A stretch of 64,000 bases of DNA from Candidatus Latescibacterota bacterium (lineage in GTDB: Bacteria > Latescibacterota > UBA2968 > UBA8231), in the NCBI GenBank assembly GCA_965248265.1, contig CBDFJF010000001.1, forward strand, positions 224,001 through 288,000, in the 5' to 3' direction. The translations under genes were made by a program, and so were the position numbers. A model generated the notes under the pieces. It searched no databases, was not told the DNA's origin, and worked only from the letters and a program-made list of their open reading frames with translations. Positions 1 to 64,000 of this stretch are shown here, in pieces (position 1 is the first letter of the stretch; every line of letters starts with the position of its first letter).

Positions 1-500
1 CTGATTTCCACCGCGTCGTGCTGACCGTGATACCCACCCTCGAACTTGGCGATCTTGCGGCGTCCGGTGATGCCACGAGCCAGACGGACCAAATGCAGAG
101 TGGCCTCAGTCCCAGAATTAGTGAAACGGACACTCTCCACGGACGACACTCGCCGGCAGATTTCAGCCGCCAACTCCGCCTCTGTTCCCACAGGAGCGCC
201 CAACACAATTCCCTTCGTCAGCTGCTCCTCGACAGCCGCCATCACACTAGGATTCCGATGCCCTATGATTTGCCCCGTGTGGTGGTTGACGAAGTCGACG
301 AACCGCCGGCCATCCACGTCCCACACGTGGCAACCCTCTCCTCTGTCCATCGAAAGCGGGTAGGGCTTGTGGTAGTAGGCTCCCTTTGCCGCACCCGGCA
401 TTACCTCGGCCGCCTGCTCGAACATCTGGCATGATCGGGGACTCGAAGCGATATAGCTTTTTTCCAACTCTGATGAGAGCCGGGCGATGTCCTTGGTCAT
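1..500 (-). CDS. Class III PLP aminotransferase (glutamate-1-semialdehyde aminomutase-like), 3' end outside window
   Basis: Manual translation from ATG at 500: MTKDIARLSS...EGCHVWDVDGRRFVDF...VRFTNSGTEATLHLVRLARGITGRRKIAKFEGGYHG, which carries typical class III motifs. Confidence 0.85.
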   Translation of the reverse strand, partial: MTKDIARLSSELEKSYIASSPRSCQMFEQAAEVMPGAAKGAYYHKPYPLSMDRGEGCHVWDVDGRRFVDFVNHHTGQIIGHRNPSVMAAVEEQLTKGIVLGAPVGTEAELAAEICRRVSSVESVRFTNSGTEATLHLVRLARGITGRRKIAKFEGGYHGQHDAVEI

Positions 501-515
501 TTACCTCTTCTCCGG

Positions 516-1535
516 TTAGCTCTGGGTGTCGATCAACACCTTCATGATGTCCCCGCCCGACTCCATCTCCTCGAACACTCCTTGCAGGGCATCCAACCCT
601 CGATGCTCCGTGATCAGCGTGTCCACAGGCAGCGCGCCCTGTTGTGCCAGCTTTATTGCACGTTCGAAATCTTCGTGTTCGTACACCCGCACGCCGTACA
701 ACTGCAGCTCCCGCAAGAAGAACTGCAATAAATCGATCGTTGGCGCTTCGGCGAATATAGCCACGATTACGGCCCGGCCTCGCGTGCGCAGCAGTTTCGT
801 CATAACGCTGGCACCCGCCTGGGTACCCGAAACCTCGAAGACGACGTCGGCACCGCCACCGCCCGTGCGCTCTTCAACCGCCGTTACCAGATCCTGCTCT
901 TTGGGATTCACCACCTCGAACCCGAGATCACGGGCGAACTGCACACGAAATGGATTGACCTCCGAAACCAACACGTTGGCGCCGGCGTTGCGTGCCACCA
1001 ATGACACGATCGTGCCGATCGGGCCCGCGCCGATGACGACGGCTTCTTCACCAGGCTGCAGCCCGGCCAGACGAATGTCATGACAGGCCACCGCCAGCGG
1101 TTCAATCAAGGCCGCCTGTTCGAAGGACAGTTCAGCCGGTAACAGATGGAGGGTATGAGCGGGCACCGTCCACGACGATTGGAATGCTCCTGGCGAGTCG
1201 ATGCCGATGAAGTTGAGCTTCTGGCAGATGTGCCCGTGCCCCCGCATACAGGCAGGACAGGTGCCGCAAGAATCGATCGGCCGCACCACCACCCGTTGTC
1301 CTCTCTCCCAGTCATCGGACCCGGGTCCGATATCGACGATAGTCCCCGACATTTCATGACCCATGACGTGGGGTCGCGGCACGCGCGCATCCATGTGCCC
1401 CTGGAAAACGTGGAGATCCGTACCACAGACGCCGCAGAAGGCTACCTCGATCTGGACTTCACCGGCGGCCGGCGGGCGAGGGACGCAATCTCCCACCCGT
1501 AACGAACGTTGACCCTCGTAGTATGCTGCTTTCAT
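516..1535 (-). CDS. Zn-dependent alcohol/sugar-acid dehydrogenase (MDR family)
   Basis: GVCGTD, GHE, CGTCPAC..C structural Zn and GAGPIG motifs; likely start MKAAYYEG. Confidence 0.9.
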   Translation of the reverse strand: MKAAYYEGQRSLRVGDCVPRPPAAGEVQIEVAFCGVCGTDLHVFQGHMDARVPRPHVMGHEMSGTIVDIGPGSDDWERGQRVVVRPIDSCGTCPACMRGHGHICQKLNFIGIDSPGAFQSSWTVPAHTLHLLPAELSFEQAALIEPLAVACHDIRLAGLQPGEEAVVIGAGPIGTIVSLVARNAGANVLVSEVNPFRVQFARDLGFEVVNPKEQDLVTAVEERTGGGGADVVFEVSGTQAGASVMTKLLRTRGRAVIVAIFAEAPTIDLLQFFLRELQLYGVRVYEHEDFERAIKLAQQGALPVDTLITEHRGLDALQGVFEEMESGGDIMKVLIDTQS

Positions 1536-1567
1536 GGATGAGGTGATTTCAGTTTCTGTGTTGGCAA

Positions 1568-1781
1568 CAAAAAGGGGGCCGACGCTTCTCACAGCAGCCA
1601 AAGCCCTGAAAGAGTCGAGACCCCCATTTTGGAGTTGCAACCGAACAGGGGGAGAAAAAGAGTTCCTGCTCGGCACGGCTTACGGTACGAGGCGAATCCT
1701 ACCGCAAACCCGATCTCGCCACAGGGAGTTCCCGTCGTTGCCGTCGGGAAATGACGCGATCCGCGGAACGCGATCCGCGTC
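1568..1781 (-). ncRNA. Putative structured small RNA or leader (about 210 nt)
   Basis: TTGACA-N17-TACGGT promoter (1814-1786), five consecutive hairpins with minus-strand G-U pairs, terminal GC hairpin plus U5. Confidence 0.55.
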
Positions 1782-1785
1782 CAGA

Positions 1786-1814
1786 ACCGTACACCCGCGG
1801 GGTCGGGCTGTCAA
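1786..1814 (-). promoter_or_regulatory. Sigma70-type promoter
   Basis: TTGACA (1814-1809), 17-nt spacer, TACGGT (1791-1786). Confidence 0.55.
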
Positions 1815-1833
1815 GACTTAGATCGGGGTATAT

Positions 1834-1918
1834 AAAATAAGGGCCGATAGGATCGCCTCTGTCCTACCAGCCCTCAAACAACGCTCGCGCACCGGATCGA
1901 GCGTGACTGAAAAGTGAT
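1834..1918 (-). ncRNA. Putative small RNA (about 85 nt)
   Basis: TTGACA-N17-TAGTAT promoter upstream; ACGCTCG/CGAGCGT hairpin, then 13-bp terminator stem (1874-1840) and U-rich tail. Confidence 0.55.
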
Positions 1919-1924
1919 GTGTCA

Positions 1925-1972
1925 ATACTACTTGGTTGGTGAAATCCTGTCAAGCAAAAATCTAGGCCTAGA
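1925..1972 (-). promoter_or_regulatory. Sigma70-type promoter with upstream palindrome
   Basis: TTGACA (1953-1948), N17, TAGTAT (1930-1925); perfect palindrome TCTAGGCCTAGA at 1961-1972. Confidence 0.6.
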
Positions 1973-2123
1973 CCTTGTTTTTTATGCTAGTTGTACTCAC
2001 ATGGGCATCTCGCGTATGCGGCTCTGTACAGGATTCTCCGGGTCGCCGGGAACCGCATCCAGCCGTAGATTATTCCGCCCGATAATTGACCCGTTCTCTT
2101 ATTTTTCAGGAAGTGACACGGAA

Positions 2124-3122
2124 ATGGCCAATCAGAGCAGCGAGCGCTATCTGGTGACCGGCGCCATGGGATGCGTTGGAGCCTGGGCGATCAAACGCCT
2201 GCTTGATGAAGAATTGCATGTCTCGTCCTACGATCTGTCCGCAGACCGCTACAGACTCGAGACCATCATGGATGATGACGCCATTGCCTCCATCAACTTC
2301 ATTTCCGGCGACATCACCGATCTCGATGCGTTTTCGAGAGCGGTTAACGACAACGATATCACCCATATCCTCCATCTGGCGGCCATGCAGGTTCCGTTGG
2401 TGCGTGCCGATCCGGTACTCGGGGCACGCGTGAACCTGGTTGGCACCACCGTCGTGTTCGAAACGGCCAGGCAACTCCAGGAACTGGTGCAAAACGTCGT
2501 GTTCGCCAGTTCGTTCGGCGTCTACGGCGAGCCGGAGGCCTATCCACCTGGACCACTGGCACACGATGCCAAGCTGTTGCCGCCCACCCTCTACGGCGTG
2601 TTCAAGCAATGCAACGAAGGCACCGCGAGTGTGTACTGGCGCGAGAACGCCCTCCACAGCACTGGGATACGGCCATGCGTCGTCTATGGTCCAGGCCGCG
2701 ATCAAGGCTGGACTTCGACACCTACCAAAGCAATGCTGGCAGCTGCCCTCGGCCGGCCATACCACATCACCTACGGTGGCACCCTCGTCTATCACCATGC
2801 CGATGATGTTGCCGCCGCCTTGATCACGGCGTCCAGAACCAGGCTCGAAGGCGCCCCCGTGTTCAACATCGGCGGCAGCACCGTGTCCATGGAAGAGATC
2901 GTCGCCGCCATCGACGAGGTCGTGCCGGGATCCGCCGCCTCCATCAGCTTCGACCCGACACCGCTACCGCATCCTTCCAGCGCCGATGACAGCGCCCTCA
3001 ACCAGGCCCTCGGCCCGCTCGCCTACCGACCGTTGGTCCAGGGCGTTCGCGACACCATCGCCACCTTTCGCAAGGCCATCGACAGAGGCCGCCTCGATAT
3101 CGAGCGTGCCCTCAGGGCCTAG
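2124..3122 (+). CDS. NAD-dependent epimerase/dehydratase (extended SDR)
   Basis: VTGAMGCVG, HLAA and YGVFK (YxxxK) motifs. Confidence 0.9.
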   Translation: MANQSSERYLVTGAMGCVGAWAIKRLLDEELHVSSYDLSADRYRLETIMDDDAIASINFISGDITDLDAFSRAVNDNDITHILHLAAMQVPLVRADPVLGARVNLVGTTVVFETARQLQELVQNVVFASSFGVYGEPEAYPPGPLAHDAKLLPPTLYGVFKQCNEGTASVYWRENALHSTGIRPCVVYGPGRDQGWTSTPTKAMLAAALGRPYHITYGGTLVYHHADDVAAALITASRTRLEGAPVFNIGGSTVSMEEIVAAIDEVVPGSAASISFDPTPLPHPSSADDSALNQALGPLAYRPLVQGVRDTIATFRKAIDRGRLDIERALRA

Positions 3123-5559
3123 CGATCGAGTCTCCACCATGGCGGGCGTCGCCAGCGGCCATCTGTGAAACGGATTCGAGCAGTTGCTGCCGCGTTCGAG
3201 TAAACCGCTCTGGATCGCGAGTGAAACCGGTGACCCCTTGACCCACCACTTCGTCACAGAGCCGATCCGCGCGCCCGGCATCATGGCCGGCCAACATTCG
3301 CAGTAACTCCAGATCTTCGATCCCATCCCTGATGTTTTCCAGCCGTATGCTCGTCAGGGGTCCGTCAGGACCGGGGTACAACAGGCAACCGTCGCCGTTG
3401 GCCGTGCCGAAGGAGGCTGGGTTCCACCCCCCCACCTTGTTGCCCCGTTCCGGCGACTGCAGCGGCCGTTCATTTCCGGGCCAGCGATTCAGCGTGTAGT
3501 AGAGGAAGCCGTCCACCCGCTGGCGATGCGACATCCACCACAACAGCCGCGCCTCCAGCGCCGGGTACTCGATGAACCAGTTCGCGTGCGGATGGGTCGG
3601 CGCGATGCAGATGTACCACCACACCTGTGCGCCCGCGGCGCGGGCAGCGGTGGCGGCAGCGGGATCGTGGTGGGCAGTCAAGGGGACCCATACATCGACG
3701 ACCTCGTCCAGGCCTGTATCCATACCGAGGCTGGGATCAGCCGCCGTCGTCGCCGTCTTCAACCCGGGATAGCGCTGCTTGAAAAAAGCGAAGACCTCCT
3801 TCAGTTCGGAGAACTCGTCAACGCGCGCTTCATCAAAACCGTACAGAAGCGCCTGCGGCAACAATCCGAGGCGATCGTACTCGTTGACGTAGGGGGCGAG
3901 GGTTTCGGCGATCTTGTCTAATTCTTCGGCGTCATACTCCCTATCTCCCTCCACGTGCAGTGCCACGAAACGGTTGAGTTGGCCACGCTCGCGCGATGCC
4001 AACAAAACCTCCGGGGCAGGGGGCGTACCGGCGTAGATATTCGTCGCATTGAGACGGTGCGCTCCAATAAACTGCCGATAGAGGGGCAGTAGCTTTTCAG
4101 CATGGCTGTCACCATACACTTGCGACAGCGAGCTCTCGTAGAAGGAGAACGCCGTCTGTACGGTCGTGACAGCGGGTACGGCGACCGGGTACACATGCAC
4201 CTCAAGCGGTATGGCGAGTACGTCCGATCGTCCGTCGACGTGCACCTGGATCTCGCCTCGGTAAAAACCGGGTCGCTGAGTTATCGCTGACTCCAGCGCG
4301 ATCCACACTGGCGCATTCTCGCCCGGCTCGACGATAAGGCGAGCGCCAGGCACCAGCGGATCAGGCCACCATCCGCTGTAGTCGACGTTGTATTCCTCCG
4401 GTTCGTGCGCATCCACGTACAGCACCCGGCTCACGGATATCGCTCCCTCCGCAAACACGGCGCCCCCGTCGACGTGCTCGATGGCTCCGACGGTGACGTC
4501 GATGCCGGCGAGTGTGTCCTTCGTGCGGAACACCACTTGAAAGGCCTCCGTCTCGCCCTGACCCATGGCCAGCTGCAGCGCAGTCTCCCCGGATTCTGTT
4601 TTGCCCGGTTTGAATACAGCCCGGTCCGCTGCCGGGAGGTCGTGCAGGAGCACCTTGCGTGTAGAGGGCTCCGCCCACCCCACTATCGAAGAGAATCCCT
4701 CACCGGGTCCGTCAGCACTGTCCACGAATAGTGACCCGAGGGAGCGCACGGTGGTGGAGCCGTGATGCCCGAGCAGGCGCAGGGTAACGGTGTGGCGTCC
4801 AGGAACAGACGTTGACAGTACTTCGCGCAGATGCAGCCTGGTACCGTTGCCGGTGTATGTGGCAACTACGTGCCCGGCTGTATCAGTGACGGCAACACGC
4901 CACGATGCCCGCTTGTTGAAACGGGCTCTGACCACCAGGCTGCCGTGCTGGAAGGGATCGGTAGTGAGTGCGGCTTCTTCAAGGGCGACCGACGCCGCCT
5001 CCAACCGCAAGTCATCGAGATCGATTTCGTAATCCGCCGACGGTTGGCTCATGTAGAAATCGACTCGTCGCACGTGTTCGGTGTCGATGTCGTCCGCCAA
5101 GCCCGCCAGTGAAATCTCGCAGGTACCCCACTTATTTGATTCGATCGGAATGATGCGGATGGCCCGGCGGCCGTCACCATCGTCGATGCGCAATTTCAGG
5201 TGGACGACCCTCGGGTGGCGGGCTCGGGCCTCGAAGCGCAGGACCGAATAGAGGCTCCAATCGCTGGTGCGGAACTGCCCGTCACCATGCTCCAGGATCA
5301 CTGCCGGCCACTTGCCTCGCCATGGCGACCACCGCGGGTACACCAGACGGGCAGCCCGTGCCGAGCCAGCAGGATCCGGAGACTGGCGGTCGAACACATT
5401 GAACTCGGCCTGACGCGCTGACCAGTCATCGTCAGCGTCGTGCCTTTCGAAGTCCTCGAGAACTACGGATGCCACTCGCTGATCGCTGCTGCCGGCGCTC
5501 GCCGTCCCAAAACCGAGCAGGAAGACAGCGCCAGTGGCGAGCGCGTTCGGCAGGTTCAC
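3112..5559 (-). CDS. Secreted DUF4091/GH123-like glycoside hydrolase domain protein
   Basis: Signal peptide; N-terminal CBM-like region; FDE, VWWY, GFLYY, GDGCLLYPG..SIRLENIRDGIEDLE C-terminal motifs. Confidence 0.75.
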   Translation of the reverse strand: MNLPNALATGAVFLLGFGTASAGSSDQRVASVVLEDFERHDADDDWSARQAEFNVFDRQSPDPAGSARAARLVYPRWSPWRGKWPAVILEHGDGQFRTSDWSLYSVLRFEARARHPRVVHLKLRIDDGDGRRAIRIIPIESNKWGTCEISLAGLADDIDTEHVRRVDFYMSQPSADYEIDLDDLRLEAASVALEEAALTTDPFQHGSLVVRARFNKRASWRVAVTDTAGHVVATYTGNGTRLHLREVLSTSVPGRHTVTLRLLGHHGSTTVRSLGSLFVDSADGPGEGFSSIVGWAEPSTRKVLLHDLPAADRAVFKPGKTESGETALQLAMGQGETEAFQVVFRTKDTLAGIDVTVGAIEHVDGGAVFAEGAISVSRVLYVDAHEPEEYNVDYSGWWPDPLVPGARLIVEPGENAPVWIALESAITQRPGFYRGEIQVHVDGRSDVLAIPLEVHVYPVAVPAVTTVQTAFSFYESSLSQVYGDSHAEKLLPLYRQFIGAHRLNATNIYAGTPPAPEVLLASRERGQLNRFVALHVEGDREYDAEELDKIAETLAPYVNEYDRLGLLPQALLYGFDEARVDEFSELKEVFAFFKQRYPGLKTATTAADPSLGMDTGLDEVVDVWVPLTAHHDPAAATAARAAGAQVWWYICIAPTHPHANWFIEYPALEARLLWWMSHRQRVDGFLYYTLNRWPGNERPLQSPERGNKVGGWNPASFGTANGDGCLLYPGPDGPLTSIRLENIRDGIEDLELLRMLAGHDAGRADRLCDEVVGQGVTGFTRDPERFTRTRQQLLESVSQMAAGDARHGGDSIARP

Positions 5560-6560
5560 CGAATCGCGATAGGTCTACCCGGTGAACCCGTCGCCCCTCG
5601 GAAACGAATCGGCGTGAAGACGAAGAGGAACTCGTAGACCTCGTCCGCAACCAGGTCGTCGAAGCGCATGTTTTCGAGGTTCCAGATGCCGTTCTTCGGG
5701 ATGAGCTCGACATGAACGGGAATCTCCGTCAGTTCGCTCAGAACCTCCGTCCCCCATTGGTCGGAACCGATCATGGAGGCGTTGCGCTCGACGATCCATT
5801 TCGCCACCCCGAAGCCGATTCCGGGCGGGTTGGTGTTGTATTTCTCAGCGTCGGTCCAGTACTTCGACCAGCCATAGCGAAAGAACAGCGCGTCACCGTC
5901 TTCGATGTCGTCCTCTCTCATACCCTGTCTCTTCAGCGCCGCACGCACATCGGCGACCGTCACCTCATAGCCATGATCGAGGGCCTCGACTCCCTTCTGA
6001 CCGGCGATGTCGATGAGGATGCCACGGGTCAGATAGGGTTTGATGTGCTCCATGCCGAGCTTTTGCAAACCATAAGTCCCGGCACCTTTGGCGTGCATAT
6101 CAGTCCGCGTATACCCGTTGTAGAACACGTCTTCGACCTGTCCATCGGCCATGGTGACCTGCACCCCGATATGACCGGGACCGTCGAACTGGGTGCCGAT
6201 CTGACCGATTTCACCGCACAGAAACTCATCGTGGTAGACCCAGTTGTCCGCACCGAACGGCCCACCGGAAGGTGACCCCGGAATCGTCAGCGCGTAGGTC
6301 CGGTTGCCAAACAACGGCATGTTGTGATCGTAGATTTGTCCCAGCTCATAGACGTTGCCCTTTTCCACCAGCTTCAGCGAGGCGACGATCTTTTCCGGGG
6401 TTATCCAATTCGAGGCTCCCGCTTGATCGCCAGCTCCCCAAAGGGCGTGCGGCCACCACGGACCCTTTTCCGCCGTTTGCGCCGGCGTCAGGGATGGGCA
6501 AGCCAGCAACATGACGACGAACATCGAAACGATTCTGAGTATGGCAGAGGATCGAGTCAT
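5556..6560 (-). CDS. Cyclase family protein (kynurenine formamidase-like), secreted
   Basis: GTQFDGPGH, TRGILIDI, GIWNLENM and GATGSPGRPIAI motifs; signal peptide. Confidence 0.85.
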   Translation of the reverse strand: MTRSSAILRIVSMFVVMLLACPSLTPAQTAEKGPWWPHALWGAGDQAGASNWITPEKIVASLKLVEKGNVYELGQIYDHNMPLFGNRTYALTIPGSPSGGPFGADNWVYHDEFLCGEIGQIGTQFDGPGHIGVQVTMADGQVEDVFYNGYTRTDMHAKGAGTYGLQKLGMEHIKPYLTRGILIDIAGQKGVEALDHGYEVTVADVRAALKRQGMREDDIEDGDALFFRYGWSKYWTDAEKYNTNPPGIGFGVAKWIVERNASMIGSDQWGTEVLSELTEIPVHVELIPKNGIWNLENMRFDDLVADEVYEFLFVFTPIRFRGATGSPGRPIAIR

Positions 6561-6605
6561 CTTTCCGTAACCTCCTGCAATTTGGGGATCGGACTTCAGT
6601 TGCGC

Positions 6606-7283
6606 CTAGGCTACGAATTGGGCTGCCCACTGGCAACTTACATCAGCCACTTCCTCGAACACCTCCTGCTGTGTGCGCCCCGACCTTTTCAGAACCTTGT
6701 ACCCATGGTCCGCACCTTCCAGCCAGTGCATGCGAAAGCGATCGGACAAACCGGCCAGGACCTGCTCCATCAGATCTCTCTGGCAGAGACTGTCTCGCGT
6801 ACCGTTGAAGCACAGAACCGGAACCTTGATATCCGGTAGATGAGCGTCGCGGAGCCGTTCTGGTCTGCCTGCCGGATGCAGGGGGTAGGCGAGCAGGATC
6901 AATCCATCACAGGCGTCCCCCTCCGCCGCCAGCATCGACGCGGTACGGCCACCCATCGACTGGCCACCGATGAGGAGGATCTTCGGGTTCAGCTGCGAGC
7001 GCACGTACTCGATGACACAACGGTAACTGGCCATCAGTTTCGGCATACGGTCCGGCGCCCGACCTCCCCGATGCGTGTAGGAGAAATTGAAGCGGACGAC
7101 GTCGAACCCGGACCTGGTAAACGCCCGTGCGAAGGCCACCATGGTCTTGTGCTCCATGTTGCCACCGGCTCCGTGGGCCATGATATAGACGATATCGCCG
7201 GGGGAGTCGGCTAAAACGTCATGGATTGCCGTGGTCTCCCCATCATCGCCGCCACCGATGGTCCAGATCTGCGTTTCACTCAT
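6606..7283 (-). CDS. Alpha/beta hydrolase (dienelactone hydrolase/KANL3-like)
   Basis: HGAGG, GGQSMGG nucleophile elbow, YPLHP, GTRD, ADH. Confidence 0.85.
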   Translation of the reverse strand: MSETQIWTIGGGDDGETTAIHDVLADSPGDIVYIMAHGAGGNMEHKTMVAFARAFTRSGFDVVRFNFSYTHRGGRAPDRMPKLMASYRCVIEYVRSQLNPKILLIGGQSMGGRTASMLAAEGDACDGLILLAYPLHPAGRPERLRDAHLPDIKVPVLCFNGTRDSLCQRDLMEQVLAGLSDRFRMHWLEGADHGYKVLKRSGRTQQEVFEEVADVSCQWAAQFVA

Positions 7284-7329
7284 ACCCGACTCCATCACAA
7301 TGGTTGTTTTTGACTATTCTCCTCGAATC

Positions 7330-8670
7330 ATGACACTGGCGCAACTCAACGATCTGCTGTCCAACAGGTGCCATACCGGGCACGTCTGGCTCGGGGAACG
7401 CGTCCTGCCGGAGCTGGCGAGGTTCACCGCCACCTTGCCGGAGGCTTCCGCCCGCCGATGCCTTGTGGTCGCTGACACCATCACCTGGGATGTAGCCGGC
7501 GCCGCGATCTACGAGCATCTGCGCGAAGCCGGGTACGGTCTGAGCCGTCATCTGATCGATACCTCACCGGATCGCGGCACCGTCAAGCCCATTTGTGACG
7601 ACGAGCAGGTGAATCGGACCTCACAGCAGATTCACACAGTCGATGCCAGTCTGGTAATCGCCGTTGGTGCCGGCACCGTCAACGATGTCGCCAAACTCGC
7701 CGCCTTTCAGTCCGATCGCCCCTATCTGGTCATACCCACGGCCACGTCCATGAACGGCTACACCTCCTCCACCGCCGCCGTCATGTCTTCAGGCATCAAG
7801 GAGAGCGTCCCCTGCCGCGGACCGATCGCCTGCCTGGCGGATACCGACATCCTGCGGCAGGCCCCGGCACGCATGATCGCCGCCGGCCTCGGCGACCTGG
7901 TGTCTCGCAGTGTCAGCGTGGCTGACTGGTACCTCAGCCACCGATTGCTGGGGACGGAGTACTCGCCCACGGCTATTGCCCTTATCGAGGAAAGCGGCCG
8001 TCTTTGTGACGACCAGGAACAGGCGCTGCCCGGGCGCGACCGCATTGCCGTGGCCAGCCTCATGAGTGCCCTGTTGATCTCCGGGGAGGCCATGACACAG
8101 GCCGGCTCTTCGGCTCCTGCCAGCGGCGCCGAGCACCTCATCAGCCACTACCTGGACATGACCCGCGGCCTGACCGATGCCGGTGATCTCCACGGCTGCC
8201 AGGTTGGCGTCGCTACCATCACTATGGCTGCTTTCTACGAGCAACTGCTTGCCTTGAGGCTGGACCGGGATCTCGACATGGCAGGTCTGACTGCGTCACA
8301 TCGTTCCTGGGCTGAAGTGCAGAGGGACCTGCAAGAACATTTCGGAGGTCTGGCCACGGCGATGCTGCCGCATGCCAGGCGGAGATGCCTGTCCCGGTTG
8401 CAATTGAGTGAGCGGCTGACCCATCTGCAGTCAGAGTGGCTTTCAATCAAGGTTGGATTGACTGCCCTGCTGCGACCTTCCGCCAGTGTGAACGAACAAC
8501 TCCGGGCAGCGGGAGCTCCGGTTTCCTTCAGCGCCCTGGGAGTCGAGCCGGCCCGCGCCCGCGCTGCCGTGCGGTTTGGTCGCCACATTCGAGCGCGCTA
8601 CACCATACTCGATCTGCTGTCAGAAATCGGCTTGTTGGACGGGTGGGTCGATGCGTTGCGCTTGCAATGA
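7330..8670 (+). CDS. sn-glycerol-1-phosphate dehydrogenase (AraM/EgsA-like)
   Basis: AVGAGTVNDVAK, PTATSMNGYTS, AGLGD, PASGAEHLISH and LHGCQVG motifs. Confidence 0.8.
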   Translation: MTLAQLNDLLSNRCHTGHVWLGERVLPELARFTATLPEASARRCLVVADTITWDVAGAAIYEHLREAGYGLSRHLIDTSPDRGTVKPICDDEQVNRTSQQIHTVDASLVIAVGAGTVNDVAKLAAFQSDRPYLVIPTATSMNGYTSSTAAVMSSGIKESVPCRGPIACLADTDILRQAPARMIAAGLGDLVSRSVSVADWYLSHRLLGTEYSPTAIALIEESGRLCDDQEQALPGRDRIAVASLMSALLISGEAMTQAGSSAPASGAEHLISHYLDMTRGLTDAGDLHGCQVGVATITMAAFYEQLLALRLDRDLDMAGLTASHRSWAEVQRDLQEHFGGLATAMLPHARRRCLSRLQLSERLTHLQSEWLSIKVGLTALLRPSASVNEQLRAAGAPVSFSALGVEPARARAAVRFGRHIRARYTILDLLSEIGLLDGWVDALRLQ

Positions 8671-8686
8671 GTCGATTGGCGTACTA

Positions 8687-8742
8687 TTGCTCATAAACCA
8701 TTATAAACCATATAATTAGATGTAACAGTAATCACATGTAAC
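8687..8742 (+). promoter_or_regulatory. Putative promoter with direct repeats
   Basis: TTGCTC-N18-TATAAT; ATAAACCAT twice at a 10-bp period in the spacer; ATGTAAC twice downstream; AT-rich patch. Confidence 0.45.
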
Positions 8743-8782
8743 GATTGACTATATGTCCCCCGACGTTTTTTGATGCCAACCC

Positions 8783-10801
8783 ATGAACAGCCCTGAAAAT
8801 CCGGACAAATCGAAGGAAGAGCTGCTCGAGGAACTCGAGCGCCTGCGCGACACGCTTGAGGCCCTGGAAGCCCGGGATCCCGTGCAGGAACTGGCCGTGT
8901 CAGAGGCCCGGTACCGCGCCCTGGTAGAGGGTAGCTCCGACTTCATTTACGTCCTTGACAGCGAGGGCCACTTCACCTTCGCCAACGGCCAGGTCGACAA
9001 TCTTCTGGGCTACAGTCGCGAGGGTATCATCGGCAAGCACTACTCTGAGATTCTACACCCCAGCGACGTCGAGAGTCTCGGACATGCCTTTGCCGAGCGC
9101 CGTACGGGAGATCGCGCCACCAAACGGATGGAAATTCGGCTGCGCTCCAGTACCGGCGACACCCGCGAAGTCGAGATGGACGTGCGTCATTTCTCGATTA
9201 GCGCCAGTGGTCTGTACCGGGGCAGTGACTTCGTCGGTACCCACGGGGTCGCCCGCGACATCACCGAGCGCAAGTACCTGGAAAAGAAGCGTCTGGTTCT
9301 GCAGCGGGTGCGCGAGGCCGTCTGGAGCATGGTGACTGCGGAGGAAATCAATCAGGTCCTGCAGGCCATCCACCAGGGACTCGACACCATCGGCATCACC
9401 TTCCAGCACTGCGCCGTCAACGTCGTCGACATGGGTGAACCACCGATGCTCTACACCTATAGCTCGGTCGAATCATCCCGGCTGAGCAAGCCGGACGAGC
9501 GCATGATCGCCGACACCGAGAGCTACGCCGGCACCATCGCCGCCATCTGGCGACAGGCCTCACCGGCCTACAGGCCCGACCTGAAAGAGGACGACCCCTA
9601 CGGTGAACGGGAGCGCATAATCGACCTCTATGGGCCCGTGCGATCGATCATCGACGTGCCGTTTTCCTTTGGCACCCTGACCATCAACAGCGCCATCGCC
9701 GATGCCTTCAGCGAACGCGATCTAGCCTTCTTCGAGGAACTGGCAGAGGCTCTTTCTGAAGGCTTCCGCCGCATGGAGGATCTGCAACAATTGGCATTGT
9801 CCGAGCAGCGTTACCGCACGCTGGTCGAAACACCCAATTTCGTCGTCATGTTGCTGGACACCGAAGGCAACTACCTCTATGTGAGCCCTCAAATACAGGA
9901 ATGGCTCGGGTACTCGCCGGAGGAATTCTACCGCGATGCCGACATTCGCAAGCAGATCATTCACCCGGACGATCTGGTCGCGACAGAGGAGTTCCACCAG
10001 GCCGATCTTGCCACGGCGCCGCAGGCAATGGCCTACCGATGGCGTGACAAGGACGGCGAGTACCGCTGGGCGTCGGGAGCTATTTTTCCGATCTATGAAA
10101 CCACAGAGGATCAACAGATCCATCGTGCCAGCATGATGCAGGTAGTCGTTCAGGATATCACCGAGCGCAAGGTCGCCGAAGAGCAGATCAAGACCTCATT
10201 GGCGGAAAAAGAGGTCATGCTCAAGGAGATCCACCATCGGGTGAAGAACAATCTGCAAATCATCTCCAGTCTCTTGCATCTGCAGTCTTCCAAACTCGGG
10301 GATGACCGTCTAACCAGGGCCTTCGGTGACAGCCAGCATCGCATTCGCTCGATGGCTCTCATCCACGAAGAGCTCTATGAGTCGGCTGATCTCGCCCGTA
10401 TTGAGTTCGTCGGATACCTGCGGCGCTTGACCGAACACCTGTTCGAATCCTTCGGCGTCGATGAATCCCGCATTCGTCTAACCGTCGACGTCCAGGATGT
10501 CCTGCTCACCATCGAGCGGGCGATCCCATTGTCCCTCATCATCAACGAGCTCTTGTCAAACGCACTCAAGTACGCCTACCCCGGCAACCGCAGCGGCGAG
10601 ATCCGCATTCAGTTGCGGGATGAGGAGGACGGTCCCTTCTCGCTGATCGTCAGCGACGATGGCGTTGGTTTGCCAGACATCGACATCAACAGCCCCGATT
10701 CCCTCGGCCTGCGACTCGTCAACACCCTGGTCTCTCAGTTGGGCGCTGAGATGAGACTCGATCGCACCTCGGGCACCGCCTTCATCGTGGAGCGCCGTTG
10801 A
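8783..10801 (+). CDS. Cytoplasmic PAS/GAF sensor histidine kinase (HisKA_2 type)
   Basis: Two PAS-PAC repeats (DITERK), EIHHRVKNNLQ H-box, NELLSNALKY, DDGVG, SLGLRLV. Confidence 0.92.
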   Translation: MNSPENPDKSKEELLEELERLRDTLEALEARDPVQELAVSEARYRALVEGSSDFIYVLDSEGHFTFANGQVDNLLGYSREGIIGKHYSEILHPSDVESLGHAFAERRTGDRATKRMEIRLRSSTGDTREVEMDVRHFSISASGLYRGSDFVGTHGVARDITERKYLEKKRLVLQRVREAVWSMVTAEEINQVLQAIHQGLDTIGITFQHCAVNVVDMGEPPMLYTYSSVESSRLSKPDERMIADTESYAGTIAAIWRQASPAYRPDLKEDDPYGERERIIDLYGPVRSIIDVPFSFGTLTINSAIADAFSERDLAFFEELAEALSEGFRRMEDLQQLALSEQRYRTLVETPNFVVMLLDTEGNYLYVSPQIQEWLGYSPEEFYRDADIRKQIIHPDDLVATEEFHQADLATAPQAMAYRWRDKDGEYRWASGAIFPIYETTEDQQIHRASMMQVVVQDITERKVAEEQIKTSLAEKEVMLKEIHHRVKNNLQIISSLLHLQSSKLGDDRLTRAFGDSQHRIRSMALIHEELYESADLARIEFVGYLRRLTEHLFESFGVDESRIRLTVDVQDVLLTIERAIPLSLIINELLSNALKYAYPGNRSGEIRIQLRDEEDGPFSLIVSDDGVGLPDIDINSPDSLGLRLVNTLVSQLGAEMRLDRTSGTAFIVERR

Positions 10802-10839
10802 GCGGCGGTCCCGCGGCGACTTGAGCAGGATTCACCGCC

Positions 10840-11388
10840 GTGCATTGGTCGTTCTTACTTCTGGATCTAATCCCGCTTTTCGTCTTCGTCGTGCTAGAGA
10901 GCATGATGACCAATCTCCGGTACGCGCTGTTAGGAGCTGTCTGCAGTATCATCTTATTAGTGGGGTGCGACCTCTACCTGTTCGGGGAGATCGACGAATT
11001 CACGATCCTTTCCTCCGGCCTCGTGATCTTGTTTGGCCTATTGGCACTGCGCTTTGACAACGCCGCCTATTTCAAGATGAAACCGGCGGTCGTCAATCTG
11101 ATTCTGGCCGGCGTATTCCTGACAACCCATCTCCAGGGTTCGCCCCTGCTGCTCACGGCCCTGGACCGCTATGGCGAGACCTTGCCGCCGCAGTTCCAAC
11201 AGGTCCTGTCCCGACCGGAAGTGCGCCCGATGCTGGAACGCACGTCACTCTACCTCGGATTCGGTCTTATCCTACAGGCCGCTGTGGTGACATGGGCCGC
11301 GCTGAAGCTGGGGAGTTGGTGGTGGTTCGCCATCCGCAGCGCCGGGTTCTACATGATGATCTTTCTGGTTGCGCTGGCTGCAAAATGA
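10840..11388 (+). CDS. Intracellular septation protein A (YciB/IspA)-like membrane protein
   Basis: Multiple TM segments; LDLIPL and FDNAAYFKMKPAVVN motif. Confidence 0.7.
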   Translation: MHWSFLLLDLIPLFVFVVLESMMTNLRYALLGAVCSIILLVGCDLYLFGEIDEFTILSSGLVILFGLLALRFDNAAYFKMKPAVVNLILAGVFLTTHLQGSPLLLTALDRYGETLPPQFQQVLSRPEVRPMLERTSLYLGFGLILQAAVVTWAALKLGSWWWFAIRSAGFYMMIFLVALAAK

Positions 11389-12530
11389 AATCCGTTCTGG
11401 TCACCTTCGATTACCCCCCCATCGTTGGCGGTATCGCCAATGCCCTGGCCACCTTCGTGGGGTTGGCGCGGCCGGCCGGCTGCGTGATCCTGGCTCCGCA
11501 GGCACCCGGGGCTGCGGAATTCGACGCCGACTTCCCCGTGCGCACAATCCGCTTTCCCAACTGGACTCGCTTGGGTTTTGTGGGCAAAGCGCTCAGCTTC
11601 ATGGCCGCCGTCGCCCGAACGGGCTTCACCCTCATCCGCATCCGACCCGACCTGTTTGTCGCCGCCCAACTCGTGCGTGCCGGCCCGATGGCCTTAGCGT
11701 GGCACCTGTTGAGCGGAAGGCCCTACGACGTGTGGGTGTATGGCGGTGAAACCAGCTCCCAGTTCACTTCAATGCGTTGGCTGACCCGCCTTCTCCATGT
11801 CGTCCTTCGCCGCGCCCGCACGGTGTTCACGAACAGCCAGTACACGACCCAGGAGATGCTGGCATTCGGGTTGCGCGAAGGCGCCGTGGTCGAACTGCCC
11901 TTGGGCGTCGACCGCTCCGTGTTCTTCCCACAAGCGAAATCGTCGGCTCTGCTGGAACGGTACGCCCTGGCTGACAAGATCGTGTTTACGACCATCGGCC
12001 GGCTCGTCGAGCGCAAAGGTGTAGACACGATGCTGAGCGCGCTGGGCGAGTTGCGTGACGAGATGCCGCCATGGCACTACCTCATCGTCAGCGACGGCCC
12101 TTATCGGCATCGACTGGAAGAAATAGCACGCGAGCTCGATTTAGTGCCGCATGTGACCTTTACCGGGTACGTCGACCAGGAAGAACTGGTCACCTACTAC
12201 AACCTCTGCGACGTGTTCGCGATGCCCAACCGTCAAGTGGGACATGAAACGGAGAGCAGTCTGTCGGTAGAGGGTTTCGGCATGGTCTTTCTGGAGGCCG
12301 CCGCCTGCGGCAAACCCGTCATCGCTGGACGGTCTGGGGGCGCGGTGTACGCTCTCGAGGATGGGTATAATGGATTCAGCGTGGATCCCGAGAACGTCGA
12401 AGAGCTCAAACGCGCCATCAGAGGGTTGCTCGATCCAGATCGGCGCACAGCCATGGGGGTCGCTGGAATCGACTTCGCCAGCCGCTTTGACTGGGGCAAA
12501 TCGGCGGAAATTCTGCGCTCATATATTTGA
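11385..12530 (+). CDS. Glycosyltransferase family 4
   Basis: DYPPIVGGI, GRLVERKG, EGFGMVFLEAAACGKPVIAG; ATGA overlap with previous gene. Confidence 0.92.
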   Translation: MKSVLVTFDYPPIVGGIANALATFVGLARPAGCVILAPQAPGAAEFDADFPVRTIRFPNWTRLGFVGKALSFMAAVARTGFTLIRIRPDLFVAAQLVRAGPMALAWHLLSGRPYDVWVYGGETSSQFTSMRWLTRLLHVVLRRARTVFTNSQYTTQEMLAFGLREGAVVELPLGVDRSVFFPQAKSSALLERYALADKIVFTTIGRLVERKGVDTMLSALGELRDEMPPWHYLIVSDGPYRHRLEEIARELDLVPHVTFTGYVDQEELVTYYNLCDVFAMPNRQVGHETESSLSVEGFGMVFLEAAACGKPVIAGRSGGAVYALEDGYNGFSVDPENVEELKRAIRGLLDPDRRTAMGVAGIDFASRFDWGKSAEILRSYI

Positions 12531-12695
12531 TTGCTTGCCCTTGTGAACCGAGCTTTTTTGACACATTTTAGTGTATCCTATCCAACGATGTAAATCCGGT
12601 CAGGCCGCGCCCATCACGACCCGGACGAGCCTTCGGTTACTTTCTCATAAATGCTTTAAAAACAGAGATTTAGTCGCATAGACTCCGACAAAGGT

Positions 12696-14666
12696 ATGGC
12701 GGAAATGCAGACCAAAAAAGCCCTTCTCATCTCCCCCGCTTTCCCGGACGACTCGTTCTGGAGCTACAAGCATGTCATTCGCTACGCGGGACGGAAGGCC
12801 TCTTTTCCACCCCTGGGCGTGTTGTCGTTCGCCGCGATGATGCCGGAAGACTGGGATTTTGAACTGCTCGACATGAACATCCGCCACTGGTCCACACGGA
12901 CTCTGCGCAAGAAAATCCAGCAAGCCGATGCCGTCTTCGCCGGCGCCATGAACATTCAACGCGACTCCCTCGTGGAGTTGCTCGAAGGGCCGGCCAGGGG
13001 CACGGACACGCCCTGGATTCTCGGCGGCCCCATGGCCTCGACTTATCGGGACACGGTATTGCACCCGACGACCGAATCTGACCAGATACTGCATGACGGA
13101 CTGGATCTGTTGGTGTGGGGAGAAGCTCAACCATGGATTGACGATCTGGTCAAGTGGCTGGAGGAGCACCCCAAACACCGCGACGAAACGCCGCATCTGT
13201 TGATTCCCGAACGCGTGCTACAGGAACCGGAGGGATCACGCAAGTACTTGCTCGACAAGGAAATTTTCAAGCCGCTGGACAATCTCCCGGTGCCGCGCTG
13301 GGACCTGATCAACGTTCAGGACTACCGGGCCATGATGATCCAGACCACAGCCGGTTGTCGTTTTCGCTGCAACTTCTGCGACATCGTCCAGTTCAATGGT
13401 GGTTTCGCCCGCGCCAAGGACAAAACCAGTGTCATGCGGGAGCTGAAGAGCATCTACGACTCCGGATTCAGAGGCTCCGTCTTCACCGTCGATGACAACT
13501 TCGTCTCAGAGCCCGAGGCGATGGAGAACATTCTCGAGGGGATGATCGAGTTTCAGCGCGAGCACGATTATCCGTTCAATTTCTTTACCCAAGCGAGCGT
13601 CGATCTCGGCAAGGAAGGGCTCGAATACCTGGTACCGATGATGCGTCAGGCCGGATTCACCGCCGTCTTTCTCGGCATCGAGAATCCGGATCCCAGCGCG
13701 CTGAAAGAGATGAACAAGATTCAGAACGTGAAAACCAGGCCGGAGGACACGGTCCGGGTTCTGCAACAGCAGGGCATCGAGGTCTTCGCGGGATTCATCT
13801 TCGGCACCGATGGCGACACCCGTCAAACAGCGGATCTGATCGTCGACTTCGTCACCAACAACGGGATTTTCTCATCGATGACGGGCAAGCTGACGCCGAT
13901 GCCTCACACGCCCCTGTACGTCGACCTGAAGGAACAGGGACGGTTGATTGGAGCCGTGGACGCGCGTAACAACATCGACGAGTCGGCCCAGTTTCGGCCC
14001 ACGATGGGGGCCGAGCAGCTGGATGAGGGCTTCACCCACATTTTGTCGACGCTGTTTGACCGCAAGGCGCTCTACGGTCGCGCGCGCGATGTCCTCGATC
14101 GCGTCGATCTGCACATCTTCCGCGGCCGCGTACTCACTCGCGGTGAGTACATGGCGGTCGGGCACTCAGTTGTCAGACAGGGCCTGAAACGCTTGGACGG
14201 CGAGTACTTCCGCTTCCTCAGAGAGGCCTTGAAGCGTGATCGCCTCAGTTTGCAGGAAATCCGTGGCGAAGCGACACGGTTCACGGACATGTGGAACTCG
14301 GTGAGACAATCAGCTCGCGACCGCCTCGAGCTCGAAGAGCAGGACGTCAAGCGTTTCACGCAGATGCTGCAGTACGCACAGGACGCGTTGGTCCGCTATG
14401 GTCCCGACAAGGGGCTCGCCGAGGTACGAGATTTCGTCCAGGGGTTCAAGGAATCTCTCGGCAAGGGCGATGTCGCGTTGGAGCAGGGGCGCATGGTGTA
14501 TGAAAGAGCCATGGTTTACTGCGAGGCCAGGATGGAGCACTTCAAGTTTCCGGGAGTCTATCTGACGCGTGCCTTCGAACTGTGCATCATCGGCAACCAC
14601 TACAGGATTTGTGCCGACAATGTGCTGCGGCGTGCTGACAGCGACAACATGATGTCGCCTGTATAA
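12696..14666 (+). CDS. B12-binding radical SAM protein (HpnP-like, DUF4070 C-terminus)
   Basis: SFWS..FPPLG N-terminal B12-binding region; GCRFRCNFC; VDDNF; FFTQAS; GFIFGTDGD. Confidence 0.85.
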   Translation: MAEMQTKKALLISPAFPDDSFWSYKHVIRYAGRKASFPPLGVLSFAAMMPEDWDFELLDMNIRHWSTRTLRKKIQQADAVFAGAMNIQRDSLVELLEGPARGTDTPWILGGPMASTYRDTVLHPTTESDQILHDGLDLLVWGEAQPWIDDLVKWLEEHPKHRDETPHLLIPERVLQEPEGSRKYLLDKEIFKPLDNLPVPRWDLINVQDYRAMMIQTTAGCRFRCNFCDIVQFNGGFARAKDKTSVMRELKSIYDSGFRGSVFTVDDNFVSEPEAMENILEGMIEFQREHDYPFNFFTQASVDLGKEGLEYLVPMMRQAGFTAVFLGIENPDPSALKEMNKIQNVKTRPEDTVRVLQQQGIEVFAGFIFGTDGDTRQTADLIVDFVTNNGIFSSMTGKLTPMPHTPLYVDLKEQGRLIGAVDARNNIDESAQFRPTMGAEQLDEGFTHILSTLFDRKALYGRARDVLDRVDLHIFRGRVLTRGEYMAVGHSVVRQGLKRLDGEYFRFLREALKRDRLSLQEIRGEATRFTDMWNSVRQSARDRLELEEQDVKRFTQMLQYAQDALVRYGPDKGLAEVRDFVQGFKESLGKGDVALEQGRMVYERAMVYCEARMEHFKFPGVYLTRAFELCIIGNHYRICADNVLRRADSDNMMSPV

Positions 14667-14861
14667 GCGGACATCCTGTCCGTTCTCGAGCTGACACTCG
14701 AGGACTTAGCGAACATCCTGTTCGCTCTCGAGCTCCGCTCGAGGTTGCCTCGAACTAGCGTTCGAGGAATCTATTTGAAAAACTGCGCTCACTAACGCAA
14801 AGAGCTTCTCGAGCGCAGTTTGAGAACGAACGCAGGTTTTGAGCGAACAGGATGTTCGCTA
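14666..14861. repeat. REP/MITE-like palindromic element
   Basis: Perfect 21-bp inverted repeat TAGCGAACATCCTGTTCGCTC at 14707-14727 and 14841-14861; degenerate third copy at 14666-14692; internal hairpins. Confidence 0.7.
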
Positions 14862-15296
14862 CATCTGTGTCAGCTTGAGCTGGCGCATTCGGCGATAACT
14901 CTCGCTGCCGACCCAAGCCAGACATGACCCTGCGCAGGCGAAAGCCAGGGCCTGTTGCGGACTTCCGGTAACGCCCCAGGCTGCCCCCATCGTCGCCACA
15001 CCCACCAGTAGCAGTTTATACCATCGAGGAATCAGGCTCGCACCGCTGCGCCATTCCTTTTCCCGCAACGCTGCCCTCGATTCGGGAACCATGCCCGCCA
15101 GGAGATCGGCGTCGGGCAAACCGGGTCGCGGCGGCGGCTCGGCGGCTCCGCGGAACGCACGCGCGGACACGGCGACGCCGTGGACGGCGGTTCTCAGCAA
15201 CAAATCTTGCGATCGCTGCTCGTCCTCCTCAGCGGCAGGATCGTCTGACCCTGCCAATATGGCCTCAGGCGTCGGTTTCTCAGCTCGCTGCAGCAT
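14859..15296 (-). CDS. Hypothetical protein with two C-terminal TM segments
   Basis: 145-aa ORF in otherwise empty space; hydrophobic C-terminal pair. Confidence 0.5.
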   Translation of the reverse strand: MLQRAEKPTPEAILAGSDDPAAEEDEQRSQDLLLRTAVHGVAVSARAFRGAAEPPPRPGLPDADLLAGMVPESRAALREKEWRSGASLIPRWYKLLLVGVATMGAAWGVTGSPQQALAFACAGSCLAWVGSESYRRMRQLKLTQM

Positions 15297-15598
15297 GGTC
15301 TCGACTGGTCATGGCATGGGGCGCCGATGATGCGTCACGGTGACGACTGTCAGTGACTCTAATCAGTTGCTGTAGTCCTCCCTGCACGGCGAAGACGCCA
15401 GCCGGTTGACCGCAGACACTGAAGGAGATTCGGTGGGGAGAAAAATGAGGGCAAGCACCGACGCCTCGACGGTACGGGCACCTCGCTGAGAAGATATTGA
15501 GATCGACGAGGCGCGCGCAAGGTGCTCGGGAACCATGCTGGCCACCCGAGCCCCGCAGAAGCCGTCCGGTGGGCGGTAAGTCGATAGTGACAGGGCAC

Positions 15599-15976
15599 TT
15601 AGATATTTTCGAATGCTTTGCGGAGTTCGGACAGCATGCGGTCGACTCGCACCGGTTTGCGCAATACCCCGGCAACATCGGTCTGCTGACCCTTGCGCTC
15701 CTCCGCTGACTGTTCGACGCAGACGATGATCCTGACCTTGGGGTCGATCTTGTTCAACTGCGCGATCACGACCTCGGTGACCTTCTCCGATTTACTCAGG
15801 TCAATAAGGACCAGCCCGATCTCCGCGTTCTTCTCCTGAAACAGCATCAGGCCCTGCGACGCATCTTCTGCTTCGAAGATCTCATACTTGTAGTACTTCA
15901 GGTTCTGCACCAGAGTCTTGCGCGCTATGACCTGGTCGGCGATGACGAGGATGGGCTTGGCGACACGTACCAGCAT
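15599..15976 (-). CDS. Single-domain response regulator (atypical receiver)
   Basis: Receiver fold pattern (ILVIAD, LVLIDL, LRKP); acidic pocket degenerate. Confidence 0.75.
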   Translation of the reverse strand: MLVRVAKPILVIADQVIARKTLVQNLKYYKYEIFEAEDASQGLMLFQEKNAEIGLVLIDLSKSEKVTEVVIAQLNKIDPKVRIIVCVEQSAEERKGQQTDVAGVLRKPVRVDRMLSELRKAFENI

Positions 15977-16138
15977 TACGTGTTGAACCTCAGGGTGTTG
16001 AGGGACCGACGGGTGGAGCGCCGTGACCGCTCCCGGCGCTCATTCCCCCGTTAACCTGGTACAGGTGGACGGATTCCAGCAAATCGACGAGATTTGAGGA
16101 TGCGCGCTCCGGTGCACGAGCACATCTGAGGATGATTC

Positions 16139-16324
16139 ATGCCTTTTTTTATGCATTACAAAGACAGGGACGAACCCCAGGAAGTCAGCGAGGGCGAAGC
16201 GCGGCATATCCTTGACCTCGACCTCCCGGCCTCCAAGGACCAGATGTGGCAAAAATTGATGCGCGGTGAGCAAGTCCACGTCCGATTGGGTTACCTGATC
16301 TGGGAGCGCCTGGTGTCTAACTGA
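16139..16324 (+). CDS. Small hypothetical protein (61 aa)
   Basis: GAGGA RBS upstream of ATG; natural composition; fills intergenic gap. Confidence 0.55.
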   Translation: MPFFMHYKDRDEPQEVSEGEARHILDLDLPASKDQMWQKLMRGEQVHVRLGYLIWERLVSN

Positions 16325-16331
16325 CCATCCC

Positions 16332-17090
16332 TTAGAGCCTGCAGACCTCATACGCCTGCCGCAGTGATGCCACGGGGTCTCCCAGGGGCACGAATTCGTG
16401 CCCGACAAATCCGTCAAAACCAGTTTCTTCGATCGCCTTGATGACAGCCGGATAGTAGATCTCCTGGTTTTCATCCAGTTCGTTGCGCCCTGGATTGCCG
16501 GCGGTGTGGTAGTGGCCGAAGTACCGGTTGTACTCACGAATCGTCCGAATCAGATCCCCTTCCATGATCTGCATGTGGTAGATGTCGTAGAGCAGCTTCA
16601 CCCTGGGTGATCCCACACGCTCTATCACCTCGACCCCCCACGAGGTACTATCGCATTGGTACTCGGGGTGATCCACTTTGCTATTGAGCAGCTCGAGAAC
16701 CAGGTCCACCCCAGCCTCTTCCGCGGCGCCGGCTACCCGACTCAACCCTGCCGCCGTGACCTCGACTCCCTCTTCGTCGTCGTCAACGTGGCGATTCCCC
16801 GAAAAACACATCAGCCCGTGAATTCCATGCTTCTGCGCGTGCTCGAGATTCTCGAGAACTTCGGCCTCAATACGATCATGATTCGACCGCTTGTTCAGCC
16901 CGTCCGTCAAGGTCGTATGGCCGCCGATGGCCGCGATCTCGAGGCCGGCATCTCGGATCGCCTGCCAGTGTTCGGCCGGAACTAAATCGAAGCCGGCGTA
17001 GCCGATATCAGCCACGGCCGCGATCAGCTCATTCGGGCTCAGCTGCTTTCCCCCGAAGCACCACCAGGAAACTGAATGACGTATGGTCAA
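16332..17090 (-). CDS. hyi: Hydroxypyruvate isomerase family TIM barrel protein
   Basis: ELLNSKVDHP, LLYDIYHMQIMEG, HYHTAGNPGRNE, GHEF. Confidence 0.85.
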   Translation of the reverse strand: MTIRHSVSWWCFGGKQLSPNELIAAVADIGYAGFDLVPAEHWQAIRDAGLEIAAIGGHTTLTDGLNKRSNHDRIEAEVLENLEHAQKHGIHGLMCFSGNRHVDDDEEGVEVTAAGLSRVAGAAEEAGVDLVLELLNSKVDHPEYQCDSTSWGVEVIERVGSPRVKLLYDIYHMQIMEGDLIRTIREYNRYFGHYHTAGNPGRNELDENQEIYYPAVIKAIEETGFDGFVGHEFVPLGDPVASLRQAYEVCRL

Positions 17091-19015
17091 CTGACAGACT
17101 TTCGCGCGTCTTCGACGAAGCGCTTGATGCGGGGGCCAAGGGCTTTGATCAAGGCCGTCAACTCGTCCTTGTTCAGCAATGGCTGTTCGAGGAATCCCGC
17201 TGGTAAGAACCCGCTGACCGTGTGTAGGGCATCCTCTTCGACGGCAGCGGCGACCGGGAAGGCTGAATCCTTGGGAAAAGGGTGCAGCACCTGGCCGAAC
17301 ACATCGGCGATGCCAACCAGGAAGGTCAGGGAATCATCAATGCTGGGCTGGTGGTGTGACAGCACCACGTTCCCCAGTTGCTCCCCCAAACCCCACTTGC
17401 GGATCAGGATTTCGCCGGTCACTGTGTGGGTCAGTCCCCCCGCCACCTCCTGTTCGGCATGCAGCATCGATGTCGCCCACTGCTGGGATCGCAGTTCATC
17501 CAACAACAATGGGAACAGGCCGGGGTAGGAGTTCACCATCACCCCTTTGCCGATGTCGTGCATGGTGCCGGCCACGAAGGCACCGGCCTGCGTTGGGTCG
17601 AGCCTCAATCGCTTGGCAAAATTGATCTGTTTGAGAAGATCCATCGTCGGGCTGTCCAGCCCGAGGGTCGCCAGTTCCGAGGTACCTCCCTCTTCGTCGT
17701 CGCCACTCTCAACCGGCAGCGATAGAACGTGCGCAGCAAAGCCTACGCTGAGATTGTGTAACCAGAACTCCTGAAGATCGAATCCCACTTCCTGAATGGA
17801 GGTAAACGTCTTGCGCATGGCTTCGCTGGCCACCAGTCCGGCCACCGTCTTCTTGCCCAGCAGGACCACAGCACGGTCGACTTCGTTCACTTCGACGGTT
17901 AGTCCCAGCGAGGCCGAGTTCGCATGCTTGAGCAAGGTCGCACTCGTCATCGGATCGAGCTTTATGACCTCTATCCATTCCTTGAGATCGCTTTTTGGAT
18001 CTCTGGACAGGGCTGAAATCTTCTCGAACACCTGCGGCAACGACGGCAGCGTCGCCATGGTCTCGACGTCCTCGACGATGCGGCCACGCACAGCCTGGGG
18101 ACTGACTGCATCGGCTTCAGCCTTCACCTTGCGCTTGGAGACACTGGTCAGATGGGCGGCGAGAAACTCTTCGAGTTTGCCGACCAGGGCGGAGCGGCGG
18201 ACGACTTTCAGACCGATTTTCTTCAGCCCCTCCCGGTGCGCCGGCGGGATCTGATTGTTGTCTTCCAGGATGAGGTAGATCGGCAGTGTGGCACCCTTGT
18301 TGATGTGCATCATCCGCGCAATAACGACCGGGTTTCCGTGGCATTTGGACGAGATCAACAGCGCCTTCAACCAGACCTTGGAGGTTTCCTTCTTCAGGAA
18401 CAGGACGATGTTGGTGGTCTGGCTTTCGACCATGTAGCCGGCATTCAGTCCAACCTGAGACTGGTTGCACTTCTGTAATCCCTGCCAACCCCTAGCCAGG
18501 TACTGGGCGACAGCGTTGTTGGGAGGTGCCATCAGCTCTTCGAGTGAGTTGATCGCTTCGCCAAACAGGATGTGTGGGCTGGTAATGTTGTCCTTGTAGG
18601 TGGAGCGCCCCTCCCACAGCTGGGTGAGTTGATCCTTGAGCACAACTCGCTGGTGGGAGCGATGAACCTCGAAGATCTTCTTCTTCAGCTGGTCCGCCTG
18701 GAATGGCTTGGCCAGAAAGCCGTTGACCCCAGCCTGCGACGCGGCCAGGATGTCTTCCTTACCCGCCTTGCCCGACACCACCACGATGGGCAGGATCTTG
18801 AACTGCTCCGCTTCCCGCACTTCGCTGACCAGCTCGATGGTCTCGGATTCCGACAATGGCAAGTCTGCGATGAGCATGTCGAAGGAGGACTCGTAGAGAG
18901 CAGTCCGGGCACGGTCGCAATCCGGCGCCACTACCGCATCCAAGCTCCACTTGCCGAGCAGCTTGACCAGCGCGTCGCCGATTTTCGGCTCTTTTTCTAT
19001 CAGCAGGATGTTCAT
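17087..19015 (-). CDS. Response regulator receiver plus HDOD domain protein
   Basis: N-terminal receiver (FLAKPF); LPSLP, DPMTSATLLKHANS, FWLHN, MHDIGK, HH. Confidence 0.9.
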   Translation of the reverse strand: MNILLIEKEPKIGDALVKLLGKWSLDAVVAPDCDRARTALYESSFDMLIADLPLSESETIELVSEVREAEQFKILPIVVVSGKAGKEDILAASQAGVNGFLAKPFQADQLKKKIFEVHRSHQRVVLKDQLTQLWEGRSTYKDNITSPHILFGEAINSLEELMAPPNNAVAQYLARGWQGLQKCNQSQVGLNAGYMVESQTTNIVLFLKKETSKVWLKALLISSKCHGNPVVIARMMHINKGATLPIYLILEDNNQIPPAHREGLKKIGLKVVRRSALVGKLEEFLAAHLTSVSKRKVKAEADAVSPQAVRGRIVEDVETMATLPSLPQVFEKISALSRDPKSDLKEWIEVIKLDPMTSATLLKHANSASLGLTVEVNEVDRAVVLLGKKTVAGLVASEAMRKTFTSIQEVGFDLQEFWLHNLSVGFAAHVLSLPVESGDDEEGGTSELATLGLDSPTMDLLKQINFAKRLRLDPTQAGAFVAGTMHDIGKGVMVNSYPGLFPLLLDELRSQQWATSMLHAEQEVAGGLTHTVTGEILIRKWGLGEQLGNVVLSHHQPSIDDSLTFLVGIADVFGQVLHPFPKDSAFPVAAAVEEDALHTVSGFLPAGFLEQPLLNKDELTALIKALGPRIKRFVEDARKSVS

Positions 19016-19052
19016 CGCGGATGTTGGCGGAATGCGGAAGTCGATTCGGGTG

Positions 19053-19862
19053 CTACGTTTCCTGTTTGCCGACAGCGCCGGTGATCAGTGCTTCCGCCCG
19101 TTTGGGGCTGACAAGATTCAAGCCGAGCAGGGCCTTGAGCTTCCAGGGGATGATCAAGTCGCGCTGCCGGTTTTGCATGGCCTTGGCGATGGCGGCACAG
19201 GCGTCTTCGACAGAGACTGACTCCTTGCTGTGCTTGCGCGACGACTCACCCAGGGCATCGCCGTCGGCGCCAAAGGCCCGTTTGCGCAAATCGGTTCCCC
19301 GCAGCCAATGGGGCAGGACGGTCAACACGTCCACGCCGCTGTCGACAAGCTCCATTCTCAGAGCCTCACAGAAGCCCTGCAGAGCATGTTTCGAGGCAAC
19401 ATACCCAGTGTGGCGGGGTACCCCGATTTTACTCTGGATGGAGGTAATCGCCACGATCATGCCCCCGCTGGCCTTTAGATGGGGCAACGCATAATAGATG
19501 CAGTTCACGGCGCCGAGGTAATTGACCTCCATCAGTTTGCGGAAGATGCCTAGATCCTCGACATCCTCGAACGAGGCCCACATGCTGATCCCGGCATTGG
19601 CTATCACATAATCGACGCGGCCGTACTGGGCCACCGTCTTGTCGATCAACCCCTTGCAGTCCATCTCATCAGTCACATCGCCGATCACGGCCTGCGCCTG
19701 ACCCCCGAGAGAACGACAGCTCTCCGCCACCTCCTTCTGCCTGTCCTCTTCCGGCGAAAACAACGTCAGGTTGGATCCAGCGGTGGCGAACTCCTGCGCC
19801 AGTGCGGCGCCGAGCCCGGATGAGGCTCCCGTGATGATGACGGATTTGCCCTCGTGACCCAT
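19053..19862 (-). CDS. Classical SDR oxidoreductase (11bHSD1/DHRS7-like)
   Basis: ITGASSGLG, NAGIS, MEVNYLG, YVASKHALQGF; start overlaps stop of upstream AGPS. Confidence 0.9.
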   Translation of the reverse strand: MGHEGKSVIITGASSGLGAALAQEFATAGSNLTLFSPEEDRQKEVAESCRSLGGQAQAVIGDVTDEMDCKGLIDKTVAQYGRVDYVIANAGISMWASFEDVEDLGIFRKLMEVNYLGAVNCIYYALPHLKASGGMIVAITSIQSKIGVPRHTGYVASKHALQGFCEALRMELVDSGVDVLTVLPHWLRGTDLRKRAFGADGDALGESSRKHSKESVSVEDACAAIAKAMQNRQRDLIIPWKLKALLGLNLVSPKRAEALITGAVGKQET

Positions 19863-21709
19863 CAGCTCGCATCCGAGTCGCCGGCGAAGACGCCGTTGCC
19901 GATACCGAATACGTTCTGCGGATCCATCGCCTTTTTCGTCTGCCGCATCACGGCGATCGCGTTCTCGGATTGCACCTGGGGCAGGAAGCCGTGCCGCAAT
20001 TTACCGACTCCGTGGTGGTGGGAAAGAGAGCCACCGTTGTCGAGGATGACCTGTCGCAGGGCACGCTCAATGTCGTGGTAAACATCGTGAGGGTGATCCA
20101 GCCCTTTGGCGGAAAACCCCAGCGTGAAGTAGATGCACACCCCGCTGTGGTAAGTCTGGGTCACCCGATACGCCAGGTACGGCATGCCGGCGATACCCGC
20201 CTCCTGCGTTCGCTTGCTGAGTTCCTCCTGCACAGCGGCAGTGACGACATGTATGCGATCCCACGGAACAGAGGTCTCGAAACTCTCTCCCATGATCTGA
20301 AACTGGTTGAAGAAATCCCGGATGTAGGCGATCCCGAAGGTGAGGGTGTAACCGCGCTTGCCGTTGCTGGCACCGGCGCTCAACGCTCCGTGTTTCTTCG
20401 CGAGTCTGAAAATCACCTCGCGTTGGTGATCGACCTCACCCTTGGTACCCTCCATCACGATCGTCGAGGCCACCATCTCGAATGGCTTGAAACGCTTGAT
20501 GTGCAGGACGACGAACTTCTGCACCTTGTCCATGATGCTCTTGAAGAACGACGGGGCCGGCTTGAGTGCCTGGCCGAAGCGAAACTCGAAATTGTTTACC
20601 AGGCGGATGCTCGCCGGCAGCCCACCTTCCTGCCGAAGGTCCCGCAGAAACTGTACTCCGACTTCGAACCGGGGGAACACCAGCGCTCCGTATTCACGAA
20701 CGTCGGGAAGTGGATGGATCTTGATTGTCGCCCTGGTGATGATACCGAAGTTGCCCTCACTGCCGAACAGGAACACCCGCGGCTGAATGCCGACCGAGTT
20801 GCGTGGTGTCGCGTGACGGGTTTCGATCTCTCCCGTCGGGGTCACCAGGGTGGCTTCGAGGACGATGTCTTCGATGTTACCGTAGCGGTTCTTCTTCATG
20901 CCGCTGGCATTGGTGGCGATCCAGCCTCCCAGGGTCGACAACTCGACGCTGTCGGGATCATGGCCGGAGGTGAAACCGTGCTTGCCGAGTGACCGCTCCA
21001 GTTCCTTGCCCGAAATCCCGGCTTCGACGCAAGCTACCTGATTGGCTTCGTCGAGAGAGACAATGTGGTTCATTCGCCGCATGTCGACGGAAACGATCGT
21101 TCGCTGCTCGGACGCGGGGAGGGTCAAGGCTCCGCTGACGTTGGTGCCGCCGCCGTAGGGCACCAGGCACATGTCGCTGTCGTTGGCCAGTTCCACCAGG
21201 CGACTCACGTCCTCGTCCCTCTGCGGATAAACCACCACATCAACCAGCCGGCGCAGCGGACCTATGTACAGGAGGCGATAGACCTCGTCAACGCTGACTT
21301 GGCCATGGCTGTGAACCAGGCGATCCTTGTCGTCGACGGAGATTTGATCCGCTGCCAGAACCTTGCCCAGGGCGGCGCGAAGTCCCTCATCCAGTTTCGA
21401 AGGAGCGATCTTCTTGTCGGCGATTTCCGGAACGACATCTTCCTGTCGAATCGGCAGCCCCAGTACTTCCTCGGCGAACGGTATGAAATTGGGCATGCTG
21501 TACCCGGAAAGCGGGTAGCGACTGCCCGTGACCTTGACGCTTCGGGGGCCGTCGAACTCGAAAACCGTGTCGGTGTACCCCCAACGGTGATTCTGCCGCT
21601 CGCCATCCGACTGGTCGTAATAGACATCCAGCGTGTCCTGATCGCCCTGCTTAGCCACCAGGAAGAGGACGACTATGACAGCCAGTGCGGCGGGAATCAA
21701 GAATTCCAT
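19862..21709 (-). CDS. Alkyldihydroxyacetonephosphate synthase (AGPS/ADPS)-like FAD protein with N-terminal TM anchor
   Basis: WGYTD, PYGGGTNV, GHDPDS..STLGGWIATNASGMKKNRYGNIED, RVTQTY..GVCIYF, GGSLSHHHGVGK. Confidence 0.85.
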   Translation of the reverse strand: MEFLIPAALAVIVVLFLVAKQGDQDTLDVYYDQSDGERQNHRWGYTDTVFEFDGPRSVKVTGSRYPLSGYSMPNFIPFAEEVLGLPIRQEDVVPEIADKKIAPSKLDEGLRAALGKVLAADQISVDDKDRLVHSHGQVSVDEVYRLLYIGPLRRLVDVVVYPQRDEDVSRLVELANDSDMCLVPYGGGTNVSGALTLPASEQRTIVSVDMRRMNHIVSLDEANQVACVEAGISGKELERSLGKHGFTSGHDPDSVELSTLGGWIATNASGMKKNRYGNIEDIVLEATLVTPTGEIETRHATPRNSVGIQPRVFLFGSEGNFGIITRATIKIHPLPDVREYGALVFPRFEVGVQFLRDLRQEGGLPASIRLVNNFEFRFGQALKPAPSFFKSIMDKVQKFVVLHIKRFKPFEMVASTIVMEGTKGEVDHQREVIFRLAKKHGALSAGASNGKRGYTLTFGIAYIRDFFNQFQIMGESFETSVPWDRIHVVTAAVQEELSKRTQEAGIAGMPYLAYRVTQTYHSGVCIYFTLGFSAKGLDHPHDVYHDIERALRQVILDNGGSLSHHHGVGKLRHGFLPQVQSENAIAVMRQTKKAMDPQNVFGIGNGVFAGDSDAS

Positions 21710-21851
21710 AAGCAAACTCTGAGCGCAACACGAGGTGAGCCAGCATTTCACGGGACCCGGGTGTACTTCTCAATAGTTTAAGGATCAGACAGAAGTACGC
21801 CAAGCGGGAATCGGTCTTTGCGGTTGTTTTTACGTCGGTTACGTCAGCTAC

Positions 21852-22625
21852 TTACAACGGCCATACACTTCCCGCCATGATCCCACCGTCGACGTAGATC
21901 ACCTCGCCGGTCACAAAATCAGAGGCCGGAGCGGCCAGAAAAACAGCGGTACCCACCATATCCTCAGGTGTACCCGGCCTCCGTGCAGGCGTTCGATCGA
22001 TGCACCATTCGCGGAAATCTGCCTGTTCCCACATGTGGGCGTTGATGTCGGTCATGATGAAACCCGGTGCCAGTGCGTTCACCTGGATATTGTGTGGCGC
22101 CAACTCAACGGCCAATCCCTTGGTCATCTGCCCAAGCGCCCCCTTGCTGGTGGCGTAGGCCGAAATCTTGGGCAGCCCCATACCGGTCGCAAGAGAGGCC
22201 ACATTGATAATCTTGCCTCCACCCCCCTCTACCATCGACCCGCGCACTTCCTTACACAGGAAGTACGGCCCCTTGCTGTTCGTGTTCATGATGAGGTCGT
22301 AGCTCGATTCTTCCACCTCCTCCAGCGGCTGGCGAACCGTGGTCGCGGCGACGTTCACAAGGATGTTGATGGGGCCCAGTCCCGCAGTAACCTGTCCGAC
22401 CGCGGCTGGGATGGCATCCATCCGGGAGACATCCAGAGGAACAGCCAACCCACGCACGCCCGTTTCCGCGATCTGCGCCACGACGGCGTCTATGTCACTC
22501 GCGGTCCGTGCCCCCACCGCCACATCCGCCCCGGCCTCGGCCAAGCCCAGAGCGATCGCCTTGCCGATGCCACGACTGCCGCCGCTCACGAACGCGGTCT
22601 TGCCGGATAGATCGAAGAGCTTCAT
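21852..22625 (-). CDS. SDR oxidoreductase (gluconate 5-DH/KduD-like)
   Basis: GGSRGIG, YATSKG, NALAPG, FVTGEVIYVDGG. Confidence 0.9.
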   Translation of the reverse strand: MKLFDLSGKTAFVSGGSRGIGKAIALGLAEAGADVAVGARTASDIDAVVAQIAETGVRGLAVPLDVSRMDAIPAAVGQVTAGLGPINILVNVAATTVRQPLEEVEESSYDLIMNTNSKGPYFLCKEVRGSMVEGGGGKIINVASLATGMGLPKISAYATSKGALGQMTKGLAVELAPHNIQVNALAPGFIMTDINAHMWEQADFREWCIDRTPARRPGTPEDMVGTAVFLAAPASDFVTGEVIYVDGGIMAGSVWPL

Positions 22626-22635
22626 ACCGTGTTTC

Positions 22636-23070
22636 CTATTCGTAAATCCCCAGGAGCTCGATTTCGAAAATCAGTACCGAACAGGGCGGGATCGTCGGGG
22701 TGTCGTCATCCCCGTACGCCAGTCGAGGCGGGATCGTCAGCTTCGCCATGCCCCCGCCCTGAAGCATCTGGAGTCCTTCGGTCCAGCCAGCGATCACCCC
22801 TGAAAGCGGGAAGGAGGAAGGGCGCCCGCGTTCAATGGAGCTGTCAAAGACGCGGCCCTCGGCGAAGCGGCCCTCGTAATGGACCTGCACCCGGTTGTGT
22901 GGTTCCGGCTTGGGACCGTACCCCTGTTTCAGTTCGAGAAACACCAGTCCTGATTCCGTGCGAATCGCTCCCTCCTCCTCCGCGGCGGCGGCCAGCACCG
23001 CCTCGTTCGCCGCGGTGGCGCAGGGATCCTCGCAAGCGACCAGGAGGTGGCCGAGCGCGATCCAAGCCAT
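22636..23070 (-). CDS. FKBP-type peptidyl-prolyl isomerase
   Basis: VHYEG, FDSS, VIAGWTEGLQ, IPPRLAYG, IPPCSVLIFEIEL. Confidence 0.92.
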   Translation of the reverse strand: MAWIALGHLLVACEDPCATAANEAVLAAAAEEEGAIRTESGLVFLELKQGYGPKPEPHNRVQVHYEGRFAEGRVFDSSIERGRPSSFPLSGVIAGWTEGLQMLQGGGMAKLTIPPRLAYGDDDTPTIPPCSVLIFEIELLGIYE

Positions 23071-23077
23071 GGCCTGG

Positions 23078-24715
23078 CTAGAACTTTGGAGCAACGGCCT
23101 CTTCCTTCACCATCACTTCGATGAGCGCGGGACGCCCCTCGTCGTTGGCAGCCATGCCGCGTTGGAAGGCGGCGACCAACTCGTCCGGCGACTCTATGCG
23201 CTCGGCGTACGCGCCCAGAGCCTCTCCCAGCTTGGCGTATTCTCCTCCAAGCTTGTTGGCGTCGTGATGCTCGGCGATGTAGGGCAGGTAGGAACTGTAT
23301 TCCGTCATCACCCCGTTGTTGAGGACGACGGTCATGATCGGAATGGATGCCCTGACAGCGGTCTCGATGTCGAGACCGGCCATGCCGAAGGCGGCATCTC
23401 CCATGACATTGACGACCGTCTTTTCCGGTGCGGCCAGCTTGGCTCCGATAGCGAGTCCCAGACCGTAACCAAGCTGGGTTGATTTTCCCCAACCGATATA
23501 ACCGCGCGGCTTGTTGCATTCCCAGAACGGGACCATCTGATTTCGCGGGTAGCCCGAATCATGGGTGATGATGGTGTTATCGACGTCCACCGCCTTGGCG
23601 AGTTCGGTGATCACTCGGTACGGATTGATGGGAATCTCATCCGAATGCAGTCGAGGGTCCCACTCCTCAAGGAACGCGCTTTTGACGCTGGCGACTTCGG
23701 CCACTACGCCAGCCGTATCGGACCGGCCCTCGGCGCTTGTCTGTCGTTTCACTTCTTCGATCATCTGTCGCAGCACGATCTTGGCATCCCCCAGGGCACC
23801 GCAGTTGATGCGATGATCCTTGCCGATCTCCTCACCGCAATTGGTCACCAGACCCAGAGTCACGCCTGGAGGAATCGGCGCTGTAAAGTTGGTCTTGGAA
23901 AACCCGGTGCCGATGCCGAGGACAAGATCGGCCTTGTTCAAGAAATGGCTGATCATAGGCGGGCCGGTGTTGCCGGCGGCACCCAGGGCCAGCGCGTGGC
24001 TTTCTGGAAAACCGCTCTTGCCGCACAGCGACGTCATCACGGGAATCTTCGTCAGCTCGGCGAACTCCACCAGCTCCTCCGTCGCCTCCGCCCACATCAC
24101 ACCGTGGCCGGCGCAGATCACTGGACAGGAGGCGGACATCAGATCCTCGACCAGGTTGCGCACATCGTCGTCGTCAGCCGCCGAGCGGTAAGTCTTGACC
24201 GGGGTGTAGGCAACGTCGGCGGCGGGATACTCCTCATTGCCTAGATCATTCGGGACTTCGAGGATTACGGGCCCCGGCCTGCCGTGGCGCAGCTGACTGA
24301 AGGCCATGTGCATGAATTCGGGGATGCGGTCTACCAGGTTGATCTCTCCCGCCCATTTGGTCACTCCCCGGTAATTCGGCGTAGACTGAAAATTCGGATG
24401 GGTCTGGGCGCGGTCGCGAGACTGCCCCCCCGGCAGCAACAGCACCGGAATCGAGTCGGCGTATGCCTGGGCGACACCACCAAAGGCATTCTCCGCTCCC
24501 GCACCGTACTGCATCACGAACACGCCGATGTTCTTCCCGTTGGTGGTTCGGCTGAAGCCGTCCGCTATGTTGACGCCGGCCCGCTCCTGACGGCAGATGA
24601 TCGGCCTGATGCCCTCCTTCGCCGCCTCGTCCAGCAGCGCGTTCATCGGGAAGGCCGCCAGCCACTCCACCCCCTCCGCCTTGAGGATCTTCGCGATTGC
24701 CCTGTTGCCATTCAC
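23078..24715 (-). CDS. Thiamine pyrophosphate-requiring enzyme (acetolactate synthase-like)
   Basis: RQER, GRPGPV, GDAAFGM...LNN TPP motif. Confidence 0.9.
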   Translation of the reverse strand: MNGNRAIAKILKAEGVEWLAAFPMNALLDEAAKEGIRPIICRQERAGVNIADGFSRTTNGKNIGVFVMQYGAGAENAFGGVAQAYADSIPVLLLPGGQSRDRAQTHPNFQSTPNYRGVTKWAGEINLVDRIPEFMHMAFSQLRHGRPGPVILEVPNDLGNEEYPAADVAYTPVKTYRSAADDDDVRNLVEDLMSASCPVICAGHGVMWAEATEELVEFAELTKIPVMTSLCGKSGFPESHALALGAAGNTGPPMISHFLNKADLVLGIGTGFSKTNFTAPIPPGVTLGLVTNCGEEIGKDHRINCGALGDAKIVLRQMIEEVKRQTSAEGRSDTAGVVAEVASVKSAFLEEWDPRLHSDEIPINPYRVITELAKAVDVDNTIITHDSGYPRNQMVPFWECNKPRGYIGWGKSTQLGYGLGLAIGAKLAAPEKTVVNVMGDAAFGMAGLDIETAVRASIPIMTVVLNNGVMTEYSSYLPYIAEHHDANKLGGEYAKLGEALGAYAERIESPDELVAAFQRGMAANDEGRPALIEVMVKEEAVAPKF

Positions 24716-24886
24716 GATGGCTCTCTCCAGCTGTTAGTGGTGATGGTCCGCATGGCAGCAGAATACTATCTCAGGGCCGCGCCCACCAGTGCTCGGCCTC
24801 TTGCCATCGGATCCCAACAGTGTGCCTTTCCCTCTGCCTGATCCAGCGAACTTGCCAAACTGGCCTGCGGACCTAGTTTTTGTGGT

Positions 24887-25870
24887 ATGCCAGACAATCC
24901 AGTCATATCCGCCGACCAACTGCGTCAATTCGAGCAGGAAGGTTATCTGCTCGTCAAAGGCCTGTTGGATCCGGCAGAGGATCTCGAACCGGTAATCGCC
25001 GAATACGCCGAAGTCCTCGATCAGCTGGCTGGAGAACTGTTCGCGGACGGCGTTATCAGTTCGACCTACGGCGACCTGCCCTTCGGCGAACGTCTGATCG
25101 CGGTGGTCAGCGACAGCGGCCAGGTCCATCAGCAGTATTTTGATTTCTCTCTGCCGCAGAACGGGGTCGAGGCTGATACCCCGTTCTGGGCTGGTCCCGC
25201 TGTCTTCCGTATGCTGCGGAACGAACGGTTGCTGGATGCCGCCGAGTGCTTCGTCGGTCCCGAGATTTACTCCAACCCGGTTCAACACGTGCGGCTCAAG
25301 TCACCCGAGCACGTCAACCCGGTCAACGAAGCTACCGGAACGGTAAAGGATGGCGTAACCCCGTGGCATCAGGATACGGGTGTGGTGTTGCCTGAAGCTG
25401 ATGAGACGAACATGCTGACGGTGTGGTTTCCACTGACCGATGCGACACTCCATCACGGCTGCCTGCAAATCGTCCCGGGCAGCCACCACGGGGGTTTGGT
25501 GCGGCACTGTCCCGGGAGGCCCCATGGTCTCGAAATCCCAGAGAACGTCCACGACAGGGCGGGGGCCATCCCGATGCCGATGGAGCGTGGCGACGTCCTC
25601 TTCCTGACCCGTCTCACCATTCATTCATCACTGCCGAATATCAGCGACGAGGTGCGCTGGAGCTTCGATCTGCGCTACCACCCGATCGGACAACCCACCG
25701 GCCGCAGCATGTTCCCCGGCTTCATTGCGCGCAGCCGATCGAATCCCGCAAGCGAACTGCATGACGCGGTGGAATGGGAGCGCATGTGGCGCGACGCCAG
25801 AGACCACCTCGCCCAGATCGACAAAACCCCGTTCAACCGCTGGGCTGCCGGTCACCCAGCCTGCGCCTGA
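24887..25870 (+). CDS. Phytanoyl-CoA dioxygenase (PhyH) family 2OG-Fe(II) protein
   Basis: TPWHQD, GCLQIVPGSH, H-SLPN, RWSFDLRY. Confidence 0.9.
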   Translation: MPDNPVISADQLRQFEQEGYLLVKGLLDPAEDLEPVIAEYAEVLDQLAGELFADGVISSTYGDLPFGERLIAVVSDSGQVHQQYFDFSLPQNGVEADTPFWAGPAVFRMLRNERLLDAAECFVGPEIYSNPVQHVRLKSPEHVNPVNEATGTVKDGVTPWHQDTGVVLPEADETNMLTVWFPLTDATLHHGCLQIVPGSHHGGLVRHCPGRPHGLEIPENVHDRAGAIPMPMERGDVLFLTRLTIHSSLPNISDEVRWSFDLRYHPIGQPTGRSMFPGFIARSRSNPASELHDAVEWERMWRDARDHLAQIDKTPFNRWAAGHPACA

Positions 25871-27810
25871 GCGAGTTCCGCCAACAGCGTTCCGGCTGCC
25901 GCACGTATACGGGCTCGCGGCCGGTCACCGTACACCAGGTGATTCTCAACTACCTCCTCAAGTTCAGTGCGGGCGGGATCGCCGATGTGCCGCACCAGAT
26001 CGAGATAGGTCTCGTAGTTCTCCGATCGGTCCAGGCGCAGGAACAGACCCGCCAGAAGGCTGAGTTGCCGCGGTGAGCTGGGCGCGTGTTCCTTGAGCTC
26101 GACGAAGCTCACGAGGCGGTTACGGAAGCCGTGCGGATCGGAGGTCAGTGGTATGGCGCCGTCTGGAAGGTGCAACGCCAGGTTCTCAACCTGGGGCCTG
26201 ATGTCCTCCATGACCACCGCCGTCTGATCTCCCTTGAGGGTGCGATACTGGGCAAGGAACACCGTGTGGAACAGGGGGTGGGCATCAAGGTTGGCCAGAA
26301 TTCGGCTCAGGCAACCCGTTTCCAGATCCTCACCCCCCTCTTTCTCGTCGTCCCTTTTACGATCTCGCAGCAGATCCTCGCCGGTCTCGATCAACAGACG
26401 AGCGTCGTCGAGGAACTCGATCCGGCGCCTGAAATCCGGAACATCCTTGGCGCTGAGCCTGGTCTCGACGACGCGACTCAGCATCTTCTTCATCAGGTAG
26501 GCGTTCTCAGCCTGTGAGCGCGGCGACAGCCCCTTGAATTCCTCGAGCAGTTGGCGTCGTTTGAGCCCTATGAAATAATTGTATAACCGGTCGCAATCGC
26601 CGGCTACGCCACCCGGCTCTCGCGAATGTTTACCTGCCACGTACCTCGACAGAAGCTCCCCGAATCCAGTGCGGATATCGTAGCCGTCGTAACGGTTAGC
26701 CGTGACGTATTCGTAACCGTAGGTCACCTCTTCGGCCACGGTTTGGTAGAAGGTCCTTATACCGTCGGCCCCGAATTCGATGAGCCGTTCCATCAACTCC
26801 TCCGTCTTCACGGAGCGGCTGCGACGAAAGCGTGCCTCATCCCACAGATCGTGAATGCAGTCTTCGGGCTTCTGCGGTTCAAGTGGGACCGACAATTCCT
26901 CCGACGCTCGAAATGCAGCGCCGTGAACGATGTCCCGGTCTATGTGGAAGTAGGTTGGGTAGCGGTAGGCCGTGGCCAGCTCGTAGAGCTTGAGATTGCC
27001 CCATAGACGCTCGCGGCTCTCGTCAAAGAGCTCATCGGCTATGTCGAAGGGATCGCAATCGACGATGCTCCGATCCAGGCAGAACACGGCATCACTATAG
27101 TGGCGGAAGAAGATCTCGAATTCGCATTCCGGATCTTCTTCTTCCAGGCGCCGATGATTGTTGAGCTCCTCCAGGGTCGACCTGACGAAGCCATAACCAA
27201 GGGTGTAGAGGGTCCTCAGTCGCACCTGGCACCGACGGACGAATTCCAACAGCAGAAGGTAATCCAGCAGTGGCCATGTTTCCGTTACGATGACCTCCGT
27301 GAGCGCCCAGTAGTCGTAGCCGTTCTCCCACGCAGCCCGCAACACCTGGTGTGGCATGTAGACGGTGCGCCGTGTCCGACCGACGTGGAAGGCCTGGTGT
27401 TCGCGCGGACCGCGGAAGACCAGCAGCTCGGGACCTTTTACCAGAGTCACTGCCACGTCGCTTTCGAGCAAGGCCGTCACGAAGTAATCGGGCAACTGCC
27501 GGATGGCGCCGTAGAAAAATTTGACCATGTCGTGACCGGCGTGGAACCGCGACAGCCGCCGATCGGGCAATCTCACTCCGTCGCGGATCCGAGTCTGCTG
27601 GCCGAAAATGACGGTCATGTCCGCGGCGCGGATGGCGTCATTGACCTCCTGGTGCGTTATGTGGCCTTCCCGCATGCCGCAGTTGGGCCGCTCGTCACCG
27701 CGGCGATGCAGCTGCTCCTCCTGGGAGGTGGCATCGGGGACCTCCAGGCTGCGGTACAGGCGCCGGTCGCGCTCGCTGGAGGATGCGAACATCGGGGCAT
27801 TCAAGGGCAT
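25852..27810 (-). CDS. Hypothetical protein (652 aa)
   Basis: Long ORF with natural composition; no family recognised. Confidence 0.75.
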   Translation of the reverse strand: MPLNAPMFASSSERDRRLYRSLEVPDATSQEEQLHRRGDERPNCGMREGHITHQEVNDAIRAADMTVIFGQQTRIRDGVRLPDRRLSRFHAGHDMVKFFYGAIRQLPDYFVTALLESDVAVTLVKGPELLVFRGPREHQAFHVGRTRRTVYMPHQVLRAAWENGYDYWALTEVIVTETWPLLDYLLLLEFVRRCQVRLRTLYTLGYGFVRSTLEELNNHRRLEEEDPECEFEIFFRHYSDAVFCLDRSIVDCDPFDIADELFDESRERLWGNLKLYELATAYRYPTYFHIDRDIVHGAAFRASEELSVPLEPQKPEDCIHDLWDEARFRRSRSVKTEELMERLIEFGADGIRTFYQTVAEEVTYGYEYVTANRYDGYDIRTGFGELLSRYVAGKHSREPGGVAGDCDRLYNYFIGLKRRQLLEEFKGLSPRSQAENAYLMKKMLSRVVETRLSAKDVPDFRRRIEFLDDARLLIETGEDLLRDRKRDDEKEGGEDLETGCLSRILANLDAHPLFHTVFLAQYRTLKGDQTAVVMEDIRPQVENLALHLPDGAIPLTSDPHGFRNRLVSFVELKEHAPSSPRQLSLLAGLFLRLDRSENYETYLDLVRHIGDPARTELEEVVENHLVYGDRPRARIRAAAGTLLAELAQAQAG

Positions 27811-27972
27811 GCGGGAAAGGTAGCGCCGGCACCTGCGAGACCCAAATCCTTTGACGGATGGCTGGACGAAACCACCCCTTTATTTGATGTTAGAGATGGA
27901 TACTTTCCGCGGAGAGAACTGACCACGCGTCAATCGAGGATCCGACATCATCCATCCGGGTCATAGAACCAA

Positions 27973-28347
27973 TTGAATGAGGTCGCCTCGGAATACGGGC
28001 TCTTCGGCGCGCTGCTGCTGGCCGGTTTCATCTTCGGCGTAATCCCCTGCGTGGTTCCCCTGGTGCTGTCCCCACGCTCGCGGGGTAAAAAAACACGCGA
28101 CACCTACGAATGCGGCGTCGACACCATCGGCAGTGCCTGGATACGCTTCGACATCTCCTACTATCTATTTGCCCTCATCTTCGTCGTGTTTGAAGTGGAT
28201 GTCCTCTACATACTGCCCGTCGCCATGGTCTTCAACGACAGCCAGTACGTGTGGCGGGACCTGATTGAGCTCTCCCTGTTTGTAGGAATCCTGTTTCTCG
28301 CCATCCTGTACGCCTGGCGCAAGGGCGTCCTGCACTGGAGATACTGA
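27973..28347 (+). CDS. nuoA: NADH-quinone oxidoreductase subunit A
   Basis: [27 protein letters not shown]. Confidence 0.92.
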
Positions 28348-28349
28348 CG

Positions 28350-28868
28350 ATGCCGGAAATGGACGACAACACCGAGGAATTACTGGAGCAGGTAGGCCCT
28401 CTGGTCCACCTGAGCAAGCTCGAGACGCTGCTCAATCACGCACGCGCCAACTCGCTTTGGCCTTTGACCTTTGGCCTGGCCTGCTGCGCCATCGAAATGA
28501 TGGCTGTCGGTGCTTCGCGCTTCGACCTCGATCGCATCGGCGCCGGCGTCTTCCGCCCGAGCGCCCGTCAGGCGGACGTGATGATACTGGCCGGCACGAT
28601 ATCGCGGAAGATGGCCCCGGTCATCCAGACCCTGTGGGACCAGATGCCCTCGCCCAAGTGGGCCATCGCCATGGGCGGCTGCACAATCGACGGCGGACCA
28701 TTCAAGTACCCGGGCCAGTACGCCATTGTCGAGGGCGCCGACAAGATCATCCCCGTCGACGTCTACGTTCCCGGATGCCCCCCACGCCCCGAAGCATTGT
28801 TCGCGGGGGTGCTCAAATTGGAAGAGAAGATCAAAGCCGGACGCAAAGGCCCGGAGATGGTCAATTGA
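28350..28868 (+). CDS. nuoB: NADH-quinone oxidoreductase subunit B
   Basis: [32 protein letters not shown]. Confidence 0.95.
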
Positions 28869-29365
28869 TCACGGATGTGCTGAGCGCTGTCCCGGGCATC
28901 TCCTCCAGTTCCGAGCAAGACTACGATACCAAAGGCTATCACTATCTCCACGAAGCCGCCCCGGGGGCCTTGCCCGCCGCTGCTGCCGTCTTTCTCGAGC
29001 AGGGGTTCCACCTCGAACACATGACCTGTCTCGACATGCGGGCAGACGACGACATCATGCGCCTGGTTTATCAGTTCAACCGCTATGGTACCCCGGAACG
29101 CCACGTCTTTCATGCCAACCTGCAACCTGGTGAGGCCGGCACCAGCATCAGCGACGTGTTCGCCGGGGCGAACTGGTACGAACGCGAGGTCTTCGACATG
29201 TTCGGCGTCGGCTTCGACGGACACCCGAATCTGGAGCGCATCCTGATGGGAGTCGACTACATCGGCCACCCGCTGCTCAAGGATTTCGTCGACGCCGATC
29301 CCGAGAGAGACGTGTTCGCCGTGGACGTCGAGTCTGACGGCGAGGGCGAGGGTGAGGATGAGTAG
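28865..29365 (+). CDS. nuoC: NADH-quinone oxidoreductase subunit C
   Basis: [34 protein letters not shown]; TTG start overlapping nuoB stop. Confidence 0.9.
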
Positions 29366-30506
29366 CATTCCCGGCCCCGCCATGGAGCTCGTCCGCGACG
29401 ACGAGGACCGCGAAACCTACTACCTCAACATGGGACCGCAGCACCCCTCCACCCACGGCGTGCTGCGTCTTCAACTGCATCTGGAGGGCGAGCGCATCCT
29501 CGCAGTCTCCCCCGTCATCGGTTACGGCCACCGGGCGCATGAGAAGATGGCCGAGAACCGGGACTTCCTGATGTTCCTGCCCAACACCAGTCGGGTGGAC
29601 TACTTGTCCGGCATGATCTACAACCTCGGGTACTGCCAGGCCATTGAGAAGATCATGGGGATCGAGGTTCCCGAGCGAGCCGAATACATCCGCATCATCG
29701 CCGGCGAGCTGAACCGAATTTCCAGTCATCTGCTGTGGCTGGGGACCTACCTGCTGGATCTGGGAGGCATCACCCCGTTCCTCTACTGCTTCGACGACCG
29801 CGAGCGCATCCTCGACATCCTCGACTCGGTCACGGGGTCTAGGTTGACCTACTGCTACGGACGCTTCGGCGGCGTCACCATGGATGTCGACGATGCCTTC
29901 CTCGAGTCCACGTCATCGTTCTGCTCCTTCTTCCACGATCGTCTCGACGAGTACAAGGATCTGGTGACGGATAATGTCATCTTCCGCAATCGCACCGAGG
30001 ACGTGGGGCCGTTTTCCGCCGATCTCATTCAGCGCTTCGGCCTTTCCGGCCCCTGCCTGCGCGCCTCCGGCATGGACCGCGATGTGCGCAAAGATGAGCC
30101 CTACGGCATTTACGATCGCCTGGATTTCGAGGTGCCGGTTGGGGTAACGGACAACGGGGACTGCTTTGACCGCTACACCGTGCGCATGGCGGAGATGGTG
30201 CAGAGTCTGCGGCTGATTGAACAGGCCCTGCGCGACATTCCCGAAGGACCGGTAATGGCGGCGAAGGTTCCCAAGAAGATCAAACCTCCGGCGGGTGATT
30301 ATTACTTCGCCGTTGAATCGGCGCGTGGGCATTTCGGCATGTACATCTACAGCGACGGCACCGACACGCCGTTTCGCATCAAACTGCGGACGCCATCGTT
30401 CGCCCACGTGTCGACGATGACGGAAGCCCTGGTTGGCACCATGCTGGCGGACACCATCTCCATTCTCGGCAGCATCGACATCGTCATCCCTGAGATCGAC
30501 CGCTGA
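29358..30506 (+). CDS. nuoD: NADH-quinone oxidoreductase subunit D
   Basis: [24 protein letters not shown]-terminal EIDR; no NiFe-ligating CxxC. Confidence 0.95.
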
Positions 30507-30512
30507 CGGGCT

Positions 30513-31490
30513 ATGAAAACTGATTTCATTCAGCTATTTGGCAACCCGTGGCTGGCGATCGCGGCGGCCGCAGCCATCGTCATGGGATATCTGACGGTGA
30601 ATTCGCTGATGTTGATCTGGCTCGAGCGCAAGTTCAGCGCCCGCATTCAGCGCCGCCTCGGACCAACGGAAGTGGGACCCTTCGGCTTGCTGCAGACAGC
30701 CGCCGACATGCTCAAGCTCATCAGCAAGGAACTGCTCACGCCCGCGCACGTGCACCGGCCGCTCTACCTGATCGCTCCCATACTCGTCTTCGCGCCGATT
30801 CTAGCACTGTGTACCCTCTTTCCGGTATCGCAGTCTTGGATCATCTACGACTACGACCTGGCACTGGTACTACTGTTGGCATTCAGCGGCCTGAACGTCA
30901 TCGGTATCTTCGCGGCGGGTTGGGGATCGAACAACAAGTACGCCCTGCTGGGCGCGGTGCGCGCCGTAGCTCAGAACATCTCTTACGAGATCCCGCTGAT
31001 ACTGGCGGTGTTGCCGATCGTTCTCATGACACGTTCGTTGAGCTTCTACGAGATCGCCTCCGCGCAGGCGGCCTTCCCATTCATCGTCGTGCAGCCCCTG
31101 GCCGCCCTCATCTACCTGATCTCGGCGACGGCCGAGACCAACCGCGCTCCCTTCGACATCCCGGAAGCCGAGTCGGAATTGGTGGCCGGTTTTCACACGG
31201 AGTATTCCGGCATGCGCTTTGGCTTGTTCTTTTTCGCCGAGTTCTCCAACATGGTCATCGTCTGCGCCGTCGCCACAGTACTGTTTCTCGGTGGTTGGAA
31301 CGGGCCAGTTCTTCCTGGATTCATATGGTTCTTCATCAAAGTCTACGCCCTCATCCTGGTGATGATGTGGGTCAGGTGGACGTTTCCGCGTCTTCGTTTC
31401 GATCAGTTGATGACCTTTGCCTGGACCGTTCTGGTACCGCTGGCACTGATCAACCTGCTCGTGACCACGGTCGCGATAAAACTGCTGTAG
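30513..31490 (+). CDS. nuoH: NADH-quinone oxidoreductase subunit H
   Basis: ERK..RIQRRLGP, AETNRAPFDIPEAESELVAGFHTEYSG. Confidence 0.95.
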   Translation: MKTDFIQLFGNPWLAIAAAAAIVMGYLTVNSLMLIWLERKFSARIQRRLGPTEVGPFGLLQTAADMLKLISKELLTPAHVHRPLYLIAPILVFAPILALCTLFPVSQSWIIYDYDLALVLLLAFSGLNVIGIFAAGWGSNNKYALLGAVRAVAQNISYEIPLILAVLPIVLMTRSLSFYEIASAQAAFPFIVVQPLAALIYLISATAETNRAPFDIPEAESELVAGFHTEYSGMRFGLFFFAEFSNMVIVCAVATVLFLGGWNGPVLPGFIWFFIKVYALILVMMWVRWTFPRLRFDQLMTFAWTVLVPLALINLLVTTVAIKLL

Positions 31491-31500
31491 GTAAAAGCCG

Positions 31501-32055
31501 ATGCTGACCAATGCGCTTAAAGGAGCCCGCTCACTGCTCACCGGCATGACGGTGACGCTCAAGCACTGCTTTCGACCGCCGGTGACGTCCAGGTATCCGC
31601 ACGAGAAGATCGAGATGTCGCCGGCCTATCGAAACGTCATCGTCCTCAAAGAGATTCCGGAAATCGGCTCGCATGATTGCATTGACTGCGGGATGTGCGT
31701 CCGGGTGTGCCCGTCGTATTGCATAAAGGTCGAGGGCGAACGGCCCGAAGGCATGAAACGCAAGCGCGCCACCCTGTTCGAGGTCGACTTCGCCCTGTGC
31801 AGCGAATGCGGTCTGTGCCTCGACGTCTGCCCGACCGACACCCTTGGCTACAGCCGTGAGTTCGACCAGGCCGGTTTTGGGCGCGGTGACTTTCTCTACG
31901 ACTTGCTGGTGCCCTGGCGCGACGGTGAGGAAGCCGTGCGCGACCGCTTGCGTGCGGCGGAAGCGGAAAAACAAGCAACCCGCGATGCTGCCAAGAAAGC
32001 CAAAGCTGCAGGCGAAGCGAGTCCGACTGACGCCCCGACCCAATCCGATGATTGA
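31501..32055 (+). CDS. nuoI: NADH-quinone oxidoreductase subunit I
   Basis: Two CxxCxxCxxxCP motifs; position in operon. Confidence 0.9.
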   Translation: MLTNALKGARSLLTGMTVTLKHCFRPPVTSRYPHEKIEMSPAYRNVIVLKEIPEIGSHDCIDCGMCVRVCPSYCIKVEGERPEGMKRKRATLFEVDFALCSECGLCLDVCPTDTLGYSREFDQAGFGRGDFLYDLLVPWRDGEEAVRDRLRAAEAEKQATRDAAKKAKAAGEASPTDAPTQSDD

Positions 32056-32554
32056 GCAACTGGCCCTCTACCTGTTCGTTGTACTGGCGTTGGCCGGTGG
32101 AGTCATGGCTGCGGGCATGCGGCACATCCTCCACGCCATCATCGGCCTCGGGATCAGCCTGCTGGGGATAGCCGGCCTGTTTCTCCATCTGGGCAGTCCG
32201 TTCGTCGCAGCCATGCAGATTCTCATCTACATCGGCGGCATCGTCGTCGCCATCGTCTTTGCCATGATGTTGTCGCTCTCCATGACGGTGCAGCCGCCCC
32301 GGGCCAATCGCATCAAAGCCTGGTTTGCCGCGATTTCCTCAGCCCTGTTCCTGGTGAGCGTAGCACTCCTGCTATCCAGGGCTGAGTTCCAGACGATCCA
32401 AACACCGCCGCCGGCCGACAGCTGGGCCGTCGCCCATATCGGTCACGCCCTGCTCAACCGCTACAATCTGGTGTTCGAAGCCCTGTCCGTTGTGCTGCTG
32501 CTGGCCATCATCGGCGCCATCCTGATCGCCAGGCAGGAGAAGCCGGCGTCATGA
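32048..32554 (+). CDS. nuoJ: NADH-quinone oxidoreductase subunit J
   Basis: FVAAMQILIYIGG, FEALSVVLLLAIIGAI. Confidence 0.9.
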   Translation: MIEQLALYLFVVLALAGGVMAAGMRHILHAIIGLGISLLGIAGLFLHLGSPFVAAMQILIYIGGIVVAIVFAMMLSLSMTVQPPRANRIKAWFAAISSALFLVSVALLLSRAEFQTIQTPPPADSWAVAHIGHALLNRYNLVFEALSVVLLLAIIGAILIARQEKPAS

Positions 32555-32856
32555 CCCTGCAGACCTACCTGCTGCTAGGCCTGATCCTGTTCTCCCTGGG
32601 GCTTTACTGCGTACTGTCCCGGCGCAATCTCATCGGCGTTCTGATCGGCATCGAACTCATGATGAACGCGGCCAGCCTCAACTTCATGGCCTTCAACCGA
32701 TTCAGCGTCAGCGATCCTTCCACTGGACAAGTCATCGTCCTCATCGTCATCGGCCTGGCAGCGGCGGAAGTGGCCATCTTCCTGTCGATCATCCTCAACG
32801 TCTATCGCATGCGGCGGGCCATCGACGTCGAGGAGCTCAAGGAGTTACAGGGATAG
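32551..32856 (+). CDS. nuoK: NADH-quinone oxidoreductase subunit K
   Basis: RRNL, IELMMNAA, AAAEVAI. Confidence 0.92.
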   Translation: MTLQTYLLLGLILFSLGLYCVLSRRNLIGVLIGIELMMNAASLNFMAFNRFSVSDPSTGQVIVLIVIGLAAAEVAIFLSIILNVYRMRRAIDVEELKELQG

Positions 32857-34712
32857 TGCCGGGCGCCCTCGACACACTGACGCTCCTGCTGGGCACGATC
32901 TTCGCGCCGTTGGCCGGTTTCCTGGTGGCGATCCTTTTCCTGATGCGCTCGGCTCGAGCGGCGCAGGTCATCGTGTTGGCTAGCACCGCTGTTTCGGTTG
33001 CCGGCTCCACCACACTGCTGATGCGTGGACCCGCTGAGCCATTGCGATTCCTCTGGTTCGCCAGCGGTGATATCCAGCTGCGGTTTGGATTCCTGCTCGA
33101 TGGCGTCAGCCTCATGTTCGGGGTCGTCGTAGCCGTCATTACCCTGTGCGTCATGGTCTACTCGCTCGGCTACATGGGTCATGACCCGGCAAAGACACGC
33201 TACTTCGCTCTGCTGGGTTTCTTCGCCTGGTCTATGCTCAGCTTCGTCTACGCCGTCGACCTACTGCAAGCCTTCATCTTCTGGGAACTGATTGGTCTGT
33301 CTTCCTTCTTCCTGATCGGTTTCTGGTATGAAAAGCCGAGCGCCGCCAACGCCGCCAGGAAGGCCTTCCTGATGACGCGGGTCGGTGATGTCGGCCTGTT
33401 CATCGGAATTCTGCTGATTCTCCAACTGGTCGGCGACTTCGACATACCGGCATTGCTGGACGCCGACTCCGGGCTGGTCACTTCTGTCTCGCCGGCGGCA
33501 CTGACGGCAATCGTCCTGCTCATCTTCGTCGGCATTGTCGGCAAGAGCGCCCAGTTCCCCCTACACACCTGGCTGCCCGACGCCATGGAAGGCCCCACGC
33601 CGGTCAGCGCTCTCCTGCATTCGGCGACGATGGTGGCGGCCGGTGTTTTCCTGATGGCCCGCTTGCACCCCCTGTTCATGGCCGACGAGACCGCGCGCAC
33701 GGTTGTCCTCTGCATCTCCGCGTTAACCGCCTTGCTGGCGGCGACGATGGCGATGGTCGACCGCGACATCAAGAAGGTGCTGGCCTATTCCTCCATTAGT
33801 CAGTTGGGCTTCATGCTGATGGCCCTGGCGGCCGGCAGTCTGTTTGCCGGCGTCTTTCACTTGATCACGCACGCCTTCTTCAAGGCGCTGCTGTTCCTGT
33901 GCTCCGGACTCTACATCCACCACCTGGCCACCAACGACATGGAAGAGATCGGTCGTCTGGGTGGCAGGCGCATGCGCTTTGCTACCATCGGACTCGTAAT
34001 CGGCGGCGGTGCCCTTGCGGGTATCCCTCCTCTGAGCGGCTTCTTCAGCAAGGAAGAGATTTTCGCTCAACTGGGCCACGATGGGTTCACTCTGTTTACG
34101 GGGGCCGCTTTCACGGCTGCTTTTCTCACGGCCTACTACACCTTTCGCATGGTCTTCCTGGTTGGTCGACCTGCCGCCGACGATGTGCGCGAAGCCGCTC
34201 CGGAACACTCCGGACCCGCAGAGCCCTTTAACATGGTGGCCCCGGTGGTGTTGCTGACGGTCGCCGCCGCCCTCATCGGCTTTGCCGGAACCGACATCGC
34301 CGCCGGCCTCGGCCTGAAACCGGCCGTGCACAGCCTGGCATCAGCCCTGCCTGCCGTGATCGTCGTTTTGTTCGGTGTCGCCGTCGCCTGGTTGGATTTC
34401 GGTCGCCGGAACGCACAACGCATTGGCTTCATCAACGCCGTACCGCCACTGCAAACCCTCTTCGTCAATCAGTGGTACATCGACGCCTTCTATCGAGCCA
34501 TCATCGTCCGCATCACGGTGACGACCGCCGCGGTGTTCCATTGGATGGAAGTCAAGATTCTCGATGGTGGCTTCGATCACATGGCGGATAGCATTCTCGC
34601 CTGGGGCAAGCGCTCCACCCGCGTTCAAAACGGCTGGGTCCAATTCTACGGGGGGTGCGCCATCGTCATGTTCGGTGTCCTGGCCCTGTACCTCGGCGCG
34701 CACGGAGGGTGA
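32856..34712 (+). CDS. nuoL: NADH-quinone oxidoreductase subunit L
   Basis: GKSAQFPLHTWLPDAMEGPTPVSALLHSATMVAAG, THAFFKALLF. Confidence 0.95.
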   Translation: MPGALDTLTLLLGTIFAPLAGFLVAILFLMRSARAAQVIVLASTAVSVAGSTTLLMRGPAEPLRFLWFASGDIQLRFGFLLDGVSLMFGVVVAVITLCVMVYSLGYMGHDPAKTRYFALLGFFAWSMLSFVYAVDLLQAFIFWELIGLSSFFLIGFWYEKPSAANAARKAFLMTRVGDVGLFIGILLILQLVGDFDIPALLDADSGLVTSVSPAALTAIVLLIFVGIVGKSAQFPLHTWLPDAMEGPTPVSALLHSATMVAAGVFLMARLHPLFMADETARTVVLCISALTALLAATMAMVDRDIKKVLAYSSISQLGFMLMALAAGSLFAGVFHLITHAFFKALLFLCSGLYIHHLATNDMEEIGRLGGRRMRFATIGLVIGGGALAGIPPLSGFFSKEEIFAQLGHDGFTLFTGAAFTAAFLTAYYTFRMVFLVGRPAADDVREAAPEHSGPAEPFNMVAPVVLLTVAAALIGFAGTDIAAGLGLKPAVHSLASALPAVIVVLFGVAVAWLDFGRRNAQRIGFINAVPPLQTLFVNQWYIDAFYRAIIVRITVTTAAVFHWMEVKILDGGFDHMADSILAWGKRSTRVQNGWVQFYGGCAIVMFGVLALYLGAHGG

Positions 34713-34719
34713 CCGACTG

Positions 34720-36195
34720 ATGCCGTTGCTCAGCGCCATCATCGCCTGCCCATTAGCCGCGCTGGTCATCGTCCTGTGCGCTCCCGCAAGTGCGGTCCGC
34801 CTGATCCGCTGGGTCAGTGCCTTGAGCGCGCTGACCGCAGGCGCTCTGAGTCTTCATCTGTGGCACAGCTACGACGCGGCCACCGCAGGCCAGCAGTTCG
34901 TCGAACGCATCCCCTGGGTAGCCAGCGCCGGTATCTCCTACCACCTCGGCGTCGACGGCTTCAGCACCATCCTGGTGATGCTGAACTCGATCGTCTTTTT
35001 CACCGGTGTGCTGACGATGTGGGACCTCGAGGAACGCGTGAAGGGCTTCTTCGCCTTCATGCTCCTCCTCGTCATCGGCGTCTACGGCGTTTTCCTGTCG
35101 CTTGATCTGTTCTTCTTCTTTTTCTTCTACGAGATCGCCGTCGTTCCGATGTACCCGCTGATCCTGATCTGGGGTAGCGGCAACAAGGAATACGCGGCCA
35201 TGAAGCTGACCCTGTTCCTGCTGGCCGGCAGCGCCCTGTTGTTTCCCGCCCTGCTGGCGATCTATCATACGGCCGGGCTCGGCACCTTCGACATGACCCT
35301 GCTGGCCGCGCATGCCTTCGATCCCGAGTTCCAGGTCTTCGTCTACCCCTTCGTCTTCGTCGGTTTTGGAGTTCTCGCCGGCATGTTTCCGGTGCACGGA
35401 TGGTCGCCGACCGGCCACGTCGCCGCCCCTTCAGCCGTCTCCATGCTCCATGCGGGTGTGTTGATGAAATTAGGCGCCTTCGGCATTCTGTCCGTCGGCA
35501 TCCGCATTCTGCCCGAAGGCGCCGTGTACTGGGCGCCCGTGTTCGCGGTCCTGGCCTCCATCGGCATCGTCTACGGCGCTTTCGTGGCCATACGACAAAC
35601 CGACTTCAAGTTCGTCATCGGCTTCTCATCGGTGTCGCACATGGGCATCGTCGTACTGGGACTCAACCTGGCCGTGTTGGGCCAGGCCGGAGCCGATGCC
35701 CTCAACGGCGCCGTTTTCCAGATGTTCGCTCATGGGATCATGACGGCCCTCTTCTTCAGTGTCGTCGGTTTCATTTATGATCGTTCACACTCCAAAACCA
35801 TCGCCGACTTCGGGGGACTGGGGTCGCAGATGCCGCGCGCCGTCTCCGTCTTCATCGTCGCCGGCCTGTGCGGTGCCGGCCTGCCCGGATTGGCCAGCTT
35901 CTGGGCCGAAATGCTGGTCTTTCTAGCCGCGCTCAAGACTTACCCGGTCATAGGTGTCTGCATCATCGCCGGGCTGGTACTCACGGCCGTCTACGTGCTG
36001 CGGGTGTTCATCCAGGCCTTCTTCGGACCGCCAAACCCGCGTTGGCAGAAACTCGAACGCATGGACCTGGATGGATGGGCCATGCTCCTCCCCCGAGCCC
36101 TGCTCATCGCCGTGCTCGTGTTCTTCGGGTTTGTGCCACGAGCGATCTTAGATGTTATCAACAGCACCACCCTCAATCTGCTCTCAACTTTCTGA
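34720..36195 (+). CDS. nuoM: NADH-quinone oxidoreductase subunit M
   Basis: YHLGVDG, FPVHGW..GHVAAP, SSVSHMG, QMFAHG. Confidence 0.92.
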   Translation: MPLLSAIIACPLAALVIVLCAPASAVRLIRWVSALSALTAGALSLHLWHSYDAATAGQQFVERIPWVASAGISYHLGVDGFSTILVMLNSIVFFTGVLTMWDLEERVKGFFAFMLLLVIGVYGVFLSLDLFFFFFFYEIAVVPMYPLILIWGSGNKEYAAMKLTLFLLAGSALLFPALLAIYHTAGLGTFDMTLLAAHAFDPEFQVFVYPFVFVGFGVLAGMFPVHGWSPTGHVAAPSAVSMLHAGVLMKLGAFGILSVGIRILPEGAVYWAPVFAVLASIGIVYGAFVAIRQTDFKFVIGFSSVSHMGIVVLGLNLAVLGQAGADALNGAVFQMFAHGIMTALFFSVVGFIYDRSHSKTIADFGGLGSQMPRAVSVFIVAGLCGAGLPGLASFWAEMLVFLAALKTYPVIGVCIIAGLVLTAVYVLRVFIQAFFGPPNPRWQKLERMDLDGWAMLLPRALLIAVLVFFGFVPRAILDVINSTTLNLLSTF

Positions 36196-36198
36196 TCC

Positions 36199-37629
36199 AT
36201 GGCTGACGTCATCCTTTTCCTGCCCGAGATCGTCTGCCTGGTGATGGCCTTGCTCCTGTTCCTTGCACCCGTCTGCTCGCTGCGCTACAACACGGCCTGG
36301 GGCATGGCCGTGATCGCCGGCATCCTCGCCGTCGCCGCCAGCCTCTACACCTGGCCGCTGTCGGGCGAGCCGTTCTTTGCCGGCATCTATCGAGTCGACT
36401 TTTTCTCCCAACTGGTGAAAACGGCCCTGGCAGTCGGCTACCTGCTCGTCGTCGTCATCAGCAAGGACCCACGCACCCTGCGCGCCGCTACATGGCATGA
36501 ATTCCCATTGTTTCTGCTCTTGTCGACGGTCGGGATGATGATGATGGTCAGCGCCACGGAATTATTGACCCTCTATATCTCCATGGAGATGTCGGCCTAC
36601 CCGCTCTACATCGTCGTCGCCTTGCACCGCAATCGCACCATCGGCTCCGAGAGCTCGACCAAGTACATGGTCCAGGGAATGGCAGCATCAGCCATCTCCC
36701 TTTACGGAATGAGCTTCCTCTTCGGCCTGCTCGGTTCCACCTATTTCGATACACTGGGTGCTCAGCTCGACAGCGTCGCGCTGCAACCGGTCTTCTGGCT
36801 GGCCGTTGCGTTGATCCTTTCCGGGTTCCTGTTCAAGCTGGCCGTGTTCCCCTTCCACTTCTGGGCACCCGACACCTATCAGGCCGCGCCCCACGAAGTC
36901 GTCACCTTCATCGCTACCGCTTCCAAGGTCGCCGCCGTGGCCCTGCTTTGCCGCATCGTTTCGCTGGTGATACCAGCCTCGGAGAGCCTCCTTCACGCCC
37001 GGCCGGTATTGATGTGGCTGTCCATCGTCGCCATGACTCTGGGCAACCTGGCCGCTCTGAGACAAAAAGACCTGAAGCGTCTGTTGGGCTACTCCGCGAT
37101 TGCTCACGGCGGCTATATCCTGATAGGCCTCCAGGCCTTGTCCGGCCTCGGACTCACCGCGGCCCTGTTCTACGCCCTCGGTTATGCCGCCATGTCATTC
37201 GTCTGTTTTCTGGTGGTTTGTGAGGTGGGTCGGGACCAGGACGTCGTTCCGATAGATTCCGTGTCCGGGTTGTACAAGCGCTCGCCTTGGCTTGCGGCCG
37301 TGCTTCTAGTGGGCCTGCTGGGACTGATCGGCCTGCCGCCGACGGTCGGCTTCATCGGCAAGTGGTTCCTGTTCTCGGCCGCCCTGGAGCAGGGGCAGTT
37401 CGCCCTGATCCTGTTCGCCGCGATCAACGCAGCCATCGCTCTTTATTACTATCTGCTCATCATTCGCCAGGCCTACATGGTAGAGCCTGCAACCACGGAA
37501 CCGATCCACCTTCGTTTGCCAGCGCTGATGACGGCAACGACCACCACCGCCCTCGTCGTCGCCATGGGAACATTTCCAAACTTCTTCTGGGACTGCGCGG
37601 AGCAAGCCGCTGCGCTGCTGGTCAGATAG
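36199..37629 (+). CDS. nuoN: NADH-quinone oxidoreductase subunit N
   Basis: FKLAVFPFHFWAPDTY, KRLLGYSAIAHGGY, GLPPTVGFIGK. Confidence 0.93.
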   Translation: MADVILFLPEIVCLVMALLLFLAPVCSLRYNTAWGMAVIAGILAVAASLYTWPLSGEPFFAGIYRVDFFSQLVKTALAVGYLLVVVISKDPRTLRAATWHEFPLFLLLSTVGMMMMVSATELLTLYISMEMSAYPLYIVVALHRNRTIGSESSTKYMVQGMAASAISLYGMSFLFGLLGSTYFDTLGAQLDSVALQPVFWLAVALILSGFLFKLAVFPFHFWAPDTYQAAPHEVVTFIATASKVAAVALLCRIVSLVIPASESLLHARPVLMWLSIVAMTLGNLAALRQKDLKRLLGYSAIAHGGYILIGLQALSGLGLTAALFYALGYAAMSFVCFLVVCEVGRDQDVVPIDSVSGLYKRSPWLAAVLLVGLLGLIGLPPTVGFIGKWFLFSAALEQGQFALILFAAINAAIALYYYLLIIRQAYMVEPATTEPIHLRLPALMTATTTTALVVAMGTFPNFFWDCAEQAAALLVR

Positions 37630-37645
37630 TCTTACGGGAGTCATC

Positions 37646-38497
37646 ATGGAGATCATCCTCAATTCCAAGTTCTTCGCTGAGCTCTCGCCCGCCCAGTTGG
37701 GTGAAGAGATTAAGTCCTTCGGGTATGACGGCATCGACGTCTGCGTGCGCCCCGGTCACCCCGTTCACTTCGGTAACGTGACCACGTCGTTGCCCGAAGC
37801 CGTGGCGGTGTGGCGAGACCAGGGAGTCAGCTGTCCGATGGTCAGCTCCCCCGTCGACTTCACCGACCCGCATTCGGCCGACGCCAAAGCCCTGTACGCC
37901 GCGTGTGAGGCGGCCGGTGTGGGTCTGATAAAACCTGGTTACTGGCGTTTCAACGACGGGGATGACTACTGGCAGGTGTTGGAACAAGCCCGTGAAGGAT
38001 TGGCGGAGTTCGCCAGACTCGGAGAACAACACGGTGTCAAAACCTGTTGCCACATGCACAGCGGACAATGCATTGGCTCCAACTGCGCCGGTCTCATGCA
38101 CTTGATCCAGGGATTCGATCCGGCGCTGGTGGGAGCCTACGCCGACTTCGGACACATGGCCCTCGACGGCGAGGACATCGCCATGGGCATGGCGATGATC
38201 CGCGATCACCTGTGCGTCGTCGGCATGAAGGACGGCTTTCAGGCCTTCAGAGAGGGAGAAGAGCCGTCGTACGGTCCCAAGTTCGGCCAGCTCGGAGCCG
38301 GCAGCGTCGACTGGCGCCGCGCCCTCCGGACACTCGCGGACATGAACTTCGACGGACCCATGTGTGTTCATACCGAGTATGAATTCGACGAAGCCATCAT
38401 CCGCGAAGTTGGTTACGCCGACCAAAAACCACCGGATCTGGAGACCGTTCCCAAAGAGGACGCTGCCTACCTGCGCCGGCTCATGAACGAGTTGTGA
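37646..38497 (+). CDS. Sugar phosphate isomerase/epimerase (xylose isomerase-like TIM barrel)
   Basis: GYDGID..RPG, DFGH, MKD, LGAGSVDW, HTEY. Confidence 0.85.
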   Translation: MEIILNSKFFAELSPAQLGEEIKSFGYDGIDVCVRPGHPVHFGNVTTSLPEAVAVWRDQGVSCPMVSSPVDFTDPHSADAKALYAACEAAGVGLIKPGYWRFNDGDDYWQVLEQAREGLAEFARLGEQHGVKTCCHMHSGQCIGSNCAGLMHLIQGFDPALVGAYADFGHMALDGEDIAMGMAMIRDHLCVVGMKDGFQAFREGEEPSYGPKFGQLGAGSVDWRRALRTLADMNFDGPMCVHTEYEFDEAIIREVGYADQKPPDLETVPKEDAAYLRRLMNEL

Positions 38498-38769
38498 CCT
38501 CGCCGTCGACAGTCGACCCTGCACAACTCGACGCACCCGCCCTGTGTTCTCGACTACCGGACAATCGAGTCAGCACGGCTTAGAGCCCGTGCACTCTCGC
38601 GCAACCCTCGCGCTACCCGGTGCAATCCCGCGCAACGGACTGCGCATTCGGCATGGAATCTCCCATCCTTCCAACACCATCCCGCACAGCTGATTTCGAC
38701 TGTACGGTCCATGATCCTCTGCATTGGCAACGTCTTTGCATATACAGCGTACATACAAGGCTGACCAAC

Positions 38770-39574
38770 ATGCAGACGACCCCAATCCCGATGCCCCGAG
38801 TTCGAGAGCTGAGCGCGCTTGTCCTTGCTCTCTGTTGCGGCGGTTGCATATCGGTTCACCAGACCAATCTCCGCTCACCTGTCCCCCACCCGCCAGTTCA
38901 TATCGTAGAAAAAAGCGATGAGCTTGTACTTGAGTTGAAGCCGCGGCTTGATATCAACTTCGATCAGACGCTCGAAACCGCGATTGATCACTCGGATGTC
39001 AACACTACTTGGCAACTGCCAAAAGCCCAGATCGGCCTTGATGGAACCCTGTCGCGATCCGCTTTGCAGTTGTCTGCTGGCATCGGCTATGCAAGGATCG
39101 AAGAAGAGGGTTATTCATTCGGCACCGTCGAACTGGGGGTCAGGCCAGTTTCGCTGGGTAGCTACCTGGGACTTGGGTTCAGATGGCGAAAAAGCTGGTC
39201 GGAGACTGATTACACCTACTCCTCCTCAGGTGCTTTTGGTGCTGAGCAAGGGGATGGTGGTGCGACAAGCCAACGACTACTTGAAGGACCTGTTCCTCCA
39301 TTTCTCGCACAACTCCCCCGCGTGGGGTGATGGTGGAGGCTATTTCCTGAGCGTCGAAGTCGGCTTCATAGAGCTGCTCCGTATCCAGGACAGGCGAGAA
39401 AATACAGCGTATGCCAAAAAAATGGGCTCCTTGACCGTGGGCGCCTATCGGGACATAGACCCCTCACGGCGATTAGTGGCGGGGTTGCGTGTGACTCGGC
39501 TTGTCGACCGACATCTGCCCGAGATCGTCGCTCAAATCGACTGGAAGGTGGGTCGACGGGCGTTCAAGCACTGA
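38770..39574 (+). pseudogene. Frameshifted putative outer-membrane lipoprotein/beta-strand protein
   Basis: Lipobox-like LALCCGGC in ORF ending 39330; beta-strand-like sequence continues in another frame (…DYLKDLFLHFSHN…QIDWKVGRRAFKH) from about 39265. Confidence 0.5.
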
Positions 39575-39684
39575 CGTTGACTCGCGGCCGATGCACTGGC
39601 TGAACCCGGATTCAGGCTGTCGCTCCGTGAGCACGCAAGACAGATACCGCACCCCAACTCGCAGTCACCGCGGCGGCGCCAGGG

Positions 39685-40749
39685 TCAGGTTTCTAGATCA
39701 AACAGCTTCGCCGCGTTGTTCCAGAACATGTCTTCGATGGCACTATCACCCAAACGCTCCGACCAGCAGGCAAACTTGAGGGCACGCAGCGTTTCCAGCC
39801 CGCTGTGTATGGGTTTGAGCATGTTGTGTTTTTCCTCCCATACCGGGGTGTTCTCGTACAGCCAGAGAAAAGAATCGACGACGCCCAGTGAGCGGCCGCG
39901 GTTGCCGAGAAAGTCTGAGCCGTTCATCAGCTTGTCGTGACCGATGATGCGGATGATGGATTGGTGCGCTATCGGCTCGCAGACGGCGCTGATGTCGAAG
40001 TAGAGGTTATCCAGTCCAGTGAGTTGCGGCAGCCCCTCGAGATTGTGCGACGGCTGATGGCCACGAGCCGAATGCGCCAGAATCAGCTTCATGTTCGGAT
40101 AGGTCTCACAATAGTGCCGAATCCAATGGATGTTCGCCGGGTCGGCAACCGCCCGGGACTTGACGATGTGGAGCATGATCACCCAGCCCTCTTCGTCGGC
40201 GACCTTGATCAGCGGTTCAGGTAAGTAGTCAGGAATATCGGCCTCCCACGTCGGATCGACCTTCGCCCAGGTGTGATAGCACTTGAGCCCATGCAGCTTC
40301 AACCGGCGCACCTCCTGCCGTACCCACTCCGGATCGTCGTCCGGAGTGACGAGAAAGGTGCCTCGGCACTGTGTGTCCTTTGCGGTATTCTCACCGATCC
40401 ACCCGTTGGTGCGCTCCTGGATGTTGGTGGTGTTGCACGGACCGTCCGGAGTGGGATAGGGCCAGGGCAGGAACAGCGCCGCCACCGGCCGACCATGGTA
40501 CAGTACATCCAGCATCGGTTTGTATTCGTCGTAACCGACTTCCTCCAGTGACTGGCCGAAGGGATTCTCGAAATGGTCCGGATGCCACAGGTGCACGTGG
40601 GCGTCGAAGACGCGATCTGGAATAAAGGATGCCAGTTCGCGCTCGTAGAACTCGATGTCTTCCTCTCGTATGTGCCCTGCCGTGGTTGATACCGTCATCT
40701 CAGTAATACCTTTGAAATTGGCCTGCTCTGTATCGATCCGGTCGGACAT
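39685..40749 (-). CDS. Amidohydrolase family 2 protein
   Basis: FDAHVH, GLKCYH, LAH, LYFDISA, GSDF. Confidence 0.88.
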   Translation of the reverse strand: MSDRIDTEQANFKGITEMTVSTTAGHIREEDIEFYERELASFIPDRVFDAHVHLWHPDHFENPFGQSLEEVGYDEYKPMLDVLYHGRPVAALFLPWPYPTPDGPCNTTNIQERTNGWIGENTAKDTQCRGTFLVTPDDDPEWVRQEVRRLKLHGLKCYHTWAKVDPTWEADIPDYLPEPLIKVADEEGWVIMLHIVKSRAVADPANIHWIRHYCETYPNMKLILAHSARGHQPSHNLEGLPQLTGLDNLYFDISAVCEPIAHQSIIRIIGHDKLMNGSDFLGNRGRSLGVVDSFLWLYENTPVWEEKHNMLKPIHSGLETLRALKFACWSERLGDSAIEDMFWNNAAKLFDLET

Positions 40750-40970
40750 AACTTACGGTCCATGCAATGGTGTGCGCGAGGACGGCGTTCCCCAACCAGG
40801 ATCTGCAGCGCATGGTTTTGCATCACCCATGATCATCCGCCGACAGCGCTTGTGGGCCACCTTCGATTGTCATAACATCAGCCCGGTATCATCCTGGCAC
40901 GGCCCGGGTAGACCACCCCCGGGTTGATGCCATCCACTACCTCAGTTCCATCAAATCCGGGAGGGTCAAG

Positions 40971-41396
40971 ATGAACATCGGTAGATTGTTGTGCGCGGCA
41001 CTTGTAGGGGGTGCCGTCATGTGGCTTCTGGGTGGCCTGTGGCACATGATGATCATGGACACCTTCTATAGCGGCAACAGCGCCTCCGTGCGCCTCGAAG
41101 AACCGCTGATGAGGTGGATCATCCTTGGGTACGTGATCCTGGGGCTGCTGATGGCCTACATCTATCCCAAGGGATTCTCTGGCGGGGGCGCCGTGAGTGA
41201 AGGCCTGCGTTTCGGGGCGATTGTCGGGCTCCTCTGGGTCCTGCCGCACGCCGTAATCCTTCACGGAGTCTATTACGGCGCCACGGGCAGGCTGATCTTG
41301 ATCGATGCTGCTTGGCACATGGTGGAACAGGGAATTGGGGGAATCGTCATCGCTCTCATCTATGGCTTGAGCGCGAGGACGGAATCGACGCAATAG
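40971..41396 (+). CDS. Small integral membrane protein (about 4 TM)
   Basis: GGAGG RBS; hydrophobic helices. Confidence 0.75.
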   Translation: MNIGRLLCAALVGGAVMWLLGGLWHMMIMDTFYSGNSASVRLEEPLMRWIILGYVILGLLMAYIYPKGFSGGGAVSEGLRFGAIVGLLWVLPHAVILHGVYYGATGRLILIDAAWHMVEQGIGGIVIALIYGLSARTESTQ

Positions 41397-41415
41397 GCGC
41401 GGCTGCACGACCACG

Positions 41416-41457
41416 CGAAACGGCCCCGACTTGTCCGGTTGGGGCCGTTTCGGCTTT
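41416..41457 (+). terminator. Probable intrinsic terminator
   Basis: CGAAACGGCCCCGAC/GTTGGGGCCGTTTCG stem directly after the gene. Confidence 0.6.
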
Positions 41458-41585
41458 CAAACCGAATTCGTCACACGATGCCTCCTTGTGCCAAATGCAA
41501 TCCCGGTTACCTTGCAGGTAACGATATTCCAGCTAAGCCTATCTCATCCACGCCCCCTTCACTTGGGTCGTGAGGAACGATTCCA

Positions 41586-42641
41586 ATGGCCCAATACGAA
41601 GACCGCGGCGACAACGAAGATGGCGGCGGTGAAGGCGAGGAGGAGGAAGCTGGGATACCGACCATGCAGAAGGTCGCCATTCTCTTCGTCGCTCTGGGGC
41701 AAGAAACTTCTGGCGAGGTGATGAAGTTTCTTAGCGACTACGAGATCGAAGAGATCACCCAGTCGGTTGCGAATCTTAAAAATGTCAGCGTAGAGCAGCA
41801 GGACAGAGTGATGGAGGAGTTCGAGCAGCACCTCCTCGCTGGAGAATGGGTCAGCACCGGAGGCATGGACTTCGCGCGTGGCGCTCTGGAACGAGCCGTT
41901 GGACCCCGTAAGGCACAGGAAATACTCGACCGCGTCGCCAGCACCGTTTCTTCCGGTTTCTACATGCTCAAGAACGTCGCTCCGGAGCAGGTCGCCCCGT
42001 TCATCTCGCACGAGCATCCGCAGACCATCGGATTGATACTATCGCAGTTAGACCCCGCCCAGGGTGCCGGTATTCTGGCCCAGCTTCCGGAGCGCATGCA
42101 GTCAGACGTCGCCTACCGTATCGCGACCATGGAGAACATCACCCCGGCTATCCTAAAGGAAATTGAAGAGGCCCTCGAAGCCTCACTGCGCGATATCCTT
42201 GGCGGTAATCAGGATGTGGGTGGACCCAAGGTGGTCGCCGACATGCTCAACCTGACTGGTTCGTCGGTGGAAAAGAACGTCCTGGACCAGATGGACGCGC
42301 AGGATCCGGAAGTGGCCGAGTCCGTGCGCAACCTCATGTTCACCTTCGCCGACATCTCCAAGCTCACCGACCGCGAATTGCAGGTGTTGTTGCGAGAGGT
42401 CGACCAGAAGGACCTCGTCGTCGCCCTTAAGGCAGCCGAGGAGGAGTTGAAGGACAAGATCCTCGGCAACATGTCCGAGCGCGTGCGCACCTTCATCACC
42501 GAGGAAATGGAGTTCCTCGGCCCGATGCGTCTCAGCGAAGTGGAAGAGGTCCAGCTGCGCATCGTGCAGCAGGTACGTCAGCTCGAGGAGCAGGGCCAGG
42601 TAACCATCGTCCGCGGCGACGCCGATGACTCGTTCGTATAA
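41586..42641 (+). CDS. fliG: Flagellar motor switch protein FliG (orphan copy)
   Basis: QKVAILFVALG, EHPQTIGLILS, GGPKVVADMLN, MFTF, NMSER..EEME.LGPMRLSEVE. Confidence 0.93.
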   Translation: MAQYEDRGDNEDGGGEGEEEEAGIPTMQKVAILFVALGQETSGEVMKFLSDYEIEEITQSVANLKNVSVEQQDRVMEEFEQHLLAGEWVSTGGMDFARGALERAVGPRKAQEILDRVASTVSSGFYMLKNVAPEQVAPFISHEHPQTIGLILSQLDPAQGAGILAQLPERMQSDVAYRIATMENITPAILKEIEEALEASLRDILGGNQDVGGPKVVADMLNLTGSSVEKNVLDQMDAQDPEVAESVRNLMFTFADISKLTDRELQVLLREVDQKDLVVALKAAEEELKDKILGNMSERVRTFITEEMEFLGPMRLSEVEEVQLRIVQQVRQLEEQGQVTIVRGDADDSFV

Positions 42642-42745
42642 GAGTCCCGTAGGGACTTTCGACTTCCGCTAGGAAGTTCTCGAGCTCCGAAGGAGCTTTT
42701 CAAGTTCCCGCCAGGAAGTTTTCAAGCTCACGAGGTAGTTTTCCG
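42642..42745. repeat. Tandem array of about five short degenerate hairpins (about 20-nt period)
   Basis: AGTCCC-gta-GGGACT, ACTTCC-gcta-GGAAGT, AGCTCC-gaa-GGAGCT, then two degenerate units, separated by TTC-like linkers. Confidence 0.6.
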
Positions 42746-43366
42746 GGTCTCGCTGCATCGGCGGAACTCATGGCTCGCTCTCCTCAATAATGGGCGATGG
42801 TCACACCCTCGCTCAGCCCGTATCAGTTGGCCCCGCAGCTGTTAGATCTCGCGACGCGAGCTGTGCCGCTTGTATCGTGAGGCCGATCCCAGTGTACGGA
42901 TAATCTTCGCGCGTGTGCGACCTCTAAAAAATCCGAAAGATGCGCTATGCGCGGTCGTGGAAAGGACTCGACATGGCGTGCGCACTGCGTTTACGTATGC
43001 AGACTGGCCGTATGCAAGAAAATCGTAGAGCACCATGGCGGCCGCATCTGGATGACCCCCAACGCGTCGGCCGGCGCGACGTTCTCCTTCACCTTGCAGT
43101 GCGGGTAGCGGTCATTTCTCAGCTTGCCGGTTCGGACGCAGGCCTCCTGCGGATTGTCATAGTGTGTATGGAACCTCACTCAGGAGACTTTCTGATGAAG
43201 CGCTTGCTACTTGTCACACTATTGAGGCTCGCTGCCCTTCCGACCGTCTCAACTAACACACTGACCACCAGGATGTTGGTTTCCGGCGATCCGGCACGTT
43301 TTAATTGACGCACAAGACAAGGATGATACCATGAAGGACACGTACACGGCGCTGGTGAACGCAACG

Positions 43367-44497
43367 TTACAGAGCCAGGAGTCGGGCCAGGGTCGTCAGT
43401 GGCAGCACGCGCGCGTTGTACTGGGCGACCTCGTAATCCTTGCTACCCATGTGGACCTGGTAGAAATAGGGAATGTCGGTGCGCTCGGCGAAATAGGGGA
43501 TATTCCGGCTCAAACCCTGCTCCCCACTCTTGCACTCCACCGCAAACGCCGGCCGCTCGTTCTCGACGACCACGAAGTCCAGTTCCCGGCCCTGGGCGTC
43601 CCGCACAAAACGCAGTTCCACGTGATCTCCGTCGAAATCCTCCCGTGCGTGACAGTGCTTCAGTAGATGGGAGGCCACCATGTTCTCAAACCGCGCTGCC
43701 GGGTTTTCGCATAGCGACCAGTCCCACATATAGAGCTTGCGCTCCTTCCGAACCGCGCGCAGCCGAGGCAATTCGTACGGGTGGATGCGGAAGCATAAGT
43801 AGAGATTTTCCAGGATGGTAATCCACCGGTCGGCGGTTTCGAAGGCCACCGACAGGTCCTGTCTCAGGTTGTTGACAGAGAGCGGGGAGCCTACCCGGTC
43901 GGGTAGACTATGGGCCAGCAGGTCTAGTTGGGACACCTCCTTGACGTATTCGAGGTTGATCAGATCGTCTTGAATGACCCGGCTCTGGCGCTCCCGCTGC
44001 CAGCGTTTCCAATGCCGGGCATTGCCCTTGAGAAAGGGCTCGGGAAAGCCGCCGAATCGCAGCAGGTGATCGACATCTGACGGCGTGGGGACTTCGCTGG
44101 TCTCGTACAGCGAAAGGGGGTGCAGGCGATGATAGTGATAGCGACCCTGTAGCGAGTCTCCCCCCCTTCGGTAGTGGTCCAAGCGGGCCGACCCGGTGAT
44201 GAGAAAACGTCTACTTGACTTCGTGCTGTCATACAGCCCTTTTACGAGGTTCCGCCAGCCTTTGTACTTGTGAATCTCGTCCAGGATCACCAGGCTTTCG
44301 TCGCCGGGAAGGGCACCCTGGAGCAGCGCTTTCTGGGAGGCGATAACGTCCCAGCTCAGATAGGCCGGATGCTTCTCGCTGCCGCCTTGGAGGAGATTGA
44401 GGGCCAGCGTCGTCTTGCCGACTTGCCGTGGGCCGCCGAGAAAGACCATCTTCTCTTCCAGATCTTCCGCGATCACGTCCTCTAGATAGCGCTTCAT
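43367..44497 (-). CDS. AAA_14/DUF4143 ATP-binding protein
   Basis: GPRQVGKT, LDEIH, TGS, GGFPE, KLYMWD, FEN, ELDFVV..AVECK. Confidence 0.9.
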   Translation of the reverse strand: MKRYLEDVIAEDLEEKMVFLGGPRQVGKTTLALNLLQGGSEKHPAYLSWDVIASQKALLQGALPGDESLVILDEIHKYKGWRNLVKGLYDSTKSSRRFLITGSARLDHYRRGGDSLQGRYHYHRLHPLSLYETSEVPTPSDVDHLLRFGGFPEPFLKGNARHWKRWQRERQSRVIQDDLINLEYVKEVSQLDLLAHSLPDRVGSPLSVNNLRQDLSVAFETADRWITILENLYLCFRIHPYELPRLRAVRKERKLYMWDWSLCENPAARFENMVASHLLKHCHAREDFDGDHVELRFVRDAQGRELDFVVVENERPAFAVECKSGEQGLSRNIPYFAERTDIPYFYQVHMGSKDYEVAQYNARVLPLTTLARLLAL

Positions 44498-44678
44498 ACG
44501 GGCTTCCCTTGCACATGCTTTAATTCATGTGTCCTCTAATATATACGTGTACATATTAGAGTCAAGACGAATTAATACACAGTTCCGGATCCGAAGGCTG
44601 AGAGCGGCCAACATTAAATAAGTGTATATGAAGACCGGGGGCCGCGATGGCAGACCGATCGACGGCGCCGTATGGTGG

Positions 44679-45110
44679 TCATGCAACCGGATTGAGATCC
44701 CCTTGGGCGTTGGGCACGACTCGACGCACTGTCTGTACGAGATCGAAGTCGCGATCGAAGCTGCAGATCCCGTCCAGATCGTTCGACAGGACGACTGCCG
44801 CGTGGATGGCATCGCGAGCTGCCATAGCTGGGTGCTCATCCAGCAAGTGACTGCCCAGAATGGCAACTCTGTCAGTGACGGGCAGGATTGTGTTGAACAG
44901 GGCGCACGTGATGTCGAAGGCTTCCCGCCCGCCGGTCTCCCATCGACCCAGGCTGCGGTAACGATGCATGATTTCCTGCAGGGCTTCCGCGTCGATTCCA
45001 GCATCAACTACACCTGTTGCGATCTGTTCCATCAGGGCCAGACAAGGGCGCTTGTTTGGATGCTCTGAAGCTGTCGCGTACATGACAACGTTGGTGTCGA
45101 CCAAAATCAC
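44679..45110 (-). CDS. vapC: VapC family PIN toxin (copy 1)
   Basis: ILVDTNV, QEI, RDAIHAA, SFDRDFD. Confidence 0.9.
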   Translation of the reverse strand: MILVDTNVVMYATASEHPNKRPCLALMEQIATGVVDAGIDAEALQEIMHRYRSLGRWETGGREAFDITCALFNTILPVTDRVAILGSHLLDEHPAMAARDAIHAAVVLSNDLDGICSFDRDFDLVQTVRRVVPNAQGDLNPVA

Positions 45111-45358
45111 GGCTGGGGTTCGTCTGGATCGGGTAACGATTCGCGTTTCATCTGTTCAACGGAGCCTACCGGCAGATTTAACGTGCCCAAGCGTCGAACA
45201 ACCGCGAGCCTCTCCTCCACGGACAGGTCTCCGTACTGCTTCTCGCACGCTTCTCGCACCAATTGTCCCATGCTCGTATTCCGCTCCGACGCGAGGCGAG
45301 CCAGGCGCTCATGCATGTCGGGAGACAGCAGGATCGTAGTTTTCTTGGTTAATTCCAT
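45107..45358 (-). CDS. RHH/CopG-type antitoxin (copy 1)
   Basis: KKTTILL…LARLA…SMGQLVREAC; overlaps vapC start. Confidence 0.85.
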   Translation of the reverse strand: MELTKKTTILLSPDMHERLARLASERNTSMGQLVREACEKQYGDLSVEERLAVVRRLGTLNLPVGSVEQMKRESLPDPDEPQP

Positions 45359-45454
45359 ATCCACCTCCATATATGGAGAAGATAGGCTAGGCCTGTTTTG
45401 GGGGACTTGGCAACGGTATACTGTACGGTTTCAGAGCGGTGAGGTCCCCAATAT

Positions 45455-45844
45455 TCACGACAGAATAATCTTGACATTGTAAAGCCGGAATTGCCGATCT
45501 GACGTCAAGATCGTCATGGATTCAGCCTGAGCAACCGCGATTAGTAACCTGTCGAAGGGATCTCGGTGGTAAGCGGGGAGCACGGCGACCCTTGCTGCGT
45601 GCTGGTGCTGAATTGGGAGAGATTCTATCCCATCTCTGATCAGTCTCGGAAGGACAAACTCCTCCGGTGGCTGCGGCAACGTTAACTTTCCGAGTTGATA
45701 CTTAATCGAGATTTCCCAGGTGCTCGCAGCCGATAGAACCAGCGTGTTGTCGGGATCGTCCACGATGCTGGCAACCTCGTGGCCCATCCGCTGTGGGCTG
45801 ACCAAGCTCCAAAGCCAGATCTGAGTATCGAGCAGATACTTCAC
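45455..45844 (-). CDS. vapC: VapC family PIN toxin
   Basis: YLLDTQIWLW, SAASTWEISIK, HRDPFDRLLIAVA. Confidence 0.92.
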   Translation of the reverse strand: MKYLLDTQIWLWSLVSPQRMGHEVASIVDDPDNTLVLSAASTWEISIKYQLGKLTLPQPPEEFVLPRLIRDGIESLPIQHQHAARVAVLPAYHRDPFDRLLIAVAQAESMTILTSDRQFRLYNVKIILS

Positions 45845-46074
45845 GATTCAAAGGCCTGAAGCTCGTCCTCCGGCAGGGGAGCATTGAAGTCTTCCGGGAC
45901 TTCGAACAGCCCCAAGTCTCTGCCAAGTGTTCGCCTGGACTTTGCGTCGCTGACAGGCACAAGTCTAGCAAGAGGTTTTCCAGACTTAGCGATAACAACC
46001 TCTTCTCCCGTGGCAACCTGAGCGAGGAGCCGCGACAGGTGCGTTTTAGCTTCGTGGATATTGACCTGAATCAT
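45841..46074 (-). CDS. Phd/YefM family antitoxin
   Basis: VNIHEAKTHLSRLL..GEEVVIAKSGKPLARLVP, FNAPLP. Confidence 0.92.
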   Translation of the reverse strand: MIQVNIHEAKTHLSRLLAQVATGEEVVIAKSGKPLARLVPVSDAKSRRTLGRDLGLFEVPEDFNAPLPEDELQAFES

Positions 46075-46098
46075 CTTTGGTCCTCCATCTTTTGATGT

Positions 46099-46129
46099 GA
46101 CTAAGCTAAGTATCCATCTTAGCTAAGTC
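46099..46129. promoter_or_regulatory. Palindromic operator of phd-vapC
   Basis: GACTAAGCTAAG-N7-CTTAGCTAAGTC imperfect inverted repeat upstream of the antitoxin. Confidence 0.55.
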
Positions 46130-46143
46130 AAATAGCGCGAATC

Positions 46144-46614
46144 TCATCGATCTGATCGATGAAGATTTGCACGCCGTGTGGTGGTCATGCAACCGGACTG
46201 AGATCCCCTTGGGCGTTGGGCACGACTCGACGCACCGTCTGCACGAGATCGAAGTCGCTCGAAGCTGCAGATCCCGTCCAGACCGTTCGACAGGACGACT
46301 GCCGCGTGGATGGCATCGCGAGCTGCCATAGCTGGGTGCTCATCCAGCAAGTGACTGCCCAGAATGGCAACTCTGTCAGTGACGGGCAGGATTGTGTTGA
46401 ACAGGGCGCACGTGATGTCGAAGGCTTCCCGCCCGCCGGTCTCCCATCGACCCAGGCTGCGGTAACGATGCATGATTTCCTGCAGGGCTTCCGCATCGAT
46501 TCCAGTATCCACTACACCTGTTGCGATCTGCTCCATCAGGGCCAGACAAGGGCGCTTGTTTGGATGCTCTGAAGCTGTCGCGTACATGACAACGTTGGTG
46601 TCGACCAAAATCAC
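46144..46614 (-). pseudogene. vapC: VapC PIN toxin (copy 2), frameshifted near C-terminus
   Basis: Near-identical to 44679-45110, but GAAGTCGCGATCGAAG becomes GAAGTCGCTCGAAG (2-bp loss about 46258), destroying SFDRDFD. Confidence 0.8.
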
Positions 46615-46862
46615 GGCTGGGGTTCGTCTGGATCGGGTAACGATTCGCGTTTCATCTGTTCAACGGAGCCTACCGGCAGATTCAGCGTACCCAAGCGTCG
46701 AACAACCGCGAGTCTCTCCTCCACGGACAGGTCTCCGTACTGCTTCTCGCACGCTTCTCGCACCAATTGTCCCATGCTCGTATTCCGCTCCGCCGCGAGG
46801 CGAGCCAGGCGCTCATGCATGTCGGGAGACAGCAAGATCGTCGTTTTCTTGGTCAGCTCCAT
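46611..46862 (-). CDS. RHH/CopG-type antitoxin (copy 2)
   Basis: Near-identical to 45107-45358. Confidence 0.85.
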   Translation of the reverse strand: MELTKKTTILLSPDMHERLARLAAERNTSMGQLVREACEKQYGDLSVEERLAVVRRLGTLNLPVGSVEQMKRESLPDPDEPQP

Positions 46863-47016
46863 ATCCACCTCCATATATGGAGAAGAAAGACCTTCTTGAG
46901 GGACTTGGCAACGCCGTACTGCAGTCAGCTCGCCCCGTCCGAGCCCCATTTGCCAGAGCAGTTTGCACAGCGGCACCACAAACCGGGGCAGCCGCCCATT
47001 GGAGCTATCCGAAAAA

Positions 47017-47270
47017 TGGTCTTCTCCCCTAAATCTGGTCCACTTCAGATGAGAGAAATTTCTGGTTATGTTGCGGGTCCAGGGAGAAGAGAAAATGAAA
47101 AAGCGTTACACCGAAGAGCAGATTGCGCTGGCGTTGCGGCAGGCCGAGGGCGGCACAGCCGTTGGGGAGATCTGCCGCAAGATGGGGGGTCAGCGAGGCT
47201 ACGTTTTACCGCTGGAAGAAACAGTTTCAAGGCATGGGCATAGCTGAGTTGCGCCGCCTTCGCCAGCTGA
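47017..47270 (+). mobile_element. IS3-family (IS407-like) remnant: left end and frameshifted, truncated orfA
   Basis: TG-initiated end; MKKRYTEEQIALALRQAEGG..EICRKMG/VSEATFYRWKK from 47095; extra G in G-run; no orfB. Confidence 0.8.
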
Positions 47271-47839
47271 ACCGTGGCCGAAGCCGCCTCCTTTTGTCAG
47301 CGCATGCCTCCCGGGACGCTCGATTTCCTCGAGGAGCCGATCCGCGATGAGACCCCCGACGCGTACGAATCCCTGCGCTCCATGGTGGACGTTCCCTTCG
47401 CTATCGGCGAGGAGTTTGCCAGCAAGTGGGACTTCCTGCCGTACCTGGAGCGCGGTATCACCAACTTCGCGCGCCCGGATGTGTGCATCGTGGTGGTCTC
47501 ACCGAGGCCGTCAAGATCGCCGCCATCGCAGAGGCTCACTACATCGATCTCATGCCGCACAACCCGCTGGAACCTGTCTGCACCGCCGCCACGGTCCATC
47601 TGGCCGCCGCCGTTCCGAACGTGTCGTGGCTGGAGATTCGCGAGTCGCCAACCGAGCATGTGGACCGGTACGACACGGCGGTCTACCCGGTACAACCGGT
47701 GGCGGACGGTCCCAACATCATCGTGCCGGACGCACCGGGACTGGGTGTGGAGGTGGACGAGTCGCTCCTGCGGGCCCCGTCGGACTCGACCCGGGAGTTG
47801 AGCCTGCGTCGCCGCGACGGATCGATCATGAATTGGTGA
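47271..47839 (+). pseudogene. 3' remnant of mandelate racemase/galactonate dehydratase-like enolase
   Basis: FLEEP, PFAIGEE, RPDV../GGLTE..KIAA.AEAH..MPHNP, PGLGVEVDE; 5' part missing, frameshift about 47490. Confidence 0.8.
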
Positions 47840-47887
47840 CCTGCGGCGGTCTGCTCGCTGAGCCCGACTGCCGGCGATGACTTCTCG

Positions 47888-49855
47888 ATGAAAGCGCAGA
47901 CACAAGACGCCTCAAAGGCGTCCGAGCTCTGGTCGATCACACCCCGCGGCTTCATCATCGGATGCGTCGCGGCAGCTACTCTTGCCATCACCATTCCCTA
48001 CGGCGGTATGGTCATCCAGGGTTCTCGCCTGGGATTGAGCGCATGTACTCCCGCCGCCTTTTTTCTGTTTTTCGTTCTGCTGATCACGGTTCAAGTCGTC
48101 CTCGGTATGCTCAGGCGGGCGTGGCTCCTCAAGCCGGGTGAGTTGATCGTCGTCTTCGTCATGATGATGATGGCCACCGCCATCCCGACCCGCGGCGTGG
48201 TGGGCGTGCTCCTCCCGATGATCACCGGCACCTTCTACTTCGCCACACCGGAAAACAATTGGGCCGAGCTCATCCATCCCTTCCTGCCGCGCTGGATGGT
48301 CCTCTACGATACAGAGGCGGTCAAGGGATTCTACGAGGGCACGAGCTCTGCGATCCCATGGGAGTTGTGGACGCCTCTCCTGCTGAGATGGCTGGTCTTC
48401 TTCGCAGCCTTCCACCTGACCCTGCTGTGCGCCCTGGCGATGCTCAGGCGCCAGTGGGTCGAGCACGAGCGCCTGGCTTTCCCTCTGGCTCAGGTCCCCC
48501 TGGCCATGATTCAGGATGGCGAAAAGGCCGATTCCATCGTCAAGCCATTCTTCAAGAACCCGGTCATGTGGATCGGCTTCCTGCTCTCCTTTTCCCTGAA
48601 CAGCACGAATGCGCTGCATCACTACGTCGACTACATCCCTGCCCTTTTGTCCGAGTACCACACGAGCATTTTCCGGGGCCACGTCGGGCTGACCTGGCGC
48701 ATCAACTTCCTCATGTTGGGCTTCGCCTACTTCATCGGCTCCAACGTCTCTTTCAGTCTCTGGTTCTTCTACCTCCTCCACCTGATCCAGGAAGGTGTTT
48801 TCAACATCGTCGGTATCGGCAATCCCGAGCAGCTCGGGCACTGGACCGATTCGGGTCCCGTGGGCGCCATCATGGCCCATCAGATGATGGGCGCCCTCAT
48901 CGTCCTCGTCCTCTTCGGTCTGTGGACCGGGCGCTCCCATATCCGGCAGGTGCTGTGGAAAGCCTGGGACCGGAGCGCCCCCGTAGACGATTCCCGCGAG
49001 ATCATGTCATACCGGTTCGCCGTTGTCGGGTTCCTCGTCGGACTCGGCGCGATGTGGGTGTTCCTGTGGAAGACGGGAATACCCGCCTGGATCGCGCCGC
49101 TGTTCATCTTCGCCGCTCTCATCATCTGGATCGGACTGGCTCGAGCCGTCGCCGAGGCCGGCATTCCGACCATCACGCCCTCCATTGTCCCGGCCGGCTT
49201 CGTCATTTCCGGAGTCGGCACTTCCGCGCTGGGCATAGAGGGCATCGTCGCCACCGGGATGACGCTGACCTGGGGAGGCGACCTTCTCGCCTTCATCACA
49301 GCCCCCATGGCCAACGCTATCCGGCTGGGCAGCGAGGTGGCCAGGCACCGACGAGCCGTGTTCACCGCCATAGCCACGGCCCTGCTCATCAGTCTGGTGC
49401 TCTCCGCCTGCTTTCTCGTGTTCCTCGCCTACCGGGACGGCGCCCTGCATCTGCACTCCCAGTACTTCACGGGTTTTGCTCGCTACCCCTCGGACATGGC
49501 CGCCACCCAGCTAGCCAACCCCACAGGTCCCAACCTGGTGGGATGGTTGTGGACGGGCGCCGGTGGGCTGTTCATGGCCGGCTTGATGATTGCACGTCAC
49601 TTTCTGATTTGGTGGCCCTTCCACCCGATCGGTTTTGCCGTGAGTGCCGGCTGGGTGCTGAATCAGACTTGGTTTTCCATCTTCTTGGCATGGCTCATCA
49701 AGCTCGTCTTCTTGCGCTACGGTGGTCCCAGCATGTACGAGAAGACGAAGCCGTTCTTCATGGGCATCATCATGGGGCAGTTCGTGGTGGGGGGTTTCTG
49801 GTTGATCGTCGACGCCTTCACCGGCATGCAGGGCAACGTCATTCGGGTGTACTGA
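47888..49855 (+). CDS. DUF6785/DUF6784-like multi-pass membrane protein (putative transporter)
   Basis: RRQWVEHERLAFPL, R..AEAG, WWPFHPIG, LRYGG..Y...PFF.G motifs. Confidence 0.75.
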   Translation: MKAQTQDASKASELWSITPRGFIIGCVAAATLAITIPYGGMVIQGSRLGLSACTPAAFFLFFVLLITVQVVLGMLRRAWLLKPGELIVVFVMMMMATAIPTRGVVGVLLPMITGTFYFATPENNWAELIHPFLPRWMVLYDTEAVKGFYEGTSSAIPWELWTPLLLRWLVFFAAFHLTLLCALAMLRRQWVEHERLAFPLAQVPLAMIQDGEKADSIVKPFFKNPVMWIGFLLSFSLNSTNALHHYVDYIPALLSEYHTSIFRGHVGLTWRINFLMLGFAYFIGSNVSFSLWFFYLLHLIQEGVFNIVGIGNPEQLGHWTDSGPVGAIMAHQMMGALIVLVLFGLWTGRSHIRQVLWKAWDRSAPVDDSREIMSYRFAVVGFLVGLGAMWVFLWKTGIPAWIAPLFIFAALIIWIGLARAVAEAGIPTITPSIVPAGFVISGVGTSALGIEGIVATGMTLTWGGDLLAFITAPMANAIRLGSEVARHRRAVFTAIATALLISLVLSACFLVFLAYRDGALHLHSQYFTGFARYPSDMAATQLANPTGPNLVGWLWTGAGGLFMAGLMIARHFLIWWPFHPIGFAVSAGWVLNQTWFSIFLAWLIKLVFLRYGGPSMYEKTKPFFMGIIMGQFVVGGFWLIVDAFTGMQGNVIRVY

Positions 49856-49899
49856 TCCCGTCACGGGGCAGGCGAGCGCCGTGGGCCGCACCAGCCCGA

Positions 49900-50220
49900 T
49901 CACCTTCCCTGATACAGGTGGTCAGCGATGGTGCCGATCTCAAGCTGGACGCGCTCTTCAATCTCTCCCCTGCGCTTCTGCCTCTGGTACGTGGCGAGCG
50001 CCCTTCGCGCCTCATCTTCCCGGCCCAGCTCGTTGTACAATGTGCCGAGGAACAGGTACGCACGCGGCCCGATCCACTCGGCTTCGCGCAGCGCCTCGAC
50101 GTAGGCGAGCGCCTCCCCGTGTCGGCCCATGCGGTACAGCACGGCTCCCAGCTGCCACCTGACGGGATCTGATTCCGGGTCCACGGCGAGGGCCTCTCGC
50201 AGCAAATCCTGGATAGACAA
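49900..50220 (-). pseudogene. TPR protein C-terminal fragment
   Basis: TPR-like helices (LG.VLY..GR..EAL; AYLFLG.LY..LGR.DEA); no N-terminus, abuts att-like site. Confidence 0.55.
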
Positions 50221-50225
50221 AGAGA

Positions 50226-50262
50226 AAGCCCTGGGAATTAAAATGGTGCCGTCCCAGGGCTT
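50226..50262 (-). other. att-like site: tRNA 3'-end fragment inside a terminator hairpin
   Basis: Minus strand CCCTGGGACGGCACCA (ends in ACCA) followed by TCCCAGGGCTT complement and T-rich tail; AT-rich stretch adjacent. Confidence 0.5.
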
Positions 50263-50372
50263 ATTTGATGGTGGGCGATGCCGGGCTCTCACCAGCGACC
50301 CCCTGCTTGTAAGGCAGTGGTTTGTGTTAATATTTACAGTAAGTTATAGATATGTATCCCTCCGTGTAACCA

Positions 50373-50633
50373 TTACAGTCCACGCTTCCCACCATAGAGG
50401 TCGTATTCGGCCCGAACGACATCTGCAAGCCGGAACCTGATAGTCTTCGAGCCAAAACGCACGCCTGGCAGGTGAACACCAGACGGGTGATTTCCGTTGG
50501 CGATCTTCATCACTTCCTTCCTACTGATCTTCCATCGATCCATCAGCATCTCGGGCGCGACGAGCTTTTCGCCGTTGATGATAGCGTCGGCCTCTTCGCT
50601 CGCGTAATCCTCATACGTAGTCTTCATCGGCAT
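50373..50633 (-). CDS. Excisionase/AlpA-like small DNA-binding protein
   Basis: HTH-like LMDRWKISRKEVMKIA..LPGVRFGSKTIRFRLADV pattern. Confidence 0.6.
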   Translation of the reverse strand: MPMKTTYEDYASEEADAIINGEKLVAPEMLMDRWKISRKEVMKIANGNHPSGVHLPGVRFGSKTIRFRLADVVRAEYDLYGGKRGL

Positions 50634-50768
50634 CAACCAATATCACCGTCCACCGCATCCGACAAGGTGGCAATGTTCCCGATTGGTGTGAACGGTGCAC
50701 CTTGGTGAACCATTTCCCGGACTAGCGCTCGAGAGTCCTGAATCCAAGTTGCTATCCTAACTTGTGGT

Positions 50769-52544
50769 TCACGAAGGTTCACAAGGTTCACTCCCGAGTA
50801 GGCGAAGGCCTCTCCACCGTACGCCTGATCTTGTTTTGATTCTCTCGAAGCCACGTTCTCTTAGCCGCGGGGCAAGGGCCTTCTGCGAGATGTTAGTCCC
50901 GCTCCATTTCCGGTAAGCCTCAACGAGTTCTGTCGAACCTACCTTCGCTGAGGGTTCTATAGAGCAGTGTTCAGAGAGAAATCCTGCTAGTATGTCCTCC
51001 TCCGCCCGATAAGCGGCCGTCGCTTCGGCCACCTCGTCTGGTATTCCCAAACCGTTAGCTGCCCACTCAAGGCAGCCGCGGACGGCCCAAGCCAAAATAC
51101 CGGGGAATTCCTCCTTCAGCTTGGCAGGCAGGGATTGGTCCTGCTCACCTCGGGAAATCGTGACATTGAAAGGTATCAGGTGGATCCGGCGCCAGATGGC
51201 GTTGTCAGTCCCTTTGACATTGGGCTTGTGATTGGCCCCGAGCCAGGTCTTGTGGGTTGGCCAAAACTCGCGAAAGTCTTGCCTCATTTTACGGGCAGTC
51301 AGTCGATCGCCGCCCGTTATCTGCTTTACTAGGCTCTCAGCGAGCCGTCGCCCATCCTCGATCTCCATGGCCACCGCTAAGCGCGCCCCCTCCAGGTCGG
51401 CCAGTCCGGTTGGATGCGCGTCTCCGTGTCGGACCAGCAACAGGTCTGGCTCGACCTGTTTACCGTAGGCTCCGAGCAGAGACAATAGGACGTTCAGCAT
51501 CGTGCTTTTGCCATTGGCTCCGGCCCCGTGAAGGAAGAAGAGCACATGTTCTCTGGTGTCACCCGTCAGCGAGTAACCAACGGCGCGGCATAGGAACTCC
51601 ACCAGACTTGTGCTGCCGCCGAGGACTTGGAATAAAAAGCGATCCCAGACCGGGCATGTTGCTGATGGGTCGTACGGAACCTTGATGATGCGTGTTATCA
51701 GGTCATCTCGGCGGTGAGGTTTCAACTCTCCCGTGCGGAGGTCTATCGTGCCATTCTTGACGTTTAGCAAGAAGGGGTCACAATCGAACTCTTCTAGTAG
51801 GACCGGGATTCCAAGTTCGCTCTCTGCCAGTTTCAACATGGCACGCAACTTGGGTTCCGACTGCGATCGCATTGCGTGTTTCACAAGCTCTTTGCACTTG
51901 TCATTGTCTTCAATTTTCGCGGCCTCGGTTAAGATGTCGAGGGCCGTTAGCTTCGCGAAACGCATAACTTCAGCAGTCTCATCGAGAGCCCACCGCTGGC
52001 CGTCCCAGACGTACCACTTGCCATTGGTATGGCAGAATCTGAGTTCGCTGCTAAGCTCGAACACTAGGCGGCGTGCGTTGCCCAAGTCAGTCAGATGTCT
52101 GGGGGTAGGGCCGGTCTGTGAAGGAAGAGTCTCCTCGATCTGCTGATGACCGTTGGACTTGTCAGGGGCGGAAGCGGCCGTTGATGTCGGTGACGCAATC
52201 GCACGTGCAGCTCTCGCCTGGGCCTGACGCCTCTTGGGTGTTTCTGGAAACAGATCCTTCATCGCCAACCCCCGGGCTTTCATGACGTCGCGGGTTTCGC
52301 AGCCCGCGTGGCAGTTCACTAGGCAGACCCCGTCCTCCGTGAGTTCAACTGAAAGAGAAGGTTTTCGGTCATCGTGTGCCGGGCAACAGACCGTAAACTT
52401 GCCGTTCCGAGGCCCTCCGTGGGGAGGGAGGGCCTTGAGAATGTCGTAGGCTCTTGCTATAGTCATTTCATCGGATCCATACGGCCCGCCGCTTTCGCCT
52501 CCCAGCTTAGTGACGGGCCGTTTTTCTGTTATGCAGCAGGACAC
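50769..52544 (-). CDS. Phage/plasmid P4-family primase-associated SF3 (D5-like) helicase with N-terminal zinc finger
   Basis: CPAHDD..PSL..CHAGC; TDLGNA; WYVWDG; GAGANGKST; KQITGGD; N.KP; AIWRR; start may be 52466. Confidence 0.9.
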   Translation of the reverse strand: MSCCITEKRPVTKLGGESGGPYGSDEMTIARAYDILKALPPHGGPRNGKFTVCCPAHDDRKPSLSVELTEDGVCLVNCHAGCETRDVMKARGLAMKDLFPETPKRRQAQARAARAIASPTSTAASAPDKSNGHQQIEETLPSQTGPTPRHLTDLGNARRLVFELSSELRFCHTNGKWYVWDGQRWALDETAEVMRFAKLTALDILTEAAKIEDNDKCKELVKHAMRSQSEPKLRAMLKLAESELGIPVLLEEFDCDPFLLNVKNGTIDLRTGELKPHRRDDLITRIIKVPYDPSATCPVWDRFLFQVLGGSTSLVEFLCRAVGYSLTGDTREHVLFFLHGAGANGKSTMLNVLLSLLGAYGKQVEPDLLLVRHGDAHPTGLADLEGARLAVAMEIEDGRRLAESLVKQITGGDRLTARKMRQDFREFWPTHKTWLGANHKPNVKGTDNAIWRRIHLIPFNVTISRGEQDQSLPAKLKEEFPGILAWAVRGCLEWAANGLGIPDEVAEATAAYRAEEDILAGFLSEHCSIEPSAKVGSTELVEAYRKWSGTNISQKALAPRLRERGFERIKTRSGVRWRGLRLLGSEPCEPS

Positions 52545-52563
52545 ATCGCCCTGCTGTTTGGTT

Positions 52564-52758
52564 TCACACCACGTTCCGGTCCGTGATTAGGTGGCGTAGT
52601 CCGACGGCAAGGCGCTGCCTTGTACGGGTAGTCGGACGGCAGATGCGACCGTTGAGGAGGCGGCTCAGGTAGTAAATCGACAGGCCTGTCTCCCGAGCGA
52701 GATCACTGTTGGTGGCCTCGAGCGCTTGCAAGATCATTCTGATTCTGAGCGGGTTCAT
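52564..52758 (-). CDS. XRE-family HTH regulator
   Basis: NSDLARETGLSIYYLSRLLNG. Confidence 0.7.
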   Translation of the reverse strand: MNPLRIRMILQALEATNSDLARETGLSIYYLSRLLNGRICRPTTRTRQRLAVGLRHLITDRNVV

Positions 52759-52785
52759 CAGTTCTCGTGGGTTTCGGGGAAGAAC

Positions 52786-52868
52786 AAAAAAAAGGGGCTC
52801 GCGGTCTGTGGCACGCACTCCGACCCGTTCCTCCACGGAGAAGTGAATGCCACTGACCGAGAACCCCT
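52786..52868 (-). terminator. Long hairpin plus U8 in the leader of the HTH-helicase operon
   Basis: 21-nt arms (18/21 Watson-Crick plus a G-U) at 52793-52813 and 52848-52868, followed by a T run on the minus strand. Confidence 0.7.
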
Positions 52869-52915
52869 ACCCTCATCTATGCGATGACCAGGGAGATCCC
52901 TGCTATGATGCTTTT

Positions 52916-52944
52916 ACAATACCAAGCCCTTGTGTCTTTGGCAA
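52916..52944 (-). promoter_or_regulatory. Sigma70-type promoter of the replication operon
   Basis: TTGCCA-N17-TATTGT. Confidence 0.55.
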
Positions 52945-53057
52945 GACAAGTATTTGCTGTTCCATGTAAAACCGGCTAAACCGGCGGTCTGATCCGGTCG
53001 GCGCCCCGGGATTGTTCCACGGCAAGTCCCGCAACTTCTTGCCTTGCTTAAGAAGCC

Positions 53058-54038
53058 CTAAAGCCCGTCCTGCGTTCCTCTCAGCGATTCGAATCGCCGG
53101 AACGCGGCCCGAGCAGCTTCAGGGTTCACTTCGGCGTACTGAAGTGTCGTCCTAAGGCTGCGATGCCCCATGAGTTGCTTGAGAGCCAATGAATCGATCA
53201 CTCCTGCCCGTTCGGAGCCAAAAGCATGGCGCAGCTGATGAATTGTGGCCGCCTTTCCTCCGCTGGTCACGCCAACGGAATACCGTCGGAACAGCCGATA
53301 AGCCATGTCGTAGCTCAGTGCCTCGCCGCTCGATTCCGAAAACTGCCGCGAGATGAACAGGGGCCCATTCGAGGGGTTTCCTCTCTCTCGGAGGTATCTC
53401 TTGATCAGAGCCACAACTCGCTGGCTGACGAAACCTTGGCGCTCTCGTTCACCCTTGCCCCATACCCGCATGGTCCCTTCACTCAGATCCACGTCCTCAA
53501 TCCTCAGAGTTAGGGCTTCGCGAATCCGCAGACCTGAATCATACAACAGCGTGAAAAGTGCCTTGTCCCGTGGTGCCTCGATGCGTCCCAGGATCACCTT
53601 GACTTGATCCTTCGTGAGAGGGCGGGGAAGTCGCGTAGGTGTCCGTTTCCGCTGCAGGCCCTCCATCGGGTTTGCACGCAGGGTCGCCCTGGTTCTTAGT
53701 GTTGGGACTTCTGGGAGTTTCACGATCCAGTTGAAGAAGTTGTGAAGGGTTCCGAAATGCCGGTTGTATGTGGCGGGTGACACCGGATTGCCCTCCGCCG
53801 TCGTAAGATTACCCAGATACTCGGAGATTTCGGTGCCACTGACGTCGGAGATGCGCCTGTCTCCGAATTGAGCCTCGAAGCGCCTAAGGTCCGCTCGGAA
53901 AGCCTTCCCCGTGTTCACGCTGAAATCGTGATCAGGGCTGCGAAATTCCTTCGATGCCTTGCTGATGGTGAGGACTTTGGGCTGAGGTCTTCCGGGGCGC
54001 CCGAGCTCCCCCAGGCTTGGATTGGGTGTCGAGTTCAA
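53058..54038 (-). CDS. Tyrosine recombinase (XerC/D-like integrase/resolvase)
   Basis: DSGLRIRE, GKG, HQLRH, LMGHRSLRTTLQY catalytic signature. Confidence 0.92.
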   Translation of the reverse strand: MNSTPNPSLGELGRPGRPQPKVLTISKASKEFRSPDHDFSVNTGKAFRADLRRFEAQFGDRRISDVSGTEISEYLGNLTTAEGNPVSPATYNRHFGTLHNFFNWIVKLPEVPTLRTRATLRANPMEGLQRKRTPTRLPRPLTKDQVKVILGRIEAPRDKALFTLLYDSGLRIREALTLRIEDVDLSEGTMRVWGKGERERQGFVSQRVVALIKRYLRERGNPSNGPLFISRQFSESSGEALSYDMAYRLFRRYSVGVTSGGKAATIHQLRHAFGSERAGVIDSLALKQLMGHRSLRTTLQYAEVNPEAARAAFRRFESLRGTQDGL

Positions 54039-54106
54039 GATATTCTACCAGTTCTGCCCCAAAATAGGGGCCGTAAGTTGTTGTATTGCCATAGCGGAAT
54101 AAATGC

Positions 54107-54140
54107 GAGTTCAAGATACCTTGTCAAGTATCTTGAGCTC
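54107..54140. promoter_or_regulatory. 34-bp 13-8-13 inverted repeat (candidate recombinase site or operator)
   Basis: GAGTTCAAGATAC-CTTGTCAA-GTATCTTGAGCTC with 12/13 symmetric arms; extra half-site GAGTTCAAGATA at 54031-54042. Confidence 0.65.
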
Positions 54141-54165
54141 ATTTACATCAGGTTGCCCGTCCTGC

Positions 54166-55233
54166 TCAGATCGGGTTCGAAACCGTTGCCACAGACTCCA
54201 ACAAGGATATCAGCCGTTCGTGGATCGAACGCCAGTCGTCGGCGAGGTTGACTGTAGCCACACGCAGCGGGTAACCTCGGACCACATAACGCAGGTCGAG
54301 ATCATACTCGACAGTCGGATAGAGAAGCATCCCCTCCGGGGTGGTACCCGAAGAGCAATCTGTATTGGCGAGATAGGCATGCATCTGGTAGAGATTCGCC
54401 GAGTGTACCGTCTCGCGATCGTAATTCGACTGTAACGCCTCGTAGTAGTATTTGGTGTCGATGATCATGTGACGGTTCTTTGATCGTAGTGAGACGTCGG
54501 TCCGCATCCCGGGGAGGAATTGAGAGCCGTGTTCGCTTAGGGATACGGCGTCCCAAGAGATCTTCTCGGAGCCTACTGTCGAGAACTCCGCCTGCTCGCG
54601 GGCGTAGAAGTTCCGTACAAAGTCCTCGAAGAGACGCTCCATCTGCCGACGGTCTTTCGTAAAGTCCCGGAATCTTGTGCGGCCCGTTTCCTCGGAGACA
54701 AATAGGTTCTGGTTCACAAGGGTGCAGAGATCTATCAGAAACCCATAAACTTTCGACTGACTGCCTATCTGGACAGCCCGGAAGGTCAATCCCGATACCG
54801 GTATGACCTCGATCCCATCCAGTCGCCTGCACATACCACCGCAGAGCTCGCGAGATTGCTGATCAACACAGTGTGCTCGAGCCAGCCGCCATAGGGTGCT
54901 CTTGATGATCCTGTTGGGTAGAGTGTCATAGCTCAGTTCGTCGTAACGGCAATGGAGCCGCCCCAGCGGGGCCAGTTGTCGTTTGACCGTCTCCGAGAAG
55001 TCCAACCTGCCTCTAAGTCCACGGATGTCAGCTGTCGTCTCAATGTAACCCCTTCCCATACCCCTACGTATCAGGTGCGCTGTCCCGTTCGCCAGAACCC
55101 TAGCCAGGAGATCAAGAATGCCGACGCCTGACTGAGTCTCAACGGCGGTCAGCTCTCCCTCTTCGAGTCTATTCCATGCGTAGGAGAGCAGGTAGTAGAC
55201 GTTTCGAATAGGTATCTGGCGTGGGTTACTCAC
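54166..55233 (-). CDS. mcrC: McrC family restriction subunit
   Basis: IPIRNVYYLLSYAW, LFEDFVRNFY, TD..IIDTKYY, NLYQMHAY, GMLLYP. Confidence 0.9.
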   Translation of the reverse strand: MSNPRQIPIRNVYYLLSYAWNRLEEGELTAVETQSGVGILDLLARVLANGTAHLIRRGMGRGYIETTADIRGLRGRLDFSETVKRQLAPLGRLHCRYDELSYDTLPNRIIKSTLWRLARAHCVDQQSRELCGGMCRRLDGIEVIPVSGLTFRAVQIGSQSKVYGFLIDLCTLVNQNLFVSEETGRTRFRDFTKDRRQMERLFEDFVRNFYAREQAEFSTVGSEKISWDAVSLSEHGSQFLPGMRTDVSLRSKNRHMIIDTKYYYEALQSNYDRETVHSANLYQMHAYLANTDCSSGTTPEGMLLYPTVEYDLDLRYVVRGYPLRVATVNLADDWRSIHERLISLLESVATVSNPI

Positions 55234-56880
55234 TTCAAGAGCCCGTCGATCTCCGTGTCGAGTCTCTTCTGGTCGCCTTCGTCAAACCAGTATTCTCTTA
55301 ACAAGGGCGCTATCTCATGTCGGATCTTGCGCTCATACCAGGCATTGTCGAACGGGCCTACTTCGCCGGGTTTGGGGCAGAAGAAACTATGCCCGATGCA
55401 GTACCCTGTGCCCAAGTCCCGTGTGTTCTCCGAAATCGCCTTGTTCAACGCGCCCATCTTGGAAACGATTCTGTCGACGAGCGGACCTCCGACGCCAGTA
55501 TTGATGAGCACATCCCTAAAACGTGTGCTACGGAACGCCGGCTTCATGTCCACGAAAACGAACCTCCGACGGAGCGCGTAGTCAACCATGGCGAGGGACC
55601 GATCTGCGGTATTCATAGTCCCGATCAGAAACACGTTCTCTGGTACATAGAACCGGTCTCCATCTGGCTGATAAACTAGACTGACTCCTAACGCTGGATC
55701 TCGTTTGTCGTGCTCGATTAGCATGAGGAGTTCACCGAAAATTCTACTGAGATTACCCCGGTTTATTTCGTCGATGATCATCACATGTGGGTCATTAGCG
55801 TTCTTGAGGGCGTTCTCCACGAATTTGAAGAAGATCCCGTTCCTTAGCTCAAACCCCCCGGTGTCCCTTGGCCGGAATCCCTGGACGAAGTCTTCGTACG
55901 CATAGGATTGGTGAAACTGGACCGTGACTAGCTGCTCAATCCGCTCTTGTCCTAGCAGAGTCTTCGCGATTCTTCGGGCAGCGAATGTCTTCCCTACTCC
56001 TGGTGGACCCTGCAAGATTAGATTTTTCTTCTCACGTAGCAGCCCGAATGCTTCGTCAAACTCACTGGGTTCCATAAACAGGTCCGCGAGAGCGTCTTCC
56101 CGCGTGTAGGGAACGTCCCCCGAAGGCTTTGGTGCGGAGTCACGCGTTTCCGCCCAGGCAACGTAGGCACCTAGAAGCGAGGCCAGTTTGTTGTCCAGGT
56201 CAGATTGCGCCGAATTCTCTATCTCCATCTCACTTATGAACATCTCTAGCGACATTGCCAGGTAATAATCCCGCCCTAGTGTTCCCTTGGCGGGTTCCAC
56301 CGTGGGGCGATTGGTAGTGTCATCGTTTGCTGTCCAGAAGCTCTCAGTAAGTGCGGAAAGACCGTTGAGTTCTTCTGCTACCGTACGTGCCTTGTGCGTA
56401 CCGGTTTTGCCGGGATTCTCTGTTGTTGAGGCGCCGATGCCCAGGCGAATCCCCGGGCCGTCCGGGCTTCCATTCTCAGCACCGAATAGGAAGTGCACCA
56501 CGGGATACACTCCCGTCGTAGGCTTCGACGTAACGCGAGTGTCATACACAGCAACCCATGGCGTGACCGCCCAATTCCCAAGCCCGCAGGATGCACCACC
56601 CTTCCAGTGCTCGTTCGGTACCAGGAACTGTGCAAGTTTCTCAAACTCTCGAGCAAGGTCTTTACTCAACTGATAGATTTCTGTGTCAGAAGAGAAGGTC
56701 TCTGGTCTGTCTGGATAGACCTCCAGGAAAAGCTGGCAGAGTTCCCAGAACCCATAGGAATCGCCAGCCTCATCTGTACCCGCCTCCACACCAACCTCAC
56801 GTACCTCACCTGGCCTACGCTTGTTCTGCTCGAAAGCCACAAACTCTGGAAATCGCCTCAAATAGGGGTCGGTTATCCTA
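55230..56880 (-). pseudogene. mcrB: McrB family AAA+ GTPase (DUF3578-like domain), 5'-truncated by IS3
   Basis: GPPGVGKT, QFHQSYAYEDFVQG, IDEINRG, MNTADRS, IGHSFF; G.GNWA.TPW DUF3578-like; frame runs into IS end. Confidence 0.85.
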
Positions 56881-56931
56881 TGAATCGCCCCGGGGTTGCC
56901 GGAGGCTCCATTTCTTGAGAGGATTGGAGTC

Positions 56932-58163
<1,232 letters not shown>

Positions 58164-58193
58164 CCGAGTCTCCGAAAAACCCGGGGCGATTCA

Positions 58194-58490
58194 GTTCCGT
58201 ATGCGATTGTAGGATAACTGGGTCACATACCCTCTGGCGAACAAATCGCGAGTGGCCTCAAGCTCATGTCGCAGGGTGTCGGCTGCTGCTCGGCGATGAG
58301 ACAGTAGCAGGTGACGCTCCCGGAGCTCCAGCTGGCTCAGCTCCTGGTCCCTCGTCAACGCGTCCGCAGAAAGCAGGTCAGGCACGATGAGAATCACCAG
58401 CAGGGTGATTGCGGCTGAGAGACGGATTCCAATTGGCGAGTGTGTTCGCACGGACTGGGGCCTGGCCGGATCGAGGGTGGTCTTCGTCAA
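58194..58490 (-). pseudogene. 5' fragment of an exported/membrane protein gene cut by the IS
   Basis: TM/signal segment plus coiled-coil-like region; stop supplied by IS terminus. Confidence 0.45.
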
Positions 58491-58807
58491 GAGGGTCTAC
58501 GGGCGGGGCAGGTGGGAGAGGTTAGCTATCGCGGGACCACAAATCAATCATCAACGATTTCGAATCGAAACTCCAGTAAGATCCCGGTGCCACTCGCTTG
58601 TCTGTTTGTGGGTATTTTTGTGCATTTGTAGGGATGTCAGCCCAACTGGGGCGTTGTTAGGTTGGCTCCAATAGCACTTAAAGTTATATTTGACCTCATC
58701 TTACGATTTTCATGGAGGCTCCGCGGTGGTGCTGTCAAAGCTAGTCTCGGTAGCCTTCTCTTTGCCCGAATAACGGCGGTTCTCCAGGTCAATTCCCGAA
58801 GCGCGCT

Positions 58808-61585
58808 ATGTCCAAGACTTCCAGTGATGGTTTAGCCCGTCTACAAAACGAAAGCAGGATTCCCGCTTCGACCTGGCGGCAGTGGTGTAATCTCTTGAAG
58901 ATGGACTCAATGGAGGCCATCGATGTGTGGGAAGAGATCTGTCACCCCATCATGATCGCCAACAGAAAAGTACCTGAAATCCCATACATCCTTCAGCTGC
59001 GCTCCCAACGGCCACAGCTCGACATTTTCGAGTTCAAAGAAGAAATCGCCAAGGTCCTGAACCTGATCACCTTTCTGTACACTCTGGACGATGAGTGTCT
59101 GGTTAAAGGCAAGGTCAAGTCGGCGTTGCTCAAGCTCTACCGCAGCATCTCCACGAAAATGAGCCCGACTGAACCCTACACAGCGTTCATCGATCGCTTC
59201 TTGATCGAAGCGTTAATGATGGTCTTGGTGACCAAGGTACTCAAGGGACCCAACATCAGTCTGGCGGGCGTATTGAAGCCTCTCGTGGAGGGTCGTGGTT
59301 CCATCGTTCAGGTCATGCGCCTTGGGACGAAGTCGTTGGGGGAGGAGCCGTACGTCGACACAGTTCGTGAATGCCTTCAGGAGCATTTTCTTGACCCCGG
59401 TGCCAAGGTTTCCTCCGGCCCAACTAATGGAGCGTCATCGACATCAACGGATGAAAATGAAGAGGATGACGATGAGGCCGACGCCGGCGTTGTTGACGAC
59501 GTAGAGGACGAAGATGATGAGTACGACGAGGATGCTGAAAACGATGATGACGACGTTGCTGACGATGATGAAGATGATGAAGATGATGACGAAGCCGATG
59601 AGGATGACGATGAGGATGCTGGAGACGAAGAAGAAGATGATGATGATGACGACGAAGACGATGGGGATGCTGGGGACGAAGAAGAAGATGATGATGAGGA
59701 GGAGGATGATGATGAAGATGATGATGAGGACGAAGACGACGATGATGATGATGATGAATACGGCGACGACGACGACGATGATGATGACGCCGACGAACCG
59801 GTCGAGATCTTTCTGCTGAAGTTCAAAACCGCTCTACACTCCATCTACGAGTTTGAGTCAGGGGTTACCGATGACGCGGAGGAGATTCCTGAAGAGGACC
59901 AGGTGCTGGAGGCGCGCCTGAAGGCGACGGCAGTCTTCGATCCGCTCCACGCATCAATACCCTCGATGGAAGAGGCGCAAAACATCGCGCGCCGAGCTGA
60001 GCTCGCACGCAGTCCCAGGAAGCTGCACAAGGTAGCGCCAGCGCCCATAGGAGGGGGCGCGAGTGCCGGCGGCGCAGGTTCCGGCGGTGGCGGTGGCGGT
60101 GGAGCTGGTGGTGGAGCCGGTGCCGCAGGCTCTGTTACCGCGGCCGTTGCCGCAGCGAAAGCCGCTTCAGCGAGCGCCAAACATCCCTCAGATGCCGTCA
60201 AACCGAGAGCCGCGCCCCGAAAGGATGGACAGGCTGAGAGCCGGGTCAACATGGACAATGTCCAGGATGTTGACATCGACGCAGCTGACTACGTGGACGC
60301 GGCCGAGGTGACGTTCAATGAGTTCAGCGAGCGCGTTCATCAGGTCTGCGGCCAACTGGCCGGTGTAGAAAAAGCGGACCAGTCGGTTTGGGCCGTGTTC
60401 ATCGACCCTGCTGGCGATATCGACAATCCATCACAGCTGGCGCGCACAATGTCGATGGAAGGAACGGACGCGTTCAAGGCCTACGCCGTTATCAAAATGG
60501 CTTCCCAGTACCTGCAACTGAAGAATCTGCTGTCCATATCCGATCAGATCCTCAAGAAGGATCGCAACTTCATGATCGAGGTTACGCAGATGTTGAATCA
60601 CGTCAATAACGCGAATAAAACCCTGCAGCCTGACAGTCGGCAGCTGGTGCCTCTGGGCAAGACCCTCGACCATGCAGCGGCATCGCTGGTCAGGCTGGAG
60701 GCTCTGAGGATCAACTACAAATTCGGCCATGAGCACGGGGATGAGTACACGAAGGACTCTGTCACCGTTTACTATGAAGAAGCTCTGCGCTCCCTGACGG
60801 ACCTGACGGACCGTGATCTGCTGGCCGCGGCCAGACAGAAGGCGGACGCCGACACCGTCCAGATGCTGAAGGTTTTCGAGGCGGCCCGCTTCGTCGATGC
60901 CGTGAAGACCACGATCCGTGACTACGTCAAGGAACTGATTGACGCGGGACAGGGGAAGTCGGCGCCGGCCGTAGGGGCGCACACCATCGCTTCTCCGATA
61001 GAATTCGAGGACGCGGAAAAGACGGACGCAGATCCCATTCCACCCGAGTTCCTCAAGCCGAGCGACCTGGGCGAAGCCTACGATGCAGTTTGCGCGCACG
61101 TTTGCACGGAAAGTTGGTCTTACATGACACCCGTGCATCAACCCGAACAGGCGATGGATGACATCAGGGCCATCGTAAGGGAGTTGATGGTGGGCGCTGC
61201 GACCTTCCAGCCAGAGAAGAAGCGCCATCAGGAGAAACCGGCAATGGCGTTCTCCGTCGTCAGCCTGGACAAGGTCTCCGGCAACGCCAACCTCAAGGAT
61301 CTGTTCGTGCGGCTCAAGGAGGATGGTGAGATCAATTTCGTCGAAGACTATGAAGATGGCTCCTTCGTCGACCTCTTCGAGTTGCGGGAGTACAAGCCGG
61401 CTCGTATCGCGACTGCCGCCAAGAAGAAAGCGGAGGCTGAGGGCACAGAGTCTCTTCAGACCGGGCGCAAGTATCTTTATACCTTAGGCCGAACCAACAA
61501 GCTCTTCGGAGAAGCCCCGGCCGATATCATCAACAGCTGTGTCCGAGATGAAAACGGCGGACCCAAAGTGTTCGTCACCTTCTGA
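58808..61585 (+). CDS. Hypothetical 925-aa protein with about 115-aa Asp/Glu tract and Gly/Ala linker
   Basis: Uninterrupted ORF; D/E tract at about 59450-59800; no family recognised. Confidence 0.8.
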   Translation: MSKTSSDGLARLQNESRIPASTWRQWCNLLKMDSMEAIDVWEEICHPIMIANRKVPEIPYILQLRSQRPQLDIFEFKEEIAKVLNLITFLYTLDDECLVKGKVKSALLKLYRSISTKMSPTEPYTAFIDRFLIEALMMVLVTKVLKGPNISLAGVLKPLVEGRGSIVQVMRLGTKSLGEEPYVDTVRECLQEHFLDPGAKVSSGPTNGASSTSTDENEEDDDEADAGVVDDVEDEDDEYDEDAENDDDDVADDDEDDEDDDEADEDDDEDAGDEEEDDDDDDEDDGDAGDEEEDDDEEEDDDEDDDEDEDDDDDDDEYGDDDDDDDDADEPVEIFLLKFKTALHSIYEFESGVTDDAEEIPEEDQVLEARLKATAVFDPLHASIPSMEEAQNIARRAELARSPRKLHKVAPAPIGGGASAGGAGSGGGGGGGAGGGAGAAGSVTAAVAAAKAASASAKHPSDAVKPRAAPRKDGQAESRVNMDNVQDVDIDAADYVDAAEVTFNEFSERVHQVCGQLAGVEKADQSVWAVFIDPAGDIDNPSQLARTMSMEGTDAFKAYAVIKMASQYLQLKNLLSISDQILKKDRNFMIEVTQMLNHVNNANKTLQPDSRQLVPLGKTLDHAAASLVRLEALRINYKFGHEHGDEYTKDSVTVYYEEALRSLTDLTDRDLLAAARQKADADTVQMLKVFEAARFVDAVKTTIRDYVKELIDAGQGKSAPAVGAHTIASPIEFEDAEKTDADPIPPEFLKPSDLGEAYDAVCAHVCTESWSYMTPVHQPEQAMDDIRAIVRELMVGAATFQPEKKRHQEKPAMAFSVVSLDKVSGNANLKDLFVRLKEDGEINFVEDYEDGSFVDLFELREYKPARIATAAKKKAEAEGTESLQTGRKYLYTLGRTNKLFGEAPADIINSCVRDENGGPKVFVTF

Positions 61586-61590
61586 TATCA

Positions 61591-62508
61591 ATGGCCCATC
61601 ACCAGTTCGAGCCGCAGCATTACTACACCGCACTCGGAAGTCACCCTCCAGTGCTGGAGGTCGCTCCCGGAGACAGCGTATCGACCACGACCGTCGACTC
61701 TCAGGGCGGTGATGCGCGCGGTCAGCAGGTGACCGAGCGCGGCAATCCCCAGACTGGACCCTTCGCGGTCAAGGGCGCAGAACCCGGCGACTGTCTTGTC
61801 GTCAAGCTGGATAGGCTCCACCCTAACCGCTCACAGGGCTATACCAGAGGTGTGGTGGCCCCAAACGTGCTGGACCCCGGGTTTGTGCCGGAGTTCGACG
61901 GCGAGGTGGAATACGTGCGCTGGTCCGTCGACACCAACGCGGGCACGGCGCAGGTGTTGGAACCTGAGGGGTTGCTGACAGGCTTTTCCCTACCGCTGGA
62001 TCCGATGGTCGGGTGCTTTGGAGTGGCCCCGCCGCAATCCCAGGCAATCTCGACTGCCACGTCCTCCACCCACGGTGGCAACATGGACTACCGCGGGTTC
62101 AGGCAGGGGGTGACCGTCCTCTTTCCGGTTTTCGCCCACGGGGCCCTGTTCTTTATCGGGGATGGACACGCGATCCAGGGCGATGGTGAGATAGTTGGCA
62201 CCGGCATCGAGATATCCTTCGACGTCACTTTCACTCTCGACCTGATCAAGGGCAAAACCATCGGCTGGCCACGCGCCGAGAGCAGTGACTACCTGATGGT
62301 CGCAGGCAACGCCAGGCCCCTGGACCAGGCCGTCCAGCATGCCACCACGGAAATGGTCCAATGGTTGCAACAGGACTTTGCTCTCGACGCCAGGGCGGCG
62401 CATGTGCTGATGGGACAGGCCGTGGAGTACGACCTGGGCAACATCTACGATCCGGCGTACACGATGATATGCAAGATGTCGAAGTCGGTGCTGGCCGGGC
62501 TCAACTAG
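61591..62508 (+). CDS. Acetamidase/formamidase family protein
   Basis: TGPF.V.GAEPGD, HGGNMD, GDGHAIQGDGE..GTGIE. Confidence 0.9.
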   Translation: MAHHQFEPQHYYTALGSHPPVLEVAPGDSVSTTTVDSQGGDARGQQVTERGNPQTGPFAVKGAEPGDCLVVKLDRLHPNRSQGYTRGVVAPNVLDPGFVPEFDGEVEYVRWSVDTNAGTAQVLEPEGLLTGFSLPLDPMVGCFGVAPPQSQAISTATSSTHGGNMDYRGFRQGVTVLFPVFAHGALFFIGDGHAIQGDGEIVGTGIEISFDVTFTLDLIKGKTIGWPRAESSDYLMVAGNARPLDQAVQHATTEMVQWLQQDFALDARAAHVLMGQAVEYDLGNIYDPAYTMICKMSKSVLAGLN

Positions 62509-64000
62509 CGTCAGTCGAGGCGGGGCGATTCGGTTTGCGGCCGTTGTCCGATACTGGGCGATTCAACTGCAGTGGAATATCGATGTTTCGACCCTGCGCC
62601 ATGTCCATGAGAGCCGTCTGGAAATCATACGAGGGCTCATGAGGTTGCGGCCTCACCCGTCGGTAGGTGCCATCCGCCTGCAGCTGTCGCGTCTTCAGAC
62701 GATCCCCAAGGCAAAGCTGCAGGTCCCGCCACAGACGCTCCTTGTGCTTATCCTCCAAGATCGGGAACACGACCTCCACGCGGCTGCGCAGATTGCGGTT
62801 CATCCAATCGGCACTACCGGCCCAGATCTCCTGGTCTCCACCATTAGCGAAGTGGAATATCCGTGAGTGCTCCAAGTAGCGGCCGATCAGGCTGAACACC
62901 CTGATGCGGTCGCTCACGCCCGGTATACCAGGACGTAGACAGCAGATTCCGCGGACGATCAAGTCCACTTCCACTCCGGCCATGGAAGCCCGGTAGAGCG
63001 CGCGGATGACCTCCTGACTCGTAAGACCATTCATCTTGGCGATGATGGCGGCTGGTCGTCCAGCGGCGGCATGTTCGATCTCCCGGTCTATGCGCGCCAG
63101 CATCCCGTTCATCAGCGTGGTAGGGCCGACCAGCAGTTCACGAAACGATTCCGCTGAACCGGCCGTCAACAGGTTGAAGACTTCAGCGACCTCACGAGTG
63201 AGTTCCTCACGGGCCGTGAACATGCCGATGTCGGTGTAGAGACGGGCTGTGGTGTGATTGTAGTTGCCGGTGCCAAGATGGGCGTAACGGCGCAGGCCGT
63301 CTTCCTCCCGTCGCACGATCATGGACAGCTTGCAGTGTGTTTTCATCCCCACCAGGCCGTAGACGACGTGCACGCCGCTCTCCTCCAGCCGCTTTGCCCA
63401 CTCGATATTGGAGGCTTCGTCGAACCGGGCCTTCAGTTCGACGAGGACGGTCACTTCCTTGTCCTGCTGAGCGGCATCGATCAACGCACGCACGACCTCT
63501 GAATCCTCGCCCGTTCGGTACAGGGTCTGCTTTATGGCAAGGACGCGGGGATCTATCACTGCCATCCTGATGAACTCGATCACCGAGTTGAACGACTCGT
63601 AGGGATGGTGCACCAGGACATCGGCTGAGCGTATGCTGTCAAAGAGCAGGTCGGGGTCCCTGTTCAGTTGGCGCTCGACAGGTGTGTAGGGCTCGAATTT
63701 GAGGTCCGGCCGGGGAACCTCGGAGTAAATCGTCAACACTCTATTGAGGTTGACCGGTCCATCGGCGACGTAGACCTGTTCATCTTTCAGCTTGAACTGC
63801 CGCTGCAGGAAGCGGGTCAGCCGTGCCGGTGCCCCTGCCTCGATCTCCAGTCGAACCGTGTCGCCCTTGCGTCGGTTTTCCAGCGATTCGGCGATCTCGA
63901 CGAGCAGGTTGTCGGCTTCCTCCTCGTTGACGTAGAGTTCGCTGTTGCGCGTGGCCCGGAACGAGGCGGAACCGGTAACTTCGTAGCCTTCGAACAATTC
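62501..64000 (-). CDS. ppk1: Polyphosphate kinase 1 (5' end outside window)
   Basis: HHPYESF, IKQTLYR, ELKARFDE, KTHCK, GTGNYN, RYLEHSRI, GSADWM.RNL. Confidence 0.95.
   Translation of the reverse strand, partial: ELFEGYEVTGSASFRATRNSELYVNEEEADNLLVEIAESLENRRKGDTVRLEIEAGAPARLTRFLQRQFKLKDEQVYVADGPVNLNRVLTIYSEVPRPDLKFEPYTPVERQLNRDPDLLFDSIRSADVLVHHPYESFNSVIEFIRMAVIDPRVLAIKQTLYRTGEDSEVVRALIDAAQQDKEVTVLVELKARFDEASNIEWAKRLEESGVHVVYGLVGMKTHCKLSMIVRREEDGLRRYAHLGTGNYNHTTARLYTDIGMFTAREELTREVAEVFNLLTAGSAESFRELLVGPTTLMNGMLARIDREIEHAAAGRPAAIIAKMNGLTSQEVIRALYRASMAGVEVDLIVRGICCLRPGIPGVSDRIRVFSLIGRYLEHSRIFHFANGGDQEIWAGSADWMNRNLRSRVEVVFPILEDKHKERLWRDLQLCLGDRLKTRQLQADGTYRRVRPQPHEPSYDFQTALMDMAQGRNIDIPLQLNRPVSDNGRKPNRPASTDAS

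What the first reader, a model, noticed from the sequence alone, without database searches (positions are those of the whole stretch)
19053..21709. Eukaryote-type ether-lipid module: AGPS-like synthase translationally coupled to a DHRS7B-like reductase
Seen: the FAD protein carries motifs I recall as very close to peroxisomal alkyl-DHAP synthase (WGY.D, ASGMKKN.YGNIED, RVTQTY..G.CIYF, SLSHHHGVGK). It also has an N-terminal TM anchor. Its TGA overlaps the ATG of an SDR of the 11bHSD1/DHRS7 type. Established: in animals AGPS forms the ether bond, and DHRS7B (PexRAP) has been reported as an alkyl-DHAP reductase for the next step. Inference: a two-gene bacterial operon for alkyl-glycerophosphate synthesis, distinct from the myxobacterial elb and anaerobic Ger/PlsAR routes.
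Basis: partly seen in the sequence, partly recalled or inferred. Interest (0 to 1): 0.72.

Follow-up and report, generated by a model that had tools for sequence, protein, structure and literature searches.

The report
Bacterial ether-lipid synthase and reductase pair
Two overlapping bacterial genes encode the enzyme that forms the ether bond of ether lipids and, most likely, the reductase for the next step; the first enzyme was already known in bacteria, but the conserved pairing and its two partner genes appear not to have been described.

Summary
Window 19862-21709 (-) encodes a 615-aa membrane-anchored protein that matches guinea-pig alkyl-DHAP synthase (AGPS) at E 2.9e-148. Its TGA shares one base with the ATG of a 269-aa classical SDR (19053-19862).

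The pair is conserved. An SDR orthologue follows AGPS on the same strand in 66 of 80 related loci from at least seven phyla. In 151 genomes of the window's phylum, 104 have both genes, 4 AGPS only and none the SDR only.

In 25 of the 80 loci the cluster is FAR-X-AGPS-SDR. X is an unannotated 650-aa protein whose C-terminal domain has the PlsC/GPAT acyltransferase fold and an H-x4-D/E motif. The window's genome keeps FAR and X at two other loci.

Most likely route: X makes acyl-DHAP, FAR supplies fatty alcohol, AGPS makes alkyl-DHAP, and the SDR reduces it to 1-alkyl-glycerol-3-phosphate. All of this is inferred; nothing was assayed.

Bacterial AGPS is already known: the Myxococcus MXAN_1676 operon, and BLAST screens that include Latescibacterota. 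My searches found no paper on the SDR pairing or on X. "DHRS7B-like" could not be tested directly.

Unexpectedly, GpsA and PlsY were found in none of the 115 sampled genomes of this class, and PlsX and PlsB not in the window's genome. The DHAP route may therefore be their main entry into lipid synthesis.

The parts
19862..21709 (-). AGPS (alkyl-DHAP synthase) orthologue, 615 aa plus TGA stop; FAD_binding_4 and FAD-oxidase_C domains
   Evidence: ORF. Pfam. PDB 4bby at E 2.9e-148 and 2uuu at 1.5e-89. Falls in the clade with eukaryotic AGPS.
21650..21706 (-). N-terminal hydrophobic segment of AGPS (about residues 2-20), read as a membrane anchor with the catalytic domain in the cytoplasm
   Evidence: Hydropathy maximum of 2.66 at residue 1. 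Conserved in 15 of 16 orthologues and followed by K/R residues. The topology is inferred, not shown.
19053..19862 (-). Classical short-chain dehydrogenase/reductase, 269 aa plus stop; proposed acyl/alkyl-DHAP reductase
   Evidence: adh_short 7.6e-46. NCBIfam NF004825 at 283.8 bits against a cut-off of 215, with only a generic name. Orthologue directly downstream of AGPS in 66 of 80 loci.
19860..19864 (-). TGATG junction: the AGPS stop and the SDR start share base 19862
   Evidence: Sequence read. In the 66 related loci the AGPS stop and SDR start overlap in 15, lie 0-30 nt apart in 21, 31-150 nt in 18 and more than 150 nt in 12.

Best explanation
The two genes are the last two steps of a bacterial 'peroxisome-type' route to 1-O-alkyl-glycerol-3-phosphate.

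The membrane-anchored flavoenzyme AGPS exchanges the acyl chain of 1-acyl-DHAP for a fatty alcohol, giving 1-O-alkyl-DHAP. The co-translated SDR reduces the C2 keto group, probably with NADPH, to give 1-O-alkyl-sn-glycerol-3-phosphate. That product then enters ordinary phospholipid assembly.

The two substrates come from genes elsewhere in this genome. A eukaryote-type fatty acyl-CoA reductase (G000:C2:3857966-3859720) supplies the alcohol. 'X' (G000:C1, about 2732390-2734360), a divergent GPAT/PlsC-fold acyltransferase, is proposed to make acyl-DHAP. In many other bacteria these two genes sit directly upstream, as FAR-X-AGPS-SDR.

Shown here: homology, fold, gene order and co-occurrence. Inferred: every catalytic activity, the cofactor, the membrane topology, and whether the final lipids are alkyl or alkenyl.
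For: - AGPS identity: PDB 4bby at E 2.9e-148 over residues 41-605, including the N-terminal domain; the next enzyme family reaches only 3.5e-24. It falls in a 67-row clade (99% local support) with five labelled eukaryotic AGPS, apart from the YgcU-like group.
- Pairing: an SDR orthologue (44-72% identity) lies downstream on the same strand in 66 of 80 loci. Their record titles name Latescibacterota, Gemmatimonadota, Planctomycetota, Poribacteria, Acidobacteriota, Neomarinimicrobiota and Trueperaceae. The two genes are within 150 nt in 54 of those 66.
- Phylum sample of 151 genomes: AGPS in 108 and the SDR in 104. That is 104 with both, 4 with AGPS only, 0 with the SDR only and 43 with neither (compared by hand).
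- Both genes are kept even where they are unlinked (G007, G078, G087, G094). In genus g11 the SDR is missing from 5 of 5 genomes and AGPS from 4 of 5 (the fifth, G081, has only a 46%-identical AGPS), while X (5 of 5) and FAR (4 of 5) remain.
- In G107 a divergent AGPS (46% identity) is followed, with a 4-nt overlap, by a different 269-aa SDR that is only 30% identical.
- Partners: FAR has NAD_binding_4 plus Sterile domains and matches PDB 7eoz at 1.2e-75. FAR and X lie upstream of AGPS in the same 25 of 80 loci.
- X residues 364-647 match PlsC 5kym at Z 14.6 (219 residues aligned, rmsd 3.5) and human GPAT1 at Z 11.1. Foldseek's top hits are PlsC, GPAT, PatA and LpxM. The H-x4-D/E motif is present in 19 of 19 sequences.
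- Fusion proteins with the same order, FAR-acyltransferase-AGPS, exist in a diatom and in metagenomic proteins.
- The SDR family conserves a basic loop, PHWLRGTxLRxxAxGxDG..SRxHS. An Arg follows strand beta-2 in 43 of 64 members. Reading that Arg as a sign of NADPH preference rests on a recalled rule.
Against: - No enzyme assay or lipid analysis exists for these genes or for this lineage.
- The catalytic Arg, Tyr and HHH are equally kept in the YgcU-like group, which sits in sugar-type operons, so they do not prove ether-bond chemistry.
- The SDR's curated family carries only a generic name. Its closest solved relatives are ordinary SDRs.
- The window's own copy has Pro where most orthologues have the Arg after beta-2.
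- 14 of 80 loci lack the SDR. Two of these are cut by contig ends; seven are Chloroflexota loci with unrelated neighbours.
- X gives no Pfam, NCBIfam or PDB sequence match. Its preference for DHAP over glycerol-3-phosphate is a guess.
- The sponge-symbiont preprint reports no short-chain plasmalogens despite agps hits (10.64898/2026.06.23.733905, passages read).
- The genomes compared are kin, so the co-occurrence counts overstate the number of independent events.
Confidence: 0.62

Rival explanations
1. The SDR is mainly a bulk acyl-DHAP reductase. In this class the DHAP route (X, then the SDR) would replace GpsA/PlsXY/PlsB as the entry to all glycerolipids, and AGPS would only be a side branch. 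This overlaps the best explanation and is scored separately as the novel case.
For: - GpsA (PF07479) was found in 0 of 61 class genomes and in 29 of 151 phylum genomes, none of them in families f1-f4.
- PlsY shows the same pattern: 29 of 151, and 0 of 41 in the family.
- PlsX, PlsB and the GpsA N-terminal domain were not found in the window's genome, while the controls ring.
- X is the mirror image: f1 61/63, f2 30/30, f3 19/19, f4 2/2.
Against: - All five genomes of genus g11 keep X but lack the SDR, so the SDR is not indispensable where X is present.
- A probable glycerol kinase could supply glycerol-3-phosphate (517 bits, below the curated cut-off of 590).
- The substrate of X is unknown.
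- A second acyltransferase of 451 aa exists in the genome.
- The pattern may reflect only one or two evolutionary events.
Confidence: 0.3
2. The SDR works on the alcohol side of the pathway. It would interconvert fatty aldehyde and fatty alcohol to feed AGPS, or to recycle alcohol, and would not reduce alkyl-DHAP.
For: SDRs commonly reduce aldehydes. The closest solved relative by family profile is clavaldehyde dehydrogenase, at 9e-41. Tight coupling to AGPS is equally expected for an enzyme that supplies its substrate.
Against: - A complete alcohol-forming, eukaryote-type FAR is present in the genome and in the clusters, so the step is already covered.
- Without an alkyl-DHAP reductase the pathway has no enzyme for its obligatory keto reduction.
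- The conserved Arg/His-rich substrate loop fits a phosphorylated substrate better than a plain aldehyde (inference).
Confidence: 0.1
3. The FAD protein is not an ether-bond synthase. Like the YgcU-like relatives, it would act on another DHAP-like or sugar-phosphate substrate, and the SDR would belong to that other pathway.
For: The 'catalytic' residues are shared with the YgcU-like group. NCBIfam has no AGPS model, and every hit falls below its cut-off.
Against: - Full-length similarity to mammalian AGPS is far stronger than to anything else.
- In the tree it sits with eukaryotic AGPS.
- It lies in operons with FAR and a glycerolipid-type acyltransferase, and eukaryotic fusions have the same order.
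- The genome's true YgcU-like paralogue sits beside a class II aldolase and an FGGY kinase instead.
- The M. xanthus homologue is reported to be required for an ether-lipid route (PMC13012113, passages read).
Confidence: 0.06

Closest known systems
Peroxisomal AGPS (guinea pig, PDB 4bby; Dictyostelium, 2uuu) followed by the acyl/alkyl-DHAP reductase DHRS7B (PexRAP)
   Same: The domain pair and the full-length alignment are the same, including the N-terminal domain. Arg419, Tyr578 and the HHH loop are kept. The pathway logic is also the same: a classical SDR follows AGPS (PMC7517302 and PMC13200781, passages or abstract read).
   Different: The bacterial AGPS carries an N-terminal membrane segment, which presumably replaces the peroxisomal targeting region (recalled). 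The SDR has no N-terminal membrane segment, unlike DHRS7B. Orthology between the SDR and DHRS7B or Ayr1 was not testable here. The genes are translationally coupled in an operon.
[quoted passage not shown]
   Same: It is a bacterial AGPS-based ether-lipid route with FAR, an acyltransferase and a Rossmann-fold reductase-like gene in one operon. The AGPS is experimentally implicated (PMC13012113 and preprint 10.1101/2025.10.10.681575, passages and section 11 read).
   Different: Here FAR and the acyltransferase are separate proteins, and in this genome they are unlinked. The acyltransferase X is a family without any Pfam match, not a GNPAT-type PF01553 domain. The reductase is a classical SDR: PF00106 at 7.6e-46, against only 1.6e-4 for the epimerase family. 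No M. xanthus sequence was available for direct comparison.
elbB-elbE cluster and ElbD (myxobacteria, Acidobacteria subdivision 4)
   Same: It is a bacterial alkyl-ether route that uses a FAR module. Many relatives of the window's genome carry a 1400-aa FAR / AMP-binding / acyltransferase protein that resembles descriptions of ElbD.
   Different: No AGPS is involved in the elb route. The window's own FAR is a 585-aa stand-alone protein. The gene pair in question is not part of an elb-like cluster.
PlsA/PlsR and Ger (anaerobic reductive conversion of ester to ether or vinyl ether)
   Same: The end products are bacterial ether glycerolipids.
   Different: The enzymes and the chemistry are unrelated, and no homology with the two genes was seen. 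The comparison rests on literature passages (PMC13159169; 10.64898/2026.06.23.733905).
YgcU-like FAD-linked oxidoreductases
   Same: They share the fold and both Pfam domains, and they keep Arg, Tyr and HHH. The genome has one such paralogue, at G000:C2 (L093:4829-6469).
   Different: They are only 26-35% identical and lack the first 70-100 residues of the AGPS alignment. They form a separate tree group and sit in sugar-type operons with an aldolase and an FGGY kinase.
Eukaryotic FAR-acyltransferase-AGPS fusion proteins (for example Thalassiosira profunda, 2461 aa)
   Same: The domain order matches the bacterial gene order FAR-X-AGPS.
   Different: Their acyltransferase domain is a recognisable PF01553 domain, while X is not. 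A profile comparison of X with one such fusion gives only 4.6% probability, although the H-x4-D blocks align. No SDR domain is fused.

Membership tests
Alkyl-DHAP synthase (AGPS, EC 2.5.1.26) | FAD_binding_4 plus FAD-oxidase_C architecture, about 600 aa | tested here: met
   Pfam E-values of 9.8e-39 and 5.3e-34; 615 aa.
Alkyl-DHAP synthase (AGPS, EC 2.5.1.26) | Full-length similarity to structurally solved AGPS, well separated from other FAD oxidases | tested here: met
   4bby at 2.9e-148 (query 41-605) and 2uuu at 1.5e-89; the next family reaches 3.5e-24.
Alkyl-DHAP synthase (AGPS, EC 2.5.1.26) | Catalytic Arg419, Tyr578 and the His615-617 loop (guinea-pig numbering; their roles are recalled from the structural literature) | tested here: met
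   R369, Y527 and H564-566 are present. The test does not discriminate: the same residues are kept in 25-27 of 27 YgcU-like proteins.
Alkyl-DHAP synthase (AGPS, EC 2.5.1.26) | Groups with eukaryotic AGPS rather than with YgcU-like proteins in a tree | tested here: met
   A 67-row clade with 99% local support holds five labelled eukaryotes. The tree is FastTree only, and no animal or myxobacterial sequences were available.
Alkyl-DHAP synthase (AGPS, EC 2.5.1.26) | Acyl-DHAP plus fatty alcohol exchange activity | not testable with these tools
   Needs an enzyme assay.
Acyl/alkyl-DHAP reductase (DHRS7B/PexRAP, Ayr1; EC 1.1.1.101) | Classical SDR with a TGxxxGxG motif and a Ser-Tyr-Lys catalytic set | tested here: met
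   TGASSGLG, S141 and Y154-x3-K158 are invariant in 25 of 25 aligned members.
Acyl/alkyl-DHAP reductase (DHRS7B/PexRAP, Ayr1; EC 1.1.1.101) | Orthology or closest similarity to DHRS7B or Ayr1 | not testable with these tools
   No DHRS7B or Ayr1 sequence or structure could be reached. As a proxy, 11beta-HSD1 takes ranks 3-21 in a family-profile search at about 2e-36, behind two unrelated SDRs.
Acyl/alkyl-DHAP reductase (DHRS7B/PexRAP, Ayr1; EC 1.1.1.101) | N-terminal transmembrane segment, as described for DHRS7B (PMC7517302) | tested here: not met
   The Rossmann motif starts at residue 6, and the highest 19-residue hydropathy is 1.17.
Acyl/alkyl-DHAP reductase (DHRS7B/PexRAP, Ayr1; EC 1.1.1.101) | NADPH-type basic residue after strand beta-2 (recalled rule) | tested here: inconclusive
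   Arg in 43 of 64 orthologues; the window's copy has Pro.
Myxobacterial AGPS operon (MXAN_1676-1674 type) | Adjacent fused FAR-GNPAT protein | tested here: not met
   FAR and X are separate genes in 25 of 25 clusters. In this genome they are unlinked from AGPS.
Myxobacterial AGPS operon (MXAN_1676-1674 type) | Third gene of the NAD-dependent epimerase/dehydratase (extended SDR) family | tested here: not met
   The partner is a classical SDR: PF00106 at 7.6e-46, against PF01370 at only 1.6e-4.
GPAT/AGPAT (H-x4-D) acyltransferase superfamily, for partner X | Acyltransferase fold and H-x4-D block | tested here: met
   Z 14.6 to PlsC and 11.1 to GPAT1; Foldseek probability 1.0 to PlsC; H-x4-D/E in 19 of 19 sequences.
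GPAT/AGPAT (H-x4-D) acyltransferase superfamily, for partner X | Match to the Pfam model PF01553 | tested here: not met
   No Pfam family at E 0.01 for three X proteins, and no NCBIfam hit.
GPAT/AGPAT (H-x4-D) acyltransferase superfamily, for partner X | DHAP as the acyl acceptor (GNPAT-like activity) | not testable with these tools
   Inferred only from gene order and from the missing GpsA.

The most novel reading that the evidence does not exclude
In this bacterial class (probably within Latescibacterota), GpsA and PlsY were found in none of the sampled genomes, and PlsX and PlsB not in the window's genome. On this reading the acyl-DHAP route is the main or only entry into glycerolipid synthesis. 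X acylates DHAP, and the SDR of this finding creates the glycerol stereocentre for ester and ether lipids alike, with AGPS as the branch point. This would be a non-orthologous replacement of the canonical bacterial glycerol-3-phosphate pathway by a 'peroxisome-type' pathway.
Probability: 0.3. Interest if true: 0.85.

Novelty: new variant of a known kind. Interest (0 to 1): 0.6.

Why it matters
- **Marker for ether-lipid producers.** Non-isoprenoid alkyl glycerol ethers are used as biomarkers in sediments, sea water and sponges, and their bacterial producers are largely unknown. Published screens count agps homologues by BLAST; for example PMC11868695 uses E below 1e-30 and identity of at least 30% (methods passage read). 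The YgcU-like group found here keeps the catalytic residues and reaches 29-35% identity to the window's AGPS, so such screens could plausibly over-count. This was not tested with their M. xanthus query. The AGPS-SDR pair, or the full FAR-X-AGPS-SDR cluster, is a more specific genomic marker.

- **A candidate for the missing acyltransferase.** X is an unannotated family whose 120 listed relatives are, where a source names them at all, called 'hypothetical protein' in all but one case. It is a candidate for the acyl-DHAP-forming step of this route outside myxobacteria.

- **Origin of the eukaryotic pathway.** The bacterial gene order matches eukaryotic FAR-acyltransferase-AGPS fusion proteins. 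AGPS is the one enzyme for which the PNAS study on the origin of eukaryotic plasmalogen synthesis reports insufficient phylogenetic signal.

- **A possible pathway replacement.** If the class-wide lack of GpsA and PlsY reflects a real replacement, it would be an exception to the textbook bacterial route. It can be tested directly by complementing an E. coli gpsA mutant.

Tried and rejected
- **Promoters and terminators.** The scan over 16800-22900 gave 2 promoter-like and 6 terminator-like sites, no more than in shuffled sequence (means 1.7 and 5.2). The operon boundaries stay unknown.

- **Apparent X-AGPS fusions.** A script suggested fusions in L052 and L055. This was an artefact of extending past a stop; the ORF listing shows separate genes.

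- **RNA evidence.** One metatranscriptome run (X11) gave three contigs of 156-188 nt inside AGPS only. None lay over the SDR or the junction. Contigs cannot show transcription, so no claim is made.

- **CarF/PEDS1.** PF10520 was not found, but the model rang in none of the 14 control genomes. The question of alkyl versus alkenyl products stays open.

- **ESM Atlas for the SDR.** It returned only generic bacterial SDR clusters.

- **Sequence searches for X.** The PDB profile search found nothing (best E 8.2). A profile comparison with a fusion protein gave 4.6% probability.

- **Catalytic residues as a membership test.** They do not discriminate between AGPS and the YgcU-like group.

- **G1P-dehydrogenase-like gene as the general glycerol-phosphate source.** Rejected: it is present in only 28 of 151 genomes, with f1 23/63 and f2 and f3 0.

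- **PhyH plus a TPP enzyme upstream as a peroxisome-like alpha-oxidation pair.** Not supported: the TPP enzyme's best solved relatives are BbmA and glyoxylate carboligase, ahead of 2-hydroxyacyl-CoA lyase.

- **Eukaryotic origin.** No animal or myxobacterial AGPS sequence could be obtained, so the question could not be addressed.

Full report
**Observation**

On the minus strand, an ORF of 615 aa (ATG at 21709, TGA at 19864-19862) is followed by one of 269 aa (19862-19053). The junction reads GCGAGCTGATGGGTC, so the stop and the start share one base. An upstream GTG at 21751 would add 14 residues, but orthologues align from the ATG.

Residues 1-19 are the most hydrophobic stretch of the protein (mean hydropathy 2.66). 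An equivalent segment followed by Lys/Arg is present in 15 of 16 aligned orthologues; the exception starts later and may be a short gene call. I read this as a membrane anchor that leaves the catalytic domain in the cytoplasm. That topology is an inference.

**What the first protein is**

- Pfam finds FAD_binding_4 and FAD-oxidase_C.
- Against all solved structures, the best matches are guinea-pig AGPS (4bby, E 2.9e-148, query 41-605 on chain 94-656) and Dictyostelium AGPS (2uuu, 1.5e-89). The next enzyme family reaches only 3.5e-24.
- NCBIfam has no model that it passes.
- Of 1.84 billion cluster representatives, 1009 match at E 1e-30 or better. Look-ups of 30 of them named five eukaryotic clusters (Pharyngomonas, Lagenidium, Chromera, an MMETSP protist, Thalassiosira) and three bacterial ones.
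- A FastTree tree of 95 rows puts the window's protein in a 67-row clade, with 99% local support, that holds all five labelled eukaryotes. A separate 27-row group holds the genome's own 547-aa paralogue.
- That paralogue lies beside a class II aldolase and an FGGY kinase. It matches AGPS structures only at 3.4e-56 and 5.3e-45.

One caution applies. Arg369, Tyr527 and His564-566 are also kept in 25, 27 and 27 of the 27 YgcU-like rows. The tree has no animal or myxobacterial sequences, because none could be obtained.

**What the second protein is**

It is a classical SDR (adh_short, 7.6e-46). It passes the NCBIfam model NF004825 (283.8 bits against a cut-off of 215), which carries only the generic name 'SDR family oxidoreductase'.

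As a single sequence its best solved relatives are assorted SDRs; 11beta-HSD1 first appears at rank 25. With a profile of 25 orthologues, 11beta-HSD1 fills ranks 3-21 (about 2e-36), behind clavaldehyde dehydrogenase (9e-41) and a yeast hydroxyacyl-CoA dehydrogenase (1.4e-40).

No DHRS7B or Ayr1 sequence could be reached, so 'DHRS7B-like' stays untested. Unlike DHRS7B, which has an N-terminal membrane segment (PMC7517302, passages read), this SDR starts directly with its Rossmann motif.

The family shows a strongly conserved, basic substrate-loop motif, and Arg follows strand beta-2 in 43 of 64 members. The window's copy has Pro there.

**Is the pair conserved?**

A scan of one genome per species gave 509 confirmed relatives of the AGPS, of which the best 80 loci were kept.

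- An orthologue of the SDR (44-72% identity) lies downstream on the same strand in 66 of the 80 loci.
- The AGPS stop and the SDR start overlap in 15, lie 0-30 nt apart in 21, 31-150 nt in 18 and more than 150 nt in 12.
- The record titles name Latescibacterota, Gemmatimonadota, Planctomycetota, Poribacteria, Acidobacteriota, Neomarinimicrobiota and Trueperaceae.

Of the 14 loci without the SDR:

- two are cut by contig ends (L049, L076);
- two are short contigs with about 1 kb of downstream sequence (L020, L021);
- two are Latescibacterota loci with other neighbours (L030, L035);
- one is a Planctomycetota locus (L077);
- seven are Chloroflexota loci, whose neighbours where examined were a hydantoinase and a Pro/Thr-rich protein.

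**Co-occurrence in the phylum sample**

In 151 genomes sampled from the window's phylum, AGPS (E 1e-80 or better) is in 108 and the SDR (E 1e-55 or better) in 104. Comparing the two tables by hand gives 104 genomes with both, 4 with AGPS only, none with the SDR only and 43 with neither.

- In 95 of the 104, the SDR lies within 2 kb downstream of AGPS on the same strand.
- In four (G007, G078, G087, G094) the genes are far apart, yet both are kept.
- In five they lie on different contigs of fragmented assemblies.

Of the four 'AGPS only' genomes:

- G020 has a partial SDR after AGPS.
- G107 has a divergent AGPS (46% identity) whose stop is overlapped by a different 269-aa SDR, only 30% identical.
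- G081 has a divergent AGPS standing alone.
- G093 is fragmented.

In genus g11 none of the five genomes has the SDR, and four lack AGPS. All five keep X and four keep FAR. These genomes are kin, so the counts reflect few independent events.

**Partners**

The window's genome has a 585-aa FAR with NAD_binding_4 and Sterile domains that matches PDB 7eoz at 1.2e-75. It sits on the other contig and is followed by lgt.

In 25 of the 80 loci a FAR lies about 2 kb upstream of AGPS. The same 25 loci carry a 640-690-aa gene, X, between FAR and AGPS. The window's genome has X at a third locus, 45% identical to the cluster copies.

X has no Pfam, NCBIfam or PDB sequence match. Among its 170 relatives (120 listed), the names that sources give are 'hypothetical protein', except for one JGI entry called '1-acyl-sn-glycerol-3-phosphate acyltransferase'.

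An AlphaFold model built from 19 sequences (pLDDT 81, pTM 0.86) gives these matches:

- Foldseek: PlsC, plant GPAT, PatA and LpxM.
- An independent aligner: residues 364-647 match PlsC at Z 14.6 (219 aligned, rmsd 3.5), human GPAT1 at Z 11.1 and squash GPAT at Z 9.6.

An H-x4-D/E block (P-[TSA]-H-[QR]-x-x-x-[DE]) is present in 19 of 19 sequences.

Long proteins with the domain order FAR-acyltransferase-AGPS exist in the diatom Thalassiosira profunda (2461 aa) and in metagenomic proteins. This is the same order as the operon. X is therefore the best candidate for the acyl-DHAP-forming enzyme. Its choice of acceptor is not shown.

**Missing canonical genes**

This result was not expected.

- PlsY, PlsX, PlsB and both GpsA domains were not found in the window's genome (92% complete), while the same searches ring in the control genomes that have these genes.
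- The GpsA C-terminal domain was found in 0 of 61 genomes of the class, and PlsY in 0 of 41 genomes of the family.
- In the phylum sample, GpsA and PlsY are each in 29 of 151 genomes. None of these is in families f1-f4 (0 of 114, and not in the window's own genome) or in f7 (0 of 1). Most other families have them: f5 1/1, f6 2/2, f8 5/5, f9 3-4/6, f10 10-11/13, f11 3/3, f12 1/1, f13 3/3.
- X is the mirror image: f1 61/63, f2 30/30, f3 19/19, f4 2/2, f7 1/1, f8 1/5 and none elsewhere.
- A probable glycerol kinase exists (517 bits, below its cut-off of 590).
- A glycerol-1-phosphate-dehydrogenase-like gene lies in the window at 7231-8670. It is too patchy (28 of 151 genomes) to explain the pattern.

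**Mechanism proposed**

1. X acylates DHAP.
2. FAR reduces acyl-CoA to fatty alcohol.
3. AGPS, at the membrane, exchanges acyl for alkyl.
4. The SDR reduces 1-alkyl-DHAP, and perhaps 1-acyl-DHAP, to the glycerol-3-phosphate level.

Homology, fold, order and co-occurrence are shown. All activities are inferred. Whether a vinyl ether is made is open, because the CarF search had no working control.

**Known or new**

Bacterial AGPS is established. M. xanthus MXAN_1676 lies in an operon with a fused FAR-GNPAT protein and an epimerase-family protein (PMC13012113 and its preprint; passages and section 11 read). BLAST screens report agps homologues in many phyla, including 67 of 92 Latescibacterota MAGs (PMC11868695, passages). 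They also report them in sponge symbionts (10.64898/2026.06.23.733905, passages) and in Ger-bearing genomes (PMC13159169, passages).

None of the passages read, and none of six literature searches, describes the AGPS-classical-SDR pair, the FAR-X-AGPS-SDR cluster, X, or the absence of GpsA/PlsY. Supplementary tables were closed and may list neighbouring genes. I therefore rate this a new variant of a known kind.

The organism is probably a member of Latescibacterota. I judge this only from the record titles of the nearest loci, not from a marker-gene tree.

Noticed in passing
G000:C1 about 2732390-2734360 (locus L091:8389-10356, + strand); outside the window: Protein X is a 656-aa unannotated family with no Pfam or NCBIfam match. 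It has a helical N-terminal part of about 360 residues and a C-terminal PlsC/GPAT-fold domain with an H-x4-D/E block. It lies between FAR and AGPS in 25 of 80 related loci.
   Followed up: yes
whole genome G000 and 150 genomes of its phylum: GpsA and PlsY were not found in any of the 114 sampled genomes of families f1-f4 or in G000, yet they are present in most other families of the phylum. PlsX and PlsB were not found in G000. The distribution mirrors that of X.
   Followed up: partly
window 7231-8670 (+): A 479-aa Fe-ADH_2 protein whose best solved relatives are glycerol-1-phosphate dehydrogenases (9h4x at 2.8e-46). It scores 216 bits on the NCBIfam G1P-dehydrogenase model, below the cut-off of 413. 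It is patchy in the phylum sample: 28 of 151 genomes, mostly in the window's own family. A G1P-type enzyme in a bacterium that lacks GpsA deserves its own look.
   Followed up: partly
window 12696-14666 (+): A 656-aa B12-binding radical SAM protein with a DUF4070 domain, about 4.4 kb from the SDR gene (19053). Enzymes of this general type include lipid-modifying ones (recalled). No link to the ether-lipid genes was tested.
   Followed up: no
G000:C2 (locus L093:4829-6469, - strand): A 547-aa AGPS-like paralogue of the YgcU-like group lies in a row with a class II aldolase and an FGGY kinase. It keeps the AGPS Arg, Tyr and HHH residues. The chemistry of this group is unclear.
   Followed up: partly
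locus L094:2668-6876 (genome G061) and many genomes of family f1: In relatives, the FAR is the N-terminal part of a protein of about 1400 aa with the order FAR / AMP-binding / acyltransferase (ElbD-like), followed by lgt. The window's genome has only the 585-aa FAR part, also followed by lgt.
   Followed up: partly
window 23078-24715 (-) and 24887-25870 (+): A TPP-dependent enzyme and a PhyH-family dioxygenase are divergently arranged just upstream of the AGPS region. I considered a peroxisome-like alpha-oxidation pair. The TPP enzyme is no closer to 2-hydroxyacyl-CoA lyase than to glyoxylate carboligase or BbmA.
   Followed up: partly
window 17087-19015 (-): A response-regulator receiver plus HDOD protein starts 38 nt after the SDR stop on the same strand. 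It might be co-transcribed. It was found in 0 of 80 related loci, so it is not part of the conserved module.
   Followed up: partly
locus L095:5675-6481 (genome G107): A second, unrelated-looking 269-aa SDR (30% identical to the window's) overlaps the stop of a divergent AGPS by 4 nt. This suggests that the reductase slot after AGPS has been filled more than once.
   Followed up: partly
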